From positions 434,001-478,922 of the forward strand of contig NZ_SMNA01000006.1 of assembly GCF_004353825.1 (NCBI RefSeq): 44,922 nucleotides of DNA, read 5' to 3'. Position numbers and translations under genes: made by a program. Shown here one piece after another: positions 1 through 44,922 of this stretch. Source of the stretch: Occultella glacieicola. GTDB taxonomy: Bacteria > Actinomycetota > Actinomycetes > Actinomycetales > Beutenbergiaceae. Position 1 is the stretch's first letter, and every line of letters starts with the position of its first letter. The notes below the pieces were generated by a model. It made no database searches. It was not told the origin of the DNA and worked only from the letters and a program-made list of their open reading frames with translations.

Positions 1-1311
1 ATGTGTATCGGCGGCATCATCATGGCCCTGCGTGAGGACCCGGGCCTGTCCTGGCTCGTGTGGGTCTCCGTTCCCTTCCTGTTCCTCATCGTCGGTCTCC
101 TGGTCCGGATCCTGCTCCCCCTGTTCCGGACGATGCAGGAACGTATCGACCGGATCAACGACGTGACGCGCGAGCAGATCGTGGGGCTGCGGGTGATCCG
201 CGCCTTCGTGCGCGAGCCGTTCGAACAGGATCGCTACCGCGACGCGAACGCGGCGATCACCGAGACCTCCATCAAGGTCGGCAACGTCTTCGTGCTGATG
301 TTCCCGGTCATCATGATGGTGCTGCACATCGTCACGGCGGCCGTGCTGTGGTTCGGTGGCTACCGCGTGGATGCCGGCCAGATGGACGTGGGCCAGCTGA
401 GCGCGTTCCTGCAGTACGTGCTGCAGATCCTCGTGGCCGTGATGATGGGCACGTTCATGGTCATGATGATCCCCCGGGCCGTGGTCTGTGCCGAGCGCAT
501 CGACGAACTGCTCGCGACCGAGACCTCGATGCCGGTCCGCGAGCGTGGCTCGGAGGACTTCCCGGCCAACGGGCGGGTGGTCTTCGACCACGTCAGCTTC
601 GGGTATCCCGGCGCCGAGCTTCCGGTGCTCGACGACGTCAGTTTCGTCGCCGAGCCGGGCACCACGACGGCGATCGTCGGGTCGACCGGAGCGGGCAAGA
701 CCACGCTGGTCAAGCTCATCCCCCGGCTGTTCGACCCGCAGCAGGGTGAGGTGACGATCGACGGCGTCTCCGTGGGTTCGCTCACCCGTCACCAGATCGC
801 GGGGCTCGTCGGGCTCGTTCCGCAGCAGCCGTATCTGTTCTCGGGGACGATCGGCTCGAACCTCCGGTTCGGCAACACCGAGGCCGACGAGGACGACCTG
901 TGGGAGGCGCTGGAGGTCGCGCAGGGCGCCGACTTCGTCCGCGACAAGCCCGGCGGGCTCGACGCGAAGGTCGCCCAGGGCGGCACGAACGTCTCCGGCG
1001 GTCAGCGGCAGCGGCTGTGCATCGCCCGGGCGCTCGTCGCGCGGCCCCGGGTGTACGTCTTCGACGACTCCTTCTCCGCCCTCGACGTCGCGACCGACGC
1101 CCGCCTGCGGGCCGCACTCGACAAGGCCACCGGCGGCGCGACCGTGATCATCGTGGCCCAGCGGATCTCCACGATCTCCGAGGCGGACAACATCGTGGTC
1201 CTCGACGGTGGCGCCGTGGTCGGACAGGGCCGTCACGAGGAACTCCTCGAGTCCAACGAGACCTACCGCGAGATCGTCGAGTCACAGATGAGCATCGAGG
1301 CCGCACGATGA
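1..1311 (+). CDS. ABC exporter, fused permease/ATP-binding subunit (probably 5'-truncated by the window edge)
   Basis: TM helices followed by Walker A GSTGAGKT, signature VSGGQRQ, degenerate Walker B VFDDS and switch Q (VAQR). The stop overlaps the next start (ATGA 1308-1311). Confidence 0.93.
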   Translation: MCIGGIIMALREDPGLSWLVWVSVPFLFLIVGLLVRILLPLFRTMQERIDRINDVTREQIVGLRVIRAFVREPFEQDRYRDANAAITETSIKVGNVFVLMFPVIMMVLHIVTAAVLWFGGYRVDAGQMDVGQLSAFLQYVLQILVAVMMGTFMVMMIPRAVVCAERIDELLATETSMPVRERGSEDFPANGRVVFDHVSFGYPGAELPVLDDVSFVAEPGTTTAIVGSTGAGKTTLVKLIPRLFDPQQGEVTIDGVSVGSLTRHQIAGLVGLVPQQPYLFSGTIGSNLRFGNTEADEDDLWEALEVAQGADFVRDKPGGLDAKVAQGGTNVSGGQRQRLCIARALVARPRVYVFDDSFSALDVATDARLRAALDKATGGATVIIVAQRISTISEADNIVVLDGGAVVGQGRHEELLESNETYREIVESQMSIEAAR

Positions 1312-3479
1312 CCGCCCGCAGATCCTCCGAGGAGAACCCGAACGTGAACGACAAGCCGCTCGACCCGGTCGACCGCCGGGGCGGGCCGGCCGCGAAGCCG
1401 GCCTCCGCCGTCGCCGTGGCGGACGCACCCGAGGACGACCTGGAGCAGGAGTTCGTCCCCGGCGAGGACGACATGGGGATGTTCGGCGAGGGCGCCCCGG
1501 CGCGCAAGCCGAAGGCCTTCTGGCCGTCGGCGAAGCGGCTGTTCGGGCTGTTCGGTCCGCACCGGGTGCGGTTCGCCCTGGTCGTGGTGCTGGTGGCCGC
1601 CTCCGTGGTGCTGACGGTGATCGCGCCCAAGGTGCTCGGTCAGGCCATGGACGTGATCTTCGACGGCGCCATCGGGCTCCAGCTGGACGACCAGTTCCCC
1701 GGCCTCACCCTCCCGGAGATCATCGAGGTCCTGCGCGCGACGGGTGACCCGACGTCGGTCCAGTTCGCGGACGTGCTGGCCGGCGCCTCGAACATCGTGC
1801 CGGGCATGGGGATCGACTTCGCGCTGCTCGCCCGGCTCATCCTCACCGTGCTGGCCATGTACGTGGTCGCCTCGGTGCTGATGTGGGCGCAGGGGTTCAT
1901 CCTGAACGCGCTCACCATGCGGGTCATCTACGACCTGCGTCGGGAGATCGAGGAGAAGATCCACCGGCTGCCTCTGTCCTACTTCGACACCCGGCAGCGC
2001 GGCGACCTGATGTCGCGGGTCACGAACGACGTCGACAACATGCAGCAGGCGCTGCAGCAGGCGTTCAGCCAGCTCGTGCAGTCGGCGCTGCAGGTGATCG
2101 GCATCGCGATCATGATGTTCATCGTGAGCTGGCAGCTGGCCCTGCTGGCGCTCATCGCGCTGCCGCTCTCGGCGATCATCGCCGGGGTGGTCGGGTCCCA
2201 GTCGCAGAAGCTGTTCACCAAGCAGTGGAAGAGCACCGGCGAACTGAACGGACACATCGAGGAGTCCTACTCCGGCCTGGAACTCGTGCGCGTGTTCGGC
2301 CGCGACAAGGAGATGCTCGAAGAGTTCGACAAGCGCAACGACGGCCTGTTCGCCAGCTCGTTCGGCGCCCAGTTCGTCAGCGGCATCATCATGCCGGCGA
2401 TGCAGTTCGTGAACTACCTGCAGTACGTGCTGATCGCCGTCGCCGGCGGGCTCCGGGTCGCCTCGGGCACGCTGACGATCGGGGACGCCACCGCGTTCAT
2501 CCAGTACTCCCGGGAGTTCTCCCAGCCGCTCGGCCAGATCGCCGGGATGGCGAACATGCTGATCTCGGGCGTCGCCTCCGCGGAGCGCACGTTCGAGCTG
2601 CTCGACGCCGACGAGCAGGAGGCGGACTCCGACGACGCGGAGCTGCCCGAGCGCACCGACGGGCACGTGGAGTTCCAGGGCGTGACCTTCTCGTACAGCA
2701 AGGAGACCTCGCTCATCGAGGACCTGTCGTTCTCGGTGCAGCCGGGTCAGACGGTCGCGATCGTCGGCCCGACCGGGGCCGGGAAGACCACCCTGGTCAA
2801 CCTGGTGATGCGCTTCTACGAGCTCGACGGCGGCCGGATCCTGCTCGACGGGGTGGACACCCGCAAACTCAGCCGGGCCGCCCTGCGTACCCAGGTGGGC
2901 ATGGTGCTCCAGGACACCTGGCTGTTCGACGGCTCGATCATGGAGAACATCCGGTACGGGCGTCTCGATGCCACCGATGAGGAGGTGATCGCGGCGGCCG
3001 AGGCCACGATGGTCGACCGGTTCGTCCGGCAACTCCCGGAGGGCTACGACACCCGGGTGAGCACCGACGGTGGGTCGATCTCCGCCGGTGAGCGACAGTT
3101 GATCACGATCGCGCGTGCGTTCATCGCGAACCCGTCGCTGCTGATCCTGGACGAGGCGACCTCGAGCGTGGACACCCGCACGGAGCTGCTCGTGCAGCAT
3201 GCGATGAACGCGCTCCGCACCGACCGGACCAGCTTCGTGATCGCGCACCGGCTCTCCACTATCCGCGACGCCGACACCATCCTGATGATGGAGGACGGGC
3301 GGATCGTGGAGCGCGGCTCACACGACGAGCTGATCGAGGCCAAGAGCGCGTACTACGACCTGTACATGACGCAGTTCCTCGGCGGCCACGAGCAGCCGGA
3401 GGACGTCATGGCCACCTCGGGTGCGCCCACTCTCGACACGGACGCGGACGCGTCGGTGAGCGAGGTGGTCCGGGACTGA
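1308..3479 (+). CDS. ABC exporter, fused permease/ATP-binding subunit (partner of a heterodimeric TM287/288-type exporter)
   Basis: ATG at 1308 is coupled to the upstream stop. GPTGAGKT, ISAGERQ, LILDEATS, IAHRLST; N-terminal TM domain. Confidence 0.93.
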   Translation: MTARRSSEENPNVNDKPLDPVDRRGGPAAKPASAVAVADAPEDDLEQEFVPGEDDMGMFGEGAPARKPKAFWPSAKRLFGLFGPHRVRFALVVVLVAASVVLTVIAPKVLGQAMDVIFDGAIGLQLDDQFPGLTLPEIIEVLRATGDPTSVQFADVLAGASNIVPGMGIDFALLARLILTVLAMYVVASVLMWAQGFILNALTMRVIYDLRREIEEKIHRLPLSYFDTRQRGDLMSRVTNDVDNMQQALQQAFSQLVQSALQVIGIAIMMFIVSWQLALLALIALPLSAIIAGVVGSQSQKLFTKQWKSTGELNGHIEESYSGLELVRVFGRDKEMLEEFDKRNDGLFASSFGAQFVSGIIMPAMQFVNYLQYVLIAVAGGLRVASGTLTIGDATAFIQYSREFSQPLGQIAGMANMLISGVASAERTFELLDADEQEADSDDAELPERTDGHVEFQGVTFSYSKETSLIEDLSFSVQPGQTVAIVGPTGAGKTTLVNLVMRFYELDGGRILLDGVDTRKLSRAALRTQVGMVLQDTWLFDGSIMENIRYGRLDATDEEVIAAAEATMVDRFVRQLPEGYDTRVSTDGGSISAGERQLITIARAFIANPSLLILDEATSSVDTRTELLVQHAMNALRTDRTSFVIAHRLSTIRDADTILMMEDGRIVERGSHDELIEAKSAYYDLYMTQFLGGHEQPEDVMATSGAPTLDTDADASVSEVVRD

Positions 3480-3501
3480 GGCCCGCGACCGGCGGTCGTG
3501 C

Positions 3502-4269
3502 TCACCACGGCACCGTCCCCTCCTCCGCGAAGAACCCGCCGCTGGGCCCGTCCGGGCCCAGCGTCGCGAACCGGACCACGGGTGCGGCACCCTGCGCCGG
3601 GGTGAGGTGCCCCGTGTGATCGTTGCTGTCGGTGTCGACGAAGCCGGGGGCGACGGCGTTGACGAGGATGCCGTCGGGGCGCAGTTCGTTGGCGTACTGC
3701 ACGGTCAGCGCCGAGAGCGCCGTCTTCGAGGGACTGTAGGCGGCTGACGCCGGCAAAGCCGAGGAGAGTCCGCCGGGGTCGCTGTTCATCGCCAACGAGC
3801 CGGCGTGGCTGGTGACGTTGACGATGCGCGGTGCCACTGCGCGGCGCAGCAGCGGGAGCATGGCATTGGTCACCGCGATGACGCCGAAGACGTTCGTCTC
3901 GAAGACCGCCCGGACCATATCCAGGTCGACCGAGCTGGGGATCTGGTCGGTGGCGTCCGCGGGTGAGACCTGGCCGGAGCCGGTGATCGCGGCGTTGTTG
4001 ATCAGTGCGTCGAGGTGGCCGAAGCGCTCCTCGATCTCGAGAGCCGCAGCCGTCACGACGGCCGGGTCGGTGACGTCCAGCCTGACGGCATGGGCGTCGC
4101 CACCCGTGGCGCGGATCTGCGCCGCCGCCTCCGCGCCGCGCCGGGGGTCGCGGGCGCCGACGACGACGGTCATCCCCAGTCCGGCGAGTTGCTCGGCCGC
4201 GGCCCGTCCGATGCCCTTGTTGGCACCGGTGATCAGAGCGACGTGCTGGTCAGTGGTGTGCTCGTTCAT
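3502..4269 (-). CDS. SDR family NAD(P)-dependent oxidoreductase
   Basis: TGANKGIG, NNAA, YSPSK (YxxxK), VAPGFVDT; RBS GAAAGGA before ATG 4269. Confidence 0.92.
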   Translation of the reverse strand: MNEHTTDQHVALITGANKGIGRAAAEQLAGLGMTVVVGARDPRRGAEAAAQIRATGGDAHAVRLDVTDPAVVTAAALEIEERFGHLDALINNAAITGSGQVSPADATDQIPSSVDLDMVRAVFETNVFGVIAVTNAMLPLLRRAVAPRIVNVTSHAGSLAMNSDPGGLSSALPASAAYSPSKTALSALTVQYANELRPDGILVNAVAPGFVDTDSNDHTGHLTPAQGAAPVVRFATLGPDGPSGGFFAEEGTVPW

Positions 4270-4533
4270 GGCGGGTCCTTTCTCCCGGTCGTGGCGCTCC
4301 AGCGGGAACGCCAACACTTCTGACGGGACAGCCCAGCCGGATATGACATCGCGGCGACCGGCACCCGCGGCCGCACGAGGGTTCACGAGCAGATCACGTG
4401 CTCTTGGTCCGCCTCAGGAACCTCCCGTCGGCGGACCCGCGCCGGAGTCCCGGCGATGCCCGGCCACGGCATCGTCGGCGGCTGGGCACGCTCGCCGTCG
4501 CGGTCGGGCGGCCCAGGGGTCGGCGCCGGGTTG

Positions 4534-5568
4534 CTACGCGCCCGGTGTCGGCCCCGGGGCGAGCTCCGCGTCGATCGCGCCGGCGAGGACCCCGATGACC
4601 GGCCATGCCCCCTCTGAGCTGTTGCCGAGCACGCTCACCGTGGTCCGGGTCCCGATGATGTGGGTGGACCGGAACGAGGCGCCGGCGTCGTAGCCCTCGA
4701 GTACCAGCGCCGGTCCGGTCCGGTGCAGGAAGAAGCCCATGCCGGCGCGCAGGTCCTCCTCGGGAACGTCGTGCCGCGGGCGGGTCATCTCCTCGACACT
4801 GCCGGGGGAGACGATCCGCCCGCCGAGGAATGCCAGCCAGAACCGGTGGAGGTCTGCCGCCGTGGTGAACGCTCCACCGTCACCGTTGCCGAGCACCGGC
4901 AGGTGCAGGGTGTTCACCAGGTCGCCCTCGTCGTGGACGTACCCCTGCGCGGCGTCGACCGGCAACTCGTTGAGCGGGAGGAAGTCGGTGGCACCGAGTC
5001 CGGCGGGCGTGAACACCAGGCGCCGCACGACGTCGTGATAGGTCTCGCCGGTGACCCTCTCGATCAGGACCGCGAGCACCATGTAGCCGCCGTTGCAGTA
5101 GGAGAACCGCTCGCCGGGCGCGTACTTCTGCTCGTGTCCCTCGAGCATCGGGAGGAAGGCGACGGCGGTCGTGAGGGTGTGGGAGGGAAGGGTGAGCACG
5201 TAGTCGGACACCTCCCAGTCGGCGTCCTCGTCGAGGTAGTCCCCGATGCCGGAGGTGTGGGTGAGCAGGTGTTCGATCGTGACGGCGTCGTCGATGAGCG
5301 GCAGGTCGCCGCCGAGGAGGTCGCGCACCGGCTGATCGAGCCGTAGGGCACCGTCCTCGACCAGGCGCATCACGGCCAGCGCCGTGAACGCCTTGCTGCC
5401 GCTGGCGATCGCGATCCGCGCGTCCACGACCATCGGTGCACCGAGGGCACGCTGGCGGTATCCCTCGCAGCGTTCGAGGGTGCGTCGGTCCCCGACGTCC
5501 ACCGTCACCACGCCGGTGAACGACGACGTGGCGACGGCTTCGTCGAAAGTACTCGGATCGATGTGCAT
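4534..5568 (-). CDS. Serine hydrolase, beta-lactamase/PBP-like family
   Basis: SxxK (SGSK), LLTHTSG, YxN (YCN); RBS GGGAGG before ATG 5568. Confidence 0.88.
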   Translation of the reverse strand: MHIDPSTFDEAVATSSFTGVVTVDVGDRRTLERCEGYRQRALGAPMVVDARIAIASGSKAFTALAVMRLVEDGALRLDQPVRDLLGGDLPLIDDAVTIEHLLTHTSGIGDYLDEDADWEVSDYVLTLPSHTLTTAVAFLPMLEGHEQKYAPGERFSYCNGGYMVLAVLIERVTGETYHDVVRRLVFTPAGLGATDFLPLNELPVDAAQGYVHDEGDLVNTLHLPVLGNGDGGAFTTAADLHRFWLAFLGGRIVSPGSVEEMTRPRHDVPEEDLRAGMGFFLHRTGPALVLEGYDAGASFRSTHIIGTRTTVSVLGNSSEGAWPVIGVLAGAIDAELAPGPTPGA

Positions 5569-5617
5569 GGCGTCCTCCCGACCGAAGGGTCTCATCGAAC
5601 CCCCGGGGCGGGCCAGT

Positions 5618-6211
5618 TCATTGATGCGGCGGTGACACCCGGTCCGCCTCCGTGATCGGCCGGATCACTCGTGCGGGCACTCCGGCGGCGACCACTCCCG
5701 CCGGAACGGACCGGGTGACGACACTTCCCGCCCCGATGACGCTCCCGGCGCCGATCGTGACCCCGGGGTTGATGGTGACGTCGCCGCCCACCCAGACGTC
5801 GTCCGCGACGGCGACCGTCCTGGCGAGGCACCACCCCGCGGCCCGGTCGGCGGGGTCCACGGCGTGGTTCGTGGTGTAGATGCTGACCCGGGGCCCGAGG
5901 AGGACCCGGTTCGCGATGGTGATGCCGCCGCCGTCGAGCATCACACAGTCGAAGTTGGCGTAGAAGTCGTCACCGATCGCGATGTTGAACCCGAACTCGC
6001 ACCGGAAGGTCGGCTCGAAGTGGACCCGGCGACCGATCCGCTGCAGGAGCCCGGCAAGCAGCGCCTCGCGCTCGGGCGCTGGGCGACCGAAGCTGGCGTT
6101 GTAGGAGTCGGTGCGCCGGACCGAGTCCTCGCGAGCCTTGACGAGTTCCTCGGTGAGGTCGTTGTACCACTCGCCCGCCCGCATCCGGGCCCGCTGTCGT
6201 CCGAGTTCCAT
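5618..6211 (-). CDS. Sugar O-acetyltransferase (maltose/galactoside acetyltransferase family)
   Basis: RCEFGFNI, FYANFDC, hexapeptide repeats VWVGGDVTINPGVTIGAGSVIGAGSVV, GVPARVIR. Confidence 0.9.
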   Translation of the reverse strand: MELGRQRARMRAGEWYNDLTEELVKAREDSVRRTDSYNASFGRPAPEREALLAGLLQRIGRRVHFEPTFRCEFGFNIAIGDDFYANFDCVMLDGGGITIANRVLLGPRVSIYTTNHAVDPADRAAGWCLARTVAVADDVWVGGDVTINPGVTIGAGSVIGAGSVVTRSVPAGVVAAGVPARVIRPITEADRVSPPHQ

Positions 6212-6449
6212 CGGGACACGCTCCTCCCGGGTCACCGGTGGCCCGCCGGGCCGGACTCCGCGGCGTCCCCGAACGCCGATGCTAGCGTCGCTCGCGCCGG
6301 TCGATGCCGTGCCGGCGCTGGGCTACCGGCCCCTGCTGGTGCTCGTGCTGGTGGGACCGACGCACGCCCTGGTCCGCCGCGCGATCTGGGGTCGCCCGCG
6401 GTCGGCCGACGAGGCGACATGAGGTCGGTCCGGTCGGCCGTACTTCTCC

Positions 6450-6455
6450 TAGAAT
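6450..6455 (+). promoter_or_regulatory. Candidate -10 element (TAGAAT) for the 6484 gene
   Basis: TANNNT hexamer just upstream of a GGGAGG RBS and GTG 6484. Confidence 0.45.
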
Positions 6456-6483
6456 GGCGGCATTCCCAGGGAGGGCGGTCACG

Positions 6484-6993
6484 GTGGACCACACCGACGA
6501 ACACCGGACCGACGCCGCGCGCGTCCCGATCTTCACCGAGGAGGGCGTGTACGGCGTCATCCTGGTCGCCGGCATGATCGTGGTCGGCAACTCCTACTAC
6601 ACGACCGCGTGGGAGGTGTTCGTCGCGGTCGTCGCCACCGTCGTGGTGTTCTGGGCGGCACACGTCTACGCCGGGACGGTCGCCCACCACGGATTCGAGG
6701 GCGGGCGGGAGGTCACCCTCGGGCAGGCGTTCCGGATCTCGTTGCGGCGCGCGTTGGGGCTGCTGGTCGCCGCGCTGATCCCGGCCAGCATCCTGTTGCT
6801 CGGCGCGACCAGGGTGGTCCCGGACGGTGTTGCGATCTGGCTTGCCATGTGGGTCGGCGTGGCGGTGCTGGCGCTCATCGGCTACCTCGCGTTTCGTCGC
6901 CGCGGGTCGAGCGTATGGATCTGCTTGCTCGGGTCGCTGACCACCGCGGCGTTCGGTCTGGTCATGATCGTGCTGAAGGCCGCGATCCACTGA
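6484..6993 (+). CDS. Hypothetical integral membrane protein (4-5 TM segments)
   Basis: Hydrophobic helices (VYGVILVAGMIVV, VVVFWAAHVYA); RBS GGGAGG; host-like codon usage. Confidence 0.75.
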   Translation: MDHTDEHRTDAARVPIFTEEGVYGVILVAGMIVVGNSYYTTAWEVFVAVVATVVVFWAAHVYAGTVAHHGFEGGREVTLGQAFRISLRRALGLLVAALIPASILLLGATRVVPDGVAIWLAMWVGVAVLALIGYLAFRRRGSSVWICLLGSLTTAAFGLVMIVLKAAIH

Positions 6994-7143
6994 GGCGCGG
7001 CAGCGGGCGTCACGGCCCAGGCGCCGGCTTGACGTGGATCGCCGCCGACTCCTTCCGGATGCTCGCCGAGGCGCTCCCCCACGCCGAGCACACCACGGGC
7101 CTTGCCGAGCGGGACGGCCCTCACGCGTACCGCGCCTGAGCGA

Positions 7144-8367
7144 TCACAGGTAGACGCGGTAGACCACGAGCGGACGGCCGCTGCCCTCGGGGTTGCGGGA
7201 GCCGACGTCGCGGGCGATCCCGGCCCGCTCCAGCCGGTTCAGGATGCGGCGTGCAGTACGCGGCTGCACGCCCAGGTGCTCGGACAGTTCACGGGTGGTG
7301 ACCTCGGGGCTCGTGGCGTGCCTGAGGTAGTCCTGCAACCGCTGCAGCGTGCCCACCGAAAGCCCGGCCCGGTGCGCGAGCTGGCCGGTGTTGGCGCGCT
7401 GGTTCGACCGCGGGGTCGAGGTTCTCGACAGGGTCATGTCGATGTCGTTGCGCAGCGAGATCACTGCGGCGACCCGACCGAGTTGGCGGGCCCGGCCGAG
7501 CGCGCGGCGGGCGAGCGTGTGCGCCTCGGCACCGGAACCACCGAGCCCGAAACCGACCCGCAGCGTCGGGTACTGGGCCCGGAGCCGTTCGAGCATCGGC
7601 AGCTCGGTGAACTCCGCGGTCGCGTCCTCCAGCGGGCCGCGGGTGGTGACCACGAGGAACTCCCTGGACCCGGTGTGGATCAGGGACGCCCCGAGCGGGG
7701 CGAGCTCACCGGCGAGGGCGTGCTCGGCGTCGGCGGCTGCCTCCACGATGCCGAGCACGAGCTGCGCGTCGCCGCTGTCCATCGACTCCCGCTGCAGCCG
7801 GAGCCGGTTCACGGCGAGCCGGATCGCGGAGCGGGCCGGCGCCAGCCGCACCGCTGGCTGGGTCTCGCCGATCTCGTCGTAGACCGAGCCCAGACAGGTC
7901 AGCGCGATCGACCCGGGGTCGTCCGCGTGCGCACGGCGGTGGAAGGCGACCAGGGTGGCGGCGTCGGTGCCCGGCGCGTACGGAAGCACCCGCACCGCGT
8001 CGGCCTGCACGCCCGCCTCGGCGAGGGTGCCGCGGGCCTCGTCCTCGTCGAGGGTGTCGATGCTCAGCGACGTGAGCTGCGTCCCCGCACGCAGCACCGT
8101 GACCAGCGCACTGAGCAGCACGGATCCGCTGTACTCCACGTACCCGGCGATCCGCCCGAGGAGCCCATGCGCCGACGCGATCTGGTACGGGACCACCCCG
8201 GTGAACAGTTGGATGTCGACGTCGGAGCCGAGCTCGCGCAGGACCTGCGGGGTCTCCCGCTCGTGTTCGTACGGGTGTGGGCGCGGTCGCATCCCGTCCA
8301 TCCCGCCCACCACCTCGACCGTGCGCTCGACGAGGTCGTGCGGGCCGATCACCGCGACTGTGATCAT
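7144..8367 (-). CDS. Putative transcriptional regulator: N-terminal sensor, central GGDEF/cyclase-like fold, C-terminal winged HTH
   Basis: C-terminal VTTRELSEHLGVQPRTARRILNRLERAG...GRP; central LRVGFGLG..AEAHTLARRAL; divergent from catabolic genes. Confidence 0.72.
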   Translation of the reverse strand: MITVAVIGPHDLVERTVEVVGGMDGMRPRPHPYEHERETPQVLRELGSDVDIQLFTGVVPYQIASAHGLLGRIAGYVEYSGSVLLSALVTVLRAGTQLTSLSIDTLDEDEARGTLAEAGVQADAVRVLPYAPGTDAATLVAFHRRAHADDPGSIALTCLGSVYDEIGETQPAVRLAPARSAIRLAVNRLRLQRESMDSGDAQLVLGIVEAAADAEHALAGELAPLGASLIHTGSREFLVVTTRGPLEDATAEFTELPMLERLRAQYPTLRVGFGLGGSGAEAHTLARRALGRARQLGRVAAVISLRNDIDMTLSRTSTPRSNQRANTGQLAHRAGLSVGTLQRLQDYLRHATSPEVTTRELSEHLGVQPRTARRILNRLERAGIARDVGSRNPEGSGRPLVVYRVYL

Positions 8368-8465
8368 GGACGCTCCTCGTGGTCCGGGTGCCCCATGGCC
8401 AACCGAGAGGCAACGTCGTAGTCCGTGCGGTCAGGGTAGTCGCGGACCGTGCCAGACTGTCGACC

Positions 8466-9476
8466 ATGCAGTCGCGCGCCGTGAACACCCCGGATCCCGA
8501 CCGCGGCCCACTCGCCTGGCTGAGCGGCGTGGTCGCCGCCCCCCTCACCCCGTTCGACGCCAAGGGCAGGCTCCGGTCCGAGGAGTTCGCGGACTACGCC
8601 GTGCACCTCGTCCGCGCCGGTGTCAGCGGTCTCGCCGTAGGCGCGCACACCGGGCGCGGCGGGCTGCTCGCGCCGCAGGCGCACGCCGACCTGATCCGGG
8701 TCGCGCGAGCCACCGGTGTGCCCGTGGTCGCGACCGTCTGCCTGCCCGACGGCGCCAGGCCCGGTTCGCGCACAGAGGTCGAGCGGGTGCTGCTCGAGCG
8801 GGCGGACGCGGCCCCGGCCGCCGGTGCGTCCGCCGTGCTCTGCGTACCGCCGCCGGCGGCGCTCGACCCCGATCCGGCCTGGGTGGCGCGGCTGCACGAG
8901 TTGATCGCGGAGGCCACCGGACTTCCGGTGCTCGCCTTCCTGCTCTACGAGGCAGCCGCGGGCAACGTCCGGTACGGCACCGACCACCTCGCGGCACTCT
9001 CCGGCGTCCCGGGCGTGACCGGGGTCAAGATCGCCACCCTCGACGACGCTGTGGCCGCGCAGGACGCCATCATCTGGCTCCGGCGCAACGCACCACGCCT
9101 GGCCGTGCTCACCGGTGAGGACCGGATGTTCGGTCCCTCGCTGATGTGGGGCGCAACCGGTGCACTGGTGGGTATCGCGGCGGCGCGCGCGCATCTGTCG
9201 GTCGACCTGCTGCGGGCCTGGCAGGAGCACCGGCTCGCGGACTTCGTGGCCGCGTCCGACCGGCTCGACGCGTTCGCCCGGCTCACCTTCACAGCTCCGC
9301 TCCACGGCTACGTCCAAAGACTCGCCTGGGCGGCCGCGCACGAGGGCATCATGCCCCCGGGCCTCGCCCACGATCCCGGGGCCACCCCGGACGTGCTGGC
9401 CGAGCGCGAGGTGTTCCTCGCCGGCCTCGCCGGCCCGGGCGACGTCGCCCCGGTTGCCGCGGCCCCGTCGTGGTGA
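8466..9476 (+). CDS. Dihydrodipicolinate synthase/N-acetylneuraminate lyase family aldolase (atypical)
   Basis: LTPFD, VGAHTGRG (in place of GTTGE), Schiff-base Lys in GVKIA, LTGED. Probably leaderless (CAGACT at 8453-8458). Confidence 0.82.
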   Translation: MQSRAVNTPDPDRGPLAWLSGVVAAPLTPFDAKGRLRSEEFADYAVHLVRAGVSGLAVGAHTGRGGLLAPQAHADLIRVARATGVPVVATVCLPDGARPGSRTEVERVLLERADAAPAAGASAVLCVPPPAALDPDPAWVARLHELIAEATGLPVLAFLLYEAAAGNVRYGTDHLAALSGVPGVTGVKIATLDDAVAAQDAIIWLRRNAPRLAVLTGEDRMFGPSLMWGATGALVGIAAARAHLSVDLLRAWQEHRLADFVAASDRLDAFARLTFTAPLHGYVQRLAWAAAHEGIMPPGLAHDPGATPDVLAEREVFLAGLAGPGDVAPVAAAPSW

Positions 9477-10399
9477 CCGCGCGGATCGGCCTGGTCGGGC
9501 TCGAGACCAGCCACCCGGGCTCCTTCGTGCCGCTCCTGCGCGACCTCGGACACGAGGTGTCCGTGGTGCTGGACCCGGGCGAGTTGCGGGGCGCGGCGCA
9601 CGCGGCACGGTTCGCCCGCGAGCACGGCGTCGCCCGGGTCGGGCGCGACCTCGAGGACGTGGCCGGGAACTGCGACGTCGCGATCCTGCTCGGAACCGAC
9701 TGGGACCGCCACCTCGCCCAGGTCACCTCGCTGCGCGCCGCCGGGGTGGCCGTGCTCGTCGACAAGCCCGTGGCCGGTAGCGCGGGCGACCTGCGCGCGC
9801 TCGCCGCCGCGGCGGCGGCCGGGGAGCGTGGCGAGGGGCCACCGGTGACCGGCGGCTCGTCGTTGCGGACCGCGCCGGAGGCGCGCGCGTGGCGCGGTCG
9901 AGGGCAACGCGCACTCTCGGTCCGCACCGGCTGTACCGGGCACCCGCTGTACTACGGCGTGCACGCGACGAGCCTCGCCGTCGGGCTCCTCGGTGACGGC
10001 CTGGTGGCGGCTCGCGCCACCGGCACCGACCCGGGCGTGCTGGCCGGGGAACTGCGCCACGCAGACGGCGCCACGATCGTCGTCGAGGTCCCACGCCGGC
10101 CCGTGGGGGCGCCGTTCCGCGCCGAGGTGCGCACCGCCGTCGGCGGCGTCGACGTCATCGAGCCGGCCGGAGCCGGCCTGTACCGGCCGTTCCTGGCCGT
10201 CTGTCTGGAGCATCTGACCGGTCGCGGTCCGGCCCCGGCCGGGCCGCGAGGGCTCGTCGAGCCCGAGCTCGCCGTGCTCGCGATCGCGTGGTCCGCCGCC
10301 GCGGACACGCCCGGGGCGTGGGTCGACCTCGACGAGGTCCCGGACGAATGGCAGCCCTGGGCGGGGGCCGCGTTCACCGGTGAGTACCGGCCGCGGTAG
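9473..10399 (+). CDS. Gfo/Idh/MocA family oxidoreductase
   Basis: RIGLVGLETSH, VLVDKPVA, GGSSLR, YYGVHA; GTGA overlap with the upstream gene. Confidence 0.82.
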   Translation: MTARIGLVGLETSHPGSFVPLLRDLGHEVSVVLDPGELRGAAHAARFAREHGVARVGRDLEDVAGNCDVAILLGTDWDRHLAQVTSLRAAGVAVLVDKPVAGSAGDLRALAAAAAAGERGEGPPVTGGSSLRTAPEARAWRGRGQRALSVRTGCTGHPLYYGVHATSLAVGLLGDGLVAARATGTDPGVLAGELRHADGATIVVEVPRRPVGAPFRAEVRTAVGGVDVIEPAGAGLYRPFLAVCLEHLTGRGPAPAGPRGLVEPELAVLAIAWSAAADTPGAWVDLDEVPDEWQPWAGAAFTGEYRPR

Positions 10400-10414
10400 C
10401 ACAAGTCCCTAGGA

Positions 10415-11398
10415 TCAGCTCGACCGCGCACCGGCCGGCCGGTCGAGCGCCCCATCGCGGGCCGCCAGGCTCCGGCCGAAGTAGTCGTCGACGTCCACGA
10501 GCCCGAACTCGGCCATCACGTCGGCGACGCACAGGTCCTCGCGCTCCGCGGTCAGCAGCACCACCCCGACCTGACCGGGGTCGTGGAGGCGGACGCCGTC
10601 ACCGTACTTGCGCTTGATATCGCCGAACTTCCGGCCGTTCTCGTCGATGTGGACGACGGCGTGGTCCAGGTTGATCCGGGTGGTGACCTCCGGGTAGTAG
10701 TTCGTGCTCGAGGCGACCACCTCCCCCACCGGGGAGACCACCGAGGACGGGTTCTGCGGCCAGACCGAGCCGACGAACCAGGACCGGCACGTGTAGGCCC
10801 AGTACTGCTGCATGAAGCCGCCGTGGTAGGCCGAGGAGAACAGGATGATCTCCGGGCGCAGTCGCGCGAGCTCGGTGAGCCCCGGGATGAAGTTCAGGTC
10901 GAAGCAGATCACCGGGGCGATGCGGCCGATGTCGGTCTCGATCACCGTCATCCGCTCGCCGTAGGACACCCCCCGAGTCCCGTGCTCGGGGATCGTCAGG
11001 TAGTTCTTGTCGTAGACGCCCAGGACCGTGCCGTCGATGCCGATCAGTTGCGTCGAGTTGCGCAACCGGCCCGCCTCGTCGATCCGGTAGCCGGAGTAGG
11101 CGATCCGGGTCCGATTGGCGGCCGCGAGCTCGGCGAGCGCGTCCCGCAGGTAGTCGCCCTTGTGCACGGTGAACTCGGCGATCTGCTCGATCGGGAAGTG
11201 CTGCAGCGGGTACCAGTGGGCCAGCGGCCGGTCGCCGTGCTCGGGCAGGACCACCAGGTCCGGACGATCGGGCAGCACCGTAGCGATCCGGGTGGTCCAG
11301 TGGTCGATCAGATCGTCGAGCAGCTTGCCGTGACCGATCGCGGGATCGGCGACGAACGGGAAGGACGTGACGCTGCTGACGGTCAGGTGCCGGGCCAT
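10415..11398 (-). CDS. Carbon-nitrogen hydrolase (nitrilase superfamily)
   Basis: Glu-Lys-Cys triad in LPEH, YDKNY and ICFDLNF; RBS GGGAG. Confidence 0.87.
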   Translation of the reverse strand: MARHLTVSSVTSFPFVADPAIGHGKLLDDLIDHWTTRIATVLPDRPDLVVLPEHGDRPLAHWYPLQHFPIEQIAEFTVHKGDYLRDALAELAAANRTRIAYSGYRIDEAGRLRNSTQLIGIDGTVLGVYDKNYLTIPEHGTRGVSYGERMTVIETDIGRIAPVICFDLNFIPGLTELARLRPEIILFSSAYHGGFMQQYWAYTCRSWFVGSVWPQNPSSVVSPVGEVVASSTNYYPEVTTRINLDHAVVHIDENGRKFGDIKRKYGDGVRLHDPGQVGVVLLTAEREDLCVADVMAEFGLVDVDDYFGRSLAARDGALDRPAGARSS

Positions 11399-11428
11399 GG
11401 ACGGGCTCCCTCTCTGGGGTGGTGGGGG

Positions 11429-12415
11429 TCAGGACAGGCGGGCATAGACGGCCGGGTCGATCGCGTGCTGGAGCCGATCGCCCGCGACGAATCGGGCGAT
11501 CTCATCGACCGTGATCTGGCCCTGTCGCTCCCGGGCCTCGACCGTCGCGGCGCCCCGGTGCGGACTCAGGTAGACGTTGGGTAGGCCCCGCAGCGGGGAG
11601 TCCTCGGGCAGGGGTTCGCGGTGCAGGACATCCAGGCCGAAGCGCAACCGACCCGAGAGCGCCTCGGCCACCAGCGCGGCCTCCTCGACCAGCGCCGCGC
11701 GCGCGGTGTTGACCACCACGGCGCCGTCCGGCAGCAGGGCCAGTTCGGCTGCCCCCAGCATGCCGATGGTCTCCGCGGTGACCGGGGCGTGCAGCACCAG
11801 GACCTCGCTCCAGGCGAGCAGGTCCCGCAGATCAGCGCTGCCGACGCCGAGCGCGGCGGCGTCCTCGGCGCCCAGGTACGGGTCGGCGACCCGGACCCGG
11901 GCGGCGCCGAGTCCGCGGACCATCGAGATGAACGAACGCCCGGTCCTGGACGCGCCGATCACGCCGATCCGCCGGTGCGCGAGCTCCCGCCCGTGCAGGC
12001 CGCCGATGGCGGGCCCGCCGTCGGGATCGCGCAGGGCGCGATCGAAGGTGTGCAACTCACGCAACAGCACCAGGCACATCGCCAGCGCCAGCTCCGCCAC
12101 CCCGTCGGCCATCGCGGCCGACGCCTGGCTGACGGCGCAGCCCTCGGGGACCCCGCCGTCGCCCAGGATCGGGCGCAGGGTGCCACCCGTGTGCGCGATC
12201 AGCCGGGGTCGGCGCCCCGGCGCCCACGTCGCCAGCGGCGGTGTGGCCCAGGAGGTGATCATGACGTCGAGGTCCACTCCGGCGAGCTCTGCGGCCAGCC
12301 GTTCGGGATCCAGGTGCAGGTGCAGGTCGCCGAGGGAGCGCAGAGCCTCGAGCTGGCTGGGCGTGAACAGCAGCGCCAGCAGTTCCGGGGTCGCGCTGAC
12401 GTCGATCCGGGTCAC
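11429..12415 (-). CDS. D-isomer-specific 2-hydroxyacid dehydrogenase family protein
   Basis: IGVIGASRTG, LHAP, VNTARAALV, LDV, SPHRG; GTG 12415 overlaps the upstream stop. Confidence 0.87.
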   Translation of the reverse strand: MTRIDVSATPELLALLFTPSQLEALRSLGDLHLHLDPERLAAELAGVDLDVMITSWATPPLATWAPGRRPRLIAHTGGTLRPILGDGGVPEGCAVSQASAAMADGVAELALAMCLVLLRELHTFDRALRDPDGGPAIGGLHGRELAHRRIGVIGASRTGRSFISMVRGLGAARVRVADPYLGAEDAAALGVGSADLRDLLAWSEVLVLHAPVTAETIGMLGAAELALLPDGAVVVNTARAALVEEAALVAEALSGRLRFGLDVLHREPLPEDSPLRGLPNVYLSPHRGAATVEARERQGQITVDEIARFVAGDRLQHAIDPAVYARLS

Positions 12416-13266
12416 TTGATGCCGCTCATCGTCACGCCGCGCACGAAGTAGCGCTGCATGATCAGGAAGATGATGAAGATCGGGACGAACGTGATCAGGG
12501 CGCCGGCCATCGTCACGGCCAACGACGTCTGCTCCTCGTTCAGTGAAGAGAGCCCGACGGTCAACGTGTACTTCGCGGACGCCGTGTTCGCGACCAGCGG
12601 CCAGAGGAAGTCGTTCCAGTGCCACAGGAACACGAACACCCCGAGCGTGGCCAGGATCGGCTTCGTCTGCGGCAGGATGATCTGCCAGAAGATCCGCAAC
12701 TCCCCCGCCCCGTCGATGCGGGCGGCCTCGATCAACTCGTTCGGGATCCCGGCGATGAACTGCCGCATCAGGAACAACGCCTGGACGTTCGCGATGGTGG
12801 GCAGGATCAGTCCCCAGTGGGTGTTCAACCCGCCGAGCTCCGAGATCAGGATGAACTTCGGGATCAGGGTGAGGTGGTAGGGCACCATCAGCATCGCGAC
12901 CATGACCAGGAACACCACGTTCCGGCCCGGGAAGCTCAGCTTCGCGAACGCGTAGGCGGCCATCGATGCCAGCGCGAGCACGAGCACCACCGAGACCACG
13001 GCGTAGATCGCGGTGTTGATGATCCACGTCGTCATCTCCCCGCGGGAGAGCAGCCGGCCGAACTCGCTGAAGTCCCAGGACTGTGGCCACAACGAGCGCG
13101 GCAGGTCGATCGCCTGCCCGGGCTGCACCGAGATGACCAGCATCACGAAGAACGGGAACAGGGTGATCATCGCCACGATGATCAGGGGCAGGTGGGCCGA
13201 GGCCGTGCGCCACCAGGGTCGCCGGCGCCGCGGCGGGTGTGTGGGTCTCATCGCCGTGTCCGTCAT
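12412..13266 (-). CDS. Carbohydrate ABC transporter permease (MalG-like)
   Basis: EAA motif ELIEAARIDGA, WNDFLWPL, FVRGVTMSGIK. Confidence 0.93.
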   Translation of the reverse strand: MTDTAMRPTHPPRRRRPWWRTASAHLPLIIVAMITLFPFFVMLVISVQPGQAIDLPRSLWPQSWDFSEFGRLLSRGEMTTWIINTAIYAVVSVVLVLALASMAAYAFAKLSFPGRNVVFLVMVAMLMVPYHLTLIPKFILISELGGLNTHWGLILPTIANVQALFLMRQFIAGIPNELIEAARIDGAGELRIFWQIILPQTKPILATLGVFVFLWHWNDFLWPLVANTASAKYTLTVGLSSLNEEQTSLAVTMAGALITFVPIFIIFLIMQRYFVRGVTMSGIK

Positions 13267-14207
13267 CAGTCGTCGTCCTTGAGGTAGAGGCGCTGGATGG
13301 CCGAGACGATCAGGGTGATCACCAGCAGGACCACACCGGCTGCGCTGGCGTACCCGAAGTTGAAGTAGCCGAAGCCCTGGTCGTAGATCATGAAGACCAA
13401 CGAGTAGCTCGCCGTCACCGGTCCACCACCGGTCATGACGTAGATGAGGTCGAAGACCTGGAACGAGGACACGATCTCCAGGATCACGACGAAGAACAGC
13501 GGGCGCCGCAGTCCCGGCAGCGTGATGTGTCGGAATCGCTGCCACGCGTTCGCGCCGTCCAGGCTCGCGGCCTCGTAATAGTCCTGCGGGATGTCCAGCA
13601 TGCCCGCCATCAGGATCAGCATGTCGTAGCCGAACCGGGACCACATGGCGACCACGGCCAGGGAGGGCAGGACCGCGATGCTGCTCGCCAACCACGGCAC
13701 CGGTCCGACCCCGAAGACTCCGAGGAACCAGTTCAGCGGGCCCTCGGAGGAGTAGATCCACTGCCAGATGACCGCCGTCGTGACCAGGCTCGTGATCACC
13801 GGGAGGAAGAAGGCCGCCCGATACACCTTGATGCCACGGATCGACCTCGAGGCGAGGTGCGCCATGAACAGCGACACGACGACCACCAGCGGGACCGCGA
13901 TGACCGAGTAGACGATCGTGACCCGCAGCGCGTTCCAGAACAGGTCGTCACCGAACAGCCGCTCGAAGTTGTCACCCCCGACCCAGGAGATGTCCCCGGT
14001 CAGGGAGTAGTCGGACAGGCTCAGTCCGAGCCCGCCGAACGCCGGCAGGATTCGGAACGCCAGGAAGATCAGCAGGTAGGGCAGGACGAAGATCATCGCG
14101 ATCGTCGTCGCCCTGCGTCGAGCGGCCCGCCGGGATCCGCGGGGGGACGACGGCGCCGCGATCGTCTGTTTGGGTGGTCCCGCGACGCGGGTCTGCTGGA
14201 CTGTCAT
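13266..14207 (-). CDS. Carbohydrate ABC transporter permease (MalF-like)
   Basis: YYEAASLDGAN, FRHITLP, MTGGGP, GYASA; RBS AAGGAAG. Confidence 0.93.
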   Translation of the reverse strand: MTVQQTRVAGPPKQTIAAPSSPRGSRRAARRRATTIAMIFVLPYLLIFLAFRILPAFGGLGLSLSDYSLTGDISWVGGDNFERLFGDDLFWNALRVTIVYSVIAVPLVVVVSLFMAHLASRSIRGIKVYRAAFFLPVITSLVTTAVIWQWIYSSEGPLNWFLGVFGVGPVPWLASSIAVLPSLAVVAMWSRFGYDMLILMAGMLDIPQDYYEAASLDGANAWQRFRHITLPGLRRPLFFVVILEIVSSFQVFDLIYVMTGGGPVTASYSLVFMIYDQGFGYFNFGYASAAGVVLLVITLIVSAIQRLYLKDDD

Positions 14208-14228
14208 GTCTTCCTTTCGACGGTCGGA

Positions 14229-14263
14229 GGTGCGACCGCCCCGGCCACCGGGGCGGTCGCACC
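14229..14263 (-). terminator. Perfect 16-bp stem-loop between binding-protein and permease genes (mRNA stabiliser or partial terminator)
   Basis: GGTGCGACCGCCCCGG-CCA-CCGGGGCGGTCGCACC. Confidence 0.75.
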
Positions 14264-14269
14264 AGGGGG

Positions 14270-15553
14270 TCAGCCGCCGGTACGGGCGAGGACGCCCTCG
14301 ATCTCCTCGGCGGCGCCGTCCATCGCGGCCTGCGGCTCGGCCTGGCCGAGCAGCACCGACTGGACCGCGGGCTTGAGGACGTTCATGATCTCGGTGCCAC
14401 CGGGGGCCTGCGGGTCGACGATCCCCCGGTCCAGGTACTGCGCCAGTTGGGCGTTCGGCGAGTCCTCCGGGTACAGGTCCGTCACCGACAGCCGCGGGGA
14501 GAGCTGGTCCCGCTCCGGGAGGAACTCCGCGAGGAACGCAGGGCTGGTGACGAACCGGATCCACTCGTGAGCAGCCTCGTTGTCCGCGGAGCCCTCGAAG
14601 AGGGCGTACCCACCGACGTTGCCGTAGCTGGTCGACTCCGTGTTCTCGATCGGCGGGCCCACGACGAGCTGCTCCTCGGTGAGGCCGTACTGGGTCAGCG
14701 AGGCCACCGAGCGGGCGAACAGCATCGCCACCTCACCGCGGGCGATCGGGCTGGTCTCGACCGGCAGGTCGGTGGTGAGCGCGTCCCGCGGCGTGTAGTC
14801 GTTGTCGACGAGGAAACTGATGAAGTCGAGGGCCTCGATCGCCTCCGGACCGTTCACGGTGACCTCACCGTCGGCGTTCAGGACCCGCCCGCCGGAGGCC
14901 CAGAGCAGCGGGTAGAAGCTGCCGTTCAGGGTCATGGAGGGGGCCGCGTCGTACTGGGTGATGTAGTAGCCCTCGTCGGCGAGCATCGGGGCGAGTTCGC
15001 GGACCTCCTCGAACGTCGTCGGGTAGTCCTCCTCGGAGATTCCGACGGCGTCCCACACGTCGCGCACGTAGATCGTGGTCGACATGCCGACCAGGGTGGG
15101 CACCGCGTACAGGGTCCCGTCGACGCTCAGGGTCTCGAGGGCGTTGGGCAGGAAGTCGTCGGAGTCCTCGGCGATGATCGAGGAGACGTCGGTGAAGATG
15201 CCCTGGCTTCCGTAGGAGTAAACGTCCGAGGGTAGGACGTAGGTGACGTCCGGTGTCGTGTTGCCGGCGATGCCGGTCTGGAGCCGCTCGGCCCGACCGT
15301 CCCACGGCACGATCTCCACCGTGACCTCGACGTCCGGGTGCATCTCGGTGAACTCGGCGATCTTGGCGTCCCAGAACTCGCGTTCGGCGTCACCGGCGAT
15401 CGGCGGGTACCACATGGTGACCTCACCGGAGAGCGTCCCGTCGCCGCCGGTCTCGCCACCTCCTCCGCCGGTCTCGTCGTCATCGCCGGAGCTGCAGGCC
15501 GCCAGACCGAACACCGCCGCCAGGCCGGCGGCGATCAGTGTCTTGCTTCTCAT
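14270..15553 (-). CDS. Sugar ABC transporter substrate-binding lipoprotein
   Basis: Lipobox LAAC, PDV motif, DGTLYAVP; adjacent to the permeases. Confidence 0.92.
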   Translation of the reverse strand: MRSKTLIAAGLAAVFGLAACSSGDDDETGGGGGETGGDGTLSGEVTMWYPPIAGDAEREFWDAKIAEFTEMHPDVEVTVEIVPWDGRAERLQTGIAGNTTPDVTYVLPSDVYSYGSQGIFTDVSSIIAEDSDDFLPNALETLSVDGTLYAVPTLVGMSTTIYVRDVWDAVGISEEDYPTTFEEVRELAPMLADEGYYITQYDAAPSMTLNGSFYPLLWASGGRVLNADGEVTVNGPEAIEALDFISFLVDNDYTPRDALTTDLPVETSPIARGEVAMLFARSVASLTQYGLTEEQLVVGPPIENTESTSYGNVGGYALFEGSADNEAAHEWIRFVTSPAFLAEFLPERDQLSPRLSVTDLYPEDSPNAQLAQYLDRGIVDPQAPGGTEIMNVLKPAVQSVLLGQAEPQAAMDGAAEEIEGVLARTGG

Positions 15554-15607
15554 GGGTCATTCCTCATCTCATCGTTGAAATCGGTACTGCTCGTGTTCCC
15601 CGGGGTC

Positions 15608-17224
15608 TCAGTAGCCGACGACCCCCTCCGGCCAGCTGAGTTCGATCCCCTGCTGCACCAACGACTCCTGGAACCGCGCGAGGCGGGCGGGGTCCTTGTG
15701 GACCTCGCGGGGTTCGACGCCGTCCTCGATGCAGGTGGCCGCCAACGCTCCCGCGGCCTCGCCGATGTTCCACTCGACGGGGTGGAGTCGATAGCACCCG
15801 TTGGTGATGTGGGTGGTTCCGATGTTCTTGTTCGCCGGGAGCAGGTTGCGCATCCGTTGCGGGATCAGGGCGCCCAGCGGGATCTGGAACGGACACGAGG
15901 GCACGTCGATGTAGTTGTCGCCGCCGGTCGAGGGGTGCAGGTCGATCCGGTACATCCCGATGCCGACCGAGTCGTGGAACCGTCGCGCGCCGGCACCGCC
16001 GCGCACGGCCATTGAGACGTCGTTCTCGGTCACCGTGGTCAGTGCTCTGATCCGGCGGGACTCCCGGTGGTAGGGAGCCTGGGCCAACCCGTCCACCGTG
16101 CCCATCACCTCGGGCCGCAACCGCAGGCCGGGCCACCCGGTGCCGCCGTCCGGCCGCGGGGCCTCGGTCTGGAGCCAGTACAGCATCGAGAGGCTCAACT
16201 GCCGGGCGTCCCGCAGCCGGGCGGCCGCCACGTCGGCTGGTTGGTTGACCACCGGGGCCTCGAAGTAGTCGATCGAGGGCCAGTTGACGAGCGTGATGTC
16301 GCTGTCGTAGAAGCCTGGTTCGAACAGCTTCCGGGCCGCGATCCGGCGATAGATCCACAGGTTCAGGTCACCGGGATCCTTGCTCTGGTCCGCGTCGATC
16401 GACAGCGGATCCTCGTCGGTGTTCGGCACGAACGTCCGCGGTGCCGCCTCGAGCGTGCGGGGATGCGGCGAGACCAGCCCGAGCAGTGGCCCCCACCAGA
16501 ACTCGGGCGCGACCGCGCGCCACTTCCGGTACTGCTCGGGCTCGTCGATCGTGTGGTCGCCGTCGACGTGATCGACAGCGAAGCACACGCTCAGCGCCTG
16601 CCAGTTGTCCGGCTGTGCCTCCTCGGGCGCACTGGGCTCGCCGGTCTCGTGCCGTGACTCGAAACCGGTGACGTACTCGGTGCCGGTGAGCGGGAGCAGG
16701 TCCCCGGTCTCGGTGGCGTCGAGCACGTACGCGGCGCCGATGCTCAACTCGTCCCCGCCGTCGAGGCGACGGACCCGGACCGAGGTGACGACGTCACCGT
16801 CGACCTCGGCGCCGATCGCGACGGCGGGCTTGACCAGCTGCAACCTCCCGGCCGAGAGCCATGGCGCGAGCATGCCCGTGATCACCGCGGTGCCGACGCG
16901 CGGCTCCGAGCACAGTTTGGACACGGTGCCGGCGCCGGGGTTCAGCAGCGGCTCCCGGCGCGCGGCTTCGGTCAGCGGGAAATGCGCGCGGTAGTACGCC
17001 CGGATGCCGTCGCGCAACCGCCGGTACCGCCTGGTCGCGCCCATCTCCTCGATCCATGGGTGCTCGTCCACCGGGACACCCTGGGAGGTGAGCTGTCCGC
17101 CCAGCCAGTCGTACTCCTCGACCAGGACCACCCGACGCCCCGCCTCGAGCGCGGCCAGCGTGGCGGCTACGCCACCCAGTCCGCCACCGACCACCAGGAC
17201 GTCTGTCGCCAGATCCGCGTTCAC
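15608..17224 (-). CDS. FAD-dependent oxidoreductase (FAD_oxidored-type)
   Basis: VVGGGLGG, LGGQLTSQGV, LDATETGDL, YHRESRR, FQIPLGALIP, YRLHPVEWNIGEAAG. Confidence 0.88.
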   Translation of the reverse strand: MNADLATDVLVVGGGLGGVAATLAALEAGRRVVLVEEYDWLGGQLTSQGVPVDEHPWIEEMGATRRYRRLRDGIRAYYRAHFPLTEAARREPLLNPGAGTVSKLCSEPRVGTAVITGMLAPWLSAGRLQLVKPAVAIGAEVDGDVVTSVRVRRLDGGDELSIGAAYVLDATETGDLLPLTGTEYVTGFESRHETGEPSAPEEAQPDNWQALSVCFAVDHVDGDHTIDEPEQYRKWRAVAPEFWWGPLLGLVSPHPRTLEAAPRTFVPNTDEDPLSIDADQSKDPGDLNLWIYRRIAARKLFEPGFYDSDITLVNWPSIDYFEAPVVNQPADVAAARLRDARQLSLSMLYWLQTEAPRPDGGTGWPGLRLRPEVMGTVDGLAQAPYHRESRRIRALTTVTENDVSMAVRGGAGARRFHDSVGIGMYRIDLHPSTGGDNYIDVPSCPFQIPLGALIPQRMRNLLPANKNIGTTHITNGCYRLHPVEWNIGEAAGALAATCIEDGVEPREVHKDPARLARFQESLVQQGIELSWPEGVVGY

Positions 17225-18246
17225 CGTGCCATCACCGTCTCCCCTTCGACGAACGTGCAGGGCAACAGCCGCTGCAGTTCGAGCTCGTCTCGTCCTTCGA
17301 TCTGGGCCGCGAGCAACCGGAGCGCCTCCAGGCCCATCTGTTCGCGCGGGATCCGGAACCCGGTCCAGCGCTGCTCGTCGGCCAACGCCGTGGTGGGCTG
17401 ACCCAGGAGTGCTAGCGACAGGTCCCGTGGGACGTCCAACCCGCGGGCGACGGCGCCGGCGCGGATCTCCGCGGCTCGATAGTCGGAGCCGAGGACCGCC
17501 GCGGTGGCCGCATGGCCGACGATGAGGTCGATGGCCTCGTCCGCGGAGAACGCATCGCTGCTGAAGATCATCGGACGCAGCCCTGCCGCCGTCATCGCGT
17601 CCCGGTAACCCTCGTGGCGGTCGGTCGCCGACTCGCTCAGGCCGAGATCGCCGAGGAAGGCGATGCGTCGATGCCCGAGCGCCAGGAGATGCTCGACGAC
17701 GTGGCGGGTCGAGTGTCGATAGTTCGCGCCCACATACGGGATGACGCGGTCGGCGGAGTCGCGCCGGCCGACGAACACGAACGGGAACCGCTGGGCCAGC
17801 ATCGCCTCGGTGTCGTACCGGTCGTCATGGCGTCCGAGCAGGATGCACCCGTCGGTGATGGCGACCCGGTTCCAGCCGGTCTCCGAGAGCGTGCGATGCC
17901 CGGTGTTGCGGGAGGGCACGCTGGTGAACAGCATCAGGTCGAGGCCGAGTTCCTCGGCACCGGCCTCGATGCCCTCCAGGAACGGGGAGAAGAAGTCGGC
18001 ACTGCCCTTGGGGAACACGGACTCGTAGGTGAAGACCCCGACGATGTGGTTGCGGCCTCGGGCCAGACCCTGGGCGAACGGGTTGGCGGTGTAGCCGGTG
18101 CGCTGGATGGCGGCCAGGACCCGGCGCTTGGTCCCCTCACCCACGCGCACCTTCGTGTCGGGAGCACTGTTAAGAACGAGCGAGACCGTCGCCTGGCTCA
18201 CGCCGGCGAGTCGCGCCACGTCGGCCTGCGTCACTCGCTGCGCCAC
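17221..18246 (-). CDS. LacI family transcriptional regulator
   Basis: HTH VTQADVARLAGVSQATVSLVLN, hinge AQGLA, LGHRRIAFL; GGAGG RBS 8 nt before GTG 18246. Confidence 0.93.
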   Translation of the reverse strand: MAQRVTQADVARLAGVSQATVSLVLNSAPDTKVRVGEGTKRRVLAAIQRTGYTANPFAQGLARGRNHIVGVFTYESVFPKGSADFFSPFLEGIEAGAEELGLDLMLFTSVPSRNTGHRTLSETGWNRVAITDGCILLGRHDDRYDTEAMLAQRFPFVFVGRRDSADRVIPYVGANYRHSTRHVVEHLLALGHRRIAFLGDLGLSESATDRHEGYRDAMTAAGLRPMIFSSDAFSADEAIDLIVGHAATAAVLGSDYRAAEIRAGAVARGLDVPRDLSLALLGQPTTALADEQRWTGFRIPREQMGLEALRLLAAQIEGRDELELQRLLPCTFVEGETVMAR

Positions 18247-18264
18247 GCCGACCACCTCCGTTGG

Positions 18265-18276
18265 TAATGCGTATCA
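18265..18276. promoter_or_regulatory. Candidate LacI-type operator, copy 1 (TAATGCGTATCA)
   Basis: Imperfect CG-centred palindrome just upstream of the LacI gene; 11/12 match to 18454-18465. Confidence 0.65.
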
Positions 18277-18453
18277 GGACCCCGGGCCCAAGCTGATGCC
18301 GCAACCATGCCCGTGACGGTGGGTTACGGTCAAGCCCGTTTCTGCGTCGAACTGTAGACCGTGCAAGGCGTTATGCGCAACATCATGCGCTTCCCGGGCG
18401 TCCCGGGCGGTTCGTCACAGTTTCGTAACAGTGCCCACAAGGGTCCAGGCCGC

Positions 18454-18465
18454 TAATACGTATCA
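18454..18465. promoter_or_regulatory. Candidate LacI-type operator, copy 2 (TAATACGTATCA)
   Basis: CG-centred palindrome (ATACGTAT core) upstream of the divergent secreted-protein genes. Confidence 0.65.
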
Positions 18466-18535
18466 CGCCCTTCCCTAATACCCGATAACTCCATACGGTC
18501 CCCGTATCGAGACCTCGACATGGGAGTTGAGACTG

Positions 18536-20875
18536 ATGCGACGACACGCTCTGCGTGGACCGATCGGGGCCCTTGCCCTGGCCATGGCGATCGGTGGGAT
18601 CGGCCTCACGGGCGGGTCATCACCCGCTGCCGCCAATGTCACCGGGACGGACCTGGACGTGATCGAACTGGGACCGGCCATCGAAGCCGTCAACGTGCGC
18701 GCCGCCGCGTTCGGCGAACTGGCCGACGGCACCCCGGTGGCTTATGCGACGTCCAACGGCGAGCCGGTCACGTTCAACGTGATCGACCTCCGCACGGGCG
18801 AGTCGATCGAGAGCCATCAGGTCCCCGGCGAGTTCGTCGCCGGGTCTGTCGCACCGGCACCCGACGGCTCGGTGTACTTCAACACGAACGATCCGACGCC
18901 GGGCTCCCTGCACCGATACGTGCCCGGCGCCGGCGTCGAACTGATCGGCGAGCGCATCGCGGGTCAGGGCTGGCTCCGGGACATCGCCGTCGCCGAGGAC
19001 GGGACCGCGTACATCTCCACCTATCCGGACGCCAAACTGCTCGCCTACGACCCGGCGACCGGTGCGATCCGCGACTACGGGTCGGTCGCCGACGATGCGA
19101 CCTACGGGTACGCCGTCGAGATCGTCGGCGACGAGATCTGGGTCGGGACCGGCCCGGTGCCGCACCTGGTTGCCGTGGACCCGGTCACCGGCGACATGCG
19201 CGAGATCGAGCTGCCCGACCTGGACAACGTGAACTACGTGCTGCGGCTGGAGGAGCGCGGCGACCACGTGTTCGCCGGCCTGTCCCCCCGCGGCCGGTTC
19301 GACACGCTCGTGTACGACCTCGCGACACAGGAGTGGATCGACACGATCCCCGCGGTCGGCGCCGCCGGTACGACGGAGCCGGCGTCCACCGGACTCTCGT
19401 ACTTCCTCAGCGGGGGCACGGCCCTGGCCTACGACGTCTCGACGGGTGCGGTCAGCGAGTTCGGGTTCAGCGATACCGACCTGGTCGAACGCCTGGCCGC
19501 GGCGAGCAACACCTACGGGATCGGTGTCGTCCGACTCGACGGCGTGGAGACCTTCGTCGCCCTCACCACCTCGGGCGAACTGCTCCGGTACCCACTGGCG
19601 AGCGCAGACGCGAGCTCGGTCCAGGCGGACATCCTGCCGTCGTCGGTGGACATCGTCGGCTTCGGTGTGGGGCCGGACGGCAACGTCTACTCGGGCGCGA
19701 AGATCGGGCCGGGGCTGATCGGCCGGATCCAGCAGGGCACCCACGAGCTCGAGGTGCTCTCGGGCCCGTCCCAGGCCGAGGGCTTCGGCTCCCACAACGG
19801 TCGGATCGTCATCGGCGACTACTCGGGGGCCGGCGTCAACGTCGGGGACCTCGACGAGCCCTGGGAGTGGGGCACCAACCCCAGCCAGATCATCAAGTTG
19901 AACCGCGGGGAGCCCTACCACCAGGACCGGGTCTGGACGATCGCCTCCACCGGTGACCGGGTCGCCCTCGGGACGATCCCGGAACCCGGGTACAACGGCG
20001 GCAGCATCACCATGCTGGACACCGAGACCGGGAAGTTCGAGGTCCACCGGGACGTGATCCCGGGCCAGAGCATCATCTCCCTCGTCCATCGCGACGGTCT
20101 GCTCTACGGCGGCACCTCGGTCCACGGTGGCTCCGGAACCACCCCGGTGGCGGACGAGGCGGAGTTGTTCATCTGGGACGTCGCCACCGAGGCGGTCGTC
20201 TGGCAGGGCAGCCCGGTGCCCGGCGCCGCCGTCGTCAACGGGCTGACCTGGACCCCGGACGGACACCTCTGGGGCCTCACCGAGGGCGGTGTCGTCTTCG
20301 AGTTCGATCCGCAGGCACGGGAGCTGGTCCGGTCCTCGCGCGTGATCGAGGAGCCCGGCAGCATCCATCCGTGGGGCAACCACTCCTCGCTGGTGTACGA
20401 CCCGGCGCGCGGTGGCTTTCTCGGGACCGCCGGCTGGGACCTGTTCTTCCTCGACCACGAGACCCTGGCGCCGCAGTTCCTGCGCACCGACCGGGACACC
20501 CACCGAGTCGTCATGGCCGGCAACGGCCACGTGTACTGCGTGGACACCACGGACGTGTGTGTGATCGAGGCACCCTCGGACGGCCCCACCGACCCCGCCG
20601 GGGCGGCGTCGGCACTTGCTACCGCCCTGGCGGGTCACATCGAGGACGGCTCCGTCGCCGGCCCGCTGGCGCTCTGGCTCACTCACGCGGCCGAACGGGC
20701 GCAGTGGCATCTCGCAGCGGACCGGGCTGCGGCCGCCATCCGCGCGCTGGACCGCTTCCTGCGGCACCTGGACCGGCCGGGGCGACCCGACACGCTCGAC
20801 GAGGCGGCGTGCGCGGACCTGCGGGCGCGGACGAACGCCGTCATCCACCTGATCGAAACCGACGCCGGCACGTAG
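18536..20875 (+). CDS. Secreted beta-propeller repeat protein with C-terminal helical (FIMAH-like) domain
   Basis: Signal peptide MRRHALR...PAAA; repeated blades DGSVYF, DGTAYISTY, DGNVYSG, DGLLYGGT, DGHLWG; amphipathic helical C-terminus. Confidence 0.78.
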   Translation: MRRHALRGPIGALALAMAIGGIGLTGGSSPAAANVTGTDLDVIELGPAIEAVNVRAAAFGELADGTPVAYATSNGEPVTFNVIDLRTGESIESHQVPGEFVAGSVAPAPDGSVYFNTNDPTPGSLHRYVPGAGVELIGERIAGQGWLRDIAVAEDGTAYISTYPDAKLLAYDPATGAIRDYGSVADDATYGYAVEIVGDEIWVGTGPVPHLVAVDPVTGDMREIELPDLDNVNYVLRLEERGDHVFAGLSPRGRFDTLVYDLATQEWIDTIPAVGAAGTTEPASTGLSYFLSGGTALAYDVSTGAVSEFGFSDTDLVERLAAASNTYGIGVVRLDGVETFVALTTSGELLRYPLASADASSVQADILPSSVDIVGFGVGPDGNVYSGAKIGPGLIGRIQQGTHELEVLSGPSQAEGFGSHNGRIVIGDYSGAGVNVGDLDEPWEWGTNPSQIIKLNRGEPYHQDRVWTIASTGDRVALGTIPEPGYNGGSITMLDTETGKFEVHRDVIPGQSIISLVHRDGLLYGGTSVHGGSGTTPVADEAELFIWDVATEAVVWQGSPVPGAAVVNGLTWTPDGHLWGLTEGGVVFEFDPQARELVRSSRVIEEPGSIHPWGNHSSLVYDPARGGFLGTAGWDLFFLDHETLAPQFLRTDRDTHRVVMAGNGHVYCVDTTDVCVIEAPSDGPTDPAGAASALATALAGHIEDGSVAGPLALWLTHAAERAQWHLAADRAAAAIRALDRFLRHLDRPGRPDTLDEAACADLRARTNAVIHLIETDAGT

Positions 20876-20933
20876 ACCCGCGCACCGGCACCCCTCGACC
20901 CTCAGCCAATCGGACATGGAAGCGATACCAGAG

Positions 20934-23900
20934 ATGAAACGAAGGACACCGACCCACATCGCCCTGGTCGCGGTCGCGGCGCTCGTGGTGAGCGCCCTGC
21001 CCGCGGTGGGCAACACCGTCGAGAACGGCCACACGATCGAGGAGGTCGGGGCACCGATCACCGCGGTCAACATCCGGACCGCGGCCATGGGCGCAATGCC
21101 CGACGGCTCCCCGGTGGTCTACGCCCCGACCTACGGGGAGCCGGCCCGACTGAGCGTCGTCAACGGTGAGACCGGCGAGTTGCTCTCGGTCCACGACCTC
21201 GGTGACAAGACCACCTCCAACTACACCGGCGTGTCCCCGGACGGGTCCGCCTACGCGGCGGGCCAGACTCCCGGTGCCAACCTGTTCCGCTACGACCCGG
21301 CCACCGACGCGGTGACCGATCTCGGCGCGCCGGTGGCCGGCGAGACGAACATCTCGCGGCTGACGTCCTTCGCCGAGGACGGGACGCTGTACTCGGGGAC
21401 GTTCCCGAGCGGGCACGTGTTCAGCTACCACCCGGAGCGGGGCTTCCACGACTTCGGACCGATCGCGGACGGCGAGCAGTACGCGCGGTCCACGGCATTC
21501 GACGGCGACCACACGCTGTACGTCGGCACCGGCACGAACGCCCGGCTGTTCGAGATGGATGTCACCACGGGTGAGCGTACGGAGATCCCCCTGCCCAGCG
21601 AGTATGCCGGGCAGCAGACCTACGTCAACGAGATGTACTACCGGGACGGACTGCTGTTCGCGTTCCTCAGTCCCGCGTACGCCTACATCGTCTACGACAC
21701 GTCCATCGGAGCGTGGCGGGAGTCGCTCACCGATGTCCAGGCGAGCCCGATCTCCGAGGTGGTCGACGGCCGCGTCTACTACGTCAACCGCACCCCCAAC
21801 GACGTGTTCGGCTACGACCTCGCGACCGGCGGGGTCACCCGGGTCACCGAGCTCGACGCGATCTCCCTCAACACCAGCCGCGGCTTCGGCATCCTGGAGC
21901 TCGAGGATCCGCAGTGGCCCGGCACCACCCTGACCGGGATGGGCCTGACCGGACGCATGTGGCACTACAACCTGCAGACGCAGGAGTTCCGCTGGGTGCA
22001 GACCGAGGCCTCCGCAGGCGCCCTGAAGATCGCCGCCCTGGGCATGGCACCCGACAACCAGCTGTACGCCGCCGGCTTCCTGACGCCGAACACCATGGCC
22101 CGGATCGACGTCGACACGCTGGAGCACGAACCGCTCCCCGGCCCCTCCCAGTCCCAGTTCATCGGCACCGTCGAGGTCGAGGGTGCCGAGCCGAGCATGT
22201 ACATCGGCGGGTACTCCGACGCCGGGGTGTGGCGCCACGACCACACCGCCCAGTGGGACTACCCGTACAACCCGATCAGCATCGCTCGCCTGGACTCCCA
22301 CGACCAGGAGCGGGTGCTCGCGATCGTCGAGGCCGGGGACCGCCTCGCCGTGGCGACCCTTGGCCCGAAGGGCACCCTGGGCGGACACCTGAGCATCGTC
22401 GACCCGGTCGACGGCACCATCCCCTACACCGACGAGCCCGTCCCGACCTACGCCGTCGCGTCGGTCCTGCACCGGGAGATCGACGGACGTGACGTTCTCA
22501 TCGGCGGGACCACGAGCAACCAGCTCGGTGTGGAGCATCCCGATCCGGACGCGCGACTGTTCGTCTTCGACCTCGCGACGCTCACCACCGAGTACGTGAC
22601 CGTCCCGCGGGCCGGTGCTTCGGCGATCAGCCAGATCCGCGAGCTCCCCGATGGGCGGATCTGGGCGGTCGCGAACGACTCGACCATCCTGGAGCTCGAC
22701 GTCCGCCACGACGGCGCCGGGTACACGATCGGGACGACCGAGGTGGCGTCGATCTTCGGTGAGCCGCGTGGCGCCGGCGACTGGGCCGGGGCCCGGCTGG
22801 GGCTGCTCGACGAGGACACCCTCGTCGGCAACGCCGGAGGCTGGGTGTACACCGTCCAGGTCGCGACCGGAGCGGTCGAACTGATCACCGAGGGCAGCGA
22901 GGCGACCCCGACCGGCGACGGGCGGTTCTTCTTCGCCCGGGACACCGTCGTGTTCCGGGGCACCCCACAGGGCTGGGTCGCGCCCGACCCGACGGACCCG
23001 ACGGACCCGACGGAACCGACGGAACCGTACAACTACGCCCTCGCCGCGAACGGGGCCTCCGCCACCGCATCGAGCGCCCACGGTGAGTACGGCGCGGCGC
23101 AGACCATCGACGGCGACACCTCCAGCACGGCGAGCCGGTGGGTGAGTGCCGCTGGTGACGACGAGCCATGGCTGGAGGTCACCTTCGCCGAGGAGTCCCC
23201 GATCGACACGGTGAACCTGTACCAGTACCTGAACTACGAGCTCGGTGACTACGACATCTCCGCGCAGGTCGACGGCCAGTGGGTCACGGTCGCGGAGGCA
23301 CGTGGGAACGTCTCACCACGGACGGTCCACGAGTTCGACGGCGTGCTCGCCACGGCGGTGCGGCTGGACGGCGTCTCGAGCTCGGACGGGCGGGTCCGGT
23401 TGTTCGAGCTCGAGGTGACCTGCCGGGCCGGCGGTCTCTGCGGTGGCGACGCACCGGAGTGCCCGGCCGCCCCCCCGGCCACCGGGGTGGCCGTGCGCAG
23501 CCTCGGGGTGCCGGTCACGGAGCTGCAGATGAACGTGTCCGCCACCGGGTACCTGCCGGACGGCCGACCGGTCCTCTATGTCCAGGGCGGCAGTCCGGGC
23601 AACGCGGTGCAGTTCGCCGTCATCGACGCGCTGACCGGTGAGCAGCTGCGCCACCACGCGATCGAGGAGCTCAACGACTCGCTGTCGATGATCTCGACCC
23701 AGGACGGCTCGGTCTACATCCCCGGGTGGGGGCCGGAGGCACTGCTGTTCCGGTACGACGCCGCGACGGACACGATGACCAACCTCGGCCACGCCGTCGT
23801 GGGCGAGTCGCACATCACCCGGATCGTCGAGGCCGAGGATGGCACGCTGTACGGCGGCACGTTCCCGAACGGGCATGTCTTCAGCTACGACCCGAGCACC

Positions 23901-26900
23901 GACGAGTTCACGGACTACGGTCAGGTCGACCCGACCGAGTACTACGCGCGAGCCGTCGCCTACGACGAGGCCGGGAACCTGTACGTCGGCACCGAGGGCA
24001 CCGCCCGGGTGATCCGGCTGGACCTGGACACCGGTGAGCGGACCGAGATCCCGCAGCCGCCGACGATGGCGCCGAACGACTACCGGATCAGCCTGATGGC
24101 CTGGCGCGACGGACTGCTCTTCGCATACTTCGGTGGTTCGCTCGAGTGGCACGTCTACGACCCCAGCGTCGGCGAGTGGGTCGCGCACCTGCCCCGCAGC
24201 GCACCGAGCATGCCGACCGAGGTCTCGGCCGACGGCAAGGTCTACTTCGCCAACACCGCTGAGAACCGGCTGTACTCCTTCGACGTCGCGACCCTCGAGC
24301 TCGCCGATGCCGGGTGGGACCGGGCCGTCAACTACTACCTCGGTGGCGGCGGCATGGGCCTCATCGAGCTCGGACACGAGGACTACCCGGGCGAGTCGAT
24401 CGTCGGCATGGGCCGGCGCGGTGAGCTCTGGCGGTTCAACCTCGGGACCGGCACCGGTGCCGTGGATACCGACGCTCAGATGCCGATGACCCCGATCACG
24501 GTGCGGTCCTTCGGCAGCGGGAACGACGGCGAGGTGTACGTGGGCCTGAGTTTCAACAACGGCAACCTGGTCACCTACGACCCCGACGCCGACGAACTGA
24601 ACGTCCAGTCCGCTTCGTTGTCGGCGCAGGTGCATCAGTACCTGACCACGGACGAGGCGATCTACCTGGGCACCTACACCGGAGCGGTCCTGCGCCGCTA
24701 CGACCCCGACCAGCCCCTCGGCAGCGGGAACCCGGGGGTGGTCTTCAGCCTCAACGACCACAACCAGGACCGGCTCTTCGGCCTCGCGGAGGCCGGTGAC
24801 CGGATCGCCGCCGGCAGCCTCGGCAAGCGCGGTCACCCGAGCGGGCGACTGGTGTTCTTCACCCCGTCGACCGGCGAGGTCGAGGACTTCGGTGAGATCC
24901 TGCCCGGCCACCAGTTGATCTCGATGGCCGTGATCGGCGACACCCTCTACATCGGCACCTCGAACAACACCCCGGGCGCGGACCCGATCGTCGACGAGTC
25001 CGTGATCATCGCCTGGGACCTCACCACGGACACCATCGCGTGGCAGTCCGCCCCGATCCCGGGGCTGTCCACGATCTCGGCGATGGTGCCCCGGGAGGAC
25101 GGCCAGCTCTGGGCCCTGACCGGCGACGGCACCGTGTTCCGGTTCGACCCGCAGACCCGGCAGGTCGAGCAGTCCGTGGAGATCACCGGCGGGGGCAGCG
25201 GCAACCATGGCTACCCCAAGCTCTCGCTTGGCCCTGACGGGCTCCTCTACGGATCCACGGGCGGCGGGATCATCTTCTCGCTCGACCCGTGGACCGGCGC
25301 CTACGAGGTCCTCACGCACGGGAACTATGTGATGCCGCACTCCGACGGGCGGCTGTACTTCGCCCGAGGGTCCGAGGTCTTCCAGGCGACGTTGACCCGG
25401 GGCACCGAGCCCTGGGTCGTGACCCCGGCTCCGGTCACCTTCGACGACCGGGACGGCACCGACGAGGACACGTTCACCGTTCCGGAGGCCACCGGTGTCG
25501 GCTACCGGGTGGACGGCCAGGTCATCGAACCCGGGATCCATCCCGGCTCGGGCGCGGTGACCGTGCGGGCCGTGGCCGCGGACTGCTACCAGCTGGCGGC
25601 GGGCTCGACGACCGAGTGGTCCCACGAGTTCGGCACCGGGGAGGGTGATCCCGACCCGGACCAACCGTACAACTACGCCCTCGCTTCCAACGGGGCGAGC
25701 GCCGAGAGTTCCAGCGAGCTCCGGGACTTCACCGCGTCGAACCTGATCGACGGCGACACCGACGCCGCCGACAGCCGGTGGGTGAGCGCGGCTGAGGACA
25801 CCGATCCCTGGCTGGAGATCACGTTCGCGCAGGAGTCGCCTATCGACACGGTGAGCACCTACCAGCAGCAGAACTACCAGCTGGATGACTACGACATCAC
25901 GGCCCAGGTGGACGGGCAGTGGGTCACGGTCGCCGAGGTCCGTGGGAACGTGGAGATCGGCACCGTGCACCAGTTCGGCGGCGTCCGAGCGACCGCGCTG
26001 CGGTTCGAGGGGTTCACGAGCCCCGACGGCCGGGTGCGGATGTTCGAGGTCGAGGTGACCTGCCAGGTCAGCGATAGCTGCACCGATGACGGCGAGGCCG
26101 ACCCGACCTCGACGACGCTGGCGATCACCGGGGACCCGGTCAGCGGTGCCGACCTCACCCTCACCAGCACCGTCGAACCCGCCGGGGCGGCCGGTGCCGT
26201 CACGTTCCTCGACGGCACCACCGAGTTGGCCACGGTCGACGTCGCCGACGGCGCGGCCTCCACCGTCGTGACGCTCGGCGCCGGCACTCACTCGCTGACG
26301 GCCGCCTTCACGTCCGCAACCGCGGACTGGGCGGCATCGGCCTCGGAGCCGGTCGCCGTCGAGGTATCCCGGTCCGCGGCGACGACCGGGGTCGACCTGT
26401 CCCGCCCCGCGGGCGGCTACGGAACGGCCACGACGGCGACGGTGACCGTCGCCGGGACGTCGGCTCCGCCGTCGGGCGTCGTGGAGATCCGCAACGGCGA
26501 CGACGTGCTCGTCGGCGGCGAGCTGAGCGTGGACGGCCTCGTCGGCACCGCCGAGGTGGAGCTCCCGCGCGATCTGCCGGCCGGCCGGTACCAATTGACC
26601 GCGGTCTATCTCGGTGATGCCGAGGTGACGGACTCGACCAGCGCGGCAGTCGCGTACCGGGTGGTACCGGCGCGCCCCTCGGTGGACATCGACGCCCCGT
26701 CGATGGTGCGCCGCGGGGAGGCCCCCCAGGTCACGATCACCGTGCGTGGTGCCGACGGCGGGCCCGCCCCGACGGGCACGGTGACGATCACCTCCGGGTT
26801 CCGCGTCGTCGAGGTGGTGATGCTCGACGCCGACGGCCGCGCCAGCGTGGAACTGCCGCCGGTCTCGTTCCTGACCCTGGTGACGGCCACGTACGGAGGG

Positions 26901-26951
26901 GACCAGGGCTATCGCCCGGGCCTGGGCATCGACCTGATCCGCGGCTGGTAG
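20934..26951 (+). CDS. ~2005-aa secreted multidomain protein: propeller module, discoidin (F5/8C), propeller module, small beta domain, discoidin, Ig-like (Big_3) repeats
   Basis: Signal peptide; blades DGTLYSGTFPSGHVFSY and DGTLYGGTFPNGHVFSY; discoidin motifs IDGD..SRWVS..PWLE; Ig-like GAVTFLDGTTEL, GTHSLTAAF, LTAVYLGD. Confidence 0.85.
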   Translation: MKRRTPTHIALVAVAALVVSALPAVGNTVENGHTIEEVGAPITAVNIRTAAMGAMPDGSPVVYAPTYGEPARLSVVNGETGELLSVHDLGDKTTSNYTGVSPDGSAYAAGQTPGANLFRYDPATDAVTDLGAPVAGETNISRLTSFAEDGTLYSGTFPSGHVFSYHPERGFHDFGPIADGEQYARSTAFDGDHTLYVGTGTNARLFEMDVTTGERTEIPLPSEYAGQQTYVNEMYYRDGLLFAFLSPAYAYIVYDTSIGAWRESLTDVQASPISEVVDGRVYYVNRTPNDVFGYDLATGGVTRVTELDAISLNTSRGFGILELEDPQWPGTTLTGMGLTGRMWHYNLQTQEFRWVQTEASAGALKIAALGMAPDNQLYAAGFLTPNTMARIDVDTLEHEPLPGPSQSQFIGTVEVEGAEPSMYIGGYSDAGVWRHDHTAQWDYPYNPISIARLDSHDQERVLAIVEAGDRLAVATLGPKGTLGGHLSIVDPVDGTIPYTDEPVPTYAVASVLHREIDGRDVLIGGTTSNQLGVEHPDPDARLFVFDLATLTTEYVTVPRAGASAISQIRELPDGRIWAVANDSTILELDVRHDGAGYTIGTTEVASIFGEPRGAGDWAGARLGLLDEDTLVGNAGGWVYTVQVATGAVELITEGSEATPTGDGRFFFARDTVVFRGTPQGWVAPDPTDPTDPTEPTEPYNYALAANGASATASSAHGEYGAAQTIDGDTSSTASRWVSAAGDDEPWLEVTFAEESPIDTVNLYQYLNYELGDYDISAQVDGQWVTVAEARGNVSPRTVHEFDGVLATAVRLDGVSSSDGRVRLFELEVTCRAGGLCGGDAPECPAAPPATGVAVRSLGVPVTELQMNVSATGYLPDGRPVLYVQGGSPGNAVQFAVIDALTGEQLRHHAIEELNDSLSMISTQDGSVYIPGWGPEALLFRYDAATDTMTNLGHAVVGESHITRIVEAEDGTLYGGTFPNGHVFSYDPSTDEFTDYGQVDPTEYYARAVAYDEAGNLYVGTEGTARVIRLDLDTGERTEIPQPPTMAPNDYRISLMAWRDGLLFAYFGGSLEWHVYDPSVGEWVAHLPRSAPSMPTEVSADGKVYFANTAENRLYSFDVATLELADAGWDRAVNYYLGGGGMGLIELGHEDYPGESIVGMGRRGELWRFNLGTGTGAVDTDAQMPMTPITVRSFGSGNDGEVYVGLSFNNGNLVTYDPDADELNVQSASLSAQVHQYLTTDEAIYLGTYTGAVLRRYDPDQPLGSGNPGVVFSLNDHNQDRLFGLAEAGDRIAAGSLGKRGHPSGRLVFFTPSTGEVEDFGEILPGHQLISMAVIGDTLYIGTSNNTPGADPIVDESVIIAWDLTTDTIAWQSAPIPGLSTISAMVPREDGQLWALTGDGTVFRFDPQTRQVEQSVEITGGGSGNHGYPKLSLGPDGLLYGSTGGGIIFSLDPWTGAYEVLTHGNYVMPHSDGRLYFARGSEVFQATLTRGTEPWVVTPAPVTFDDRDGTDEDTFTVPEATGVGYRVDGQVIEPGIHPGSGAVTVRAVAADCYQLAAGSTTEWSHEFGTGEGDPDPDQPYNYALASNGASAESSSELRDFTASNLIDGDTDAADSRWVSAAEDTDPWLEITFAQESPIDTVSTYQQQNYQLDDYDITAQVDGQWVTVAEVRGNVEIGTVHQFGGVRATALRFEGFTSPDGRVRMFEVEVTCQVSDSCTDDGEADPTSTTLAITGDPVSGADLTLTSTVEPAGAAGAVTFLDGTTELATVDVADGAASTVVTLGAGTHSLTAAFTSATADWAASASEPVAVEVSRSAATTGVDLSRPAGGYGTATTATVTVAGTSAPPSGVVEIRNGDDVLVGGELSVDGLVGTAEVELPRDLPAGRYQLTAVYLGDAEVTDSTSAAVAYRVVPARPSVDIDAPSMVRRGEAPQVTITVRGADGGPAPTGTVTITSGFRVVEVVMLDADGRASVELPPVSFLTLVTATYGGDQGYRPGLGIDLIRGW
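22986..23027 (+). repeat. 9-bp tandem repeat encoding a (D/E)PT linker
   Basis: GACCCGACG x3, GAACCGACG, GAACCG. Confidence 0.85.
23023..23424 (+). repeat. Discoidin domain copy 1 (intragenic direct repeat)
   Basis: Ungapped colinear match to 25663-26064; both ends are offset by exactly 2640 bp. Confidence 0.88.
25663..26064 (+). repeat. Discoidin domain copy 2 (intragenic direct repeat)
   Basis: Starts AACCGTACAACTACGCCCTCGC and ends GAGGTGACCTGCC, like copy 1. Confidence 0.88.
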
Positions 26952-26970
26952 AGGACCCGCTCGAGACAGC

Positions 26971-27004
26971 AGCCGCCCCGTCCGAATCCTCGGAGGGGGC
27001 GGCT
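26971..27004. terminator. Hairpin between convergent genes (probable terminator)
   Basis: AGCCGCCCC-G-TCCGA-ATCC-TCGGA-G-GGGGCGGCT. Confidence 0.7.
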
Positions 27005-27062
27005 TCGTGTCGGAGAGCCCGGCGCCGGCCCTCGACCGCGCTCGGGGACCGGGACGGATGGG

Positions 27063-28151
27063 TCAGGACAGCCAGCCGTCCCGGTGCTCGGCGATGAATG
27101 TGTCATCGGTGAGCCACGGGTAGGCGGCGGTGACCCGGTCGAGCTCGGCGGCCTGGCCGGGTGAGAGCTGCTCGTCCGGGTCCAGGCAGCGGATCGAGTC
27201 GAGCAGACCTTGCCGGCGCAGCACCTCCTTGATGCCGGGGATGCAGCCGCGGAAGGCGTTCGCGGCGTCGAAGACCGCGGAGTTGGCGTCGGTGAGCTGG
27301 GGGGCGAGGCGCAGGAGGCCGGGCAGTTCGGAGCCGTCCCCGCCGCGCAGGCGCTGCACGCGTTCGAACATCTCGACGGCGCGCCGGGTCCAGACCGCCC
27401 ACTGCCCGAGCAGGCCACCGCGCATCCACAGGCTGCGCAGTCCGCCGGCACCGTCGGGGTAGCCCAGCGGGGTGATCAGGTCGTGCAGGATCGAGTCGTC
27501 GTTGCCGGTGTAGACGACCAGGTCGTCCCGGCCGCAGTCGGCGACGGCGCGCAGCACGTCCAGCGTGGCGTACCGGTCGAACGGGGCCGCCTTGATCGCC
27601 ACCACGCCCTCGATCGCGGCCATGTCGTGCCAGTACTGCTGGCTGAGGGCCCGGCCGCCGACGGCCGGCTGGAGGTAGAAGCCGATCACCGGGAGGACCT
27701 CGGCGACCGCGCGGGTGCGGGCCACCAGGTCCGCCTCGCTCGCCCCCGCCAGACCACCGGGCGAGAGCAGCACGGCGTGGTACCCCAGGCCGGCGGCGAG
27801 CTCCGCCTCGGAGACGGCCTGCGCCGTCGGCCCGACGGCCCCGCCGACCAGGATGGTGGTGCGGGTGGCCTCGGCGCGCACGGTCTCGGCGGCGAGTTCG
27901 AGGACCGGCGCTAGCAGCCCTACGTCTGCCTCCCGGATCGCGAACTCGGTCGAATGCACCCCGACCGCCACGCCGCCGACGCCGGCCGCGAGCTGGTAGC
28001 GGGTGAGTGCGCGCTGGTGCCGCTCGTCGAAGCTGCCGGCCTCGGTCAGGGCGAGGGGGTGGGCCGGGATGACCGTGCCGGTGCGCAGCAGGGCCAGGGC
28101 GTCGGAGGTCCCTGGCGCGATCAGGGCCGCTTCGGTGCCGGCGTGCGTCAT
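27063..28151 (-). CDS. Dihydrodipicolinate synthase family protein (atypical)
   Basis: VIPAHPLAL, VGVHSTEF, IGFYLQP, Schiff-base Lys in AIKAAP, YTGNDD; ATG 28151 overlaps the upstream stop. Confidence 0.85.
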   Translation of the reverse strand: MTHAGTEAALIAPGTSDALALLRTGTVIPAHPLALTEAGSFDERHQRALTRYQLAAGVGGVAVGVHSTEFAIREADVGLLAPVLELAAETVRAEATRTTILVGGAVGPTAQAVSEAELAAGLGYHAVLLSPGGLAGASEADLVARTRAVAEVLPVIGFYLQPAVGGRALSQQYWHDMAAIEGVVAIKAAPFDRYATLDVLRAVADCGRDDLVVYTGNDDSILHDLITPLGYPDGAGGLRSLWMRGGLLGQWAVWTRRAVEMFERVQRLRGGDGSELPGLLRLAPQLTDANSAVFDAANAFRGCIPGIKEVLRRQGLLDSIRCLDPDEQLSPGQAAELDRVTAAYPWLTDDTFIAEHRDGWLS

Positions 28152-29167
28152 CAGAACTTCCCGTCGCGGCGTTGGAACTTGGTCGGCTTGCCCAGCAGCG
28201 GACCGCCGCCGCCGACCCAGGCCGCGGTGTGCGCGATCAGTTCCTCCAGAGTGACGTCCGGGTAGCCGAACAGTCCGTGGCAACGGGAGGCGTCGGACAG
28301 CAGCGCGGTCGGCGCCTCGGTGCCTGTGAACTCGACCGGCCGGCCGAGCCGGTGCGCCAACCGGCTCGCGACGCTGCGGATCGAGATCGTCTCCGGGCCG
28401 GTCAGGTTCAGCACGAACGGAGGCACGTCGACGTGCAGCAGCGAGCGCAGCGTCACCTCGTTCGCGTACCCCTGCCACACCACGTTGGCGAACCCGGTGG
28501 TCACGTCGACCACCTCGCCGTTCATGATCTGGGTGGCCAGGTCCACAAGCACGCCGTAGCGCATCTCGACGGCGTAGTTCAGCCTGATCAGTGCGGTCGG
28601 GGTGGTTGTGGTGGTCGCCACGTGCGACAGGACGCGTTCGCGGCCCAGGCAGGACATGGCGTACTCCCCCACCGGGCCGAGGTCGCTGTGCTCGGTGGAC
28701 CCGCCGGAGGAGACCGGCACCAACGGGTAGACGTTGCCGGTGGAGAGCGCGACGATCCGCGAGCCCCGGTAGCGGTGCGCGATCCGGCCGGGCAGATAGG
28801 CGTTCGTGGCCCAGGTGGCGGCCTCCTGACCGTGGCTGCCGAACTTCGCGCCGACCAGGTAGACGACGTTGGCAGCGTCCGGCAGGACCGCGAGCGCGTC
28901 CTCGTCGGCCACGTCGGCGGCGACCACCTCCGCACCGGTCGCGGCCATGCCAGCACGCGCCTCCGGGGAGCCGTAGCGGGAGACCGCGAACACCCTCGCG
29001 CCGGTACCGGCTGCCTCGAGCGCCCGCACCGCGAGCCGGACCAGGCTGGGACCCAGCTTGCCGCCGGCGCCCAGCACCACCAGGTCGCCGTCCAGGCGCC
29101 GCAGGTCCGCCACGAGTTCTGGACGAGGCGCCGAGAGCCGGTCCTCGAGTTCGTCGAGATCGCGCAC
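28151..29167 (-). CDS. NAD-dependent epimerase/dehydratase family protein
   Basis: VLGAGGKLG, LSTGNVY, EYAMSCLGRE, RLNYA; RBS GGAGG. Confidence 0.85.
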   Translation of the reverse strand: MRDLDELEDRLSAPRPELVADLRRLDGDLVVLGAGGKLGPSLVRLAVRALEAAGTGARVFAVSRYGSPEARAGMAATGAEVVAADVADEDALAVLPDAANVVYLVGAKFGSHGQEAATWATNAYLPGRIAHRYRGSRIVALSTGNVYPLVPVSSGGSTEHSDLGPVGEYAMSCLGRERVLSHVATTTTTPTALIRLNYAVEMRYGVLVDLATQIMNGEVVDVTTGFANVVWQGYANEVTLRSLLHVDVPPFVLNLTGPETISIRSVASRLAHRLGRPVEFTGTEAPTALLSDASRCHGLFGYPDVTLEELIAHTAAWVGGGGPLLGKPTKFQRRDGKF

Positions 29168-29191
29168 GTGCTGTTCCGCCCTCCATCGAGT

Positions 29192-29207
29192 TACGGTCCA
29201 GACCGTA
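29192..29207. promoter_or_regulatory. Perfect inverted repeat TACGGTC-CA-GACCGTA, candidate operator of the epimerase-DHDPS pair
   Basis: Palindrome about 25 nt upstream of the 29167 start. Confidence 0.55.
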
Positions 29208-29318
29208 TTGGGTGGGAGGCCGGGTCGTCAACCCGGCTGCCGTCGCGACCTGCCTCGCCGCAGCCATCGGGCCGCGGAGGGCCTTGCCCGGCGGCACCGG
29301 ACGGCGCAGGCTGGGCCC

Positions 29319-29537
29319 GTGAGACGCAAGCCGGTCAGGTCGAGCGCGGTAGCCGCCGTCGGGTACGACCCGGGCACCAACGAGCTCGACATCGAGTACC
29401 GCAGCGGCGACGTCTACCGGTACTCGATGGTGCCGCCGTCGGTGTACCGGGACCTGCTGGCGGCCCCGTCGATCGGCGCGTACGTCAACCGTTCGGTCAA
29501 GCCCCACTATCCGGGGCGTGAGATCTTCGACACCTGA
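29319..29537 (+). CDS. KTSC domain-containing protein
   Basis: VRSSAVAAVGYD...LDIEYRSGDVYRY..VP..VYRDLLAAPSIGAYVNRSVK; probably leaderless (CAGGCT at 29307-29312). Confidence 0.88.
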   Translation: MRRKPVRSSAVAAVGYDPGTNELDIEYRSGDVYRYSMVPPSVYRDLLAAPSIGAYVNRSVKPHYPGREIFDT

Positions 29538-29579
29538 CCCGAGGCGGGAACGGCGCCGGCGATCACGCCGGAGGGCGCC

Positions 29580-30254
29580 TCAGGACGCCGACGGGGCCCG
29601 TTTCTCCACGAGGCGCCGGACGGCGTCGTCCATGTGGACCCGCAGCAGGCGTTTCGCCTCGGTGGGCGTGCCGTCCCGGACGGCGTCACGAAGCTCCTCG
29701 TGCTCCCGTACCTGCGCACCCAGCTCGGGATAGGTCGTCTCCAGTTCGCCCAGGCACATGCGGGTCTCCACGACGAGCGTGCGCATCGCCCGGATCAGGC
29801 GCGGGCTGCCCGAGCAACCGACCAGTGCCTCGTGGAACGCATGGTCCGCATCTGCGACGGCCGAGGCGCTTCCCCGGGCTGCGGCCGAACGCATCGCCTC
29901 CACGCTCGGCCCGAGGGCGCGGTACGCGGCGCCACGGTCCGCCTTCATGACGAGTTCCACCGCGCCCCGCTCGATGACCGAGCGGGCGCGGTAGATGTCG
30001 GCCACGTCCTCGAGCGAGAGCACCGGGACGAAGACGCCGCGGTTGCGGATCCCGAGCAGGATGCCCTCCGAGACGAGCCGCTGCATCGCCTCCCGCAACG
30101 GCCCACGGGAGACGGCGAAGCGGTCCGCGAGGTCCGCCTCGCCGAGCTGCTCGCCCTGGGCCAGGCGCCCCGTCATGATCGCGGAGCGCAACTCGTCGGC
30201 GAGGTACTCGACCGTCGACTGGCGCCGTCGGGGCGTGACGTCAGCGACCGGCAC
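29580..30254 (-). CDS. GntR family regulator (FadR subfamily, FCD domain)
   Basis: LGEADLADRFAVSRGPLREAM, RNRGVFV, DHAFHEAL, EHEEL; GGAGG 8 nt before GTG 30254 (alternative start 30263). Confidence 0.92.
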   Translation of the reverse strand: MPVADVTPRRRQSTVEYLADELRSAIMTGRLAQGEQLGEADLADRFAVSRGPLREAMQRLVSEGILLGIRNRGVFVPVLSLEDVADIYRARSVIERGAVELVMKADRGAAYRALGPSVEAMRSAAARGSASAVADADHAFHEALVGCSGSPRLIRAMRTLVVETRMCLGELETTYPELGAQVREHEELRDAVRDGTPTEAKRLLRVHMDDAVRRLVEKRAPSAS

Positions 30255-30987
30255 GATCAGCACCTCCCGTGAACAGGGTCCCGAGGCTCGCGGCGTGCGA
30301 CGGCACCCCCGCCAGACGCAGGCCCTCCCAGACCGTCACCTGGTTCGCCGTCAACACCGGCTTGCCGAGCCGCGCCTCGAGGTCGGGCAACACCTCGAGC
30401 GTGCGCATCGCGGTGTCCGGCACGAGCAGCGCCTGGGCGTCGGGGTGATCGTGCTCGGCAGCGAGGGTTCGCACCTGGTCCGCGTCGAGGGCACCGACCT
30501 CGGCCGCCGTTCGGATCCCGGCGCTGGACATCGCGACCACCTCGACCCCTGCGGCGGCCAGGTAGTCCACGAAGAGGCGCGCGACGCCGTCGGGATAGCT
30601 GGCCGCGACCGCCACCCGGGTGAGGCCGAGTGCCGCGAGCGCGGCGAGGTAGGCCAAACTCGTGCTCGACGCCGGCACGCCGGCGGACTCGGCGAGCAGG
30701 TCCGCCTGCCGCCTGGCCCCGTCGGGGCCGTACACGAAGCTGCCCGACGTGCAGGCCCAGATCACCGACGTCGGGCCGTGCGGCTCGAGCAGCGCGGCGC
30801 CCCCGGCGAGCCGTTCGGGACTGCCGAGATCCAGCAGTTCCGGCACCGCGTGCAGGTCCGTGCCGTAGACGTGCACGACCGGCAGTCGGACCTCGAGCAG
30901 CCGGGCGGCGATCGCGTAGTCCCCCTCCGCGGCGTGGTCGGGATAGATGATGCCCACGGTCGGGGCGGGCTGGGCGGGGGGCGTCAT
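30241..30987 (-). CDS. Asp/Glu racemase / maleate isomerase family protein (second Cys replaced by Asp)
   Basis: VGIIYP, WACTSGS, VPDTAM, LGKPVLTANQ. Confidence 0.85.
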   Translation of the reverse strand: MTPPAQPAPTVGIIYPDHAAEGDYAIAARLLEVRLPVVHVYGTDLHAVPELLDLGSPERLAGGAALLEPHGPTSVIWACTSGSFVYGPDGARRQADLLAESAGVPASSTSLAYLAALAALGLTRVAVAASYPDGVARLFVDYLAAAGVEVVAMSSAGIRTAAEVGALDADQVRTLAAEHDHPDAQALLVPDTAMRTLEVLPDLEARLGKPVLTANQVTVWEGLRLAGVPSHAASLGTLFTGGADRAGR

Positions 30988-31817
30988 TCCTGGAGGCTCC
31001 TCTCGTCTTCGTGGCGGGGCTCGGCGGGGTCCTCGGGCTGTGCGACCTCCGGCAGCGGCGGCGGCTCGAGATCGTCCTGGAACACACCGCGCAGCCACGT
31101 ACCGGGCCCGACCATCGGCAGCCCCATCCGGCCCAGACACGCCCACACGGTGAGTTGGTTGGCGGTCAGGACCGGCTTGCCGAGCTCGCGTTCGAGCGGG
31201 GCGATGATGTCGTAGGTCGGCAGGTTGGTGCAGGAGATGAAGATGGCCTCCGCGGCCGGGTCGTCCGCCGCGATGACCATCTCGGCGACGGTGCGGTAGT
31301 TGACCTTCCAGATCCCGCCGCCGAGGCCGAGGTACTGGGAGTGCAGGACGGTGACCCCGAGTTCGCCGAGGAAGTCGCCCAGCCGCTCGGTCAGCGCGGC
31401 GTCGTAGGGCGTGATCACCGACATCCGGGTCAGCCCGAGTTCGCGCACCGCCTCGGCGAGCGCGCCGGAGGTCGTCACCGCCTGGGGAGCACCCGCCTCC
31501 CGGATCGCGGCCTGCAACAGGGCTTCGTAGGCGTAGCCCCGGATGAAGCTGCCCGAGCTGCACAGGTAGGCCACGACCTCCGGCTCGACCCCCAGCACGT
31601 CCCGGGTGGCCTGCTGCAGGTGCCGGCGCTCGGAGACGAGTTCGGCCATCTCGAGGCTGACGGCGACCGGCTCGAACGGTGTCCGGGCCAGGTGGAAACT
31701 GACCTCGAGCGGGGCCCAGCGCCACAGCTCTCGTTCCAGGGCCAGGTCGAAGGGCGCGATGATGCCGATGCCGCGCTGGGCGAGTGGCCCCTCGAACTCC
31801 GCGCTCGTCAGCTCCAA
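30984..31817 (-). CDS. Asp/Glu racemase / maleate isomerase family protein
   Basis: IGIIAP, YLCSSGS, ITPY, FISCTNL, LGKPVLTANQ; TTG start. Confidence 0.87.
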   Translation of the reverse strand: MELTSAEFEGPLAQRGIGIIAPFDLALERELWRWAPLEVSFHLARTPFEPVAVSLEMAELVSERRHLQQATRDVLGVEPEVVAYLCSSGSFIRGYAYEALLQAAIREAGAPQAVTTSGALAEAVRELGLTRMSVITPYDAALTERLGDFLGELGVTVLHSQYLGLGGGIWKVNYRTVAEMVIAADDPAAEAIFISCTNLPTYDIIAPLERELGKPVLTANQLTVWACLGRMGLPMVGPGTWLRGVFQDDLEPPPLPEVAQPEDPAEPRHEDERSLQE

Positions 31818-31850
31818 ACCCGGGCCTACTCTCGTGCTGCCGGATCATCA

Positions 31851-31889
31851 GATTGTTGACAATACTAGGGCCCGCTCCTACGTTGTCAA
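31851..31889. promoter_or_regulatory. GntR-type operator GATTGTTGACAATACT overlapping divergent sigma-A-like promoters
   Basis: Plus strand TTGACA(31856)-N17-TACGTT(31879), then GTG 31891. Minus strand TTGACA(31889-31884)-N16-TAGTAT. The 16-mer is identical at 36016-36031. Confidence 0.75.
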
Positions 31890-31890
31890 T

Positions 31891-32865
31891 GTGCCGAGCC
31901 AGCCCGTTGTCGTGGTCCTCCACGACGGGCGGCTGCCCCCAGGGGCCGGACTGGCACCGCTGCGCGGGCGGGCGGAGATCCGCTACGCAGACGAGACCGA
32001 GCTGGCCCGGGCACTTCGCGACGCCGACGTGCTGTTCGCCTACCACTTCCTCAGCGGCGCGGTCCCGGGCGCTTGGCACGCGGCGGGCTCCGTGCGCTGG
32101 CTGCACGTCGCAGCCGCCGGCGTCGACCCGTTCCTGACCCCCGCCGTGCGGGACTCCGACGTCACCGTGACGAACTCACGCGGGGTGTTCGAGGAGCCCA
32201 TCGCCGAGTACGTCCTCGGGCAGGTGCTTGCCCTGGCCAAGGACCTGCCCCGCTCCGTCCGGCTCCAGCAGGAGCACCGCTGGGAACACCGGGAGTCCGA
32301 ACGGATCGCCGGCTCGAGCGCGCTGGTCGTCGGCACCGGGCCGATCGGCCGGGCGATCGCACGCCTGTTGCGCGCCGGCGGGATCCGGGTACGCGGGGCC
32401 GGGCGTCGGGCCCGCACCGACGACCCCGACTTCGGCACCGTCTGCGCGCCGACGGACCTGCCGGCCGAGCTCGCCCGCGCGGACTGGGTGGTCGCAGCCG
32501 CGCCGCTGACCGACACCACCCGCGGGATGTTCGACGCCGACGCCTTCGCGGCGATGCGACCGGGCGCCCGGTTCGTCAATGTCGGCCGGGGCGAGCTCGT
32601 CCGCACCGACCACCTGGTCGAGGCCCTCCGTCGCGGCTCCCTCGCCGGGGCCGCGCTCGATGTGGTCGATCCGGAGCCTTTGCCGGCCGGGCACCCGCTC
32701 TGGGACCTGCCCGGCGTGCTGATCACCCCGCATCACTCCGGCGACGTGGTCGGCTGGCGCGAGGAGCTCGTGCGCCTGTTCGCCGAGAACTTCGACCTGT
32801 GGCGGCAGGGGCTGCCGCTGCGCAACGTCGTCGACAAGTCGCTGGGCTACGTACCGGGGAGCTGA
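31891..32865 (+). CDS. D-2-hydroxyacid dehydrogenase
   Basis: AAAGVD, TNSRGVF, VVGTGPIG, FVNVGRG, ALDV, TPHHSG; leaderless GTG. Confidence 0.9.
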   Translation: MPSQPVVVVLHDGRLPPGAGLAPLRGRAEIRYADETELARALRDADVLFAYHFLSGAVPGAWHAAGSVRWLHVAAAGVDPFLTPAVRDSDVTVTNSRGVFEEPIAEYVLGQVLALAKDLPRSVRLQQEHRWEHRESERIAGSSALVVGTGPIGRAIARLLRAGGIRVRGAGRRARTDDPDFGTVCAPTDLPAELARADWVVAAAPLTDTTRGMFDADAFAAMRPGARFVNVGRGELVRTDHLVEALRRGSLAGAALDVVDPEPLPAGHPLWDLPGVLITPHHSGDVVGWREELVRLFAENFDLWRQGLPLRNVVDKSLGYVPGS

Positions 32866-32867
32866 CC

Positions 32868-34235
32868 GTGGAACCGACCGAGATGACCGCCGTCGAACTC
32901 GTCACCGCCTACGGCGCCGGTGACCTCTCCCCCGTCGAGGCCACGACCGCCGTCCTCGACCGGATCGAGGCGCGCGACGGTGAGCTGAACGCGTTCTGCC
33001 TCGTGGACGCCGAGACGAGCCTCGAGCAGGCGGCCCAGTCCGAGGCGCGCTGGCGCGCCGGGTACGCCAAGGGCCTGCTCGACGGCGTCCCGGTCTCGAT
33101 CAAGGACGTGTTCCTCACCGAGGGGTGGCCCACGTTGCGCGGTTCCCGCGCGGTCGACCCTGGTGGTGCCTGGGCGGAGGACTCCCCCGTCGCCTCCCGC
33201 CTGCGGGCCGACGGCATGGTCTTCGTCGGCAAGACGACCACCCCGGAGCTCGCGTGGAAGGCCGTCACCGACAGCCCGTTGACCGGCATCACGCGCAACC
33301 CGGCCGACCCGGCACTGACGGCCGGGGGCTCCTCCGGCGGTGCAGCGGCCGCGGTGGCCGCCGGGATGGGCCCGTGTGCGGTGGGCACGGACGGCGGCGG
33401 GAGCATCCGGATCCCCGCCTCGTTCTGCGGGATCGTCGGTTTCAAGCCCACCTACGGGCGCGTGCCGATGTATCCGGCGAGCCCGTTCGGTCCGCTCGCA
33501 CACGCCGGTCCGATGACCCGCACGGTGGAGGACGCGGCGCTGCTCATGGACATCATCGCGTTGCCGGACCATCGGGACCCGACGTCGGCCGAGCCGCCGC
33601 ATCTGACCTTCCGCGGTGAGTTCAACCGCGAGGTCACCGGGATCCACGTCGCCTACTCCCGGGACCTCGGCTACGTGCCGGTGGACGACGAGGTCGCCCG
33701 GATCGTCGACGACGTGGTCGCGCGGCTGGACGAGGCCGGCATCCAGGTCACCGCCGCCGACCCGGGTTTCACCGACCCGCTCGAGGCGTTCGAGACGCTC
33801 TGGGCGAGCGGCGCGGCCACGCTGCTGCGCCGGATGCCTGGGGCACGGGAGACCGTCGACCCTGGACTGGCCCGGGTCTGGGACGCGGGCGAGCAGATCA
33901 GCGCCGTGGACTACCTCGAGGCCCGGGCGGTGGCCGCGTCCGTCGGCATCGCGATGGGCGCCTTCCACGAGATCCACAACCTGCTTCTGACGCCGGCGGT
34001 CGCTGTGCCGCCGTTCGCCGTCGGGCATGAGGTGCCGCCGGGCAGCGGCCTGCGGAGCTGGCCGCAGTGGGCGGCGTTGAGCTTCCCGTTCAATCTCACC
34101 CAGCAGCCGGCGATCAGCGTGCCGGTGGGCCGCACCGCGGCCGGACTGCCGGTCGGGCTGCAGATCGTCGGGCCGCGGCACTCGGACGACCTGGTCCTGG
34201 CCGTCGGCCGGTTCGTCGAGTGGCTGCTCGGCTGA
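32868..34235 (+). CDS. Amidase (amidase signature family)
   Basis: Lys in SIKD, GGSSGG, GTDGGGSIRIPAS (Ser-cisSer-Lys triad). Confidence 0.92.
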   Translation: MEPTEMTAVELVTAYGAGDLSPVEATTAVLDRIEARDGELNAFCLVDAETSLEQAAQSEARWRAGYAKGLLDGVPVSIKDVFLTEGWPTLRGSRAVDPGGAWAEDSPVASRLRADGMVFVGKTTTPELAWKAVTDSPLTGITRNPADPALTAGGSSGGAAAAVAAGMGPCAVGTDGGGSIRIPASFCGIVGFKPTYGRVPMYPASPFGPLAHAGPMTRTVEDAALLMDIIALPDHRDPTSAEPPHLTFRGEFNREVTGIHVAYSRDLGYVPVDDEVARIVDDVVARLDEAGIQVTAADPGFTDPLEAFETLWASGAATLLRRMPGARETVDPGLARVWDAGEQISAVDYLEARAVAASVGIAMGAFHEIHNLLLTPAVAVPPFAVGHEVPPGSGLRSWPQWAALSFPFNLTQQPAISVPVGRTAAGLPVGLQIVGPRHSDDLVLAVGRFVEWLLG

Positions 34236-34239
34236 TGCC

Positions 34240-34734
34240 TCAGGCGCGGGCGAACGTGAGCCGCTCCCCCGCGAACCCGTTGCGCCAGATGTCGTTGCAG
34301 GCCGCCGCCATCGGGGCCAGGCCCTCCTCGATGGCGCCGAAGACGTTCCCGGGCACCCAGCCGACATCCCCATTGATCAATAGGTTGTTGCGGGCGTAGA
34401 AGATGGCCAGGTCCGTGGCGCCCTGCTCGGAGTACGCGGCCGAACCGGGCTCGTACCCGAAGGCGGGGTTCCCGATCTCCCAGGCCTCGAAGTCGAACAG
34501 GCACACGTCGCCCGGGATCGGCGTCACCGTCGGGTTCTCGCGTCGCGGGGCGGCGGTGATCCGCGGGAGGAGGGCGTACACCTCGTTGCGGGCGAACTTG
34601 GCGTGCACCGCGTCCCCGGACTGCGGCAACACCTCCCACACGGCCTGGCTGGTCGCCGGCGCATCGCCGTCGAGCAGCCGCGCCCGGCAGGTCACGCCGC
34701 GCAGTTCCAGGGTGATGGTGATGAATCGCGCCAC
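34240..34734 (-). CDS. DUF3830-like protein (cyclophilin-like fold)
   Basis: AVHAKFARNEVY, ENPTVTPIPGD, DLAIFYARNN, recalled as DUF3830-family motifs; context fits. Confidence 0.75.
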   Translation of the reverse strand: MARFITITLELRGVTCRARLLDGDAPATSQAVWEVLPQSGDAVHAKFARNEVYALLPRITAAPRRENPTVTPIPGDVCLFDFEAWEIGNPAFGYEPGSAAYSEQGATDLAIFYARNNLLINGDVGWVPGNVFGAIEEGLAPMAAACNDIWRNGFAGERLTFARA

Positions 34735-34749
34735 GAGCCGGCTCCCTTC

Positions 34750-35991
34750 TCAGACCTCGGCCAGGACATCGGACCAGATTCGCAGGCCTTCGTCGACCTC
34801 GTCGGCGGTGACGACCAGCGGCGGGATCATCCGCACGACGTTCATGTGGGCCCCACAGGTGAGCATCAGCAGTCCCTTGCTCGAGGCGAGCTGCTGGGCG
34901 GCGGCGGCGCGCGGACCGTCCGGGCCGCCGTCGGGCGTGGTGAACTCCGAGCCCACCATGAGACCGAGCCCGCGGACATCGCCCACGGCGCTGCTCGCGC
35001 GCTGCCGTGCGCCCGCGAGGAGTTCCTCCCCCCGCCGGGCGGCGTTGTCGACGAGGCCCTCGTCCTCGATCACATCGAGGGTGGCCAGGGCCGCGGCGCA
35101 GGCGACGGCGTTGCCGCCGTAGGTACCGCCCTGCGAGCCCGGCCATGCGCTGCTCATCAGGTCGGCCGAGGTGACCATGCCGGAGAGTGGGAAACCGGAG
35201 GCCAGACCCTTCGCGATCGTGATCACGTCCGGGCGCACGCCGAAGTGCTCGTGGCCGAAGAACCGGCCGGTCCGGCCGAAGCCGGTCTGGATCTCGTCGA
35301 GGACCAGGAGGATCCCGTACCGATCGGCACGCTCGCGCAGGCCCCGGAAGAACGCGGTGTTCCCGGGTACGTACCCGCCCTCCCCGAGGACCGGTTCGAC
35401 GAGCAGCGCGGCCGTCTCGTGCGGGGAGGTGACGGTGGCGAAGAGGTAGTCGAGTTCCTGCAGGGCGAAGGCGGTCGCCTCCTCCTCGGTCCAGCCGTAG
35501 CGGTAGGCGGTCGGGAACGGGGCGATGTGCACGCCGGCCATGAGCGGGGAGAACCCAGCCGAGAAGCGGGTGCCCGAGGTGGTCATGGACGCGGCAGCCA
35601 CGGTACGGCCGTGGAAGCCACCGTGGAACACGACGACGTTGGGCCGCCCGGTGACCTGCCGCGCCAGCCGCAGGGCCGCCTCGACCGCCTCGCTGCCGGA
35701 GTTCGCGAAGAACACCGAGTCCAGGCCGTCCGGAAGCACGCCGCCGAGGCGCTCGGCCAGGTCGAGGAGCGGGCGGTGCATCACCGTCGTGTACTGGCCG
35801 TGGATGAGCCTGGCGGCCTGTTCCTGGACGGCGGCGACCACCCGCGGGTGACAGTGCCCGGTGCTCGTCACGCCGATACCGGCGGTGAAGTCCAGGTAGC
35901 GCCGCCCGTCGGCGTCGAAGACCTCACAGCCGTGGGCGTGATCGACCACGACCGGCGTTGCCTGCCGCAGGTGTGGGGACAGTGCCGCCAT
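34750..35991 (-). CDS. Class III PLP aminotransferase (4-aminobutyrate / diaminobutyrate aminotransferase-like)
   Basis: YLDFTAGI, NSGSEAVE, FHGRT, DEIQTGFGRTG, PLP Lys in IAKGLASG. Confidence 0.92.
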   Translation of the reverse strand: MAALSPHLRQATPVVVDHAHGCEVFDADGRRYLDFTAGIGVTSTGHCHPRVVAAVQEQAARLIHGQYTTVMHRPLLDLAERLGGVLPDGLDSVFFANSGSEAVEAALRLARQVTGRPNVVVFHGGFHGRTVAAASMTTSGTRFSAGFSPLMAGVHIAPFPTAYRYGWTEEEATAFALQELDYLFATVTSPHETAALLVEPVLGEGGYVPGNTAFFRGLRERADRYGILLVLDEIQTGFGRTGRFFGHEHFGVRPDVITIAKGLASGFPLSGMVTSADLMSSAWPGSQGGTYGGNAVACAAALATLDVIEDEGLVDNAARRGEELLAGARQRASSAVGDVRGLGLMVGSEFTTPDGGPDGPRAAAAQQLASSKGLLMLTCGAHMNVVRMIPPLVVTADEVDEGLRIWSDVLAEV

Positions 35992-36015
35992 CGGACCCTC
36001 CTCGCATCGTTGTCG

Positions 36016-36031
36016 GATTGTTGACAATACT
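36016..36031. promoter_or_regulatory. GntR-type operator, second copy (GATTGTTGACAATACT)
   Basis: Identical to 31851-31866; lies between the divergent aminotransferase and dehydrogenase genes, next to TAGGAT (36034-36039). Confidence 0.75.
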
Positions 36032-36098
36032 TCTAGGATGGTGCGATCGGCAAGGAGGCACGAGCATGGAGTCGCCCGCTATCGGCAAGGAGCAGACC

Positions 36099-37571
36099 AT
36101 GGATTCGACAGACACCCGCGCGGCGACCGAGCGGGAGGCGATCGCGTCGGTGCCCACCGGCCTGTTCATCGGGGGCGACTGGCGACAGACCTCGCCGACC
36201 ATGGGCGTCGAGGATCCCTCGACCGGCGAGACGTTGTGCGAGGTGGCCGACGCCGGCCACGACGACGCCCTCGCCGCCCTGGCCGCCGCCGCCGAGGCAC
36301 AGGCCGGCTGGGCGGCCACCGCCCCGCGCGAACGCAGCGAGATCCTCTCCGGGGCATACCGGCTGATCATGGAGCAGACGGACCGACTCGCGCTGATCAT
36401 GACCCTCGAGATGGGCAAGCCGCTCGCCGAGTCTCGTGGCGAGGTGGCGTATGCCGCCGAGTTTTTGCGCTGGTTCGCGGAGGAGGCCGTCCGCATCGAC
36501 GGCGGGTACATGACCGCGCCCGCCGGTGGCTCCCGGTTCCTCGTGAGCCGCCAGCCCGTCGGTCCGAGCATCCTGATCACCCCGTGGAACTTCCCGATGG
36601 CGATGGGCACCCGCAAGATCGGCCCGGCGATCGCGGCCGGCTGTACCAGCGTCATCAAGCCGGCCAGTCAGACCCCGCTGTCCACGTTGGCGCTGGTCGA
36701 CATCCTCGTGCGGGCCGGCCTGCCCGACGGGGTCGTCAACGTGGTGACCACGAGCCGCACGGACGAGGTGATGACGCCGCTGATCCTCGACCCGCGCTCG
36801 CGCAAGCTCTCGTTCACCGGGTCCACGCCGGTGGGCAAGCACTTGCTCGAACTGTGCGCCCGCACGGTGATGCGAACCTCGATGGAGCTGGGTGGCAACG
36901 CACCGTTCCTCGTCTTCGAGGACGCCGACCTCGACGCCGCCGTCGACGGCGCCATGCTCGCGAAGATGCGCAACATCGGGCAGGCCTGCACCGCCGCGAA
37001 CCGGATCCTCGTGCAGCGCGGCGTCGCCGACGAGTTCGCCGACCGGCTCACCGCGAGGATGCGCGAGCTGCCGATGGGCCGCGGGGTCGAGGACGGCGTC
37101 GTCGTGGGACCGCTGATCAACGCCGACGCCGTGGACAAGGTCCACGCCCTGGTCTCCGACGCCGTCGGGCGGGGCGCGAGCGTGCGCACCGGTGGCGAGC
37201 CGGTCGACCGGCCCGGCCACTACTACCCCGCGACCGTGCTCACCGGGGTGCCCTCCGAGGCCGATATGGCCAGCACCGAGATCTTCGGACCCGTCGCCGC
37301 GATCACTCCGTTCGACACCGAGGAGGAGGCCATCGCGATGGCCAACGACACCCCGTTCGGGCTGGTGTCCTACGCCTACACGCGCGACCTCGCCCGCGGG
37401 ATCCGGGTCAGCGAGGCACTCGAGGCCGGCATGGTCGGCCTCAACCAGGGTGTGGTCTCGAACCCGGCCGCCCCGTTCGGCGGGATCAAGGAGTCCGGGC
37501 TCGGCCGCGAGGGCGGCTTCCTCGGCATCGACGAGTTCCTCGAGACCAAGTACGTCGGGATCAGCGTCTGA
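36099..37571 (+). CDS. gabD: NAD(P)-dependent succinate-semialdehyde dehydrogenase-like aldehyde dehydrogenase
   Basis: ITPWNFP, FTGST, MELGGNAP, catalytic Cys in GQACT, EIFGP, PFGGIKESGLGREG; alternative start at 36066. Substrate not established. Confidence 0.88.
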   Translation: MDSTDTRAATEREAIASVPTGLFIGGDWRQTSPTMGVEDPSTGETLCEVADAGHDDALAALAAAAEAQAGWAATAPRERSEILSGAYRLIMEQTDRLALIMTLEMGKPLAESRGEVAYAAEFLRWFAEEAVRIDGGYMTAPAGGSRFLVSRQPVGPSILITPWNFPMAMGTRKIGPAIAAGCTSVIKPASQTPLSTLALVDILVRAGLPDGVVNVVTTSRTDEVMTPLILDPRSRKLSFTGSTPVGKHLLELCARTVMRTSMELGGNAPFLVFEDADLDAAVDGAMLAKMRNIGQACTAANRILVQRGVADEFADRLTARMRELPMGRGVEDGVVVGPLINADAVDKVHALVSDAVGRGASVRTGGEPVDRPGHYYPATVLTGVPSEADMASTEIFGPVAAITPFDTEEEAIAMANDTPFGLVSYAYTRDLARGIRVSEALEAGMVGLNQGVVSNPAAPFGGIKESGLGREGGFLGIDEFLETKYVGISV

Positions 37572-37616
37572 CCACGGGGGCGCGTGGGACCGACTCGGCT
37601 CCGCGCTCCCCCGTGG
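37572..37616. terminator. Hairpin between convergent genes
   Basis: CCACGGGGG...CCCCCGTGG outer stem with inner CGCG pairing. Confidence 0.55.
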
Positions 37617-37634
37617 CAGCGGCGCTCGACGCGA

Positions 37635-38816
37635 TCAGTAGAGGATCGACACGCGCCCGTTCGGCCAGGCCAGCGTGGCGTAGATCTGCACCATCGCGGC
37701 CTGGTCGAGCAGCTCGGTGGCGCTGCCGCCGACCGGGAACAGGCCGGTCTCCGGGTCCCGTACCTCGTTCCACTGGTGGTCGGCGTAGTCCTGCATCGCG
37801 GCGCGGTAGGTGTGGCCACCGGTCACGGACTCCAGGAGCAGCAGGTTCTTGAAGTAGATCGAGTTGAAGAAGATCTCGTGGTCGTGCAGCCGGTCCTCTT
37901 CGACGAAGTAGGTGTACGAGGCGGCCGCGATCGCCTCCGCCCGGGCGAGATACTGCTCGTCACCGGTCGCCTCGTACAGGAGCGTGTAGGTCCCGATCGG
38001 CACACCCTGGTTGTAGGAGTAGTGGCGTTCGTCGATGGTCCCGTCGAGCTTGATGTTGTCCCAGTAGAGGCCGTTCGGGGCGAGGAGGTACTGATCGGTC
38101 CACTCGACGAATCGCAGTGCCCAGTCCAGGTACCGCTCCTCGCCGGTGATCAGGTAGAGCCGGACCCCGAGCTGCGCGCCCGGCATCGTCGAGACCGTGT
38201 TGCGGTCGGTGCTCCACGGCGCCTGCGTCCAGAACACGCCACCGGGTGCCGCGTGCGAGGGGTCGGTGTCCCAACCGGAGACGACGAGTTCGAAGATGTC
38301 GGCCGCCCGGGCCAGCGCCGCGTCGTCCCCGGTGGCCAGGTACTGCTGCACGTCCGCGAGGGCAACCCACTCGTTGTCGTCGTAGAACATATCGCCGCCA
38401 CCGCCGTAGGGCGCGCGCGGGTAGGAGTCGTAGCCCGGTAGGCCGGTGGAGCCACCGCCGGCGTTCCAGTAGCGTTCCTGGCCGACCTCGCGGTCGGCCA
38501 GGTCATCCCCGTACAACCGCCCCTCCCGGCCGGCCATCCCGGTGAGGTCGAGCGTGGCGATGTGCGCCTGCGAGAACGGCCACTCGTAGGAGTACTCACG
38601 GTCCTCCGCTCCGAGCGGGTAGCGCTCGAGGTACAGGCTGGAGCCGTCGTCGACGTACAGGTACTGCTGCATGGCCTCGTACGTGGCGACCGCACGATCG
38701 ATCTGCGTACGCCTCGACGACGCCTGCCCGGACGGCTCGGCGGCGGCCGGTGCGGCCAGCGCGAGGCAGGTGACGATGGCGGCGGCTGCGGTGACCGTGA
38801 CCTTCTTCGGCTTCAT
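37635..38816 (-). CDS. Secreted glycoside hydrolase family 76 (alpha-1,6-mannanase-like)
   Basis: Signal peptide; catalytic FYDDNEW, GGVFW, YSYNQG. Confidence 0.85.
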   Translation of the reverse strand: MKPKKVTVTAAAAIVTCLALAAPAAAEPSGQASSRRTQIDRAVATYEAMQQYLYVDDGSSLYLERYPLGAEDREYSYEWPFSQAHIATLDLTGMAGREGRLYGDDLADREVGQERYWNAGGGSTGLPGYDSYPRAPYGGGGDMFYDDNEWVALADVQQYLATGDDAALARAADIFELVVSGWDTDPSHAAPGGVFWTQAPWSTDRNTVSTMPGAQLGVRLYLITGEERYLDWALRFVEWTDQYLLAPNGLYWDNIKLDGTIDERHYSYNQGVPIGTYTLLYEATGDEQYLARAEAIAAASYTYFVEEDRLHDHEIFFNSIYFKNLLLLESVTGGHTYRAAMQDYADHQWNEVRDPETGLFPVGGSATELLDQAAMVQIYATLAWPNGRVSILY

Positions 38817-39077
38817 GTTCTCGTGCTCCTGACGGTCGGCAACCGCCGACCAGCGTCGTCGTTGACAGTGCGGAACCTGGATCCTGGCACAGGATACTCA
38901 ATATGGCTAGAGCCACTTGGCTTCACTGGTGACCGACAGGACACCACAATTGAGCCCTCTGTTCAATATGCCCAGACTGTGGTGCCGCACCTCAGCGCAG
39001 CGCACCACCCTCCACCCGCGCGAACCTGCGGGATCGGGTCGAAGCTCTCGAGACCGCGCTCGGCGGGATCGTCCGAC

Positions 39078-39449
39078 CTACTGGTGGTCGGGGATGGGGG
39101 TCTGCTGGTAGAGGGCGAGTCGCCACGCGTCGCCCTGCCGCGTGTACACGCTCGACATCAGAGCGTGGAACTCAGGTTCGTCCGGGCCCCGGGAGGCGCG
39201 GCCGGTGTAGACCAGGGCGACCGTGCGGTCGTCGAGAGTGATCAGGCGTTCGTCACTGAGGTGATACTCGAGCCACGGTGGTGCGTCGTTGAGCGAAGCA
39301 ACGACTGCGTCCCGGTCGAGCACGAAGCCATGGGCGAGGACCATCACCGCATCCTCGGTCATGAGCCGGCCGTAGAAATCGGCGCCGCGGCTCTCACACA
39401 ACGACGTCCAGCCCTCGTGCTCCAGGTCCAGGATCTCCTTCAAGGCCAT
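39078..39449 (-). CDS. NTF2-like / DUF4440 family protein
   Basis: 123 aa; ends SSVYTRQGDAWRLALYQQTP; RBS GAGGA. Confidence 0.8.
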   Translation of the reverse strand: MALKEILDLEHEGWTSLCESRGADFYGRLMTEDAVMVLAHGFVLDRDAVVASLNDAPPWLEYHLSDERLITLDDRTVALVYTGRASRGPDEPEFHALMSSVYTRQGDAWRLALYQQTPIPDHQ

Positions 39450-39561
39450 TCCTCAAGGGTAGGAGGTCGAGGCAAGTCCGGACCCGGCTCCGCTCGAGCA
39501 CGCCTCCGAGTCGGCCAGGATCTGGCGACGACCTGCTGACGCGTCGGGCTATCGACGGACC

Positions 39562-39944
39562 TCAGGCGGCGGAGCGCGTGTTGCTCGCTTCGGTCGGAGG
39601 GTTGGTCTTCGCCTCGCCAGATCGGCTCGCTGCGGCCTGTGCGTTCTGTTGGTGGATGTGCCAGTTGCCCATGACGGTGCTGGCGGCGTCCACGAAGTGC
39701 AGCGGGCCGCCGCCGATGGGAGTCAGGGGGTGGGTGGCGTCGATCTCCGGTGTTTGCGAGGAAGCGTTGCTGGCGGCGGTCTCGGGCGCTTCCGCGGAAG
39801 CGTGGCTGGCGGTGATCTCGGGAAGCCCGCGGCAGCGGCGCCCGCTCGCGCGAGGGTGCGGGCACGGGGTGAGGATCCGGCCGTCGGGGTGGTGAAGTAG
39901 ACGGTCCCGTCTTCTCGCAAGGTGATGTCGTAGTTGCCTTCGTG
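39562..39944 (-). pseudogene. Frameshifted C-terminal remnant of a DUF222/HNH-endonuclease-type gene
   Basis: HEGNYDITLREDGTVYFTTP in one frame continues as PDGRILT...TPIGGGPLHFVDAA in another (shift near 39885); no N-terminus. Confidence 0.5.
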
Positions 39945-40108
39945 GCCCGAGCGCGAGCCGGATGCCGCTAACGATCACCGCACCGCCGCCGATAGGAGGA
40001 GATGAGAGGCAAGTGTCGATGCTCGCTCACGGCGCGCCTCGACCATCAAGGAACGACGGCAGATCGGCGCGCGACGAGCGGCCGACGTAGGACGAGGAAT
40101 ACAGCACC

Positions 40109-41029
40109 TTGAGCACCCCACCACCTGGATACGGTCAGCCCCCGCCGCCGAGCGCGTTCGCACCGCCGCCCGGTCCGGGTGCGTATCCGACCGCACCGCC
40201 GCCCCGCCGGTCCGAGACAGGCTCGTCGTACGGCGGCTCCGGGACGCTCCACGGCCCCACCGGCGCGCCGCCTACTGCCGGGACGCCCAAGAAGCGGCAC
40301 GGGTGGCTTCTCCCGACGGTCGTCGGCGCCCTTGCGCTGTTCGTCGGTGTGAGCGTCGGCGCCTCCGGCGGCACCGACTCCTCGACCGAGCTCGCCGCAC
40401 TGGAGGAGGAGAACGCCCAGCTCTCGCGCGAGAACAATGAGTTGCTCTCGGCGAACGAGGCGCTCCAGGCCGAGAACGAGTCGGTGCAGACCGCCGCGGA
40501 CGCTGTAGACCCAGGTCCCGTCGTCGAACCGACGGACCCGGCCACGGCGACCGGCCCGACGACCGCGCCCGCGGACGCCCCGGACTTCACCCGCACGAGT
40601 CCCGGCGCTATCGGGACGACCACCACCATTGGCGACCGGGGCGAGTCCTGGGACGTGACGCTTGGGGCTCCGACGTTCAACGCCGACGATTCCGTTGCGG
40701 CCGAGAACATGTTCAACGATCCGGCTCCGGACGGTCTCGCCTACGTGATCGTGCCGGTCACGGCCACCTACCACGGCGCCGAGACGAGCAACCTGTGGCT
40801 CGATATCGACGTCACGTTCGTGACGGCATCCGGCAACAGCTACGACGAGTCCACGAGCTTCGTGGTGGGCCCGGGTGACCTCTCCGACCTCGGCGAGTTG
40901 TACGACGGCGCCTCCGGCACCGGCAACGTCACCATGGCGATCCCCGTCGGCGCTCAGGATGAGGCCGGGGCCACCTGGTCGGTGCAGGCCGGCTGGTTCA
41001 ATGAGCCGGTGTTCTTCGCGGCACGCTGA
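40109..41029 (+). CDS. Membrane-anchored protein: Pro-rich N-terminus, single TM, coiled coil, DUF4352-like beta-sandwich
   Basis: PPPGYGQPPP, TM WLLPTVVGALALFVGVSVG, LEEENAQLSRENNELLSANEAL, ENMFNDPAPDG..YVIVPVTATY; RBS GAGGA before TTG. Confidence 0.75.
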   Translation: MSTPPPGYGQPPPPSAFAPPPGPGAYPTAPPPRRSETGSSYGGSGTLHGPTGAPPTAGTPKKRHGWLLPTVVGALALFVGVSVGASGGTDSSTELAALEEENAQLSRENNELLSANEALQAENESVQTAADAVDPGPVVEPTDPATATGPTTAPADAPDFTRTSPGAIGTTTTIGDRGESWDVTLGAPTFNADDSVAAENMFNDPAPDGLAYVIVPVTATYHGAETSNLWLDIDVTFVTASGNSYDESTSFVVGPGDLSDLGELYDGASGTGNVTMAIPVGAQDEAGATWSVQAGWFNEPVFFAAR

Positions 41030-41150
41030 CGAGAGGCGATGTCGCGCTGCACGCGGAGGCACGGGACGGACTGGCAAAACCAGTCTTCACACCGGATCGT
41101 CGTTCGCCCGGGCGTTCCCACCTCCCAGGATCCCGTGAGCACCGACAAGA

Positions 41151-41182
41151 AAGGGCCAGACGGCTGACGCCGTCTGGCCCTT
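41151..41182. terminator. Intrinsic terminator (14-bp perfect stem), native terminator of the tRNA locus, probably bidirectional
   Basis: AAGGGCCAGACGGC-TGAC-GCCGTCTGGCCCTT with A/T-rich flanks. Confidence 0.82.
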
Positions 41183-41187
41183 CATTT

Positions 41188-41222
41188 GTCGGGCTGACAG
41201 GATTTGAACCTGCGACCCCTTG
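41188..41222 (-). tRNA. 3' fragment only of tRNA-Pro(GGG): att-site duplication, not an intact tRNA
   Basis: Minus strand CAAGGGGTCGCAGGTTCAAATCCTGTCAGCCCGAC gives the anticodon-stem 3' strand, T-arm and acceptor 3' strand; the 5' half is absent. Isotype assigned from the recalled actinobacterial tRNA-Pro(GGG) sequence. Confidence 0.82.
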
Positions 41223-41445
41223 GAGGATCCGGTTGATTTCCGGTCTCCGCCGATCGTCTCGGGAACTCGCGGACTCCCTTGTGTTTACAGGGAACCGGGC
41301 GGTTCGCTTGATCCGAGTGTAGCCGGTTATCAACGGTCCGCTACGTAGGATTGAGATGGGTTTGTGGTCGGCGCGAGAGCCTCGAACTTGCAGCCCGATG
41401 TAACGCAGACGAGGCGACGCTGGGTCCCGTTCGCGGGCGTACGAG

Positions 41446-44400
41446 TCAGGATGAGCACCGAACCTCGGTGCGAGCGAGCCCGCCGACCGCATTGTGGAAG
41501 AAGACCAAGAACTCTCGTACTTGCCCGGCCGAGATAGTCCCCGCACGGAGGTCCTCTCGAAGCCGTTGGACGCTCAATCCGGGCTGCACGATGACGATCT
41601 TGGAGTTGAGGTGTGGGGCTCGTGCAGCGATCGACTCATCCGGACGCTCGGGAAACAGGCCACAGAGGGCAAGGAGGTCTTCTCGGTCCCCTGCCAGAAC
41701 GGTGAGACGTGGTGACTCGGCACCAGTCAATCGGCGTCCGATTCGGTTCCACAGCTGTCGGTCTGTGAGATGACGTCGACTCTTCGCGGCCTGCTGCGTG
41801 ACCACTTCCATATCCGTGACCCGCGCCCCTGGCGTTGAGTTAGACGATGGCTTCGAGTGCCAGAGCTCGATCGACATCCGGCCACCGAGATTCCTTTGGA
41901 TGACGACGTGATCCGCGATCTCGCCTCCTCCATCGTTGTGCAACACCCATCTCGATGCGCCGGGCTCGGGTGTCACTTCCACGAGAGTCTCCTGGACCCA
42001 TTCGTGAATCGAGTCGGTTCGATTTGGTCGAGGTGTTTCTCTCGTGATGTCAACGCTTTCCCAGCTACTCGGCACGAGATCAACGTCAGGAAGAAATGAT
42101 CCCGTTCGGGGCGGTTGAAAGGTGACAGGCCCCATCGTGCTCCGCCCATCGCCGAAATATATGAGGGGCGGATGCGCTTCGAACAGCAGATTGAACGTCG
42201 TTGAGTTGCCCATTCCGCGGTGGAGCTCTTCCGACCCGCCCAGGGTAGTGAATTTGCCGGTCACCGTCATCTCGGCAGTCCACACATCAATGCCCTCGTC
42301 CCGCGGGTCATAAACCCGGAGAAAGACTTGGCTCTGCGTGGCCTCCCGGTCTGCCAGCGGCGCAATCTCCAGTTCCTCGATCGGACACCCGTCCGGGAGC
42401 GTGTATGAGGCCCCCAGAAGTGCTGGGTTCAATTCCACAGCAATGACTGGAGGATGGAACTCGTCGGTTCTCGCACCCTTCGAGACGTTGGGTAACAGTG
42501 GGCCCGATTCGGTGGGTCTCGGGAACCAATAGCGGCGGGCGAGATCGACCGCGAAGGCTTCGTAGTCGCGCAGTCCTAAGTATCGAGTCTCCCAGTACTT
42601 TGATTTGTTCACAGCAAGACCTGCCGTGGTTGCCTGGCCTGAGTCGACTCGAACTTGGGCCATCGCGTGGCCAAGCCCTCGTCCGTTCGTGTCGGCTTCA
42701 CGTAGGCCTCGATCGATCCCACTTCCTGCGAACGTTGCATAGGCTGGCGTGCCGGGCACGGCCGCGAAAGTGTTTCGTACGCCCACCGAGGAGACTGATA
42801 GACGCTCCACGCTGTCAAATGCCTCCTGGAGGAACCCAGGATTGCCGTTCCTCAGCATATTCGATGGATCGAGAATCTCTCGGATCGCGTTGAGGAGTCC
42901 TAGATCTTGCGCGTTGAGTAGCAGGAGATGAGAGCGGTTGATGTCTGCGCTCTTCTGCCAGCTCACAACGGCTAGCTCGAAGACGCTTCGGGTGAGTTCG
43001 GTGCCTGAGTACCATTTGGGCTTCTCAGTCTCAGACGTAATGATCACCAACTGTGTTGCGTGTTGGTTGAGGCCAGCGTATGCAATGTGCCGCCCCAGAA
43101 GGCGTTGACCTGCCTGCAGACCGTCCGGCACTCCTTCTCCAAACCCGGGGTCGAACGGAACCCCACGCGGCACCTCCAGCAGCACTGCGCGCGTCAGCGG
43201 CTTGACGGCCGCCAGGTCGAAGCTCTCCGGCGGATCGTCGAACGCGCTGAGGTACTCCCGGTCTCGCCGCTCACGCTCAATCTCCTCATCGATCAGGGTG
43301 GGGAGTATCGTCGCCCAGTCAGCGTCTTCGCGGTACAGCTCGCGTAGCGCCCCCTGAAGAACTGGGTAGACATCTTCGTCATGGACGGTGACCAGGACGG
43401 ACTGCTGCGGGTACTCCGCATTCGCGCGTGCGAGGCGCCCAATGAACTGCATAGTGGCCGGTGTCGACTTGTGCTTATCGTGATAGCCAACGATCCGCAG
43501 GTTTGGAACATTCACCCCCTCGCCCAGCATGTCCACTGCGACAACCGCGCGGATCCTGCCCGCGCGCCAACCGCTGAGAATATCCTCGCGATCTGCAATC
43601 GATGTCGAGCCGATGAGTACCTGGGCGTCTACTCCCTTCCTTGCATAGATCGCCTGGACGACTCCAGCACGCGCGACGGTGTTCACACGTATCAGAGCGA
43701 CGCTCGTCGCATGTTCAGCGAGGGACAACTGGCTGGCAACCTCCGCTGCGATCGCCTCATCCTTTGCCTCGTCCGTGATTGGCGACCCGAGTTCAAGTAC
43801 CCGCGGAAGCACCGAGTGGAAGATACCGTCGGCAATTGCCGCGCGCAGCGGAAAGTGATAGGCATGCGTTCCCGGTAGAAGCTTTCCGTCAGCGCGGCGC
43901 GGCGTCGCCGTGAGCAGGACCGCTCGAGCGCTAGGAAAGTGGTCGAGGATTGCCCGCCACGTTTTAGCGGGCGCGTGATGGGCTTCGTCGATGATGAGGA
44001 GATCGAAGAGTCCTGGATCAGGAAGGTCCGCTTCATCCATGTGGTCTGGACTGATCGAGTTGGGGAGCGCTACGACAACGTCGACTTGCTGGAGACGAGA
44101 CCAGTCAATGTTGCGTCCTTTCACCTCCTCAACGATCGGTCCAGGACTCGCACGATTGAGTGCTCCCACGGCCAGGAGATCCTGTTGACTGCGAAAAGCC
44201 GCGCTCAACTGACCCCTAAGCTCCGTACTTGGCACTACAACGAGCGTCCTCTTAGCCCTTGCTAAATACGGAAGCGCAGTCGCTATCGCAGTCTTTCCCG
44301 ATCCGGTGGGGATCGAGACAAGCAATCTTTCTTCTGGTTCCAGCGTCCATTGACTTGAGATCGCGGCTAGTGCACCGACCTGCGGGCGTCGCCAGGCCGG

Positions 44401-44466
44401 ATCACCGGGCTTTCGCATCAATGCGAAATCGACGTAGTCACTCTCGTAGTGCGACACGCGAAGCAT
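41446..44466 (-). CDS. SF2 DEAD/DEAH-box (Res-like) helicase with long C-terminal region ending in a PD-(D/E)XK-like nuclease motif; candidate defence protein
   Basis: PTGSGKT, IIDEAHH, LTATP, DMLGEGVNVP, MQFIGRLAR; C-terminal GEIADHV...IELWHSK...QQAAKS. ATG 44466 with AAGGTG RBS (GTG 44472 alternative). Confidence 0.85.
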   Translation of the reverse strand: MLRVSHYESDYVDFALMRKPGDPAWRRPQVGALAAISSQWTLEPEERLLVSIPTGSGKTAIATALPYLARAKRTLVVVPSTELRGQLSAAFRSQQDLLAVGALNRASPGPIVEEVKGRNIDWSRLQQVDVVVALPNSISPDHMDEADLPDPGLFDLLIIDEAHHAPAKTWRAILDHFPSARAVLLTATPRRADGKLLPGTHAYHFPLRAAIADGIFHSVLPRVLELGSPITDEAKDEAIAAEVASQLSLAEHATSVALIRVNTVARAGVVQAIYARKGVDAQVLIGSTSIADREDILSGWRAGRIRAVVAVDMLGEGVNVPNLRIVGYHDKHKSTPATMQFIGRLARANAEYPQQSVLVTVHDEDVYPVLQGALRELYREDADWATILPTLIDEEIERERRDREYLSAFDDPPESFDLAAVKPLTRAVLLEVPRGVPFDPGFGEGVPDGLQAGQRLLGRHIAYAGLNQHATQLVIITSETEKPKWYSGTELTRSVFELAVVSWQKSADINRSHLLLLNAQDLGLLNAIREILDPSNMLRNGNPGFLQEAFDSVERLSVSSVGVRNTFAAVPGTPAYATFAGSGIDRGLREADTNGRGLGHAMAQVRVDSGQATTAGLAVNKSKYWETRYLGLRDYEAFAVDLARRYWFPRPTESGPLLPNVSKGARTDEFHPPVIAVELNPALLGASYTLPDGCPIEELEIAPLADREATQSQVFLRVYDPRDEGIDVWTAEMTVTGKFTTLGGSEELHRGMGNSTTFNLLFEAHPPLIYFGDGRSTMGPVTFQPPRTGSFLPDVDLVPSSWESVDITRETPRPNRTDSIHEWVQETLVEVTPEPGASRWVLHNDGGGEIADHVVIQRNLGGRMSIELWHSKPSSNSTPGARVTDMEVVTQQAAKSRRHLTDRQLWNRIGRRLTGAESPRLTVLAGDREDLLALCGLFPERPDESIAARAPHLNSKIVIVQPGLSVQRLREDLRAGTISAGQVREFLVFFHNAVGGLARTEVRCSS

Positions 44467-44801
44467 GGGCACACCTTAGCGCGACCGCGCCCTGGCCCAG
44501 CGTTGCCATCGCGCGAGTGATACTGAATCGTACTGAGGCACCGCGCGTGTCTTCAGGCGCTGCTCGCGGTGGCGTTGGCGACCCGCAGAAGAGTGCCGAT
44601 GGCCGGTGCTCTGATGAGCTCCTTCTTTCCTCCGTATGACTTCGGGCGCGATGAGGTCTTCCAGGAAGTTGTGCGGCGCGATCGCTAGTGCGTGGCTGAC
44701 GGATTCATCCACCCAGCGTCGACGCACCAGACGGCCGGATAAGATGCGCGTCCTCGATGACGGGCGCACCGGAGAGTTGAGCGGTACGCCCTCCGACAAC
44801 C

Positions 44802-44922
44802 TGGGGACTGCTGCACGGGTAGGTGGCATCTGATCTGGCTTGCCCGGGAGGGCGGCCTGGAAGGATGTTGCTGTGCCAAAGCCCTACCCGAGTGAGTTTC
44901 GTGACGACGTTGTCCGCGTCGC
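44802..44922 (+). mobile_element. IS3-family insertion sequence, left end (partial)
   Basis: Terminal-IR-like TGGGGACTGCTGCACGGGTAGGTGGCA followed by RBS GGAAGGA and the OrfA start; exact end uncertain by about 2 bp. Confidence 0.75.
44873..44922 (+). CDS. IS3-family transposase OrfA, N-terminus (truncated by the window)
   Basis: GTG-initiated MPKPYPSEFRDDVVRVA, the typical Y..EF+ start of IS3 OrfA. Confidence 0.8.
   Translation, partial: MPKPYPSEFRDDVVRV

Follow-up and report, generated by a model that had tools for sequence, protein, structure and literature searches.

Near the end of the window, the 44,922-nucleotide stretch of Occultella glacieicola DNA analyzed here, a single gene on the minus strand (41446-44466; 1006 residues from the ATG at 44466) joins an SF2 motor to a predicted RdgC-like clamp, a beta-rich domain and a predicted PD-(D/E)XK nuclease. 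On balance, and with modest confidence, we favor the view that this protein is a single-gene anti-phage or anti-plasmid enzyme that destroys DNA when triggered by abnormal DNA structure; a defense role of some kind, taking all readings together, is likely. We favor defense because the motor is intact, the nuclease-like residues are invariant, three domains have fold matches, a dimer is predicted, the gene lies in defense neighborhoods and its distribution is patchy. Helicase-nuclease defenses are a known kind, but the architecture found here, in which a motor is combined with an RdgC-like clamp, a beta domain and an H-x-K nuclease, is apparently unnamed.

Domain organization of the protein

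The open reading frame extends from 41446 to 44472, where initiation at an in-frame GTG would lengthen the protein by two residues (1008 in all); residues are numbered throughout from the ATG at 44466. A Microbacterium algeriense protein (P0002) is 98% identical in amino-acid sequence and has the same 1006-residue length as the product of the ATG start. The two copies are separated by 47 synonymous and 18 non-synonymous codon changes (pN/pS 0.13), none of which falls on a motif residue. The codon usage of the gene is foreign to its host, as originally proposed, with a GC3 of 0.655 compared with 0.906 ± 0.051 in 153 host control ORFs, the lowest of which has 0.68. The hexamer TACGAT (44527-44532, minus strand), put forward in the original prediction as a candidate -10 element, is indeed present at 44532-44527, but a promoter role is unsupported: a sigma-70 scan found no site there or elsewhere upstream of the gene, with a single chance-level site inside it, and the M. 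algeriense locus (L002) reads TACGGT.

The SF2 helicase/translocase core occupies residues ~27-395 (43282-44388). Q29, the Walker A sequence PTGSGKT (residues 53-59; 44290-44310), DEAHH (160-164; 43975-43989), TATP (186-189), EG (316-317) and the motif-VI sequence QFIGRLAR (340-347; 43426-43449) leave motifs Q, I, II, III, V and VI all intact in two RecA-like domains, bearing out the claim of an intact N-terminal motor. Pfam agrees, matching ResIII (E 7.5e-26), DEAD and Helicase_C, all within the first 351 residues, and finds no match in the protein beyond residue 351. The nearest motors are those of XPB, RadD, SauUSI and HsdR, and the motor of FANCM is likewise among the closest.

Following the motor, a region described as unrecognised in the original prediction can be resolved in part. 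Residues ~422-651 (42514-43203, minus strand) are predicted to adopt the two-lobed alpha/beta fold of RdgC, RexA and Iml3 (CENP-L), at 5-8% sequence identity to RdgC, lambda RexA and Iml3-Chl4 proteins, and are likely to form a DNA clamp. Fold matches were obtained for three of the four domains, from models with pLDDT values of 90.7 and 92.5. When two copies of residues 415-664 were paired, the dimer score was 0.75 versus 0.01 for the best of three controls; the same mark was reached by 20 of 30 proteins whose solved structures are pairs and by 1 of 23 whose solved structures are single chains. Contact agreement between runs was at least 66% and pLDDT at least 85; the score may reflect memory of RdgC-like dimers. 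The prediction supports homodimerization through this segment. The predicted interface takes in W485, Y576 and G581 (conserved at 92-100%) and is modestly better conserved than the remaining domain (0.46 versus 0.39, p 0.04), with at least 75% conservation at 8 of 44 interface positions and at 16 of 206 positions elsewhere in the domain.

RdgC, RexA and Iml3-Chl4 are dimers with non-specific DNA binding, which in RdgC takes place through a central pore, and RexA puts the fold to use in phage exclusion, according to the available text of PMC11077077. By analogy, the predicted RdgC-like domain would clamp DNA; R577, H600 and K623 are kept across the family, and residues 415-664 of the host protein carry no net basic charge. 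Whereas RdgC, lambda RexA and Iml3-Chl4 (CENP-L/N) are stand-alone DNA-binding proteins with neither motor nor nuclease, the host protein has a motor and a predicted nuclease fused to this domain. The rest of the middle region, residues ~655-790 (42097-42504, minus strand), forms a beta-rich domain that has no clear fold match and is a candidate sensing or specificity domain. In sequence libraries, residues 415-1006 gave no real Pfam match (59 members searched) and no PDB sequence match, and Atlas returned for them matches below 0.9 that carry no family, together with a single Helicase_C cluster.

The C-terminal domain (residues ~791-1006; 41449-42096) is predicted to have the PD-(D/E)XK superfamily fold, with HamA as its nearest relative in structure comparison. 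It contains the stretch NDGGGEIADHV...IELWHSK...DMEVVTQQAAKS (41779-41937), which the original prediction had taken for a PD-(D/E)XK core with an H-x-K variant. Candidate catalytic residues are E849 and D852 (41911-41922), H870-x-K872 (41851-41859) and D885 and Q892 (41791-41814). E849, D852, H870, K872 and Q892 occur in 63 of 63 family members, from loci fetched with patterns drawn from the helicase part only and none from the nuclease part, and in 150 of 150 further representatives of 50% clusters; D885, like E849, was graded nearly invariant in the family. Set against the canonical D...(D/E)-x-K motif, D852 and K872 are invariant and position 870 is histidine in both sets. The predicted fold and the invariant H-x-K together uphold the original reading of this domain. 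The domain would accordingly be expected to have nuclease activity, with H870 standing in place of the acidic residue of the usual E-x-K, and E849, D852 and D885 acting as acidic ligands. TIGR04141, which we take to contain a similar H-x-K nuclease, gave no hhalign match to the C-terminal half (probability 0.1), with a TIGR04141 alignment of only four sequences. Stand-alone TIGR04141 proteins (L106-L109) also end in a D...H-x-K...Q nuclease-like motif.

A mobile island shared with Hachiman

The sequence at 41188-41222 (minus strand) matches tRNA-Pro(GGG) on contig C13 (C13:35079-35113) at 34 of 35 bases and is therefore attR, a 3' fragment of that tRNA at the right end of the island; attR is arranged in the same way in M. 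algeriense L002. The gene had been described as the first inside the att site at the edge of a tRNA island. A tRNA-derived att fragment does flank it, but ARAGORN finds no tRNA gene in the window; the site is attR, and in the direction of transcription the gene comes last in the island.

Contig C20 ends with the window, inside an insertion sequence that is presumably IS3-like from its orfA/orfB sequence. The left end of this element (44804-44922, plus strand) interrupts the island and terminates the contig, with a 3-bp target duplication at 44801-44803, and contig C13 breaks off in the element's other end. M. algeriense L002 is contiguous across the insertion point, with the order tRNA-Pro(GGG), tyrosine integrase, serine recombinase, hamA, hamB, helicase-nuclease gene, two unassigned ORFs and attR. 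The host island consists of tRNA-Pro, a recombinase remnant, Hachiman hamA-hamB, the insertion sequence, the helicase-nuclease gene and attR; the serine recombinase upstream of Hachiman is shortened to 164 residues (525 in L002), and the tyrosine integrase of L002 is missing. L002 is 98.5% identical to C13:35273-39993 and 97.5% identical to C20:478803-475223, but the DNA flanking it in M. algeriense resembles the host genome only weakly (73% at best), and the island has therefore moved recently between different hosts.

The hamA-hamB genes on C13 (L081:5954-9726) form an intact Hachiman pair, 98.5% identical in DNA sequence to that of M. algeriense and scored by PADLOC at 302 bits (HamA) and 1022 bits (HamB); they lie upstream of the helicase-nuclease gene on the same strand, beyond the insertion sequence and the contig end. 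The original description of a stand-alone gene without an adjacent methyltransferase needs qualifying on this account. The host island does contain no methyltransferase gene and the family has no conserved partner gene, but Hachiman shares the island.

Several other features of these genomes merit mention. Two M. algeriense ORFs between the gene and attR (L002:13334-14431 and 14934-16187; 366 and 418 residues) have no Pfam or PADLOC match, are absent from the host island and are candidates for further cargo. A second copy of the insertion sequence splits another host region of lower GC content (L082:4209-5852 and L083:7211-8473, at the ends of contigs C1 and C3, which are joined by that copy's own 3-bp duplication); the region encodes a NACHT protein and an EcoRI-type methyltransferase and is likely a second defense island. 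Elsewhere in the window, 20916-26951 (plus strand) appears to encode an ordinary secreted, carbohydrate-binding product, 2011 residues long, that has F5/8 type C and bacterial Ig-like domains.

Distribution and neighborhoods of the family

A scan of GTDB confirmed at least 482 relatives among at least 599 pattern matches and returned 80 loci. By record title, the family reaches Actinomycetota, Bacillota, Pseudomonadota, Bacteroidota, Chloroflexota, Acidobacteriota, Planctomycetota and other phyla, and most full-length members have 950-1030 residues. When representatives of 50%-identity clusters were searched with a profile of residues 415-1006, 1,036 passed E<=1e-30 and 2,628 passed E<=1e-3; among the best 150 of these representatives, 105 reach at least 900 residues, of which 100 have Walker A and 102 have DEAHH, and representatives below 900 residues may be fragments. 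The distribution is patchy. None of 35 other genomes from the host's own bacterial family carries a member, compared with 5 of 400 from its phylum and 16 of 5426 E. coli genomes; 42 plasmid records carry the family, two haloarchaeal ones among them, and 50,697 phage records gave no match. The copies inspected are annotated solely as DEAD/DEAH helicases, and a full-length E. coli homologue, WP_028132769.1, scores 706 bits against the family profile. Open frames of 1319 and 1121 residues surround the family members at L042:8957-12913 and L004:9659-13021, respectively, and may reflect N-terminal extensions or merely early start calls.

If the original prediction is correct, homologues should be found near defense genes, and this is the case. 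Across 74 loci, 420 ORFs lying no more than 5 kb from the gene were scanned with PADLOC (E<=1e-45), and 39 of the loci had a defense match (15/21, 8/23, 13/23 and 3/7 by batch), with Hachiman, Lamassu, AbiE, type I/II RM, DISARM, Wadjet, BREX, Gabija, CBASS, Tiamat, pAgo and DRT among the systems matched. This count includes less specific matches in L014, L018, L061 and L076 (35 of 74 without them) and leaves out generic matches in L022 (mad3), L037 (HEAT-ARM) and L040 (PprDinG; 42 of 74 if all three are added). Six loci were left out, namely L001, L025 and L062, which have no neighbor ORF, L054 and L074, which have no main ORF assigned, and L067, whose sole neighbor is a fragment of the gene itself. 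From the 425 ORFs selected, 5 were also left out as pieces of, or overlapping, a split gene copy. In the control, which covers one genome only (130 of 153 ORFs and 17 of 20 regions) and is compared with no formal test, 3 of 17 ten-kb host regions had a PADLOC match, in each case to a generic model for a kinase, ABC-ATPase or peptidase.

Clustering of all ORFs across the loci revealed no conserved partner gene and no neighbor family present in more than nine loci. The commonest neighbors are serine recombinases (nine loci, the host C13 locus included), HsdR (eight) and tyrosine integrases (eight). Three E. coli chromosomal copies that were inspected sit in a tRNA-Leu island, which we take to be leuX, 6-12 bp after hsdS. 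A 421-residue hypothetical gene (L118:15435-16700) follows the E. coli homologue in all four E. coli regions opened; it has no PADLOC or Pfam match and may be a separate defense candidate.

Mechanism, known systems and alternative roles

In the mechanism that we favor, the SF2 ATPase motor would track along DNA, with two motors driving a dimer whose predicted RdgC-like domains pair and grip the duplex. Two predicted HamA-like nuclease domains would then cut when the motor encounters DNA of abnormal structure, for example a fork, end or single-strand junction arising from replication of an invader, and the protein would thereby protect its host against phage. The structural trigger is borrowed from Hachiman, Hna and Druantia, for the last of these from the accessible portion of a study of type III Druantia (10.64898/2026.05.13.724313), and would apply here by analogy. 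More tentatively, and with less than even confidence, we suggest that the homologues constitute an unnamed, cross-phylum, one-gene immune family in which a clamp dimer encircles the duplex while two XPB/RadD-like motors and two HamA-like H-x-K nucleases would act together to cut invader DNA.

The protein fits no named system that we searched, as the original prediction had anticipated. PADLOC 2.0, NCBIfam and Pfam give generic motor matches only, with best scores of 54 and 45.5 bits for PADLOC 2.0 and NCBIfam. Hna, as described in the available sections of PMC13381803, is likewise encoded by one gene, has SF2 motifs at its N-terminus and a PD-(D/E)XK nuclease at its C-terminus, and dimerizes, as is predicted here. 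The analogy drawn originally is nevertheless of kind only because Hna is DinG/XPD-like: it is an 845-residue protein with an arch domain that forms dimers through HEL1, whereas the host protein is not a DinG/XPD-type helicase with an arch domain but has a compact RadD/XPB-like core, ~400 extra residues including the RdgC-like domain, and a predicted dimer via that domain. Hachiman comprises two genes, HamA (DUF1837) and a Ski2-like HamB, in the part of 10.1101/2024.02.29.582594 available to us. By contrast, the host protein is a single polypeptide with an XPB/RadD-like motor, H-x-K rather than E-x-K, and RdgC-like and beta-rich inserts. The PADLOC HamB model scores only 18 bits on it, versus 1022 bits for the adjoining true HamB; the HamA model is absent from its best 25 PADLOC matches, and Pfam HamA has no match in 59 C-terminal halves of the family.

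In the literature searched, with bioRxiv supplements and subscription papers lying outside that search, we found no description of a helicase-RdgC-nuclease fusion or of this family, including in the accessible part of 10.1101/2025.01.08.631726. The term RdgC does not occur in the available portions of 10.1101/2025.09.30.679545, 10.1101/2025.01.08.631966 and PMC13434031, nor helicase in the main text of DefensePredictor; single-gene systems are excluded in PMC13069673, as far as its available text goes. There is a small but real chance that the family has already been named or holds a tested member, for example in DefenseFinder, a subscription paper or the DefensePredictor system tables.

The strongest competing explanation, although unlikely, is a SauUSI-like restriction enzyme of type IV, driven by ATP and dependent on DNA modification, in which the clamp or beta-rich domain reads a modified base and the motor brings the nucleases. 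SauUSI (PDB 7clg) is among the motor's best PDB sequence matches (75 bits), is also a single polypeptide and needs no cognate methyltransferase, and thus the missing methyltransferase does not favor the modification independence that was proposed originally. A weak PADLOC mREase_IV match spans the helicase part, the E. coli copies follow hsdS in the leuX island, and residues 655-790 have no fold assignment. In SauUSI the PLD nuclease is N-terminal and the reader is an SRA domain, whereas the nuclease here is C-terminal with a predicted PD-(D/E)XK fold. Residues 415-1006, of which 655-790 are only lightly covered, gave no match to SRA, PUA, winged-helix or PLD domains. Moreover, the DNA binding of RdgC-fold proteins is non-specific (PMC11077077, available text).

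Less probable again is a role in DNA repair or recombination, with the protein as a mobile fork-processing helicase-nuclease of the XPB-Bax1, Hef or RadD type that is fused to an RdgC-like regulator of recombination and rides on islands without serving defense. The nearest motors, XPB, RadD and FANCM, would suit such an enzyme, as would the work of RdgC in recombination and replication restart (PMC11077077, same text) and the frequency of integrases, recombinases and transposases as neighbors. It fits poorly with a patchy distribution in which about half of the loci adjoin unrelated defense systems, with E. coli copies that sit behind a type I RM operon in the leuX island, and with the lack of a conserved repair partner.

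It is scarcely probable that the protein serves a sequence-specific R-M system as its restriction subunit, whether Res-like as in type III or accessory to type I RM, with the methyltransferase of that system encoded elsewhere. Type III Res, XPB-Bax1, Hef and RadD share the ResIII/DEAD/Helicase_C motor and helicase-nuclease logic, one source labels a relative 'type III restriction enzyme res subunit', and 7 of 74 loci have a methyltransferase match within 5 kb. The host protein differs from these enzymes in having no Mod partner, in not being a core gene and in its C-terminal half; the ResIII match covers only the generic motor, and the host island lacks a methyltransferase. The seven methyltransferases are of type I, type II or HmaB, and no type III Mod lies within 5 kb in any of the 74 loci, in line with the original view that no Mod methylase accompanies the gene. 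Finally, a third component of the adjoining Hachiman system is very improbable: the gene follows hamA-hamB on the same strand in the host and in M. algeriense, and its predicted nuclease fold is nearest to HamA, but L002 is the only one of 74 loci with Hachiman inside 5 kb, some 590 bp separate the gene from hamB, with the insertion sequence between them in the host, and HamA (PF08878, E<=1e-8, a model weak on host HamA at E 2.7e-9) occurs in 0 of 400 other genomes of the phylum, a sample whose tallies match the one with five family carriers.

If the more tentative reading of a cross-phylum immune family built around a clamp dimer is true, the RexA/RdgC fold, which has a part in phage exclusion, would be tied to a measurable enzymatic output. 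Confirmation would establish a widespread defense system with a histidine-variant PD-(D/E)XK active site and provide a handle on RdgC-fold clamps in immunity. The E. coli homologue WP_028132769.1 makes the family testable at once with standard coliphages.
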